A DNA stretch of 64,000 bases from Glycera tridactyla (taxonomy: Eukaryota). The translations under genes and the position numbers were made by a program. The notes under the pieces are model-generated. The model worked only from the letters and a program-made list of their open reading frames with translations. It was not told where the DNA came from and made no database searches. The DNA is taken from NCBI GenBank assembly GCA_965644265.1, contig OZ286461.1, forward strand, positions 44,082,001-44,146,000, read 5' to 3'. Shown here piece by piece: positions 1-64,000 of this stretch (position 1 is its first letter; every line of letters starts with the position of its first letter).

Positions 1-2203
1 ACAACAAAGCAAGCAAGATATGAAAACAAGACAAGCTACAGTAGCTCCATGCAATGTCTTACATATGTGGTGAAACCAGATGGTTCCTCCGGATTTCTTA
101 ACTGATCAGTGTGAAGAGATCAGCCGCACCAAGAAATAACAGAAGAACAATGAAGCAATAATTAATAACTGGATGCACACACACAATCATTCCATTTGCA
201 AACACAGATTGTCATAATATACCATGTAAGTGTGTCTCCAGAACACCAGCGTCTGCTAAATTCAGGAGTGGGATATTCCAAACAGAAATGGATGGAAGAG
301 TGGAGAGGTAGCCAACTTGGTATTCAGAGTTGAGTCATCAAAACTCATATCATCGCCCACCCACCTTCCCCATATTTGAGAAAGTTTATGCTACTTCCCT
401 CTGATTCAGGACAGCACTTTTAATTGTCTCTTCCATAATGTTCTGATATAAATAGTTGATTTGGGGATGCAAGGGGGAATCACAGCAAAAGTGGGCGAGT
501 TCCGCCTCAAATCTCTGGTAAACTCTGTACCTGAGGGAGAGTACTTGATTCCAGCTTGCATGTTGAGAGGAGCAATCAACATGAAGCTATTTCGTACAAA
601 ATCTCGATTTTTATGTTCAGTTTTTCTAATAGAACCATGTATTCCTGAATTCTACATACACATGCATGAAACACAAAATTATCCTGTTAAAACTAGTCAT
701 AGCCTTCATATATTATTATTATTCATTGCGTAGCACCTGAGTGAGCATTCCCAAATCACATGCTTGCTAGATTTATTAGTTGTCTACATATACCATATGC
801 CAATGTTCAGTCTATATCACAGGCAATAGTAGTTCCCGAGTGCACAGACATATAATGCAGCAATATGAGGACTCTGGGCATACCAAAGTTCCTAGTTCAT
901 CTCCATTGTGTAGATCAAATGAATCGTCTGACATCAAGGAATGTTCACAGACAATATCATCTGTGAAGTTTATTCATTCCGAGTCCAAATAATTTCAGTT
1001 TTCTGCGGTAAAGAACAGGAAGCTATGAGTGAATTCAGTAGGTGCTTTCAACAAGCCAGCTGCAAACTACATATCATCAAAGTTTAAGCATCTATCACTG
1101 AATTTGATAAATTGCCAATTCATCTCACAATACATTCAAAATACTGTCAAGAGTCACTTTCGAATCAGATATTGTAGCATGAATGCCATGCTAACTGATT
1201 TTGTATGTGGCATACAAAATGCCAAATGATTGATGTAAGAGCCTTTCCATTTTTTAAATGCAAGAGGGAGTGGGAGGTTGGAGAAAGTGTGACCTCCACC
1301 TGGGAATTCTATGGCACTGCCACCCCCTGAATTGTGGATTTTTGTATGGAGAAGTCGAGACAGGTTTGGACTCAACCCTCGGAAAGTCCAATCTTACCTA
1401 TCTTATTTATGCAACAACCCTAGGCCCCAGAACTAATGCGTCATGTTCACAAATCAATTAATTGTATCAATAGGACAAACTTAATCACAAACCAAAATCA
1501 ACAATTAAGGGACTGTCTCAATTCAGTTCAGTTATCATTTGAATTTGAAAGATTTCACTGGTTCTCACCAATTTCTGAACGACAGGCTGTCTTGGTGAGG
1601 AATAAGTATCAGTGAGATTGAACCATGCAGTGAAATTATCCGAAATCAGGTCTCAGAAACATGGAAAGCAGTTATAAAATATGCAAATGAACTGTACTTT
1701 ACACTGAAAGCCAACACATTTGATATCAGAATGGGGTTCAGAAACGTTGGATAAAGATGAAAGATATAGTGTTGAATGATCTGCAGATAGAATGGGCAAT
1801 AAGTTGGCAATCACACACACAACTACATTAGATATTTGATACGTCACAGTAATACCCACAGCTAATGGATTCCATGTTATCAAGCCGACAGTAATCACAA
1901 GATCTCGGAGACACAAATTCCTGATCAGATTTCAGATCTCCATAACTGCTCATACTTCTGCTTTGAATCGATCCAAAAGATCCTCAGAGATAGTAAGAAA
2001 TATCAACCAAAATGATGGAAAAGGATAGAATCCCTTTAATGTTTCTACTACAGTGGCATGGTTCAGAATCGATATTGTAATGGAAAACAATATTCGAGTT
2101 GATCCGAGTAATACTGCGAGATTACGGGAACCATGCCAGAAACGATACTTGGGAGTAGAATGACATAGAGGGTGAAATGTGGATGAGGGATTAGTATACT
2201 TAC

Positions 2204-5200
2204 ATTGACCTGGCTAAGTTGAAGGTCGGGCAGGAAAGGCTTGGGAAAGAACAATGCACGGAGACTGACAGGACTACACCAAGGAATCACAACCTTAAAA
2301 CAGATGAAACAGTCAACAAATATAGAAAACACTGAATATCTTCCCATGATAGGAGTCGATGACAAAATCTCGATGACTCATCAAAACATCCAATTTGGTC
2401 AGTGAAAATTTAAGCTATTTGGGCATATCAATGACAAAATCTCAATGACTCATCAAAACATCCAATTTGGTCAGTGAAAATTTAAGCTATTTGGACATAT
2501 TACTGATCGATCATGAAACCTTCAATCCACAGTTGTATTATGTTTCATTTCATTGATCAATTCCTTTAACACAACAGAGAGATTGAAATCAGATTCTGCT
2601 TTCCATTCAGAACAGTTCTAGTTATCTGTGTATGGATTCTCCAGAATTACTGAAACAATTAGTGAAGTATTGGCAGGGTCCCAGTCTGCACATCATTTTA
2701 TGCAAGTTACCATTTGTGGGCCAGCTGTTTTTCAAAGAAAATCTATGAGAACAATAATCAACATTACCGAACAAACCCTGTGGGACTCCTCTTGTAATTG
2801 ACATACCGCAACATAATATAGCACGAACCTTGGTGCATTGAGTCCTATCCATCAAGTACGATTGTATCCAGACATGACCTTATTACCTCGTATCCCATAA
2901 TCAATGAAATAAGATACATAAAAACTCATGTATGGAAGCCCACAGAAAATGCAGTATAAAGACTAGTGATAAGAATTGAAATACCCACTTACCCCAAGCA
3001 CAAACATAGTATTAAGCATGTAGGCAAGAGTTCGTTGAAGGTAGTTGTTCCATCGCCAAAAGAAGTAGCGGGTACTTGTCTCTCTGACCGTATACTTCTC
3101 CACAGAGAAGTAAGTCTGCAAAAGTGTTGATGAGTTGCAGTGACAATTCTTGAAAGAAAACATTTCTGTATCCTAAGATCCCGCATACAGTCGAACCTGC
3201 TCTAAAGACCACCTCTCTATAAAGACCACCTGAGCTGTGACCGTGGTAGTATTTTCAACAGTAAATGACCTCTCTATAAAGACCACCTGCCCATAAAGAC
3301 CGCTCTTTGATGCGATCGAAGGCGGTCTTTATAGACAGGTTCGACTGTACTTTATTTGAGGATGCTGCTAATGCTACATCTCTCTATCATATGAAGAACC
3401 CTTGTCCCTTATCGGAGGTTGCAGCTGTCACAAATGGGAGATGTCCGAGGAGAGATGTGAAAATTCCAATGTGAGTGTCTTTTGAGCGATTCAAATTTTA
3501 GAATTGACATTTACTGAAGCATAGTGGGGCTCTACATTTACTTTTTTCAGCTATCCTTTGAGCAGATTCAGTGGGATTTCCACCTGACCTCCCCTACATT
3601 TTCACCGACCCTCCTGCATATAATCATAGGTTAAATAATGGATAATCCAGATAAGAACAACAGAAGCTTTGTATATTATTGAATTCCTACATACTATGGA
3701 CAGAGTTAATGGGCCGGGTCAATTTCAGCTCTCAACACATTCAAACTCACAAATGAAAAATATCTTCTTTTCCCTCAACATTACCCAATTATTTGAGTTG
3801 AAAGATGAAAATAATGCTACACGTTGTTCTCTAACTACAGTGAAGCCTGCTATGAGAGACCACCCTGAATGCAAAGACAAACTGCCCTTATATGAGGTGT
3901 AAGGTACAAAGAGAGACCACCCTAAATGCCATCAAAAACTGACTTTCAAAAGAAATACATTTGAATCTGCCATATAAAAAAAGTCGCTCTGAAAAAGTGG
4001 TCTACTGTCGGAGGTGCTCACTTTGGGGGTCTTTCAACGCAGGTTTCACGGTATTTTTCACTATGTCGAATAGACAAAGGGATTATGGATGATGGTCTAA
4101 CAACAGAGATGGTTTCACATCAGGGGGGTCTCTCATGGCAGGTTTGACTGCATTAATGCACATGTATACCAAATTTTAAGAATGTAGGTGAAATATCAAA
4201 TGAGTGAGGCCTCAAAGAATAACTTTGACCACAAAGTTTATGCTCCATGATGGTAAAGACGGATAGATGGACAGAGCCGACAGACGGACAGAAGGACAGA
4301 TGAAACAAAACAGACACACCAAAGCATCATTACACTCAATTTTGCTTTGAATGTGACCCAAAAATCGACCACTACTCCAAAATTATAATGGGTGGCATCT
4401 CTGGGACTGATAATTTGTAAGTTCAAAATCAATGCAACAGTGATTCCTCAAAGCATGTACACTCACATCACTGGCTTCCTGGTGACGGACGATTGCGGTA
4501 TTTGGTGTATCAACAATCACTGTTGGAATAATCTCTGTTTCTCCAGCATAATGGCGTTTGATGATCCACTTGTGAGGAAACCATATCCGCTTTCGAAAAG
4601 AGTAGCGTCGCTTTGGGATCTTCACTTTCCCCAATTCTTTCTGCAATACTGGGTCTCTCTGGAGTCAAAAATGGGACAGTTGGAGAATAGCAGATTCATC
4701 ACATATGAGCAATAAATATGTACTAATACCTTTCAAACAGATCAGCAGCCAAATCTCTCAGAGATTTCTAGTAGAACTTTTATCAAGCAACTACTGTATT
4801 CAGAAACAAATTGTCTTAAGCAGCCACTTGCTGATTTCTCACTTAAGTATTTTTCACAATAATTTACCTGTGTTAAGCATCCACCTACCGTAAGACACCA
4901 ACTTTTGGTTTCACAATGGTGGTTGCTAAATACAGGTGATGCTGTATATATTCCAGATGTTCTACAGTAAACTAAGTTATCATCAAGTCAACTTTAACAT
5001 CTAGTTGACATCAGCATGTGTGATGTCCAAACTAGAGATTCATGTCTAAAACACTTCTGCAATTAATTACCACCACAATCAATAGGGCTATTCCATTAAA
5101 AAACACACGGGTGCCAGTCTGGAAAAAATTTGACCCTCCCCCACCCCCGCTTTTTGATTTTTTAGTGACCCCACTCCCCCCTCCCGCTTTTTCATTTTTC

Positions 5201-8200
5201 ACCCCCACTTTTGGAAAGCGCCCCGCCACCCTGCTTTCTCATTCAACACCACCAAGTGGCGTGGGCGGGAACCAGGCTAGACGTACGAAAATGAGGCAGA
5301 GAGATGACAAAAACGCAGATTTTCTCAAATATTAACATTATTCTGAGGATTAATCGCAATTTCCGGGAATCGGCTAGCATTCTATCCCAAATAACCATGC
5401 TTAACGAAAATATTCGCGCCAGAATTGAACGAGTTTCCAACATGGCAGCCTCCTTGCTGCCCACGTGTTTCTCAATTCACCGACGAGAAAAGTCGATATC
5501 CATCGTATTTTTTTATGAATACCATTTTTCTGTCGATAAATCGCCATTTTCGTGCTTTACCAGCAATATTATGGCATTCCATCGCGAGAATCCATGATCA
5601 ACCAGAACAGAAAAATTGAACGAGTTCCCAAGATGGTGGCTTCTTTCCCGAACATTTTTCTATCATCATCCACCCCCCACTTTTCGCATTTCCCCGATTA
5701 TCGACCTCACTTCCGATTTCTTTAGAGACCCCCCACCCCGGTTTTTGGTTTCTCAGGGACCCCCCACCCCGTTTTTTGGTTTCTCAGGGACCACCCCGTT
5801 TTTTGGTTTCTCAGGGACCCCCCCAACCCCGCTTTTTCATATTGCTTCCAGACCGCCCCCCGTGTGTTTTTTACGGGAAAAGTCCTTATCCTATCTGACT
5901 TTTTCAGTGGTTGCATAGGCATGTTATCCAAATATTACTGTAAAGCTCCTAATTTTGAATGATTCCCCACTTTCAAATTGAGCGATCATTGATGTCTACA
6001 TAAGAGGATCTGAGGCACTCACATCCCTCATGAAGATGAGATCTCTCTGGAGAAAGTAGACTGCTTGGTCAAGAGACTGTTGACGACAAATCTCAATCGC
6101 CTCTTCATGCGCAGCCCACTGGTTTTGAGCAATGAATTCGGTCTACAAACAAAGATTTTCATGTATAAGAAAATTCACACTTTTTCAATAATTCTCTTCA
6201 CGTAAATCAGAGGTTTTTTCATAGGCATCTCATAATTCAGATCAGATATGCAGGTTCACACAATTGGCAGTCCAAGTAATTAGCCAAGTGATTCGAGAAC
6301 CGACTCCTTCTTTTAATCCTAGTCACAGACTATGACCTAAAAAAAAGCAAAATTCCAGGCATGTCGACTAGATGCACAATTTTGCCTCTTCTCCACAAAT
6401 TGTTCTCTGCTTGGATTATTTCAACACTTAATGCCTGAAAAATCAACTCTTGAGATCTGCAGAACAATTCATATCACTGAATCACTTACTAATGAATGCC
6501 TTGACCTACCCAATACACCATATTAAATATTGTTTATAACTCATAGAAATATATGCACCATTTGTTTAAAAATTCTACTAAACTGGATCCTACCTGAAAT
6601 GCTTGAAGTTTCTCATTCTTCCAAGCACGAATACGAGATCGGACAGGATAGGCTTTCACAAGATGATCTTCCAGCTACAACCATAGATTACATGTTACAT
6701 AGACAATCCATATAAATACTGCTCGGCTCATGTCTTTCCACCTGCTCTACTGAAGGCTTGTTCAAATGTCATTCAGGGGCACATAGATTTCTCGCAATCA
6801 CATAGGAAGAAATGTGTTTTCAAGACATTTTCAATTTTTACAGTGAAACCTACGATGAGACCACCATAAATGTCACCAAAGAGTGGTCTCTCAAAAGAGG
6901 ATCTCGTGCCCTGCAGAAGCAGACTTGTGTTGGAGCTGATCTCTCATCAGAGGTCCGACGGTAGTCATTACAATTCAAGATTTAGCAAATATTTGATTCC
7001 AACAACCGAGTGCAGCCGAAGTCATCAATTTCATTACTGGGATATGATAGGTACAGGCTGAAATCAGACCTTGAAATCAGAGGGGCAGAGTGGAAAAGCA
7101 TCCGCCCCCCCTCCCCACCCCACCCACCCACCCACATGGGGATTTTCCAGAGGCCCACCTACTCCTGAATTCATAATAGAGACATAATTATTCCCCCCTG
7201 AATTTTTAATGCTCCTTCCAATACCAAAGTCCAAATAGTATATTGAATGATCTGGAACATTCCCGTAGCAGAAAAGATCTCAGAGAGCCGATGACTTACA
7301 TCTTTTTTGTGCGAGGACATCATCTGGCGGAGATTCTCGGCAGCCTTCGATGCAGCCAGTGAAGCCTTAGCCTGCTGTACCAACAGGTGACCTGCAAGTA
7401 TCACGTACAAATTAGCCATTTCAAAGGACACACTTGAAGATGCATGAATTGGTCCAATGGGTGATTACCATGATCCTATATGCCTACCAACTGGACAGCT
7501 AGCATCCACTGAGGTTGTCAATGACCTTGAGCTACCACGCAGGCAATTTCACCAGGGCAAAATGTTACAATAAATCTCCAGGACTGCTGAAACTGGATCC
7601 AACAGGTCATACCTATGCAGTATACTGTATACATCCAGCTCTATGGGTTGAGCATATTTCATTCCACTTACATGTGTTTTATATCATGCAGCTCATCTGT
7701 TGACACTGAGCTTAATTGCACAGCCTAGGAATATTGAAGATTAAAATAAATACAGTTGAACCTCTCTATAAAGACTACCTCCATATAAAGACCCCTTTTT
7801 TATGCGAGCTAAGGCAGTCTTTATCGAGAGGTTCGGCTCTATAAGAATTGGAACTAATTTTGAGTGTACTCACCTATATGTGGTTGTAAGTTTTCCAAGT
7901 CTTCACTGCTCTCTATAGCAATAAAGACACGTCGGATGTATTCATCGAAGATTCTTGTGATCACAAGCTACAATATGAGACACATAAAATACTGTAACAC
8001 AATTGTGTGGTGATTAATCAATGATGTCTCAAGGAGGGATATTCCTAGGCTGTGCAATTAAGCTCAGTGTCAACAGATGAGCTGCATGATATAAAACATC
8101 CATAGGTAATAATGATAATTGTTCCTTGATGAAGCAACAAACATATATTCCTACATGAAAATCAAACACAGAAACTGTGTATACTATGGTATTCAGGGAT

Positions 8201-11200
8201 TTATCTATTTCAAACCATTCCATCTTGAAAAGGTATCAGAAAAAAAACTACATTTCAGATTTCAAGTCAGAATGTGTCTGATTAGTGACCATATCTGAAG
8301 TCTTTCAATTTGATACCATCAGCATTTGAAACCCCCCTAGGATGATATGTAAACAATAATCAAGTACAATACATCTAAATTTACTCACTTCAACTATCTC
8401 CTGGTGGGATAAATTCTCATCTGAAAGAGACAACAATTCTATTTCAGAAACAAATCTTTGGATATCCATGAGATCATTTTCAAACCCCTCTGCCATTGCC
8501 CCATGTATTCTGAGAAAAATAACACATATCGAGCTCAAGTGATCAGATGTATTCATTGTGAAACACTTCTACAATGAGAAAGGAAGGTCAGTAAAATTCC
8601 GAGCAGGAAACTGATATGTGCTGTGGAAATTAATTCCTGAACTGTCCCCATTCGAAGGATCATCTGCGAAATGTATTTATCTCATTAATCCTACTTCACA
8701 ATATGATTTCCGGCAGGATAAAATGGGAGCTACATGGTCATAATGCTCTCACAAAATGGTGTCAGCTGGTCTGATTGCAAGTAAAAAATGTCTGTGACAA
8801 TTTACTGCTTCACTGGACAGTGAATAAATCTCTGGGAATTTTGTATGGAAAAGAGGAAAGACCAGAGGTTCTACCAGTATTTCAATATTCACCTGAAGAT
8901 ATGCACAAAACCTACTTTCAAAACAACAATAATCTTGTCAAAATTTGCATTATGATTAGTCCCAATTACCCTCACTTCACCCCAGTTGGTGCTGCTAAAA
9001 TTCATGAATACATTCAGCATACTAACCTTTCACTTCTGTAAGAATCTTGTCCTTGAACTTGATATACCAAGTTTTGGCTTCCCTTTCAAGTATGTCTTTC
9101 AAGATCACACTACATTTATCCATCAGATCTGTAAACAGAACAATCAGGATGAACAGTGCTTCCTGTGACAATTCCTCGATATTAAGTTGAGTGATCCATC
9201 ACGGAATCAGTCTAGTGGGTCCAGTTGACCTCGCAGGGTTGCTACTCATTTCTAAGTAAGGATATGATTTTGTTCCAGCAAAGGGTCACATCTTTGAGTG
9301 ACAGAATTTGGCAAACTATATTTTCTTCAGCCAAGACTGGTTACATTTATGAACAATCAACAGTGCGCTTACCAGACAGAGTACATAATGTTACTGTACC
9401 GAAAACATTTGCTTCATTATCTGCCATGAAAACCTGAACAGAACTTACTGAAAGGTCCTATTTGTGATAATGATGTCTTTGGCATTGAAGTATCAGTTGT
9501 CATTTCACCAGACTACTTTGGGTAATCCAAATTGATTTGCAATCCACATATAAAATCCATGAGTGATTATTTTTTCTGATTTTGAAATTGAAATTGGAGG
9601 TCCAGTATTGAATGTACACAATCTTGTCTGTCATGGTTGCCCATCTAAGTATGAGCTCTACTGCTCAATGTATGATAAAAATTGTGGAGAAAGACCTACA
9701 GCCAGAGACCAACTCTGATGAGAGACCTCTTTTTCAGGGTAGCTTTTCTATTTGACATTGTCAAATGTACCTCAGGTAAGGGACCACCTCTTTCATGACC
9801 GCTGTTTCACTGTATGACAACACAGTATGCCAATCTTCAATTTGTAGTAGTATTATTGACTATGTACACTGATATACAAACAGCTTTACTTGATAACAAA
9901 GACCTACCTTTGCTGAAGAGCCGTAGATCAATTTCTTGACCTTTAGGTGTTTGAAATCGATAAGGAACTGGTGGTGGGCGTATATCAGCTGTCTGAAATG
10001 GAAAATACAAATGAAATGGTCAATATGACTCACCATCTATAGCCTCCATAGCTACAGATATTTTCCATGTATTCATTGCAGAAAAAATTCACATCCTAAT
10101 CCCAACAATAGATTGATATCAGATTCTAAACATAGCCTTCACTGAAGGCGGACCTCGTCTCAACGAAGCCAACTCGAATGCCTCAAATATATGTAACACA
10201 TAGATAACCCAACTCATGCTGTGGAAATCAATTTTCAAACAAAGGTTGGATCTATCAGCTGATGCTCATCAGAAGTCACGTCTGGTTCACATTTACATTT
10301 TTGTCCCCAAAATCAAGCAAGGTTGTCATCAGTCCCCATCCATTGCAGGCATTTGTGAAAGAATGCTATGAAAGGCATCTGTGTCAAGTTTAGTGTGTGG
10401 CTAGGGGCAGCAACAATCTTTAGGAAAAATCCATTTCTGAAAATCCACTTTTGTCCCAAAAATCGATCAGCATTGTCAGGAACCCTGATCCCTTGCTGGC
10501 ATTCATTAGAGAATGATATAAATTGCATCTGTATCAAGTTTGGAGTGGCTACGGACAGCCAACATCTTTAGAAAAATCCATTTCTGAAAAAACAATTTTC
10601 ACCCCAAAACCAACCAGGCCTGTTGGGAGACCCCATCTATGGCTAGCATTCATTAGGGAATGATGTCAAGTACATCTTTACCAAGTATGCTGTGGCTACG
10701 GACAGCCAACATCTTCAGAAAAATCCATTTCTGAAAAAGCAATTTTCACCCCAAACACAACCAGTCCTGTTGGGAGACCCCATCTATGGCTAGCATTCAT
10801 TAGGAAATGCTATTAAGTACATCTGTACCAAGTATGGTGCGGCTATGGACAGCCACTTTCTTTAGAGAAATCCTTTTCTGAAAAACCAATTTTCACCCCC
10901 AAACCCACCAGGCCTAATGGGAGACCCCATCAATGGCTAGCATTCATTAGGGAATTCTATTAAGTACATCTGTACCAAGTATGATGCGGCTATGGCCAGC
11001 GACCTTCTTTAGAAAATTCCATTTCTGAAAAAGCGATTTTCACCCCAAAACCAACCAGGCCTGTTGGGAGACCCCATCTATGGCTAGCATTCAACAGGGA
11101 ATGCTATGAACTACATCCATGCTAAGTTTGCTGAGGCTACAGACAGCCAACATCTTCAGGAAAATCCATTTCTGAAAAAGCAATTTTCACCCCAAAACCA

Positions 11201-14200
11201 ACCAGGCCTAATGGGAGACCCTATTTATGGCTAGCATTCATTAGGGAATGCTATTAAGTACATCTGTACCAAGTATGGTGTTGCTATGAACAGCCACCTT
11301 CTTTAGAAAAGTCCATTTCTGAAGAAGCAATTTTCACCCCAAAACCAACCAGGCCTGTTAGGAGACCCCATCTATGGCAAGCGTCCATGAGGGAATGCTA
11401 TGAATTACATCCATGCCAAGTTTGCTGAGACTACAGACAGCCAACATCTTCAGGAAAATCCATTTCTGAAAAAACAATTTTCACCCCAAAACCAACCAGG
11501 CCTGTTGGGAGACCCCATCAATGGCTAGCATTCACTAGGGAATGCTATCAAGTACATCTGTACCAAGTATGGTGTGGCTATGAACAGCCACCTTCTTTAG
11601 AAAAATCCGTTTCTGAAAAAAGCAATTTTCACCCCAAAACCAACCAGGCCTGTTAGGAGACCCCATCTATGGCAAGCATCCATGAGGGAATGCTATGAAC
11701 TACATCCATGCTAAGTTTGCTGAGGCTACAGACAGCCAACATCTTCAGGAAAATCCATTTCTGAAAAAAACAATTTTCACCCCAAAACCAACCAGGCCTG
11801 TTGGGAGACCCCATCTATGGCTAGCATTCATTAGGGAATGATGTCAAGTACATCTGTATCAAGGATGCTGTGGCTACGGACAGTCAACATCTTCAGAAAA
11901 ATCCATTTCTGAAAAAGCAATTTTCACCCCAAACACAACCAGTCCTGTTGGGAGACCCCATCTATGGCTAGCATTCATTAGGAAATGCTATTAAGTACAT
12001 CAGTACCAAGTATGATGTGGCTATGGACAGCCATTTTCTTTAGAGAAATCCTTTTCTGAAAAACCAATTTTCACCCCAGACTCACCAGGCCTAATGGGAG
12101 ACTCCATCAATGGCTAGCATTCATTAGGGAATTCTATCAAGTACATCTGTACCAAGTATGATGCGGCTATGGCCAGCGACCTTCTTTAGAAAATTCCATT
12201 TCTGAAAAAGCGATTTTCACCCCAAAACCAACCAGGCCAGTTGGGAGCCCCCATCTATGGCTAGCATTCAACAGGGAATGCTATGAACCACATCCATGCT
12301 AAGTTTGCTGAGGCTACAGACAGCCAACATCTTCAGGAAAATCCATTTCTGAAACAACAATTTTCACCCCAAAACCAACCAGGCCTGTTGGGAGACCCCA
12401 TCAATCAGGGTCTTAGCCAGCCACAGAAGATAGGGTGTCCAATTTTTTCCTGATCGAGAAAATTAACGCGGTCGACCTTTTTCTAGAACCAAAAAAATAA
12501 CGCGGTCGACCTTTTTCTAGAACTACAAAAATTAATGCAGACAATGAATTCCTGTTAACTTAAATACTACATGAAATAAGGATTTCTCAAATATACTATG
12601 CTAACCTGACCTTTGTTTGATCAATTTACAGATGAAGACTATTACATATTTGACAGAAGCAGACCCAACTAATAGACAGATTTACAGATTTATGTACAAA
12701 TCTTTATTGCCACATAAGATCACAGAATCACATATAGGTGGTACACATTAATATATGGTGAGTCTGATAACATTAACAGGATAATAACAGCTTCAAACAG
12801 ACTGACCTAAATTTTGCTGCAGTAATTGCAATAAACTTTTTCCCACATGATAATCACTAAGAGTGCACCAGAGTCAATAAACTGGGGATAAACATATGAC
12901 CATGTTGCAATTTGGCAAGGCATTGGCCATAGAAATATCAATTGAACCATGTTGGGTTGGAGAGTGCAGTGAAGTTGATCAATGAAAGATAATTTTACAC
13001 AGTTGATGTCAAGGCATTGACCATGAAAATATCACATAAAACATCTTTTGTTAAGAGTGGTTGCTATGGAGTAAATGGATGAAAATGAAAATCACATACT
13101 ATGCTTAGACATCATTAGAATAAATGAATAAAAGATGGCAACATGACTAGACTAGGTATTGGTTATGAAATATCATGTATATCACATAAAAGCATATTTG
13201 ATTGAGGTGAAATCACTGAAATGAAAATGACCATGTTGTGGATGGCAAGGTATTTGCTATGAGAATATCACATGAAACTATATTTGGTTGGCGTGAGAAC
13301 ATTGAAATATATGACCATGTTGCAATAGGGCAAGGCATTGGCCATGGAAATGAGACAAAATAGGCTGGGTTGGAGGGTACACTGAAGTCAATAAATGGAA
13401 AGATGAAATCAGAATGAGAGCATTTATAACCTTCTTGGATTTTGTAAGAAATTTTCAAGGGCCAGGTCAAAGTTGAATTTGTCAAGGGGGACATTGGCAT
13501 AAGAAATGCGAATCAGCCGATCTAGTGTTACTAGTTCCATCTGAACTCTGGCACGTGATTTGATGCGATTCTGGCAGGAGAACACTCTCTCTGCCTCAGC
13601 ATTTCCAACCAAAACACAAAGACATAAGGTAAACAACTTAAAGAGCTCCTTGAAAATTCTCCTATTCTGGTGGTTCATGCCACCAAACATGGCCTCCAGC
13701 AACTGAGCGGGACGTCTCTTGTGTGTGACTCCATCAGCATCAACCTCCTGAATCCGAAGGTTGAAAACCTCTCGCTTGAAAGGAAGAAATTCTCCCAAAC
13801 ACTCATCCCTGCTAACAAGTGGGGCGAAAACCCTACCATCCCGGTTTGTTTGCCTACTGCCATAGTGATTCAATAATACATTGAGATGATCATATCCCCA
13901 GAATGCCAAATGAGTGTCATCATCTCCATATGCAGCTGGATCGAAAATCTGCATGGCTGTCAAAAGCTCGACATTGGGGAAACGAGCATCCAAATTGGCC
14001 AATAGCTTATCAAGTACCGCATGTTTATTTCGAATAAACATAGTTTGCTGGTCAACCAACTGCCCACGTCTGGGTTTATTCTTTAGCTGGACACCACAGT
14101 ACTCACCATTCTTTTCATGTAGCTCATCTGTGAGTTTGGACATATATGTGCCATGTTCATCATACATCAGTCTCAAGTTTCCCTTGCAGTTCTCAAGTTT

Positions 14201-17200
14201 CTCTCCAATGCATTCAAAGGACACATCTCTATATTGGAATAAACGGCTCAGGTGATTGGTTTCTGACAGAACATCGGCACAGAAATGTAGCAGGGCTACA
14301 AAATTATATGAAGATAGTTGGTCATATAGACCAACAGCTGTGGCCTCCTCCTGCCCTGCTTCATGTTCAAGAAGCAACATCAAAGCCTGATAATTGCGGA
14401 GCAATGCTCTAATAGACTCACCAAGAGAAAGCCACCTAATTTCAAAATGTCGCTTGAACTTGACAGTATCCAAATTCAGTATAGAGGCTAATTCATTGAA
14501 TTGGTGCAGACGATTTGGCAGTGCCTGGACAAAACTATATACAGATGCGATGATTCTCTCAATAGCCTGCATGTCTTTGATGGATTCACAGGCTTGAGAC
14601 ACAGCTAGTTGCAGTTTATGACAAACACAGTGTGCTGCCACACAGTGGGGGTTTTCATCTTTCACAAGAGCAGTCAATCCATTAATTACACCAGTCATTA
14701 CACTTGCCCCATCTGTGCCAAGACCTACCACCTTGGAGAAGGGAATCTCATAATGCTGCAAAATAGCTTTCACTGCAGTCATCAAAGTGTCAGCCTTACC
14801 ATCTGCAACAGCATTCATAGCGAGGTATGTGGTTTTCAGTTGACTTTGAGAAGATACATATCTGACTACAACAACAATATGCTTTTCCTGTGATCGATCA
14901 GTAGACTCATCTACCCCAATAGCAACAAATGGAGATCGCCTCAGATTTCCAATCAGTTCTCCCTCTAAGACATCACTCATCGATTTTAGCAACTGATTAA
15001 ATACATCAGGGCTAGTATAGGTTGCATTGGCCCCTTTTTGAAGGTGAAGAGCATCTTTATCTCCCCGATGACGAAGAAAACCAATCATACCCTTGTACTT
15101 GCAATTTGGTATTTCCTCAGCTGCACAAAAATATGCTGTCTCAAGTGCACACCGGAAGGCCAATCTCCTCTGACTCTGCATTTCGGCAACAGCTTTTTGA
15201 ATGTTCTCCCCTGATTCTGCACTGATAGCAAATTTATGAGCATCACTTCTCTCATGAACTAACAGAGTTTTCCTGCGAAAATTCTGAGTACCACTCACAA
15301 AAACAGTCTCACGGGCATGCTTAACACAAACTTTACATCTCATTTGATTTTCTTTTCTGTCATATGTCAGCCATTCAAACTCTCCCAACCAAGCATTTAC
15401 AAACTTTTTATGGCCCACAAATACTGACTCAGATAAAGTGTCAAGTGGTTTTCTGGCCTGTGAATGTGATGTCATCAACTGTGCTGGTGCTGGTAGAGGT
15501 GGGGATGAAGTGACAGTGGCATCTTGTACTGGCACTTGGATGGTTGGTGCTGGAGATGTGATTGGTACTGGTGCTGGTGAGCTTCCCTGAAGAGGCTGTG
15601 TATCTGTGAGGCCGGCATTGAGTCGTACATCGAGTTCCTCCACACTGCAATATAAACAAAGAGATTGCATGTTAAGTATAATGACCTATAACAAATCACC
15701 AGATGTTCTATACCCAAATTTTGGAATGAAATGATAAGACAAATCTTCATTGATAAGACAAATCTTTATTTTGCACCAGTAAAATGCTAGTATTTTGGCC
15801 TTAAAACAGTACATGCATGACTTAATGCCTCTACTTCATCTTGAAAGAAATTCCCAAACTTAGGTCCAGCTGATTGCATGCATGCCTGTCCCTGTGAGAT
15901 TCAATTCAATGAACAGAGACACCAGTGGCCACTGAGCGAACTACTATCCAACTGCCATCTGGTGGTACAATACATCTTGAAGGGAAGAAAAAAAGATCGT
16001 GACCCAATTAAGCAGGTGAACTGCCAGGCTGATTAATGCATTGTTTGAGCATATTGATATGATCTAGTATCATCCATAATAAACTAATAAAGTAGAAAAT
16101 CATTGTTATGCTATATATGACCAAAAGTCTGCTGTGCATCTCTCCAAAACTGTATTTGCAATGGACTATTTTTCAAGCACCTAAGGGGCTACTCCCGTTC
16201 GCAACACTCAGTTGACAGCTGTCAAATCATTCTGCCGCGATCATGAACTTACCTTTCATCAGTCACCTTGCTGTCTAGTTTGGGTTTCTTAGTGAAGAAC
16301 TGTGCAATTCCCATGGTTGGGGGCAATTTTCTCTTCCCCATGGTGGCTTCCTGACTGCTGGTGCATGCCAACAACCAAGATCTGATCACCACGAGGTCTG
16401 GGATGAAGATGTCAACAAAGGCATGCTTTCTCTCGGCAGCTCGGCTGCTTCCGACTCGGCTTCATCCCCTCTCATTGGTTGCCAGCAGAAAATCAGGCCA
16501 TGACCTCAGCTTCGGGTCAGTTTGTTGCTGTTGATTGGCCAATTTATCCCACCCACCCAAGCAAGAGCTGTGGGGTGAATATTCCCCCTCTGTTAGATTA
16601 GTGTTTATTATTGTAACCACAATCCCCGGCGACTCACGGGGATTATACAACACGGGCAATTGAAAGCATGCAGCTTTGATTGATTAGTTTCAGATTGCTC
16701 CTTTGTTTCACTGGCGCCTGGTCACTCATGGGACTGTCTGGAAAATGACAGTTAGAGCAAAACTAACATCCCTGGAATGTAGACTTTCCGGGACGCCCTG
16801 TTGGACGGCCTGGTGATTTATGGGGCCGTCTATATTTGCTGCAGGCCGTCCTTTAGACGGCTGGACGCATAGCTGGCTAACATCTTGCCATCAATGGCTA
16901 GCATTCATTAGGGAATGATGTCAAGTACATCTGTACCAAGTATGGTGTGGCTATGAACAGCCACCTTTTTTAGAAAAATCCATTTCTGAAAAAGCGATTT
17001 TCACCCCAAAACCAACCAGGCCTGTTGGGAGACCCCATCTATGGCTCACATTCACTAGGGAATGCTATGAAATGCATCTATGCCAAGTTTGGTGTGGCTA
17101 TGGATGGCCAACATCTTCAGAAAAATCCATTTCTGAAAAACCAATTTTCACCCCAAAACGAACCAGGCCTCTTGGGAGACCCCATCCATGACTTGCATTC

Positions 17201-17836
17201 ATTAAGGAATGCTATGAGATCCCTCTGTATCAAGTTTGGGGTGGCTGGGTACTGAAAAACTAACCAGAAATGACCAAGTTCATTTATTTCAAAAAAGTGA
17301 TTTTTTGCCCCAAAATCACCATCTCGCACATATCAGTCTTTCATGGGCAATATAAAATCACAGGGGATAAAGACACATGTGGAGAATCAACTGCAAACAG
17401 AACATGAATAAATCGGATCATCAGAAATAGCTCATAGATGGCTAAGTCCCATCACTTCAAAAAACCCAATTTTCATCCCAGAATTAATCAAGCAGAACAC
17501 TGGGATGCTACCTTGATGATGGCTGGATTCATTAGTAGATGTACTGAAGTATATACATGCCATATTCCATGGAGCTAGGCACTCTAGTTGCTGAGCAATG
17601 TGACTTTAACATGCCTTCAACATTGCCCCCAATGACAGAGTCCCATCACTTCAGAAAACACAAGTTTCAACCCAGAATTAATCAAGCAGAACATTGAGAT
17701 GGCACCTTGATGATGGCTGGATTCAATAGCAAATGTACTGAAGTATATGTGTGCCCAATTATATGGAGCTAGGCCCTCTAGTTGCTGAGCAAAGGGACTT
17801 CAACATGACCTTAACGCTGACCTTAACGCAGATGAG

Positions 17837-17874
<38 letters not shown>

Positions 17875-20800
17875 AGTGACCGCAATACCTCCCCTCAACT
17901 TCGTTGAGACGAGGTAAAAACCATTTACGGCTCACACTGTTAATGGTGCCTCACAGGTTTTATCATAGTGAATAGCAAAGAGGCTTGAAGACATGATCTC
18001 ATCTTTTCTTGAGAGTGCAGAGGGCAGTCAAAACTGCAGATGGCTGTACGAAATGAATGGTGGGACGAACTGAAGTGTACTCACCTTTTGCTTCAAATAT
18101 GGAACTTGTTCTTTCTCAATGATGAAATCACAAAACTGCAACCACTCAGATCTACAAATTGGCTGGAAATAGCAAAAACATAGTACTTCAGGACAGGCAA
18201 GTGATCACATGGGTCAATAAAACATGGTCCAGTTGAAGAATGTGGTACTCAGCACAATATGGTGACACATAGTCTCTAGAATTGAAATGTTCACAGTGAA
18301 ATAAATTGGCATCTACCAAGTGATGACCTCTACCTTGATTGAAGGTTGAAGTGGTCATGTGTTGACAGCCACAGTATACAGTCAAACCTCCCTATAAAGA
18401 CCGCCTTTGGTTGATAAAAAGTGGCCTTTATAGGGAGGTGGTCTTTATAGAGAGGTCATTTACTGTTGAAAATACTATTACGGTCGCAGTTCAGGGCGGT
18501 CTTTATAGGGAGGTGGCCTTAGAGGAGGTTCGACTGTATCTGGAATCAGCACTGATGCATGGGATTTGACTGGTGACTTTGACTTAGGGCTATTCCATTT
18601 ATTAAGGAGTGGGGGGGCCGGTCTGGAACCGAAATCAAAAAGCGGGGGTGGGGGGGTCTCTGAAAAATCGAAAGCGGGGGTGGGGGGGTCTCAGAAAAAT
18701 CGAAAGCGGGGGCGATATTAGGTGAAAATCGAAAGCGGGGGGCGATATTAGGGGAAAATCGGAAAGCGGGGGTTGGTGATGATCGGAAAAATTTGGAGGG
18801 GGGAAGGGCGGAAATCAGAACTTTTATGTAGGAAACCGACCAAAAACACTAAATCCGGCGACTATTAGTCAATATATTGCCGTCTGTTCGACCTGGCTCG
18901 TATTAATCATGGACGCCGCCATCTTGGTTATCAGTTGCCACCAAGCTCAACGTAAACAAACTCCGTGAACTTTTTCGATATATACACGAATAATACGGTA
19001 AAATGCCCCCAAAATGCCGGTTTCTCTTGTAAATGGCGATTAAGTGACAGAAAAATGTCAAAAACCAAAAAATACGATGAATATCGACGAACGGAACCGA
19101 AAATAATTGTGGCCATGTCTCATGTGTATCACGGGCGCTGGCCGCCATCTTGAATGCAACTACGATTCTCGCGCGAATTTTTTCATTAATCATGGATTCT
19201 TGGGATGAAAGGCTGACATGTCCCAGATTATTCTTGGAAATTACGATTGATCTTCAGACTAATGTAAATTACCAAGAAATTTGACGTATTTGTCATCTCA
19301 GCTTCGTTTTCGAAAAGCGGGGGGGGGGGGGGGGGCGCTTTCGGAAACCGGCGGCAAAAAATTAAAAAGCGGGGGTGGGGGAGGGTCAGAATAATCAAAA
19401 AGCGGGGGTGGGGGGGTGTACAAAATTTTCCTGACCGGCACCCCCACACCTTTTTAAATGGAATAGCCCTTATCATGCTAACAACAGATATGAAACAGGG
19501 TCATCCTATGACCATTTATCAACACTGCCAATATCCGCTTTATGGGAGCCTCCCATCACAAGCAGGGCTCGACGCTAATGGTTGCCCTACTGGCACAGGC
19601 AGGCAGATTTGCTGTTAGGGCAGGTGATTTTATCAATCTGCCTGCCCAATGGGCAGGTACCCAACCCTTATTTGGGCTATGATTATATGCAAAAGGGCAG
19701 GTGAAAATGACAGGAAGGCCAGGTGAAGATCCCACTTCACCTGCCCGAAGGACCGCTGAAGAAAAAAGTTAATGTAGAGCCCTGACAAGACCCTAACCAA
19801 AGAATCACTGGAGGGACTAGGTTTTGGAATTTGTGGACATCATGGGAATAAACTGAAACACAAAGTCATCAAATTGCTGGTGTTGACATATTGACAGGCA
19901 GAGTTCCTTCAAACCCTATCCATTCTGTGCATCTTGGCTTTATATGGGCCTATGAGCATGCTTCTTGGTATGCAACGATGTATATGTGCCTACAAATATG
20001 CTTATGGGCCAGCAATGTGAGCCTAAGAGAATGCTTATGGTTCTGCAATAATGTATCATATATGAGGCAAGATGAAACCATAAAGGAGAGCTTTCAAACT
20101 TACCCGGATCTCTAATTCTGCAACTAAGTACCGCATATGTTCCTGGCGCAATTTCTCATCAATCTTTCCTGGGGTGTTCCATGGCATACCAACTAAGATG
20201 TCTGAAATCCACAAAAAACATTCACCATGTTCACCCAAATATGCTGACTTCCCTCCTACTCATGTGAATTCAGGATTAGGGAGGAATCACTCGTCACAAA
20301 ATTTCAGTAACACTGCTGGAAATCTGGCAAAAAAGTAGCAGGGTAAATCCATCACAACAATGCATAATATGAGCTCTTTGAATAGGTACAGAGCTTCCAT
20401 CAGACGTCCATCAATCATTTTCTTGATAGGATATACCCACAATCAATCGATAGTTTGCCATTTTTTTTTTTTTTTTCGAAGAATGATATTTAGAAATATT
20501 CGTCATCAACTGGTATCAACATTTCAGCGAGGCAATAGCATGGGGAATCCCAAGAAATGCTGGGTTATCAAAGCATGATGAGGGATTCAAGATATGAATG
20601 ATATGAAAGTATTGTCACTCACCATTCACTCTGCTGACAAGTTTTTGTGTCAGGGCTTGCATTCTTTTAAAGGCTATACAATTTAGCAATCTGTTCCGTA
20701 GTTAGTCACAGCTTGTTTGCATCAATGCTTACTAGAGAAAAAAAATGTTTGTTTTTTTTGTAAGAGTGATTTGTCATACTCCTGAGGAAAAGTGACTGAC

Positions 20801-23800
20801 AAAGTTTTTGATGAAGACAGCTGATAGTTGATCATCCTAGGATCATTTATACAAGCTATCACAGTATAAACTTACCTAGCAATTGCCAGCCAGCTCTGAG
20901 GATGGATTTGAATGCATGTGAGACACTGAAGAAGTGGGAATAGAATCGATTTCGGGCAGTAATTATGACAAGTCGCAAAGCTAATGCCATGTCCTGAAAT
21001 AAAAATCAGAACAAATGAAGGATAAAGAAAATCGGAAAACACCAATCAACAGGTATGGGGCAAACTGAGCAAACCAGTCAACTAAAAACTGATCATGGCT
21101 CATTCATATATCCAGCAAATTCTGGTTTGATTTTCATGATCAAAGAGTTGAAATAAACAGCGCAGATTGCTCTTTTCTGCCATATCTATGGCACAAGTCC
21201 ATGCATCAAAAGTCATGCAGTGAATATGCTGAGTCTATTCAATCAAATAAGATTTGAATGGAAATGAAAGTACCCAGAAATCGATGAAAAAGATATCAAA
21301 CAGTTTTAAGATGATAAAGACATTATTGACCGAGCAAAAATCTAAGACAATACAAAATCAGTTGTGTTTTTATGAAAGATGAAGTTCATCAATGTATAAA
21401 ACTTACGTTGAGAAGCGAGTTTTGGGACGTGATGGTGCCCTTCTGTAAGAGCTGTGTCAGACGCCACTTGTGTGTCTGACTCGGGAAGTGTATGCTGTCA
21501 ACTTCAAACTCTCTGAAATGTGATATCAGCATTTTCACATCAAATAATATATTACTGCAGAGATGCTGGCTGGAGACAAGCACTAATATTGACAGTGAAA
21601 AGCTTGATAGATATTGCATTCCACCATGGCTTCACAAAGATGGGAGGCTAACTGGTTCCCATGTACAGTTGAACCTGTCTATAAAGACCACCTTTGGTCG
21701 CATCAAAAAGTGACCTTTATATGCAGGTAGTCTTTATAAAGGTCATTTACTGTTGAAAACACTACCATGGTCTCAGCTCAGGGTGGCCTTTATAGGGAGG
21801 TGGTCTTTGGAGCAGGCTCGCATATTATCTTTCAATTCAAAATGAATATGTGAAAGTGCATTTATATCTGAAAGCAATAAAAATGCTATTTTGGAACCAG
21901 CACTGTCACCATGACAACTGCAGCTGATGATGATGCTACAAACATCACTGAATGAATCAATTCATTCTCTCAATTGATGCAGGGGGAGACGGGTCATCCT
22001 TGAGGAATGCAACACTACCTTACGTAAGGTGTTGGTAAGTAGGGCTATACATTGCTACCTTTGGGTAGTTAATTGCTACCAAATTCACCCTCTGGCTACC
22101 AAATTTTAAAAGTTGGGAGCCGGCCCAACCTAAAACTTCGAGAGGTTGTGATTGTCAATGTATTGACTGGCACTCACAAACATGCACTGGCTACCAAATA
22201 TTTCAACTTGGGAGCCAGCCGGCCCCTAAACATTTTGACCAACATAGCACCCTGGTAAGTGGGCCACTCATTACTGCGGACATGCAGGTAAACACAATAT
22301 GGCCTATACAACTCCAACAATATTGTGAATTTGATGCCATCAATCGCAGTAAGGTGGAAGTGCCTGCTGAGCTGTAAAAAAAGTCAAAAATCTAACTCAC
22401 CCGTGCTCGCGTACTTGTTGCAGTTGCTTATTTGTGAGTTTTCGGGGACAACCATTCTTGTCGAGGGCTACTTCATCAAGCTCATCAAATGTTGGTGCAA
22501 CAAACAGATCCCTGAATGTGATGAGAGGCTGAAAACAGTCAAGCACAATTTTCAGATTTAATTGTTATAAGAAATGTATCGAATTAGCATTTACCAGAGA
22601 GTGAATAAAGCTCAACCTGTTCTTATGTCATTGCTTGAGCCATCAGGAGTGCACATGGGGGTACATATCATAGTATTGGAAGTCAGTCATGTATTCAATG
22701 ACAGATTACAATATTGCATATAACTTGTATCTCAACTGGCCTTCATAGAGAGACTTTTTACTACATAGAAAGTAGTGGTGTCGCGATTATCGATTAATTC
22801 CCGATCATCGATCAATCTTGGTGGCCAAATAGACAATCGATTGCAGAGATGTGGAATCGATTTAATTGGAACACAGTCAGCACATATATTTCAATGGAAT
22901 ATCAAGCCTTTTTTATCAAAAAAAGCTATGGATTTACTGTGAAGTCAAAATAATGTCATCTTGCTCCATCCAAAACAAAACCTATACCCTAGGAGACAAC
23001 TTTGCATATATCTGTATATATGTATGATTCTGGAGACAAAACATTGGTGAAACAGGGTAGTGCTTGTGGTGCCAGTGTTGCGAACCGATTATAATTGATA
23101 ATCAATCGGTTGGGCTAACCGATAATCGATTCTCAAAATGCAACCGATTCCCAACACTAATAGAAAGTACTATCACCATCACCAATGCAGGGCTTGACAT
23201 TAAGGGTTGTCCTGTTGTCCGGGACAGGTAGAAATCCGTGGCGGACAAGTAAATTTGATAACCAACTTGCCCGCTGGACAACAGCAGTTTTCTTCATAAA
23301 TTATATGTAATATTTTGTTGGACAAGTAAATTTTATAGGCGGACATCCAAAAATTCTACGCCACTTGCATGGACAAGTGGCTGAAAATCTTAATGACGAG
23401 CCCTGCAATGGTGGCATTTGTAGGCATGTGGCATTTGTGTAGAGGTGGTCTCTTGAGCCAGATTGACTATGTATCAAATCATGATTATTTGTACAACCGA
23501 TCATTGATTACTCAATGACCAACCCATCCCTGGTGTGAGCATCAAGTATGGCGAGATTAAGGGAAATGAATGATTGTCTTACCTCTGCTGAGTCTCCGGA
23601 ATCAGCAACAGCATCTGTTATCGATGGCGGGAGAATCATCGGAAAACGACGCCAGTGATACAACATACTCTCCGCCAACTACAACAGCGAAAAACATGCT
23701 ACATCACAATCTTCAAACTCACAATAAATGAATCTAACCAGATGGATCGAACCCAATCCATAGATCGGTGAGTCTGACCTCAATTACGGTGTGATATTCC

Positions 23801-24271
23801 GTGCTTTGTATCTGTTATAGATTCTGACATGCTATAAGAATCAACATGCCCCCCACCCTCCCTATGTACCTACATAGGTATCATGAAAGATGAAGTTACT
23901 ATTCCTTTCATTCAGAATTTTTCCTCACTAATTATATTTGGCAGGGTGTTCACACACGACCCACAATGAAATTTCAAGATTCCCTGATTTTCCTCAACAA
24001 AATATATAATTTCCCTGAAATGTTGAATCGAGAAATTCACTGCAGATTCCATGACATTTATGATTAAATTCTCTGATATTTCCTCTACATTTTGCCAAGA
24101 TTCAATCTTCCCTGATACCATTTGAGATCCCCAGTTAATTCTTTGTTATCTGGAATTCCCTCAACTCCCTGTTTGAGTAAACTTTCGACTGACCTTTTTG
24201 ATTTGCTGCATGGTCAGCTGCATCTCTTCCGACATCCCAGAGGTGTCAATATCGAACCGCAGCGGTTCACG
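2204..24271 (-). CDS. Multi-exon gene, uncharacterised protein with hydrophobic segments towards the end; 600 codons recovered, N- and C-termini unresolved
   Basis: 17 GT-AG exons join in one open frame: 24194-24271, 23583-23678, 22401-22528, 21407-21512, 20876-20993, 20104-20201, 18085-18162, 9908-9992, 9027-9128, 8753-8831, 8389-8509, 7874-7967, 7300-7391, 6023-6142, 4467-4658, 2993-3115, 2204-2293 (1800 nt). Junctions read QIKK|LAESMLYHWRRFPMILP, SAE|PLITFRDLFVAP, FMRD|RDPVLQKEL, MFVLG|VVIPWCSPVSLRALF. No stop found after exon 2204, so it likely continues left of the window. The 8753-8831 exon and some acceptors are less certain. Confidence 0.85.
2359..2500. repeat. 72-bp tandem duplication (2 copies)
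   Basis: ATGACAAAATCTC...AAGCTATTTGG.CATAT starts at 2359 and again at 2431. Confidence 0.85.
2620..2860 (-). mobile_element. Decayed non-LTR retrotransposon reverse-transcriptase fragment
   Basis: Minus ORF contains SITRGVPQG, resembling the LINE RT GVPQGS motif; the expected downstream motifs are not clean. Confidence 0.35.
3188..3347. mobile_element. Tc1/mariner-type MITE (CAGTCGAACC...GGTTCGACTG family)
   Basis: Terminal inverted repeats flanked by TA on both sides; internal TATAAAGACCACC repeats. Further copies or fragments near 7753, 21664, 31274, 34040, 46600, 49120. Confidence 0.85.
5085..5885. mobile_element. PIF/Harbinger-like non-autonomous element with CpG-rich core
   Basis: Left end GGGCTATTCCATT matches the element at 18587; right end is diverged and followed by TTA; internal ~20-24 bp C-rich repeats at 5730-5830. 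Confidence 0.65.
10295..12405. repeat. 147-bp tandem satellite array, left part (~14 monomers)
   Basis: GGC(T/A)AGC anchor recurs at 10641, 10788, 10935, 11082, 11229, 11376, 11523, 11671, 11819, 11966, 12112, 12259 (spacing 146-148). Confidence 0.95.
12406..16887 (-). mobile_element. Full-length hAT DNA transposon (4482 bp)
   Basis: TIRs CAGGGTCTTAGCCAG (12406-12420) / CTGGCTAACATCTTG (16873-16887), 12/15 match; exact 8-bp TSD CCATCAAT at 12398-12405 and 16888-16895; the satellite resumes in register after it. Confidence 0.95.
13424..16341 (-). CDS. hAT transposase, ZNF862/DUF4371-like, 769 aa, two exons
   Basis: Exon 1 16253-16341 (ATG, MGKRKLPPT..KKPKL, GTAAGT donor) joins in phase to exon 2 13424-15644. 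TTF-type Zn finger (WL..RCKVC..HERSDAH), catalytic VDESTD and GTDGASVM, CVCH, RWLS and AEAERVFS motifs; no internal stops. Confidence 0.93.
16888..17250. repeat. 147-bp satellite array, right part (~2.5 monomers)
   Basis: Same monomer continues directly after the hAT right TSD. Confidence 0.9.
17445..17810. repeat. ~194-bp tandem repeat (2 copies) inside the HINE
   Basis: AGTCCCATCACTTCA..CCCAGAATTAATCAAGCAGAACA recurs at ~17445 and ~17639. Confidence 0.8.
18379..18536. mobile_element. Tc1/mariner-type MITE
   Basis: CAGTCAAACC...GGTTCGACTG with TA on both sides. Confidence 0.85.
18587..19469. mobile_element. PIF/Harbinger-like non-autonomous element
   Basis: Perfect TIR GGGCTATTCCATTT / AAATGGAATAGCCC; TTA on both flanks (18584-18586, 19470-19472); internal AAATCGAAAGCGGGG repeats and CpG-rich core. 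Confidence 0.88.
19563..19784. mobile_element. CAGGG-ended MITE with 5-bp TSD (ACAAG)
   Basis: CAGGGCTC...GAGCCCTG flanked by ACAAG on both sides. Confidence 0.75.
22040..22254. mobile_element. CAGGG-type MITE with 5-bp TSD (GTAAG)
   Basis: TAGGGCTAT...ATAGCACCCTG (imperfect TIR) flanked by GTAAG on both sides. Confidence 0.65.
22773..23159. mobile_element. hAT-type MITE with 8-bp TSD
   Basis: TAGTGGTG...CAACACTA ends, ATCGATT-rich sub-termini, TSD ATAGAAAG at 22765-22772 and 23160-23167. Confidence 0.85.
23188..23405. mobile_element. CAGGG-ended MITE with 5-bp TSD (CAATG)
   Basis: CAGGGCTTGACATTAAG...CTTAATGACGAGCCCTG flanked by CAATG on both sides. Confidence 0.8.
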
Positions 24272-24859
24272 CTACAATACAAAAATATAATCACAACATC
24301 ATTCTCTGCAAGGTGTTTCCAGAGAAAGAAATCTGTGTCTATTATTTTCGAAATATGATCTGCCCTGGAGGAGTGTGGTGCGGAGTGGCATACAAGCAAT
24401 AGAGTCTATTAATGCAGGTTTATACGAGTGGAATGAGGTAGCCCAAACAGAATTCCTATATCACCTGTTGATAGCAGATGCTGCAGCTACTCAACCCAGC
24501 TACTGATCTGGCAGGAATGGCAACTAGCTGATGATAGTCTCCTGCAAACGGGCACTATATTTCAAACCTGACTTTTTTCACCCTTGCATCACAAATATGC
24601 ATCTAAACAAAACGAAACCAACTGGCAGACTATTTTGACGTCTCCAGCCACTGGAAATGTGATCATGATGAAGTCCCCTTGTATATAACTATTTCCACTC
24701 AGCATGCCAAATAGTCGACTGCAGAATAGTTTCACTGTAGAAATGCAATGAAATGTGAGTACATGCATATCCTCTACCAAATGGCCAAAAATCACTCACA
24801 TGTACCATTTGTGTTGCACTCTAGCGTGTTAATAGTTTAGCGAAGTTCATGTTATACCC

Positions 24860-25800
24860 ACCCACATCCATCCACCCCAACCCCATCTCACACATATATA
24901 CACACAACCAACCCACACCCACCCCAACCCCCACATCCGCCCCACCTGCCCAATATCCATCCTCACACATGTACACACACATATCCATACACACACCTAC
25001 ACCCATATCCCACTCCATTCAACACACCCCACCCCGCACATATGTACACAGACACTCACAGTTGCCCATACCCCAACACCCAAACCCACCAGCCACCCCT
25101 CTCCCATACCCATGCATATACACACTCCCCACCCCTACACATCAACGACCCCACACATACCCGCACTCCACACATCAGAGCTGCATCCAGGATTTCAAAA
25201 ATGTAGGCCAATTGGCCCATGGCTCTGAAAAATGTGGGCCAATCATGAAAAATGTGGGCCAATTGGCCCATGGGTCTGAAAAATGTGGGCCAATCATGAA
25301 AAAAGTTAGTTTTTCCGCATAAATCCAGCAGGGGCGCGACCTGACCCACTCACCACCCAAGCCAAACACCACCACCCCACTCATCCACCCATCACCTCAA
25401 CCAACACCCCACACACTCACCCACCAACCTAGCCATCCACCGCCACCCCACCCACCCACCACAACCCCACACATCCATCAACAACCCCATTCATCCAACC
25501 AACACGCCATCCACCCATAACCATCGTGGACCACCACCATCGCCTTGAATCACCACCACCACCACATACCACCACCACACCCTACATGGACCTTCACCAC
25601 CACCACCATGGACCACCACCACACCCACCATAGATCACCACCACTATTATCCACCACCCCACTACCACTATGTACCACACCTACCACCACCATGGACCAC
25701 CACCATGGACCTCCACCATCACCACCATGGACCGCCACCACCACCACACCCACCATGGACCTCCACCACACCCAACACCAAGGACCGACCACCACCCGCA
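24860..25800. repeat. C/A-rich low-complexity tract (CCA/CACC-like) with a short internal tandem repeat at 25197-25300
   Basis: Direct composition; it explains the His/Thr/Pro-rich ORFs in the track. Confidence 0.85.
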
Positions 25801-26280
25801 TTTCTCCCGCCAAAACGATGTCTAGGCCACGTTGCTGACCTACTGATATTCGCGCATTCCAATCCGTAAATAGTTCCGACTATCGCCGCTCATTATACGG
25901 GTGGCGCTTCGAAAATTCGTTTCATTCGATGAATGTTTGCCATCTCACGGATATTTGGCGAACTGCGCACATCGAAGTCGTTTGAAACACGCACGCTGAT
26001 TGGCCGAGGTCGACCGGTCACGTTTCTACGAGCCAATCAGAATTGAGAAGACAAATCGTCGTCGTTTTCGTACCTAGAGCAATGGCTGCCGCTTGTCATA
26101 TAGCCGGATTTTATCAGATTAAACATGACGAAATGCAGGTTTGTGGCGCGTTTTGCTTGTCGAATTGCGCAGATATTTCGATTACAGCGTAGCAATTGGC
26201 GCACTGTCATATTCGAAACACGCCAATGTTCGTTTTTTCGCGTGAATCCCGCGATGGCGCGGCCTGGATGCAGCTCTGCA
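25790..26280. promoter_or_regulatory. CpG-rich putative promoter of the minus-strand gene, with paired CCAAT boxes
   Basis: High CpG density against a CpG-poor background; CTGATTGG 25996-26003 and CCAATCAG 26033-26040; lies upstream of the first recovered exon. Confidence 0.55.
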
Positions 26281-26499
26281 CATGTACACATACATCCAAC
26301 CCCTACCCACCCCACACCCCAACCCTAGCCCCGGGCCACACCCACCACCCTCACACCCAGGCAGCCATACACCCACAAACACCAACATCCAAACGCAAAC
26401 CCAAACCACAACCACCACCCACCCCCAACATCCTTCCTCGCAAACACCCACCCAGACCCCCTACCCACAACCAACCCACCCTCACAGATATGCACACGT

Positions 26500-26547
<48 letters not shown>
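26280..26547. repeat. C/A-rich tract ending in a (CA)n microsatellite
   Basis: Direct; (CA)n at ~26503-26546. Confidence 0.9.
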
Positions 26548-26552
<5 letters not shown>

Positions 26553-26840
26553 GTGTACTGTATACCATTGATGAATACCCGCTTTTTCCAAAGTGGGGTA
26601 TAAAACGATTGACATCTTTCACCTACATGAGTAGTGAAAATATGAATGAATGTTTACCTGCGGTTCTGATTCCAAGTGCTCCATGACAGGATCTGTAACA
26701 CACAAAAATAGAGCCTGGGGTTATGATTGTTTAAACATGGCATATATAGACCAGAAGTGGGCCAAAGGTATAACATATGTGAGCCAAACCAGTACCCCTG
26801 GTGCCATTATCACAAGAATGCTACCATGGTATGTAAACAA

Positions 26841-27019
26841 NNNNNNNNNNNNNNNNNNNNNNNNNNNNNNNNNNNNNNNNNNNNNNNNNNNNNNNNNNNN
26901 NNNNNNNNNNNNNNNNNNNNNNNNNNNNNNNNNNNNNNNNNNNNNNNNNNNNNNNNNNNNNNNNNNNNNNNNNNNNNNNNNNNNNNNNNNNNNNNNNNNN
27001 NNNNNNNNNNNNNNNNNNN
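26841..27019. other. Assembly gap
   Basis: Run of N. Confidence 1.
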
Positions 27020-27084
27020 CATGTCATGTATACATACATCCACAAATACATGCAGATGGATAGGCATAAATGCACATGGACATT

Positions 27085-27129
27085 AGACAGACAGACAGAC
27101 CGACCGACAGACAGACAGACAGACAGACC

Positions 27130-27164
<35 letters not shown>

Positions 27165-27197
27165 TCTGTCTCTTTCTCACTCACTCACACGCACGCA

Positions 27198-27260
<63 letters not shown>
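27085..27260. repeat. Compound microsatellite (GACA)n, (GCAC)n, (CA)n
   Basis: Direct. Confidence 0.95.
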
Positions 27261-27262
<2 letters not shown>

Positions 27263-29052
27263 TGGTCCAACAAATTGGAATCTTATAATAGAGCAAGGAT
27301 CCTAGATGTCAATCAATCAGTATAAACTCGGGGGTTGACTAATGCTAATTCTCATGTCGTATGGACACTTAAGATGTTGTCTATATTCAGCTATGGGATG
27401 ATCAGATAATATGTCAGTGGGCCATCAGACAACAAACATTTTTTGAGTTTTTGTCTGTGCCTAGCTGTAGACAGCCTCAGCGTGTGTGAACCAACAATTA
27501 GGCACACTTGGCCCGCAGACCACAACCTCACTCATAACACCCTTCTCCATTCCAAATATATAATTAGCCTGCGCATCCTCTCCCACAATTTTCATTTCAG
27601 CGGCTAATGATGTGTACTCACACTCGGATGGTAATTTAACCGCTCACACACATCATCTGTGCCCATGGAGATGGTGTGTCCAAGTGGAAAGAAACTCCGA
27701 GAGTTCAGGTTTCAACACCCCCCCCCCCCCTAAAAAAACCCATGGTATTGAGGCATGAGCAACTGGCATCAGTGTCTTCTTCATGATTATTGATGACAGC
27801 AAATTGGGGTTCACTCCCCCTTTAATGTCTATCTATGAGATGTACCCACTCAACAGCAGGACATGGTGACATGGTAAATTTACTGGGCCTATCAAGCTTT
27901 TCAATGTAAGATGATCTACCAGCCCATTAAGCAAGCCCAGAGCAAGATCATATACAGTAGAACCTGCAACCAGAGACTGCTCTAACTATCAGCAGAAAGC
28001 GGTCTCTCGAAAGAGGTGGTCTTTGATAGTGTCAAATATGGAAGTCGCCCTGGGGAAACGGTTCCCTGTCAGAGGTGGTCTTTCGTCAGGGGTTTCTCGA
28101 GGCAGCTTCCACAGTATTAAGCCTCTGAGTACATTATCAATGTGTGCCTGTTTACTGAGATGACAGATTAGATCCACCATGTTATCTATGTCATATTTGT
28201 CTTGGGAGGGGGGGGGGGATTTCCCAAAAAGGGGATTAAAAACACATGTTACTCTCACCATCATCATGTATGATCATTCAGCATATCCCACTTTGTTACT
28301 GAAATGAATGTCACTATTCATTATCGTTTCAGCTATAGCTAATCAAAGAAGTCAAATGCTGGAGAAAAATTAGATTTGCTAGAATGATTCTCAGAAACAA
28401 TTTTCATTTCAGATAGCACAAAAGTGGCTGTACATACATGAATCCAGTGTGAATCTGGGTCTCATTGATTTGATTGCGAGACTCATTAATTCAGGTGGGA
28501 ACCCATTGTCATTGATACATACAAATCCTGGGGCTCATGCTGTTCCATTTGTAGATAAATCACTGCTTGAGGATCTGGTACCACATATTTTATACATCAT
28601 GCGGATTATGATATGGATGTTATTGAGGCGATATTCGTTATATGGCTAGTGAGAAAATAGCTCTTGAAGAACAAGAAGGCAATGATCCACATTGTCAATC
28701 ATCTAGTCTCCATACTGATTCACGAGAAATGAAACTGCACAAAGCATTACAGTGAAGCCCTAGTTCTCATACAAATGAATGACGAGACCATCTTGAATGT
28801 AAATGTCACAAAAAATATATGTTATAAGAGGTGGCCTTTCATCAGTGGCATATTTGGCTATGTCAAATAAAGAAGCTGGACTGAAAAATCAGTCTCCTGT
28901 TGGAAGTGGTCTCTCTCGTCGCAGGTTGCACCTCAGCAGAACAGCTGGCTAACACTCTCAGTTAATTTCCGGATTATGATTTCAGATTAGTCCAATTGAA
29001 AGATCTAAATATGATGATCATATCAAGGGAGATTCACAGCATTGATACAATA

Positions 29053-29915
29053 CAGTCGAACCTCCCTATAACGACCACCCTCGGTCGCAAGCTAAGTGGT
29101 CGTTATAGAGAGGTGGTCGTTATTGAGAGGTCCTGATGAAAAATACATTCAAACCCATCTGTGACCGGCAAGTGACATTTGGCATGTATAACCATCTTCA
29201 CCATTCCTTCTCCACACAAAGAAGAACCCAGTTTCGCAATCATCAATAAATATCGCCAAATCGATGTGTGTCAGTTGTAATCACTTGTGATAGAACCAAA
29301 ATTTACGAAATATCGACATGATCACCAGAAACGTGATAAAATCGTTCATCAGGCGTAAAGAGCAAGACCATGGCGGCCATTACTGTAAACATCAGGAAGA
29401 ACGAAACTACCCGGATGTGCAAAAGAAACTCGAGTTATTTGCATTTTTTCGAAATTTTCGAGAATGAAGACGATTTTAGTGGTTCTAGAAGGAGATCTTT
29501 CAAGCTGTATAGACGATTTGAAGAAATATGAAGAACTTTCGTTTGAAATTAAAAAATGGTAACGATTTGCGAGCAGTGAGCAAGTGAGCTGATCTGAGCA
29601 GATTTCACGGTGTCGAGTAGACGGCTGAGCGGTTGTTAGTAGGGGGAAGGGGACCGCTAGCTGCTGCTTGGCGGCGGGAAGATGAGTGAGCGGGGTTGTG
29701 AGTTCATCTGAGCACATTTCACGGACTCGAGTACGGCCGTGAGCGGTCGTTATAGGAAGGTTCCCTGGCCAAAAATGGCGGTCGCTGGTCAGAGTTAGGA
29801 GGTGGTCGCTATACAGAGGTCAATTATAGTGAAAAATACTTCAGTCGCGGTCAGGCGTGGTTGTTAAAGCGAGGTGGTTGTTATAGAGAGGTGGTCGTTA
29901 GAGCAGGTTAGACTG
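29053..29915. mobile_element. Long Tc1/mariner-type non-autonomous element with CpG-rich interior
   Basis: CAGTCGAACC...GGTTAGACTG termini with TA flanks; same terminal architecture as the short MITEs. Confidence 0.85.
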
Positions 29916-30356
29916 TATGTCTAATTAAAACATGATGATCTACAAGGCATAGATTGACACATCCTGATACAACATTCAGTAGCTCATCCCAAGTGGCGAG
30001 GAAAAAATGAGGTTAGAATTACAATGTATAACAGTGCAACACATGTGGAGTAGGTTACAAATTGAGGCCACATACATATAAACAGACATCTATGTATAAC
30101 AACGCCAAGCATATCTAATCCTTTGAGCAGCTTCGCTTCAGTCAATTGTGCTGCTACACAAACATGCTGGCACATACCTGACCCACTCAACTACACCACC
30201 CTTTCCTCAGGCTTTTAGTCAGCCAAGTATCCATCAGTCATCCCCAACTACAATGTTTTAGTTTCATCTCATATTACATAAGAGCGTGATAATTTGTATT
30301 TTTACAATTGGAAAAAGATCTAAACAATTTCACCAATTTAAGAACAAATCAAAGTA

Positions 30357-31138
30357 CCGTAAATGACGTAATAATCGCCCATGCTTCAATAAACGCCCAC
30401 CCCCCCAAATTTGAGATGATTCCTAGTCACGGGAAAGTTCCTTTTAATCGCCCAGTCTGCAGATTGCGAATATTGACAAAGGTCGTCGAAGAAGAAGACA
30501 GTTCAAACATGGAGAGATGCCAATCGACACCACTAACGATCAGTTTCAACAATTGCAATTAGCGACGAGCCCAGCGATAGAACAAAGAAAACCGTGTTGA
30601 CAGCTGGTAGAGAAGCCAATTCCCGCCTTGCCCCGGCTATTGTTACATCGTTCACGCTTTATACCCCAATGATTCATAGTGTATATCCATGAAGAGGTGG
30701 TTCCCGCCATTAAAAACACGTGTCAACTCCGAATAAGCATGTATTTCGTGATATTAACGAAAGGCCGGCTTCTTTAAAAGCAATCCGCGCCATTGTTGTG
30801 TCTAGTCACGAGGTCACGAGATGCTGCTGATCATGTGACCTGATCGGATTCAAAATGGCGGCGCACTCGAATCATTATAGCTGCCATGTGTTTTCATCAC
30901 GTTTATGGCGAAAACGATCGTCAAACACTCTAGTAGTCATTTATCGCGCGATTTTTACCATTTATTGACTCGCGGCTGTATGGTAGGCATTCAGAGAGCG
31001 ATCGGGATCGGCGAAAAACATCGTTTTCAGCATCAGTCTTCAACCGGTAAGGACATGTCCCAAATAATCGCCCACCCCCTGTCTCCACTCAGCGATGGTC
31101 CTAATAAACGCCCAGGGCGATTATTACGTCATTTACGG
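30357..31138. mobile_element. Tc1/mariner/pogo-type non-autonomous element
   Basis: Perfect 24-bp TIR CCGTAAATGACGTAATAATCGCCC / GGGCGATTATTACGTCATTTACGG with TA on both flanks. Confidence 0.9.
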
Positions 31139-34100
31139 TATGTTTTCTCCAAGACCTACCGGTAGTTGAACAAAAAAATAATAATAGAATCTGTAGTACA
31201 TGCAGGTGAATCTTGCCAGTCGATGATTTACTTATGCTGATAGAATTTGTGATACTTGGGAGTGAAGATTACTAGTCGAACCTGCTCAAGAGGCCACCTC
31301 TATACTAGGTCACCTGCTTACAAAAGCCACCCTGGGATGCGACTGTGATGGCTGTTCCTAGAGTAAACAACCTCTCTACAAAGGTCACCTGTCTACAAAG
31401 ACCACTTTTTGGTGTGACAAACGGTGGTATTTGTAGACACAGCCAACTGTATCAACTCACATGAACTATTTCCTTTCAAGAGCAATAACAGAATTTGTGA
31501 TGAGTGGATATTACTAGTTACTGATTCTGTCACTTTATTAAATCTCGGCCCCCAAAAAATAATTGTGTCCATCAGAATGGTGAATTTCGATCTTGTAGCA
31601 TATGTTTTTTCTCATCTTCACTAAGGACATTCGTCGTTTTCAACAATGTATGAGTCATTTCACCAATCAGCAGTATTCAACTTGAATGTAGAAAACCAAA
31701 TACAATCCCATATCATTTTCCACATACAAAAATCTCAATGGAAACGGCAGGAAGTCCACTACCCAGAGTTCCCATGAGTTACCTCCAAATCCAAATTACA
31801 AAACAATTATAGAGGGAATGTTGCTGTTGTTGTATTGTTGTTGCCATTTGGCTCCTACAAAGTGTTGAGGCAGGGAGATTTTCTGACCCCCTGAATATAG
31901 AAATATATCACCGTGGAATAGACTGTCAGAGTTATTTATAGTGATAGGATGTCTAGAATGAGCTGATGTCATCAGTGTGATGGTTCTCCCTAATGTAGAT
32001 ATGTATAATGATGCTGCAGCCCGCAGACTCTGGGTTAAACAGCACCCAACATCCACTTCCCCAACATTATCCTCCATCCTTTATCACTATCCATATCTCG
32101 CTGACATAGAACAGCTGATAAACTAAAGTATTTTAATGGCCCATAATGTAATAAAAACACTGACCTGATAGTAATCACAATCTTTTGTTCATCCTTTAAG
32201 ATGATATGTGACAGGTGCATTCTGACAGCCCCCCCCCCCCCCCCCCCCCCCAAAAAAAAAGAAGATTACTTTGAAATCCCGGACCTCTCATTTTTTGAAA
32301 ACTTCTGCTCAAAATTATTTATGCCTGGCATTTTCATTTTTACTGCAGTGGCAAGGCAAGCCAGTTACTACACACCCACCTTCAACTGTGTAACCTTGAA
32401 CACCATACCCATACCTTCCAAGGAGGAGATGTTTTACTGCTTTCAATTTACGGACCTGCACAAATGGCAGGCCAAAGCATCAGAGCCCTGAAGGCCACTT
32501 TCTGGAGAAATTCAGGACAGTGTCGAAGCGCAGGTTTACCAGTTCAACTAAAATACTACAATATATTGTTGGAATGCCTGCAATGAAAATATATTGTCCA
32601 AGTGGAGATAATGACCAGCTCTGGTATGTTGCCTGTATTCCTATATTGTTGGGATTAGGGGCGGAGGACTTCAAAACAGGCAATATGGAATAGCTGGCAA
32701 CCTGCCAATGAGAACCCCCCCCCCCCCCATGTTAAACTGGTTAAACCACTGACACTACAATGGGAATTGGTGCCTACTTTTGATATCAATTAATTGGAAT
32801 TCATATTTGTTAATTAATCTATCAAAATCGAGGTTCAGTCAACCCCCGATGAAGATTATCAGGTGATGGGGGATGGTGACGGACAAAGGCATGAAAACTG
32901 GGAAGGTCAGCTGAGTTCACCAGTAAAAGCCAAAAGTTGCTAGGGAGTGACTGAGACAAATATACAGGCTGTGATGACATCAAACATATCCACCTGCACT
33001 GTGGGCAGTACAATTCAGATCTATCTGCTCCTTCAAAATTCTGCATGCCTCCATTATATGTTCATTGCATCTATTATCAATTTCCACTTGCCCACCTTGG
33101 AAATCAACCTGCCCTGGACAGGTCAGAAGACACCTCGTCATACCTTGATATATTCAAGAAAACAATGACCGTGACATTTTGTTTGTTTTAGAAAAATACA
33201 GGTATCCTGTTTTGCTGAAAATGGAATGCAATAAAATCAATCACAGCTTTGTAATATTAATTTAGGAGAATGAACCCATCGAAGGAAACTGTGGTTTTTG
33301 AACCCAAACAAAGAAACAAACTTGCTCAATATTTCACCAACCCTCAAACATATCATCATACACAAAAATGTGCTTATGTACCTGCCCCTTTGGGCGGTCT
33401 GATTATTGAAACAACTGTCCCCTAACAATCAATTTGCCTGCATAGAGCCCTGACTGAAGCCCACATCATTTGGCTGAGGAATCCCACTCATCCTCAGCCG
33501 AATTGCCGGAAAAAAAATTCCGAGCCATTCTCCAAGATCATCAATTGCCAGCAAGAAAAGGTTTCATAGACAAATCAATTTCAGAATCTTCCAAGCACAG
33601 AAATCTTACATTGGCCGCATATCTATGGTGTAGAATTCCAAAATATCTATGGAAAACTGGTTTTACAAACTTGACAGAAATTGGTAAAAGTATTGGCAGA
33701 TGTGACACCATTGTTTCAGCCCAATTCATCAGATTTCTGTCTCAAACCCTAGAACATAGCTCAGAGCAATTTTCACCACTGTAAAAACCATACATAAGTA
33801 GAGTATAGTGACATGCTCATATTGCTGCAGGGTGCAAAGACCTCAAAAATATCCACCTTCCACTACATAGGTACATTTCAAATCTACCTCCCCCCTTTAA
33901 AAAGATGTTCATTACATTTATTATTATTTTCCATCCATTCATTGTGCAGTTGAAGTTGAAACTAGAGCTTCGTCATAGAGGTGACTAAAATCCCCCCACC
34001 ACCACTTTGATACTAAGAATGTATGCAATATGGCCAAGGTACAGCTGACCTGTCTACAATAAGGCCACCTCCTGTCACACCAAGAAGTGGCCTTTGTAGA

Positions 34101-34236
34101 CAGGTGGTTTTAACAGAGGTCATTTACTGGTGAAGAAAAAAATCATGGTCGCAGCTCAGGGTGACATTTATAGGCAGGTGGTCTTTATAGAGAGGTGGTC
34201 TATCAAGCAGGATTGACGATGAGAGTGTATGCATAT

Positions 34237-36838
34237 GGGTCATTCCATGGTATTTTTCCGTTGCGGACGGACACTTTGCAGACATAATTCTGATCTCTTG
34301 ATAAAACATAACACCAAACCAAAACTTTTCCTATGCCAATTCATTATACATACAAGACTCAACATATCACAGGCATTTTTTTTATCATTGACTCTCACAT
34401 GTTGGTTGTGGGGGCATTTTTCCGACCGTTGCGGACGGACACTTTTGGGACAAGGGTTTTGAGGTACAGTCACAAAGTCAAAAAATTCTGCTCTGTTTAC
34501 AGATAAATATTTAGTAACTGGGCTTGATAAGTATCTTGAGTATATGCCTAGAGCATATGAAAAGTGATCTTGACCAAAGCTCCAGAAAATTCAGAAAAAT
34601 CTGAAAAAATGTTGCGTTGCGGACGGACACTTTTGACCGTTGCGGACGGACACTTTTGTCCATGCTATATGAGGTGTTCCGAAAATGTTTCTCACATCCT
34701 GGTAAAACATTCAAATATTTTCCTGTACTATTTTAATTAAAGATAACAAGTATTTAAGTATTTGTGGATAATTATTTTGCCATTTTTCACCCTTTTTCAC
34801 TAAATTTTAGTCCTTTGACAATTTTTTCTCTCCCAAATCATGAAAATGTCAATTTCCAGTCACTTAGTCAGACATTTTTTGCTCTGTTTATGGACAATGA
34901 TTCAGTAATTTGGTATGATAAGCAACTTCAATCTATGAATGAAACATATGGTTAGAGATTTTTACTAGAGCTTCGAAAAAACCCAAAAAATCTGAAAAAA
35001 TATTGCGTTGCAGATGGACACTTTTGACCGTTGCGGACGGACACTTCTGTCGGTTACATGAAGTGTACCAAAATAGTTTCCCACATCCTGGAGAAACATT
35101 CAAATATCTTCCTGTACTATTTCGCTCAAAGTTAAGGCGTATCTAGGTATATGTGGGTTAATATTTTGTCATTTTCCGCCCTTTTCACTCAATTTTAGCC
35201 CTTTTACGATTTTTTTCTCTCCCAAAACAGGAAAATATCAATCTCCAGTCACCTAAGTCTGACATTTTTTGCTCTGTTTATGGACAATTATTCAGTAACT
35301 GGGCCTAATGAGCATCTTCAGTCCATGTCTGAAACATATGAAGAGATTTTCACAGGAGCTCTCAAAAATCAGGGAAAAAACATGGAAAAATGGTGTGTTG
35401 CGGACAGGCACTTGACCGCTGTGGATGGACACACTTGTCCTTGTTATGTGAGGTGTACTAAAACAATTTACCATACCCTGGAAATACATGTGTATATCTT
35501 CTTATATTAAGTATATTAATTACAGATGAGGAGCATAATGATATTTCTATGAAATCATTCTGTCATTTTTCTCCTGTTTTTCTCAAATTTCACCTTTTTC
35601 ACCAATTTTTCTCAAAATCATGAAAATATCCAATTTTTAGTTTCATTCACAGGAAGTGAGTTCTTCTTCAATAGAACAAATGTATGGTTCAGGTGACTCT
35701 TTGTTAGTGATGACCTGCAGGTATTAGTGTGCCTGATGCATCCCCTCCCTACTTGCTCACCCACCCTTCTAACTGTGAGGGGGGGGGGGGGGTGCTCTAT
35801 CTATCTATAGACCCACCCTAGATCTGCTCACTGCTTGCAACATGGTTACACTGCTCAGTGCAGGTCACCTCCTCATCACTCACTCCACCCTCCCAGCTGG
35901 CTTGCTCAGCAAGGTGTGGTGGAGGAGTGGGGGGGGGGGGGGCTAAGACATTAAAACACATGGTGAGGGCACTCGACCCTTCCTTCATTGCAACAGTATT
36001 CATATTGTTTTCAACCAATGAATTAAGTGGGTTATTCTCCATGCCAAATTTGCTCGGCATATTCCCCAAGTCAGACCATATGATCAGATCCAAGGTTGCA
36101 AGTTGTGATTGGAAGACACATTTTTCGATGAAATTTTCGGGATCATCTGAGCATGAAAGGGTCAAGGGGTGGAATAATCAATGACCTTTATATTGTAAGT
36201 ATTTCAAGTGATATCCAAAATGAGCTAAACCTTTATTGGTAGATTTTTTTTACCAAACACTGAGTGTTGCTGATAGATGCTTTTAGGGCGTTGCGGACGG
36301 ACACTTTTTGAGCGTTGCGGACGGACACTTTTTTAAATCTTAATAAAAAAAAAAGTTGCAGAGATATTTATTCATAACTCGCCACCTACCATCATCTCTG
36401 CATTTTCTAAGAGGAACTGAAGTCTTGAAAAAAACAATTTGAAATTTCTTCAAAAAAAGTAAACTTCTGAAGGTTGAGTGTTGCGGACAGACATTATTTT
36501 TTCAAAAAATTGAATTTTTTTCAAAAATTCCCCCAAATCTGGACCAAAACTATAGTTTTCATAAATAACATAGGTGAAGGATGTCTGTTATCAAATTTGA
36601 GACTCGTATGATTTTGCAAATCAAAGTTATGGCAATATAAAATTTGTCCGTCCGCAACGCTGAAAAAGGTGACTTTTTACCCCAAAACCGCTATATCTAC
36701 CAAAGTCTCCAAATTCTGACCAAAACGAAGTTGTTCCTCGACACTTGAACTTGTTGACAATGATTTGGAATGAAAATTTCAGCTGACCACTAAGTTTGAA
36801 AAATGAAAGTGCATGTCCGGAATACCATGGAATGACCC
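34237..36838. mobile_element. Non-autonomous DNA transposon with 4-bp TSD (Sola-like), 2.6 kb
   Basis: Perfect 18-bp TIR GGGTCATTCCATGGTATT / AATACCATGGAATGACCC; ATAT at 34233-34236 and 36839-36842; internal ~390-bp tandem units and repeated GTTGCGGACGGACAC motif. Confidence 0.8.
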
Positions 36839-36989
36839 ATATGTGTGTTCATGTGTTGAGGGTGTGTTATGTAATTGTGGAGAAAGCGAAGAAATGGACA
36901 AGTCATGGAGGAGAGCAACAGTAGCACGTCTATTACCAGAGAAAAAGCCAAGGGAATTGTGAGAGGCCTTACGCCATACAGACAATTGA

Positions 36990-37258
36990 ATGAACCTGGT
37001 CAATTCCACTGTCGCAATGAATTCCAAACTTACAGATACAACCAAATACACAGATACAACCAAATTTCTTTTTTTCTTGAATAACTCTGCATGAAAATTG
37101 TGTCTTGCACATCTACACTTTGTGGTGATGACATATGCCAAGTCTCAATCCAATAGCTTGAGAAATGTGGGAGTAGTTCACGGGACAGACCAACTGACCG
37201 ACCTACAGAGTGACTCCAGTATACCCCCTCCCAAACTTTGTTTGGGCGGGGGTATAAC
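36990..37258 (-). mobile_element. HINE-like fragment (one terminus)
   Basis: Terminal inverted segment TATACCCC..CCCAAAC..GTTTGGG..GGGGTATA next to a GACC/GACA-type microsatellite; the other end was not found. Confidence 0.5.
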
Positions 37259-38990
37259 AACCTGCCTACCTTAAAATTCTACCAGCCCTGGGCAGGTGGG
37301 AGGCCATCTCTTGCCCTGTGCTCAGGTGAAACTGGGCTCGTGATGAAATACATCTGCCAGCAGGATCATGCAGCAGTACAGGAGTAACCAATTACCACAA
37401 AAATCAACGCGCAATCTCATTACCTAACCCAACATATAGGTATTTCCCCACTAATCCTAGTCCGGTGATGCACTTTCTAGCGCATCTTGATTATTTCATG
37501 CACTCTAGATGTATGTGGGCTCATTTTCATCAACATACAATTATGAACATATGTTCCAAAATAAATTGGCTATTCAATAAGAAATGCATTTCTGGCACTG
37601 TCTTATCGATATATTATCGCGACTCGCATGATGCTTAAAAGGAGTCACTCTTAACAGTCAGTTGGTGTTTGCAGGAAACATTATCATTTTGGAGAAAATA
37701 CATTACTTCAAACCTGTAAAGATACATTGAAACCTGCAACTAGAGAGCCCTGGTGAGAGACTACCTCCGTGGTGAGACCACTTCTTCGAGGCAGCGTTCT
37801 TATCTGACCATGTCAAATATACCTCTGAAGAGAGACCACTTTTTGGTGACATTATTAGGGTGATTTTGCCATATTGAGAGCAATTGACCTCCCCAGTTGA
37901 CTGTACAAGCAATTATCTTCGAAATTGAAAACTTATCAATTTCTTAGCTCATAAAATAGCAAGCTTCATTATGTGAAAAATATGGAATGCACATGTTGTT
38001 TCACACCATCGGATAGCCCACTTGATGTATTCAAACGGCATTATCTATTCGGTTTCCTGGGTAGTGTTTTCACCTGGCCACACTACCAAGCTCATTACTT
38101 CCATTTACAGTGTATTTGAAACATCATGGTATTGCCTGAAACCCCCCCCCCCCCAGGAAGTCAATTTCTAGATTGGACACTGACATTCATTTGGGGACCC
38201 ATGCCCTTTGGTGGTTGCAATCAACAGAGTCTCTGAACTCCTAACCTATCCCTGTGGTAGGATGGTTGGTATGGGTACATGGATGGATAAATGACTTGTC
38301 AGATGGATGGTCTGTCTGCCCACCTATAAAATCAACCTGCCCTGCTTATATATGCGAACAATTTATTATCAGTTTCTATCTGCTCACCTGCAATAGTCAG
38401 GGTGTGATGAGATGGTCTCCCACCTGCCCCTTGCAGGTGGATTTCCAAGGTGGGCAGGTTGATTTTGAAACCTACCTGCCTGATGGACAGGTAGAAAATG
38501 ATAATAAATGCAATGAACACAATGGAAACATGATGAATTTTGAAGGGCGCAGGTAGATCTGAAAATGCACCTGCCCACCAGGCAAGTGAAAATCTACCTG
38601 CCCCGGGCAGGTGGGCAGCTATCTCTTCTTGACCTGTGTATTCATTCACCCCCTGCCCATGTCCATTGGTGGCTGCCAACTATGACCCAGGACTTTCACC
38701 TTAATACACTCCCATTGGTGAGTTCACATGAAATATGTCTTCACTTGATAATTTTGACAATGATTTGGAAAGACATCTTTTGTTGGTTGAATCAAATTGT
38801 GGTGTACTGTCTTCACAATAAATTCATCACTTTCTCATTACCTGGAATATTTACACTCACTCATCAGAAAATGAGTTTGGTTTTTTCTCTCTCTCTTAAA
38901 ACCCGATTCACACTCACTCGGATTCAGGGGACTGGCTGAATTCAAAGACTGATATAGTTTCCTGAAGAAAATGTTTTCCTGTACACTTAC

Positions 38991-39922
38991 CTATGGGGTT
39001 CTGGTTGGATGCTAATTTGATCGCTTTTGAGTAACACAATGGCAACAAGGGAGCAAATACAGTCAACATGAGATGACAGTGAATGGAACCAAGTGGTTGT
39101 CCAAACTTTCTGTAAATGCCAGTCATACAATTCATGGAGTATGGTATAGGTTGCATGGCAGTTGTGCTTTTTGTGATCTCCGTTGGAGATCACTATGCTA
39201 CCACCTCTCTGCTCGAAATGCTTTCTAACTTCGCCGATTCTGACACTGGTGGCTGATATAATCAAACGAATATTGATTGGATCTGTGTAAATGGATGGAA
39301 TGATCTTATCTAACACAATTTTAAGATGATTTATTGATCTGATGAACGACAATTTGAGGAAATGTACCGATTACGTAATAGAAAATTCTCTCAAAACTCG
39401 TTTTTGTTGCCGATTACCGAAGCACACAGATACGATCGCTCAGAGATGTATAGCTACGCACATATAGTAAATGCCTGTCAATCAAGCTCGTTGGGCACAC
39501 CCACTTCGATGTTGACATGTGAATCCTGATTTCTGATAGGCTGGTTTTACAAACGCTATCTACAACTTCATTCATTAATCGGCGCATTGATCCATGAAAC
39601 CTGGTAATGAGGTGTGAAGAAGAAGCACTACTCTACTCTCCTACGAACCATAATATCAACCAAAACACAGATTTTTAGAGATTTATACATGGAGGTAAGG
39701 TAAATGGATGTTGAGGAACCAAGAGAGAGACAGACAGACAGACAGATTTGGTGAAAGTAGTCCCGGCTCCGAACCTAATCAACATGAATGACAGCGATTT
39801 GACGAACTTTTTGCGAACGCTTCTGTTTGTGATGAAATGTGGCCATAATCTTACAAGACAAATCCACGGGTGGCTCGCTGCACCATATTCCTGAAGGAGG
39901 GCTCGTCAATATCCCCATCCAT
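38991..39922 (-). CDS. Tentative unknown gene, head-to-head with RPS2 (two coding exons recovered)
   Basis: ATG 39922 (MDGDIDEPSFRNMVQRATRGFV), GTAAGA donor after 39855, in-phase exon 38991-39338 (SINHLKIVLDK...HELYDWHLQK...PEPH), GTAAGT donor; upstream UTR-type donor at 40093. Downstream exons not resolved; no homology recognised. Confidence 0.5.
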
Positions 39923-40439
39923 CCGTCTTTTTCTCAGTCTGTGTCTGTTTTTTTTTCTCTCTCTCTATTTCCGAGATCTCTCGGCACCCCTGGGCGGTCT
40001 TGTTTCAAGTTGCTTGGCATACTGGCATTGGTAGGGGGAGCTGTCAAACTCAAAAATGGTGATTCAGTGAAAAACTGGGTTGTCAGAACTTACCTTCAGG
40101 TGCGGTGATCAAAAACACTCATATGGACTAGCCAGGGTATTCTTGTAATTGTTTTCCTTAAACCCGACTGAATAATGCTCAGTTATGTTGACAGTAGTCA
40201 TGGTTCATTGCCGATTATCACATCTCGATCCTTTCATGAATTTCTGTCACCCACTGACACAACAATGAATCGCGAGTTGGAATGCAGATCGGACAGGGAT
40301 CTCTTTCCAACGCAAATGGTCAAGAAATCGGTGATGTTTACGGCAGATATAACAGCGTGTTACATTGTCGACATTGTTCACTATAAATACCAACAAATGT
40401 CCGCAAAAGTTGGCAAAACTACCCCCAATACACAACCTG

Positions 40440-40546
40440 TCAAGATCTTCAAGATCTTGTGAACCGTGAAATCTCGCGAAACATCGCGTTACTTCCCGCG
40501 TTACTTCCGGTGAAGCCTCCCTTTCGTTCTTATTAGAAATCATCAC
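40440..40546 (+). promoter_or_regulatory. RPS2: RPS2 core promoter and non-coding exon 1 (TCT/5'TOP start)
   Basis: Pyrimidine tract CCTCCCTTTCGTTCTT ~40516-40531, ETS-type ACTTCCGG 40503-40510, TCTCGCGAA 40472-40480, GTAAGT donor at 40547; typical ribosomal-protein gene layout. Confidence 0.75.
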
Positions 40547-41263
40547 GTAAGTTGACGGTCGGAGCTGCTCGCCCTTCCGATTACAATCACTTGACATCGC
40601 CGCGAAATGTCACATAATATTGCTTGAAAGATACATCCGTCACATAAACCAACTTTGTGCATTCATTAATGCGATTATTTTGTCGCTTCACCTATTAAAA
40701 GTCATATTTATTGGGTGTTGAATGTGTCTGACACATGAAACATGGCTGCCAACTCGTGTCGTGTACCTGACTGTACGCAGTGTCGGCCACCGTGGTTCTG
40801 TTGATAGGGTCTACCTGCAGCCCTGAAATGCGTGTTTCTTTCTGCAAATCGACTGTTCCCAAATGGTTTTGGCTAGGTCACACATCTATATTAGTGACTG
40901 GGGGTCAGGAAAACAGATCCACATTCCTGATGCCAACAGTGTTTTTCATATGTATAAGAAAAATGCATGACCAATTCCCAATGCCCCATCTACCTATGAG
41001 TTTAGGGTTATTTGCGCCTGGCAAAGAGGTAAGGAAATCTTTGACCCTGCAAAATGTTCTTGTTTGATACTCCGGTGGAATATTCCCTCATCAATCATTT
41101 CAAGACAAGTTATCCCATTTCTATAATCACTGTCAGCCTGACCAATGCTATATCTATAGTCCGTATTTCAACATGGTTAGTAATCTAGTCAGGGGTGCAT
41201 ATCTTTATATTTTTGATGTCCTTTCATGACTTAATTTTGCAATTATTTCCTTTATATTTAGAA

Positions 41264-51301
<10,038 letters not shown>

Positions 51302-52744
51302 AGCTGGTCATGTGACAATTGGTCATCATATATGATACATGCTCTTTAGCATGCCATGTGTTGACCTGACAATAAAACAAATGCAAATTGTCTCTCATTG
51401 TCTGTTCATTTTTACCTGGTCTCAATGAAGTTGAGGGGAGATTGGTATTGGGTTTGCCTAGCCTCATCAAATAGAATTTGTATTGTCCGTCCGTCCGTCT
51501 GTCTGTCACAAATCTTTTGAGCACGATTGCAGCAAAATTACTCATCCGAATTCGATGAAATTTGGCAGGCAAACCCCTTGGGAGGGTCCAATGAACTGAT
51601 TAGATTTTGGTCCATGTGACATAATTTTCAAGATCACCAGGGGCCAAAATTTCACCAAAAAGGTACCAACTAACAAAATTTCACCAAAAAGGTACCAACT
51701 TTGATTAAACTCAGTCTGTATTGTGACTTCTCTGGAATGAACGACTTCTGTTGCCTCTCCACTCATGGTTATGTAAGATTCTTCGGTCATCACAAATGCT
51801 CCTTTGTCATGCTCTAATGACTGACGTTGATTTCTTCCTCCCTCTCTACAAACAAAAGCCCAAACTTTAGGTGTCTGAGGAGAAACTATGAATAGACACT
51901 TTCCTTAAATTTTGCATACATCCTCTTTCCTTACTGCCCAATGCAGAAAGCGAACAAAAATCATGCCTCACCTGCATAACTTTTGTGTGATGAGCGTTCA
52001 AAATTTTCCCAAAAATATGTGAAATTACCAAAGATTGATTTTGAAATCTTGATCACTGGAGAATGCATCATGATGGAAATATCATGAAAATCGATTTTTC
52101 TCATAAACAAGTCAGATCCTAAGATTTAGTGCTAAGAAATGTTCAGAATGACACTTTCTTCAGTTTTCACGATACTGATTTCATCGATCTGATGGAAAAA
52201 AAGTAGGGGTTTTGCCAGATCGTTAACTCATAAGTCAAGAACAGATAGATACAGGTCCCCATTTTTTTTTGTGCAGTTGTAGGACAATGATCTAGCCATG
52301 GAATGAAAAAATGTATGTCACCATCCTCAATTTTCCGTAATAATAAAAAAACTATCAGGAAGATGTGAAAAAAACATGTATTTTTCCTGTTTGAATATGC
52401 ACTCATCAAGGCACAAAATCTACTCCCTCGTGAACATCCTTAGTTTTCAAAGGCGAAGAACATTGCAGAACTTCACAGTAACTTTGGTCACTGGCCACCG
52501 CCAATGTGGTTAGTATGAAAATTCAAAATATAGAGAATCTGTATCAGGTGCAGGCGTCTTGCCTGAAAATTAGATTGGACAGGAAAGTCTCAGTAGTGGA
52601 TTGTTTTCAGCTGAATCTGGGTTTGTTTATTCAGAATTACTGCACTATCCTTTTCTAATTGACCTGTAGTGCACCAAGTCGCTGAGGGTGAGGAAACCCA
52701 GGCCCCTGTGCCTTCAGCCCAGCCCCCTTTTTGCGCACCTTGTG

Positions 52745-52894
52745 TGTCTGTGATTTTCATATCATTTCACCTTCCGTTGGGGACCCAGAAGGAGGAGTCT
52801 TGGAAGATCCCACCCATGCCCATTGCATGGGCGTCACAATATAGCCCAGATGGTGCTGACGTGACGTTAAACAGAACCAACCAACCAACCAACC
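52745..52894 (+). mobile_element. SINE 3' portion with (AACC)n tail
   Basis: GGACCCAG..GAAGATCCCACCCATGCCCATTGCATGGG..CTGACGTGACGTTAAAC(AACC)n; four copies in the window. Confidence 0.75.
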
Positions 52895-53295
52895 CCTTTT
52901 TGCATGTTTTTGCCACTAGATGTCTCATATTCATCTCACAGCCACCTTAATTAACTTCCCTGTGTGTGTGTGCACACATGCATTCACGCACACGTGTGTG
53001 CTCCTTGCTGCTACCTGTGAATATCCAATGGCTATCATACTTCATGCCTCCTCCTCCCCCCCCCCCCGTGTTGGTTGGGTCGGTGAGCAGGGTGAGAAGA
53101 GATAGCCGCCCACCTGGCAGCAGCAGGGTAGGTGGATTTTCATGATGTCTTCTCGCCCTGGACGGATGAATTTCAGGGCTAGCTGTCTCAAACTTCGTGT
53201 ACACACTCTCTTAGGCTATGGATTTACGCCTGTCCAATTTTCAGCATCCATCTTGAATTTCAAGGTCACAGTGCAAAATGGTTTCCAGACAATAA

Positions 53296-54112
53296 CTTCG
53301 TCAGTTTCAGCACTAGCCTTCTCAATCTTGGTGTACAGCCTTTCATAGACTATGCCAACACACCCATTGATTTTTCAGTGGCCGTCTTCAATTTCAAGGT
53401 CACTGAATGCAAAAAGGTCAAAAGAGTTTCTGGACAATCACTTCATAAATTACAGGGGTGGCTTTCACAAACTTGGTGTATAGACATTGTCAGGTTATTG
53501 CAAGATGTTGGGGTTGCCATCTCGACTTTCAAGGTCATTGAGTGTGAACATGTATCAGATTTATTCATATATTTCACTTTTCTCATTTACTCTTCCTGTG
53601 ACAAGCAAACACTCAGTGGGGGCATTCACACCCATTGAGTGCATCTACCGGCTAGGGGTGATACACCAGCATTTTGATGATGGTGCCAAAAGGTCAAAGG
53701 TCAAGGTCACAGGAGATATTTTCAGAGTTTAATATTTTTCACTATAATTTGACTAAACATCAACCAGTATGGAGAAATCTCACTTGGTGAATTGTTCTAG
53801 TTTCCTAGGTCATTGTGAGCTGATCAAGGGCTCCCCTTGTTAGCAAGATTCAACTGAACTTCTCTGATGCCTGGGCATATTCTCGAGGACAAATCCTACC
53901 CTAGGATACCCCCCTGTACCCCAGTACACCTCATACCCCAGGACACATTGTCATACTCATGACTAATTAAACTACATTATTGGTCGCTCAAAGGATAGTT
54001 GTCAACCAATAATGTCTAGCTTACCAGTGAGCATGCTCACTAGAAGATGAACAAGAAGCTGTCAGACAGTGTATCCCTCGCCATGGGTGCTTTTTCACAA
54101 AGGGCAATAACT

Positions 54113-54171
<59 letters not shown>

Positions 54172-55248
54172 GAAGAGAGAGTTGGGTCCGAAGTTTGTGT
54201 TTGAATAGAGAAGTCTCCAGACATAATCGACGCAGGTCAATGAATGGCTTCAGAATAGTTGTATAGGTCTCACATATCACAAACACTGTATGAACGAAAG
54301 AAGTAGTCAATTACGGAGAGGCTGACCTATCAATGAGGGCAAAGCTTAAAGAGGTGTGTTCATTCAGGGGGCTGTTTCACAATACAGACATAGTGAATGT
54401 GCCAAAATATGCCAAAAAATGCATGTAAAATCTTCGTCAGTTTCAGCACTAGCCTTCTCAATCTTGGTGTACAGCCTTTCATAGACTATGCCAACACACC
54501 CATTGATTTTTCAGTGGCCGTCTTCAATTTCAAGGTCACTGAATGCAAAAAGGTCAAAAGAGTTTCTGGACAATCACTTCATAAATTACAGGGGTGGCTT
54601 TCACAAACTTGGTGTATAGACATTGTCAGGTTATTGCAAGATGTTGGGGTTGCCATCTCGACTTTCAAGGTCATTGAGTGTGAACATGTATCAGATTTAT
54701 TCATATATTTCACTTTTCTCATTTACTCTTCCTGTGACAAGCAAACACTCAGTGGGGGCATTCACACCCATTGAGTGCATCTACCGGCTAGGGGTGATAC
54801 ACCAGCATTTTGATGATGGTGCCAAAAGGTCAAAGGTCAAGGTCACAGGAGATATTTTCAGAGTTTAATATTTTTCACTATAATTTGACTAAACATCAAC
54901 CAGTATGGAGAAATCTCACTTGGTGAATTGTTCTAGTTTCCTAGGTCATTGTGAGCTGATCAAGGGCTCCCCTTGTTAGCAAGATTCAACTGAACTTCTC
55001 TGATGCCTGGGCATATTCTCGAGGACAAATCCTACCCTAGGATACCCCCCTGTACCCCAGTACACCTCATACCCCAGGACACATTGTCATACTCATGACT
55101 AATCAAACTACATTATTGGTCGCTCAAAGGATAGTTGTCAACCAATAATGTCTAGCTTATCAGTGAGCATGCTCACTAGAAGATGAACAAGAAGCTGTCA
55201 GACAGTGTATCCCTCGCCATGGGTGCTTTTTCACAAAGGGCAATAACT

Positions 55249-55299
<51 letters not shown>

Positions 55300-55558
55300 A
55301 GAGAGAGTTGGGTCCGAAGTTTGTGTTTGAATAGAGAAGTCTCCAGACATAATCGACGCAGGTCAATGAATGGCTTCAGAATAGTTGTATAGGTCTCACA
55401 TATCACAAACACTGTATGAACAAAAGAAGTAGTCAATTACGGAGAAGCTGACCTATCAATGAGGGCAAAGCTTATAGAGGTGTGTTCATTCAGGGGGCTG
55501 TTTCACAATACAGACATAGTGAATGAGCCAAAATATGCCAAAAAATGCATGTAAAATC
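53296..55558. repeat. ~1.13-kb near-identical tandem duplication (2 units)
   Basis: CTTCGTCAGTTTCAGCACTAGCC at 53296 and 54432; units differ mainly in (CA)n length. Confidence 0.92.
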
Positions 55559-57230
55559 AAAAAAAGGGCAATAACTCCTTCAAAAATGATTCAATCACAA
55601 AACCCTGATGATATGCACTGCAGAACCTTAAGATGATCATTCCGTGAAAATTTGGTGAAAATTGCATGTAAAATGAAGGAGGAGTTGCGCAGCCAATAAT
55701 TCACATGTAAAATTCAAAAAAGGGCTATAACATCTCAAAAAATAATCTGATCATGAAACCCTGACAATATGCACTGCATAACCTCATGATGATCATTCTG
55801 TGAAAGTTTGGTGAAAATCGCATGTAAAATGAATGAGGAGTTGCGCAGCCAAGAAAGTCTGACGGACTGACGGACGGCCACTATTTTAATATCCCTACGC
55901 CTTTCAGCGAGGGATAATAAGCAAGCAGGTTGGAAGCCAGGCAGGCATGCAGGTAGTGAAAAATTACAAAGTCGGGGGGGGGGCATATTGAGTGAGGAGG
56001 TACCTCACTAAAATTCTAGTTTTTTGGGGGTGTTCTGCTTGGACCTCAACGATAAAATGTACATGGAGCTCAAGGTCACAGGAGATATTTTCAGAATTCA
56101 ATATTTTTCACTATTATTTGACTAAACATCAACGAGTATGGAGAAATCTCACTTGGTGAATTGTTCTAGTCTCCTAGGTCATTGTGAGCTGATCAAGGGC
56201 TCCCCTTGTTAGCAAGATTCCACCCAAACTGCTGACCCAAATTCAACTGAACTTCTCTGATGCCTGGGCATATTCTCGAGGACAAATCCTACCCTAGGAT
56301 ACCCCCCTGTACCCCAGTACACCTCATACCCCAGGACACATTGTCATACTCATGACTAGGTAAACTACATTATTGGTCGCTCAAAGGATAGTTGTCAACC
56401 AATAATGTCTAGCTTATCAGTGAGCATGCTCACTAGAAGATGAACAAGAAGCTGTCAGACAGCTTCACATGTAAAATTCAAAAAAAGGAATATAACATCT
56501 CAAAAAATGATCTGATCATGAAACCCTGACAATATGCACTGCATAACCTTATGATGATCATTCTGTGAAAGTTTGGTGAAAATCGCATGTAAAATGAATG
56601 AGGAGTTGCGCAGCCAAGAAAGTCTGACGGACTGACGGACGGCCACTATTTTAATATCCCTACGCCTTTCAGCGAGGGATAATAAGCAAGCAGGTTGGAA
56701 GCCAGGCAGGTAGTGAAAAATTACAAAGTCGGGGGGGGGGGGGAGGCATATTGAGTGAGGAGGTACCTCACTAAAATTCTAGTTTTTTATGGGGTGTTCT
56801 GCTTGGACCTCAACGATAAAATGTACATGGAGCCCAATTTCTATACCAACCAGGCAACCAACCGACTAAACCATGCATATCCCGAAATCTGCCCAAACGG
56901 ATGGATTTACACAAAGCAGCCATGGTAAATCATCTGCATATTTTCTGTGAGCTGGCCGAGATGCCACATATTTGATCATGAACGAGTGAGATATTGCAGT
57001 AGATCCTCCATTTTTGGCAACCATGAGAATGCAATTTCAACTACTGCATTTGGCCCAAGTTACTTGAGCCAAAACACAGCAGTTGAAATTATATCCAATG
57101 CTGGCAGTGATCCCTGTTCTCAAATATATGCCCTGGGTTGACAGTATGCGTGCTGTATAGGCCTTCAATTGGCTCCTTGGATCGTACCTGGTGAGTCAAT
57201 ACTGATAATGTTAAAACAGGGGAATATGTA

Positions 57231-57508
57231 CTGGGAAGTGGTGATCCGACGATTACCCGATTATATCGATTATTGCATCATTGAGAGGTCCGAATCGATT
57301 AATCGATCATGTAAATTGACAATCGATTAAGTTATTGTCCCTAAATATACTTATGATTTGGGTGCAAATTTTGAGTGTTTTGAGGTCACCCAGGGGAGTC
57401 TACGCTCCGATTATTTAATCGATAATCGATCGCTGCAGAGTCCGATTAATCGATCGCTGCAGAGTCCGATTAATCGATCATCACTATAACAACCGAGTCG
57501 GAACACTA
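57231..57508. mobile_element. hAT-type MITE, same ATCGAT-rich family as 22773
   Basis: AGTGGTGATCCGAC...GTCGGAACACTA ends; TSD imperfect; internal 21-bp tandem repeat. Confidence 0.6.
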
Positions 57509-57741
57509 CTGGGCAGAAATCTTTTGCCAGATGCTTCAGTGCGTTTTGAGTGCATCGTATTGATCGAATCTGAAGGCTTCAACAACTGTGCAATTGAACC
57601 AATGGTTGCCATTGGAGAGTTATTTGTTAGCTGGTGTGTGGCAAAATCGAGTCAGAAGCTATAAACACCTCCGCAGCACGACGTCGATGATTTCAGTGCT
57701 ATGGACACCCGACCCCCTTCAACATTTGTGAAGACGCTTGG

Positions 57742-57872
57742 NNNNNNNNNNNNNNNNNNNNNNNNNNNNNNNNNNNNNNNNNNNNNNNNNNNNNNNNNNN
57801 NNNNNNNNNNNNNNNNNNNNNNNNNNNNNNNNNNNNNNNNNNNNNNNNNNNNNNNNNNNNNNNNNNNNNNNN
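57742..57872. other. Assembly gap
   Basis: Run of N. Confidence 1.
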
Positions 57873-58059
57873 ATGTGAGGATTTGTGGCGACCTCTCTCT
57901 TATTAACTCTCGTAGCAGTCTTCCCAAATGTTGTACGTCAAACTTACACCTTACCAAGGTAAGTCTCCCATTTTTGAAGCACATTAATGTGAATCTCGGT
58001 GGTGGGATGTTTACCTACAACTTATATTCCTAATGACCACACCGACTCATGTATGATCC

Positions 58060-58161
58060 TGGGACCCAGAAGGAGGAGTCTTGGAAGATCCCACCCATGC
58101 CCATTGCATGGGCGTCACAATATAGCCCAGATGGCGTTAAACCAGAACCTACCAACCAACC
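58060..58161 (+). mobile_element. SINE 3' portion
   Basis: Homologous to 52745-52894. Confidence 0.7.
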
Positions 58162-58576
58162 CAAGACCTCAGATTGAGAACAGGTGAGATGATTAGCTAT
58201 TTGATGTGATTTAAAACATCTTTATTCTCACAGAAAAGCATAGACAATACATGTCGTATGATATGCGATCGTGGTCAAGTCAGTGCAATTAACAATAATA
58301 ATAATACATTCAAATTAACAGATATTCGTGCAGTACAACAGGGATTGAATGTCACAGATAATTACACACAAATAGAGGTTTCTACAATGACGATGGACTT
58401 CTCTAACATTACAGAAAGCATGTATTTTGACCAGTTGAAAGATTGGCGATAATATTAATAGTAATGATGATAAGATAATATTAACAATGATGGCAAGTAC
58501 GATATTGGTAGTAGTGAGGTAGAGAAAGGATATTTTCGGAAATCTTTGATAGTGACGTGACATGTAAAAACAATGA

Positions 58577-58577
<1 letters not shown>

Positions 58578-58610
<33 letters not shown>
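58578..58610. repeat. (TAA)11 microsatellite
   Basis: Direct. Confidence 0.95.
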
Positions 58611-58613
<3 letters not shown>

Positions 58614-58787
58614 TAATGGTTTGCCAGTCGTTTTGCTGTATCCAGCGACGGACTCATGGACGAATGGACATTGGAGCAGCATTCCAAAATTGAGCCCCAT
58701 GGATAAGGGCATTGCCGGACCCAAACTGGGTTCTGGTGAAGGGTACCGCCAGATCATTTCAAGCCATTCAATGTTCACTTTCCATTG

Positions 58788-58897
58788 AGGACCCGGAATG
58801 AAGTGTTCAATGATCCCACCTATGTCCATTGCATGGGCGCGACAATATAGCTCAGATGGTGCTGACGTGACGTTATACCAGAACCATCCAATCAAAT
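58788..58897 (+). mobile_element. SINE 3' portion (diverged)
   Basis: Homologous to 52745-52894. Confidence 0.65.
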
Positions 58898-59716
58898 AAT
58901 CAAACCATAACGAACCAATCGACTGATCGGATTGTATGTATTTTATCGAGGTACGATTTGTATGGGTGTATTACAGGTGCCTGCATGGGTGGAAGCTGGG
59001 GTTTGTTCAGGTGTATCGCTATCCAGTACTCGAAGGGTGTGGTCAGTTGTTTCATGACCCGTGAGCGGCATCTGGGCTATATTGAGACGTCCAATAATTC
59101 CTTTAGTGTGTGAATGAGTGTTGTATGACGCTGGGACTGGGTGAGATCATTCAAGACTCTTTCTCCGGCGTCCTCGAAGGAAGGGGAAAATTCGTGAAAT
59201 CCATGGACACACAAGGTGTCATTTGTGGAATTGGGAGTGTGGGTGGCTTTCGATCTCGCTTGTTCGATCACACTGTATGTCATAGTTGGGTAAAATAAAC
59301 GCAAACATGAGGCGTGTGGTTTCTTTGTGACAGAGCAAGCTTCAAGCAGAGCAATGTTCCTGTTCTCCCACAGTTCCAGAACATTTGCTACTTGACAGTC
59401 TGGTGAGTGGTCGACTATTTCTATGAGAGTTGGTCCAGTGTCAAACAGGTGAAGGATTGTGCAGGTTGATTCTTCATAAGCAAATAAAGACGGAATTATA
59501 CACTTGAACTTGCAATGATAGGGGGGGGGGGGGGGGGGTAGGGTATCACCTCGTTTGCTGCTACAATGAGTTACCTCTACGCGACAATCACAGATGGTAA
59601 ATTACATAAAACTGACAATGCAGATAGATATTCGTCTTTCGTTGTTAGACTATTCGATTTCTTTCCGATCTAGATCCGAGATGAGACATTCTTTGGAAGT
59701 TGGTAATTCATCCTGG

Positions 59717-60899
59717 TCAAGGATTGGATGTAGAATTATTGCATCCTTCTTCGTCATAACCATCAGCACAGTCTGTCAATCCATCACACTGGCCACCAAT
59801 GGCACAATTTCCAGGTGGACACAGTACCTGGTAAGGCTCACAAACTAGAAACAGAATATCAGATCAATTATTCAAATAGTTCATCATTTGAGAATGGATG
59901 AATGTGGAACTAATCTGATCATAGATCATTTTCACTGAGATGGTGCATGGCATTGTACTATTATGTGGCTTGTGATATCAATATTCCATGAGATTGAGAT
60001 TGAGATTAAAAATATTTATTGCTCTAATGGAGGTGTCAAACAGACCATATCTTCTCCACTCGAGAAAACACATTTACAAGTACATGAGAATACAAACAGT
60101 ACATATAACAAGGCGCACAGGTACCAAACATGTTATTTCAAGCATATCACACACATGCACATCAATTCGATCACTCTGAATACGAACACACATGCACTCA
60201 CACACACATCCGCTCACGCACACACACTGACACATACTCCCTGTCACATACAACATGGGTATTTAGCGCTGGAGAACATTTCTAACACAGTTGCTGTAGA
60301 TATAATGATAGGAAGAAGTTATAGGTGACATGATATGCTAATATTGAACAAGACTACCCTAGAACATGAGTGATTGCGAGGAAGGGATGGTGGGAATAGT
60401 GGGCTGGTGGGGGGGGGGGGGGATGGCTGGACTAAGTGTCCAAGCACTTTTGGATAGTCTAATGGCGAAGGAAATTGAACATACTGTATGAGGGTTGCGA
60501 TGGCATGACATTGATTCCGTGACATACCAATATCCCCAGATATGCAGGTCAATTTCGATTGACGTGTATCGAATAGTTTAATGGAGATATGCCCACATCC
60601 CTTTGCTCCCCACAGGAATTATATATGCTTTGATTTGACACAGTAACTATGTTGCCAATAATATGGCTGACAGGAACACAAATGATGACGATGATAATGC
60701 CGATCATGGTAGCATTCATTACCTGTGCAGTTGGCTTGCCAGCAGGCCTGTATGTCAGAATTCGAGCCGGGACATCTCTGGGTCCATGTTTCGATCTCAA
60801 TCTCACAGGTTCGGAGGCGGCTTTGGTAGCCTTTGCCACAGGAAGTTGAGCATTCACCCCACTGCCCCCAATCAGACCATTCTGAGGCTTGTCCAGATG
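59717..60899 (-). CDS. Small LDL-receptor class A (LDLa) domain protein, secreted or type II membrane
   Basis: Exon ending at 60597 (hydrophobic MIGIIIVIICVPVSHIIG then ..SCGEQRD) spliced in phase 0 to 59717-59827 (VLCPPGNCAIGGQCDGLTDCADGYDEEGC..*) gives the six-Cys LDLa pattern with CDG..DC.DG.DE. The donor GTGGGC is non-optimal; the start is uncertain (ATG 60719 or an upstream exon via acceptor 60899). Confidence 0.7.
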
Positions 60900-60999
60900 C
60901 TAAAAGATATTAAACACAGGTGTTGGAGGTGACTTTTGACATTCTGCTATGGAGCTCAGATGTTAGGAAGAAGATCATCAACAGTATTTTAATTGAGCA

Positions 61000-61450
61000 A
61001 TCAATATTGGATCTACAAGCAAATTTAACTATAATATTCTTCATTTCACGAACTATATTTCATATGTGGTAGAGCTTCTAGTAATTGATGTTGAATAGTC
61101 TTTATATGAATTCCATCCATATTGAAGTTTTTAAGGACAAGATAGCTATACTCCTTGAAATCTCCGAAGTTCTCATATGGAAACCTCAAGAATTGTTCAC
61201 TCTTGCAAATCCCTGAAGAGTATTAGATGGTCAAAGATCACCAGAGCCCAGCACAGTTTTGATTCCAAGTCATGAGGCAGCTGATAAAACTGCCCAAACT
61301 GCTCTTGGTTTGCCAATTACTGAGATGGAAAGTCATTTTGCTGTCTTCAAACCAAGAATAAAGCTCTATATTGACCGATTCTGAAGACAAATTCCCCTTG
61401 AGAGTAATGGATAGAAGAGAGGAGATAGTTCTTTCCTGACCGAGGATAGG
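61000..61450 (+). mobile_element. Decayed LINE fragment, RNase H-like
   Basis: HEAADKTAQTALGLP..FKPRIKLYI resembles the NE.AD..AK.AL motif of I/Jockey-type RNase H; contains stops. Confidence 0.4.
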
Positions 61451-61559
61451 ACATGCATTTCTCACCCATTCACACATTAGAAAAATGTATTACTACGTGG
61501 AAGATATGTCACAGCTTTTCATTGAATATTAATCATGTGCTTGCTAGCCCAGCGCATGC

Positions 61560-62270
61560 CGTCCAGGGTCTCTATAGATGGCAGCCACCAATGGGCACAG
61601 GACATTTACTTTGAAATGTTGCCATCAGGGGATGATGTGGCCTTGGTGTAGCATCATCCCTTCTCTTCTTCTCAACATCTTTTAGGGCGGGGGCTGAATG
61701 AAAACGTACCTTCAAAATTCTCTATCATCTGTCTTTAGGCATTTTCTACCCAAATTACACCAGATTTCTTTTTCTTCACTTTCTTTCAGAAATGACACCT
61801 TGAGTGTCTGTGAATTTCATAAATTTTCACCTTCCGTTTGGGACCCAGGAGGAGTCGTGGAAGATCCCACCCATGCCCATTGCATGGGTGTTACAATATA
61901 ACCCAAATGGCGCTGACGTGACGTTAAACCACAACCAACCAACCAACCTAACCCTCTAAGCTCTTTCTTATTTCTTCATTGAAACGGTCTCAGGTGTAGG
62001 TAGCTGATGGTTTGCCAGTAGCAGATATTGTCACTATGCAAAACGCGGGTACCAGGCACACCAGTTCTTGGCTACTAGGGCTGGACTAGGTTTACTAGGT
62101 TGTGTGATGGCATTGTACTGCAAGCATAGGGCACCCATCATTGTAAAGCTGGCTCAAACTAATGCTTTTCCTTCTTTCAAATACTGCACTTTGCGTTAAA
62201 AAAAACCCATAGCTATCATGCTTGAGTGTTAGCTTCCGGCCAGTTACATAGTTAGATATGCCATCATTAG
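61560..62270 (+). mobile_element. Second copy of the 44703 retroelement, with a SINE nested at ~61785-61950
   Basis: Collinear homology to 44717-45325, interrupted by the (AACC)n-tailed SINE. Confidence 0.8.
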
Positions 62271-63473
62271 GTCCACTCTGTTCATATTTAGTCTGGTAGA
62301 AATAGGGTTGAACCGGGAAAAAAATATTATAAAGCTGAAAATTTCAGCATCCATTCAGAATGTCATGCCCAACATCATATTCAGAATCCCCTGGAATCCC
62401 CTCGCGGGAAAAAAAATTATGAGCTTGTACATTTTTCTGAGTTCAGCTTCCTTGACTGAACATGACAATTTCATCATTCTATGGAATAACTCAGTTCAAA
62501 GTACTCATACATCAGTTACTTTGGTTTAATCTGATCATCCAATTGTTGCTATCAATATTTCAGCATAATTCTTCACTGCAAATATCCGTCAGTTGTATAA
62601 AATGGCCTTACTCGGCCAAATTTCGGCAAAATTCCCTTTCATTTCAAATGACGGTCAAACTTTGAAAGCTCCTCAATCACACAATTTTGTAACTAGAGTT
62701 ACCAAACTTGATCAAATGATTCCTCATCATGTCCTGTACCAAGAACGATTCACATATTGATATATAATCACACTGTATGATGCTCATGGGGCTCATGGTT
62801 AGCCAAAGTTACCCCTACCCCCATATTAGGTATTCTGTGGCATCTGATCGAATGACCAATATCTTCAAAAATAAGCATGGCAGGAAGTTCATATCTATGT
62901 ATGTTATCTTTTTGGTGTATTGGATTGGATTGAATCCATCATTATATATGATTTGTTGAGTGATTCACAATAATATAATTCTAAAATATCCAACCAGATA
63001 TTTCTCGATCATGAAGCATCCAATCCAGACAATATCATGTAGAGGGTGACACTTATGTTGTACAAAATACTGACAGTCATGCAATAGTTCAGACAGATGC
63101 AGCACTAATGAAATACATGGAATTGATGATTGAACATCACATAGAATAAATTTCTAGTGATATGAACAGTTCTCGAAATCATTACTTCCTCTAAAGATTA
63201 GAATCATATATCAGAACAATGCTAACATTTTGCAATCGATATGTGTGAATGCCGTTAGTTTCATCATGGATATCAGTATACATGATTCTTCTGGACATTC
63301 TGTACCAACCAATTCTCATCTTAAAAACACTCAAACTGCATTCACATTTGGTACTGTATCTTGAACCATTACATCATCGAGCAAACACATACAGAGAGCA
63401 ATTTTTTTTACACAATTCTCCCAAACCAGTTGAAATTTTGAGCAATCAAGGAATGATCAGTCATCTTGCCACA

Positions 63474-64000
63474 TTAACTTAACACATCCAATGCATTAGC
63501 TCTTCTAAATCTTTCATTGTTAACATAATCATTGTTATCACTTCCATAATCAATCGCTGGCCGCTCATTTTGACGTGAAACCCCATTGCATTCTCCACAT
63601 GCTGATACACACTGGAGGCCATTTCTGCAACATGTACAAGCTGATGTGGCACATGGCCTTCTGGATGTCATTTTACATTTGTAACGGATCAGATAGAGAG
63701 TATTTTGGTGGACTGGGTTCAATGTCATCATTATTGGTGCAAATTTCCTCCTCTTCAGTTACCAGTCCCATTGAAGAACATCACATTCGACCTTCCTTAA
63801 AGTGTCCCAATGGATGATTTGTGCATGGACACACAATCCATGGGAATGAGCAGCTCTTGCTGTTAGAGGCATCCTCTCAGGCTATTTCTTACAAATAGCT
63901 GCCATTTCCATGTAGCAAGCATACCCATATAACAAGGAGAACAATGTCACTTCAGCTTCTCCAACATCTTCTGCTGTGGTTGTCTGTGAACCAACAGCTG
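63474..64000 (-). pseudogene. Decayed Academ-type transposase C-terminus (Cys-rich finger)
   Basis: One frame reads PERMPLTARAAHSHGLCVHAQ..W...WDW*..PIMM..LIRYKCK..C.TSACTCCRNGLQCVSACGECNG with two in-frame stops; extends beyond the window. Superfamily assignment is from recalled motif architecture. Confidence 0.7.

Follow-up and report, generated by a model that had tools for sequence, protein, structure and literature searches.

The closest described systems are the HINEs, which are defined by a subTIR, an inverted repeat (IR), a microsatellite, tandem repeats, and a 3′ subTIR with palindrome, and which insert at TT without target-site duplication (TSD) (PMC4067079; PMC7492417). For the DINE-1/HINE families, autonomous Helentron partners have been identified, with 95-98% identity (Thomas et al. 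2014, PMC4067079).

The window, i.e., the whole 64,000-nucleotide stretch of Glycera tridactyla DNA analyzed here, contains an element of 7,793 bp at 10128-17920 (minus strand), measuring 3,303 bp after subtraction of an inserted hAT transposon and one copy of its target duplication. None of the structural hallmarks of a HINE (non-autonomous Helentron) is missing from it, which supports its classification as such. The plan of the family was derived from 20 copies fetched besides the window's copy. All 20 had the same ends and the same module order: T-run, 5′ subTIR plus complementary repeat, (GACGCC)n, 194-bp units, 147-bp array, 3′ subTIR, and hairpin. The G. tridactyla genome (2.04 Gb) holds approximately 2,640 paired copies. 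The locus can be read with high confidence as a HINE that resides in a T-run and has a modular interior, the array of which was remodelled in place before a young hAT was inserted.

Compared with the oyster Cg_HINE elements (PMC7492417), the Glycera family has the same succession of a 5′ subTIR, a complementary IR, a short GC-rich microsatellite containing GTC, a variable segment, a satellite-like array, a 3′ subTIR, and a palindrome. Also shared are T-rich insertion without TSD, dispersal in both orientations, and variable array length. The Glycera host belongs to another phylum, however, and the likeness described here concerns the structural plan. The Glycera subTIR is 17 nt long vs. 11-12 nt in oyster, the monomer measures 147 bp vs. 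mostly 160-180 bp, and the pair of 194-bp units is extra to the Glycera family. The DINE-1/HINE elements of Drosophila, mite, and mosquito (Thomas et al. 2014, PMC4067079) likewise have subTIRs, a microsatellite, central repeats, and a 3′ stem-loop; in addition, the 5′ half of their IR lies inside the 5′ subTIR, strings of T mark their boundaries, and TT is the target, as in Glycera.

The element's own 5′-to-3′ direction is the minus strand of the window, which places the HINE 3′ hairpin at the left end (10135-10149). The 5′ subTIR, ACCTCGTCTCAACGAAG (minus strand), is located at 17899-17915, 5 nt from the terminus, and the 3′ subTIR (minus strand) at 10152-10168, approximately 21-23 nt from the terminus. 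The left-end ACCTCGTCTCAACGAAG (10152-10168) matches its reverse complement (17899-17915) over 17/17 nt, as originally predicted, and the two form the sole perfect inverted pair of 17-nt length in 9900-18200. A genome-wide search for this 17-mer, allowing up to one mismatch, returned 2,640 forward and 2,642 reverse matches, compared with 8 and 9 for a reversed control pattern; both subTIRs were kept in 20/20 sampled copies. A short inverted repeat, TTGAGGGGAGG (17888-17898, minus strand), pairs with the 5′ subTIR and was present in all sampled copies. The resulting stem-loop (17880-17922) has a folding energy of −10.1 kcal/mol (z = −5.4 vs. shuffles). The 3′ palindrome, GCCTTCAGTGAAGGC (10135-10149, minus strand), has a 6-bp stem and a 3-nt loop, and was likewise found in all sampled copies; the 3′ terminus, at a distance of 5-7 nt, falls inside the 10128-10130 run (TATGTTT, minus strand). 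The terminal 47 nt (10126-10172, minus strand) folded with z = −3.6 vs. shuffles. The terminal hairpin that had been predicted was thus recovered, and the 5′ end folds as well. The two ends are asymmetric in the spacing of their subTIRs, with a hairpin at each.

Similarity among the 20 other copies starts at (A)nCATAGCC and stops at GACGAGGT(A)n, and the boundaries of the window's copy fall within terminal A-runs (10128-10130 and 17916-17920). The outer limits in the original prediction, 10128-17920, match these boundaries, apart from the ambiguity of the terminal A-runs, and all parts described there were found at the positions given. Three paralogous empty sites, a test that had been proposed with that prediction, were found and agree with the same boundaries. 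They place the insertion within a plus-strand A-run, which is a T-run in the element's own orientation, and the filled sites have 2-3 A more than the empty ones. Beyond the bases of the run, no target duplication was seen at these three sites; in a homopolymer target of this kind, a short duplication of A alone could nevertheless be present.

An autonomous partner was sought among Helitron_like_N loci, of which the genome holds at least 104. Ten-kb pieces at 20 of these were read, half of them without a Rep domain (minus-strand matches). Neither the subTIR (up to three mismatches) nor any 11-mer of it occurred in the 20 pieces, half of which lacked Rep, and no likeness to the HINE ends was detected there. 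An endonuclease domain is the feature that sets Helentrons apart from Helitrons, and none was seen in the four long Rep/PIF1 ORFs scanned. A 12.3-kb subTIR pair on contig C1 had no Rep match among the at least 104 Helitron_like_N loci. While partners are known for DINE-1/HINE families (PMC4067079), none was found for the Glycera family in the 20 ten-kb pieces, half of them without Rep.

This outcome would also be expected if the outer element were not of the rolling-circle type but a cut-and-paste MITE that has inverted repeats and produces a short A-rich target duplication. The perfect 17-nt inverted repeat fits such an element, as do the 2-3 additional A at filled compared with empty sites, which an AAA duplication of 2-3 bp would produce likewise. 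However, the inverted repeats are not terminal but subterminal, 5 nt from one end and ~21-23 nt from the other. The true termini, CATAGCC... and ...GACGAGGT, do not repeat each other in inverted form, and the number of extra A differs from site to site. Moreover, the combination of IR, microsatellite, tandem repeats, and 3′ palindrome is the published HINE signature, and a MITE is accordingly considered very unlikely. For the HINE, movement of the family by rolling-circle transposition (peel-and-paste) may be assumed, in which the Rep/helicase of a Helentron would recognize the subTIR and hairpin ends.

Inside the HINE, a (GACGCC)6 microsatellite (17837-17873, minus strand; 4 to 13 units in other copies) is followed by two 194-bp units (17445-17812, minus strand), which were found in most sampled copies. 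A 194-bp unit and the 147-bp monomer share one short similar stretch, a weak 24-nt match. The array itself is divided into part 1 at 10361-12405 (minus strand; 13.9 monomers, repeat detection 10361-12402) and part 2 at 16888-17246 (minus strand; 2.4 monomers), the first 8 nt of part 2 being the second copy of the hAT target duplication. Because 147 is divisible by 3, the array was considered as a repeated coding domain. Long frames in the HINE run only through the array, 51% of the 152 monomers examined were free of stops in the best frame, and no Pfam match reached its family threshold; this possibility was rejected, and the HINE has no coding capacity. No known RNA families were found in 9800-18300.

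Throughout the HINE family, the 147-bp array is a constitutive module. Comparison of array length among copies, which had been suggested as a check, showed that the array is present in 20/20 sampled copies with approximately 2 to 16 monomers, and therefore predates the HINE insertion at this locus. The location of the monomer had been proposed as a further check: among the monomer clusters listed for the first 42 Mb of contig C1, 22/28 adjoin a subTIR of the family, and all 28 span at most 3 kb. Classical satellite DNA is characterized by homogeneous arrays of tens of kb or more that lie outside mobile elements. Genome-wide, approximately 30,650 monomer motifs were counted vs. approximately 22,400 expected from the ~2,640 complete copies. 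In the window's array, monomers 2-5 and 10-13 are 95-98% alike, compared with 82-89% for neighboring monomers. Arrays of different HINE copies are not colinear and align at no more than 88%, while their flanks are 93-97% alike. This blockwise likeness, together with the lack of colinearity between copies, indicates that arrays change in place, and such turnover can be shown in the window's HINE copy. HINE arrays thus evolve in place much faster than the flanks of the element.

The same two contrasts, within the array and between copies, could also be taken to mean that the window's HINE copy is where the satellite originated, or is now originating, de novo, as in the original prediction of a satellite being born inside a mobile element. 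The monomer is already carried by every sampled copy, however, and its motifs are spread over the genome in the numbers given above, with most sampled clusters beside the subTIR. A birth in this copy is therefore highly improbable, and the prediction did not hold on this point. Remodelling of an array inherited with the HINE is preferred.

The insert in the array is a hAT transposon of 4,482 bp (12406-16887, minus strand). It has imperfect TIRs of 16 nt with 13/16 matches (12406-12421 and 16872-16887) and is flanked by an exact 8-bp TSD, CCATCAAT, the left copy at 12398-12405 and the right copy at 16888-16895. Subterminal repeats of 34 bp (12459-12535, 2.2 copies) are candidate transposase binding sites. 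Two further copies of the hAT, 99.1-99.6% identical, were found elsewhere in the genome. The ends are identical across the three copies and each has its own 8-bp duplication, CCATCAAT here, and GTACCAAG and CCCCTTTT elsewhere. A 780-bp non-autonomous relative, flanked by the 8-bp duplication ATTGAAGG, was located in unrelated DNA, and motifs related to the 34-bp repeats occur at its ends.

The transposase ORF (13424-15670, minus strand) encodes 748 aa to the first in-frame ATG and is open in all three hAT copies. Exon 2 likely starts at 15644. Upstream, a putative exon 1 (16253-16341, minus strand; 29 codons plus 2 nt) with a GCCACC-ATG-G start context and a GT donor, and a putative intron (15645-16252, minus strand) with an AG acceptor, were read from the sequence and are kept in the three copies, which suggests a two-exon gene model. 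Searches were performed with the exon-2 ORF alone. Pfam matches were obtained to zf-C17orf113 (50.1 bits), DUF4371 (39.5), and Dimer_Tnp_hAT (21.8, cut-off 21.4). Among 12 relatives, D254, D320, W413, and the C348/H351 motif are invariant, and E694 is conserved in at least 90%; by analogy with hAT motifs, D254, D320, and E694 would be the catalytic triad. A sequence search for solved structures matching the transposase found none. With the hAT superfamily the element shares the 8-bp TSD, short imperfect TIRs that begin with CAG, a zinc finger at the N-terminus, a DDE core in which W and CxxH are conserved, and a hAT dimerisation region at the C-terminus. The most similar proteins, from echinoderms, chiton, and amphioxus, carry the annotation "zinc finger protein 862-like" or "C17orf113-like", the nearest relative being only 55% identical over part of the protein. 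In vertebrates, ZNF862 is a host gene by database name, whereas the Glycera copy, with its ends and duplications, is mobile. With its 748-aa ORF, hAT domains, TIRs, and 8-bp TSD, the transposon looks intact, as had been predicted. Judging from open ORFs in three copies that are 0.4-0.9% apart, it may still be active.

When the hAT and one copy of CCATCAAT were removed in silico, a single array of 16.3 copies was obtained with unshifted register. The array is thus cleanly split by the hAT, as described in the original prediction. Uninterrupted monomers of the same array contain CCATCAATGGCTAGC and thereby provide built-in empty sites for the hAT. The order of insertion, HINE first and hAT much later, can be read from the locus and is supported: apart from the restored register, the HINE copy diverges by 2-2.6% from its family consensus vs. 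0.4-0.9% between the hAT copies, which fits this order. In this respect the prediction is borne out. The "three-layer nest" it described is reduced to two elements and one insertion event, as the satellite belongs to the HINE. Foreign inserts were present in 8/20 sampled HINE copies; nesting is thus common, and both elements and such nesting are ordinary in the G. tridactyla genome.

Helitron-type elements copy whatever sits between their ends. The HINE might on this ground have taken up the hAT before transposing and carried it to the present site, or might later have spread the composite, and a second hAT copy indeed lies inside a 147-bp array too. However, the hAT/array junction, CCATCAAT+CAGGGTCTTAGCCAGCC, occurs just once in the genome; its sole near match (two mismatches) is the 780-bp non-autonomous relative in unrelated DNA. 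The second copy lies on chromosome 1 (contig C1, locus L021) in an array whose monomer is of unrelated sequence, and the duplication there is different. The HINE copy is, moreover, far older than the hAT. An apparent common "insert" in loci L016 and L020 was considered as cargo and rejected, as it proved to be a nested copy from a related HINE subfamily, which has a subTIR of its own that differs by one mismatch. The search for other HINE copies with the same junction, proposed earlier as a check, thus returned none, and the other hAT copies have their own flanks and duplications. Although movement of the hAT as HINE cargo is conceivable mechanistically, nothing shows such transport given the unique junction, and this history is extremely improbable; direct insertion of the hAT into the resident array is preferred. 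Mis-joins are frequent in repeat-rich regions, but an assembly artefact is hardly credible here, as the 8-bp duplication is exact and not expected from a mis-join, removal of the insert restores the 147-bp register base for base, and the hAT ends are the same as in two other copies with duplications of their own.

Near-identical hAT copies lie in 147-bp arrays of unrelated sequence in 2/3 cases. Arrays of the present monomer account for only approximately 0.2% of the genome; in 256 kb of other sampled DNA, approximately 4.6% consisted of tandem repeats with a period of at least 100 bp. It is conceivable, though unlikely, that the young ZNF862-like hAT favors integration or retention in ~147-bp (nucleosome-length) arrays carried by HINE-type elements. 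This idea is weakened by the hAT copy on C18 and by older hAT fragments (L024 and L025), which lie outside tandem arrays. If true, other transposons would find landing pads or safe havens in HINE arrays, and an autonomous hAT lodged there could now and then be copied through rolling-circle transposition.

With the anatomy, structural family membership, copy numbers, empty sites, order of events, and relative ages of the locus established, the following course is highly probable for the HINE and its insert. A HINE-type non-autonomous Helentron inserted in a T-run, probably within an intron, in minus-strand orientation. It brought along the (GACGCC)n repeat, two 194-bp units, and the 147-bp array, as in the rest of the ~2,600-copy family. 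After insertion, the array was remodelled, with a block of approximately 4 or 5 monomers duplicated at a distance of eight monomers. A young autonomous hAT of the "ZNF862-like/C17orf113-like" clade integrated much later, by cut-and-paste, into one monomer, producing the 8-bp duplication CCATCAAT.

The role of HINEs as satellite carriers has already been published for oysters and flies. With that role described and nested insertions present in 8/20 sampled copies, no new question is opened by this locus. It is a textbook case of a satellite-spreading non-autonomous Helentron-type element that received a recent hAT with a readable target duplication. Its value lies mostly in annotation: for G. 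tridactyla, a HINE family of approximately 2,600 copies is provided with exact ends and correct orientation, and a low-copy hAT, probably still active, is defined together with its non-autonomous relatives.

The HINE of the window (G000:C7:44,082,001-44,146,000 of the 2.04-Gb assembly), a non-autonomous Helentron, lies at 10128-17920. The region 9800-18300 was read and scanned, and the perfect sub-TIRs and the terminal hairpin of the original prediction were both recovered. The subterminal inverted repeat (subTIR) is a perfect 17-nt pair, ACCTCGTCTCAACGAAG, at 10152-10168 and 17899-17915. Between these sites, a 147-bp tandem array is parted into two pieces, at 10361-12402 (13.9 copies) and 16888-17246 (2.4 copies), by a 4.5-kb insert carrying a minus-strand ORF of 748 aa. 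Two 194-bp units (17445-17812) and a (GACGCC)6 microsatellite (17837-17873) complete the interior.

The element was compared with the HINE definitions of Thomas et al. 2014 (PMC4067079) and Vojvoda Zeljko et al. 2020 (PMC7492417). All parts of the published plan are present on the minus strand of the window, which is therefore taken as the 5′-to-3′ direction of the element. The 5′ end consists of a T-run followed by the 5′ subTIR, 5 nt from the terminus, and a short complementary repeat, TTGAGGGGAGG, pairs with this subTIR into a stem-loop (-10.1 kcal/mol, z = -5.4). Microsatellite, variable segment, central tandem repeats and 3′ subTIR follow in that order. At the 3′ end, the left end in the window, the palindrome GCCTTCAGTGAAGGC (10135-10149) provides the hairpin and is followed by TATGTTT as the final bases of the element; the terminal 47-nt fold has z = -3.6.

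Published Helentrons and HINEs insert at a TT target, with a variable T-string belonging to the element and no target site duplication. Because some copies of the present family sit in other repeats, empty sites could be searched for among the fetched loci. In the three paralogous empty sites obtained, both flanks were contiguous and the insertion point fell within an A-run (T on the element strand); filled sites carried 2-3 extra A and no further duplication, in agreement with the published behavior. The extra A would also be compatible with a cut-and-paste MITE making a duplication purely of A, but the true termini are asymmetric and not inverted copies of each other, which argues against this reading.

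No coding capacity was found in the HINE family. Long frames are confined to the array, the period of which is divisible by three, and of 152 monomers, only 51% are free of stops in the best array frame. HINE frames yielded no Pfam family over threshold, and no Rfam family matched the HINE. At least 104 Helitron_like_N loci exist in the genome, and open frames of 1,500-2,800 codons are present in many of them. Four were scanned: all encode Rep and PIF1 helicase and two an OTU protease domain, while an endonuclease domain was not detectable in these four frames, two of which extend past the end of the piece examined. Twenty ten-kb pieces from the at least 104 Rep loci, searched for an autonomous partner, held no subTIR, subTIR 11-mer or similarity to the HINE ends. 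At each of two related Helitron-type loci with Rep/helicase, a 22-bp tandem array with over 40 units lies immediately upstream of the long ORF (L038:1485-2543 and L045:1867-2790), so tandem repeats can also be held by rolling-circle elements of this genome that do code.

The insert is a hAT of 4,482 bp (12406-16887), its TIRs matching at 13 of 16 positions. As claimed originally, it interrupts the array cleanly with an exact 8-bp duplication, CCATCAAT, at both sides; when the hAT and one copy of CCATCAAT were taken out, the two pieces joined in register into one array of 16.3 copies, and intact monomers of this array read CCATCAATGGCTAGC across the insertion site. With the duplication exact and the register restored, an assembly artefact joining hAT and array is very unlikely. 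Two further copies were found in the genome: one on contig C1 (L021, G000:C1:98056500-98061650; 19 differences in 4,482 bp, duplication GTACCAAG) and one on C18 (40 substitutions and a 257-bp non-coding deletion, duplication CCCCTTTT). The C1 copy also lies inside a 147-bp array, with a monomer unrelated to that of the window. Two of the three young copies are thus in 147-bp arrays; the third and two older fragments are not. Older fragments have ∼88% identity, and the first 103 bases of the hAT gave many ∼100-bp matches at 77-78% identity, similar ends numbering dozens. One of these short matches belongs to a 780-bp non-autonomous relative (L023:1836-2615), which has near-perfect TIRs, CAGGGTATTAGCTAGCC..., matching those of the hAT, and an exact 8-bp duplication, ATTGAAGG.

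The 748-aa ORF, open in all three copies, matches zf-C17orf113, DUF4371 and Dimer_Tnp_hAT. Using this exon-2 ORF alone as query, the closest relatives (at most 55% identity) were annotated as 'zinc finger protein 862-like' in echinoderms, chiton and amphioxus. Across 12 aligned relatives, D254, D320, W413 and C348/H351 were invariant and E694 was kept in at least 90%; in line with known hAT motifs, we take D254, D320 and E694 to be the DDE triad, W413 the conserved tryptophan and C348/H351 the CxxH motif. An 89-nt segment upstream of the ORF combines a strong start context with a GT donor; paired with the AG acceptor at 15645, it points to a putative two-exon transposase gene of 769 codons.

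The predicted readability of the insertion order held: the window HINE has diverged by 2-2.6% from the consensus of its family, against 0.4-0.9% between hAT copies, making the nesting order also the age order. The hAT had been proposed as possible HINE cargo; the hAT/array junction was found nowhere else in the genome, meaning that the composite was not copied. On the minus strand, open frames that resemble exons and have borders like splice sites lie at either side of the HINE (9840-10019 and 18031-18204). Judged from these frames, a minus-strand gene probably holds the whole nest in an ∼8 kb intron, with HINE and transposase both oriented like that gene. At 18421-18772, immediately downstream of the HINE, short tandem motifs rich in G, with periods of 17, 30 and 32, resemble sequence adjoining a hAT-related end in L026, another locus of this genome, and are probably another interspersed repeat family.

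A genome-wide search for the 17-nt subTIR (at most 1 mismatch) gave 2,640 forward and 2,642 reverse matches, against 8 and 9 for the reversed pattern; those listed are mostly plus/minus pairs 1.7-6 kb apart. The first 20 pairs on C1, anchored on the subTIR, were taken as a family sample. All 20 share, in window orientation, the left end (A)n-CATAGCCTTCACTGAAGGCGG-subTIR and the right end CCGCAATACCTCCCCTCAA-subTIR-(A)n, beyond which similarity breaks off sharply. Most keep the same module order: ∼260 bp of unique or degenerate sequence, the 147-bp array, an ∼200 bp spacer, two 194-bp units and (GACGCC)n. Uninterrupted copies measure 1.76-3.56 kb and hold 6 to 16.4 monomers; the window HINE without its hAT (3,303 bp, 16.3 monomers) is at the upper end of this range. 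Nesting is common in the family, foreign inserts of at least 250 bp being present in 8 of the 20 copies: TIR elements, other HINE-type elements and a Penelope-like element. The last of these (L019:1495-3429, minus strand) encodes reverse transcriptase and GIY-YIG nuclease domains in one ORF of 644 aa. L016 and L020 contain nested copies of a related subfamily, with a subTIR one base off (CTTCGTTGAGGCGAGGT) and a different interior, so HINE-in-HINE insertion occurs.

Periods of 145-147 bp, matching the length of nucleosome-core DNA, are shared by four tandem-repeat families without detectable mutual similarity (L004, L015, L016, L021 and window 10361-17246). At least one, the 145-bp family of L015, has a short inverted repeat and hairpin of its own at its borders, in the manner of another HINE family.

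A conserved 24-nt motif of the window monomer (at most 2 mismatches) occurs 30,650 times genome-wide and 0 times in the control. With 8.5 motifs per copy on average (21 copies), ∼2,640 complete elements would explain roughly 22,400 of these. In the first 42 Mb of C1, 28 monomer clusters were listed, all spanning at most 3 kb; 22 of them are inside or beside a subTIR match, so among these clusters the monomer does not occur mostly outside such termini. The structure described originally is confirmed and its interpretation supported in part: the order of insertion stands, but the satellite being born in this copy does not, the 147-bp array being a standing module of the HINE family. Unique flanks of different HINE copies show a mean pairwise identity of 93% and lie 1-5% from consensus, whereas arrays align colinearly at no more than 88%. 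Within the window array, monomers 2-5 and 10-13 are 95-98% identical, against 82-89% for neighboring monomers, which marks a local block duplication after insertion. Arrays of HINE copies thus change in place.
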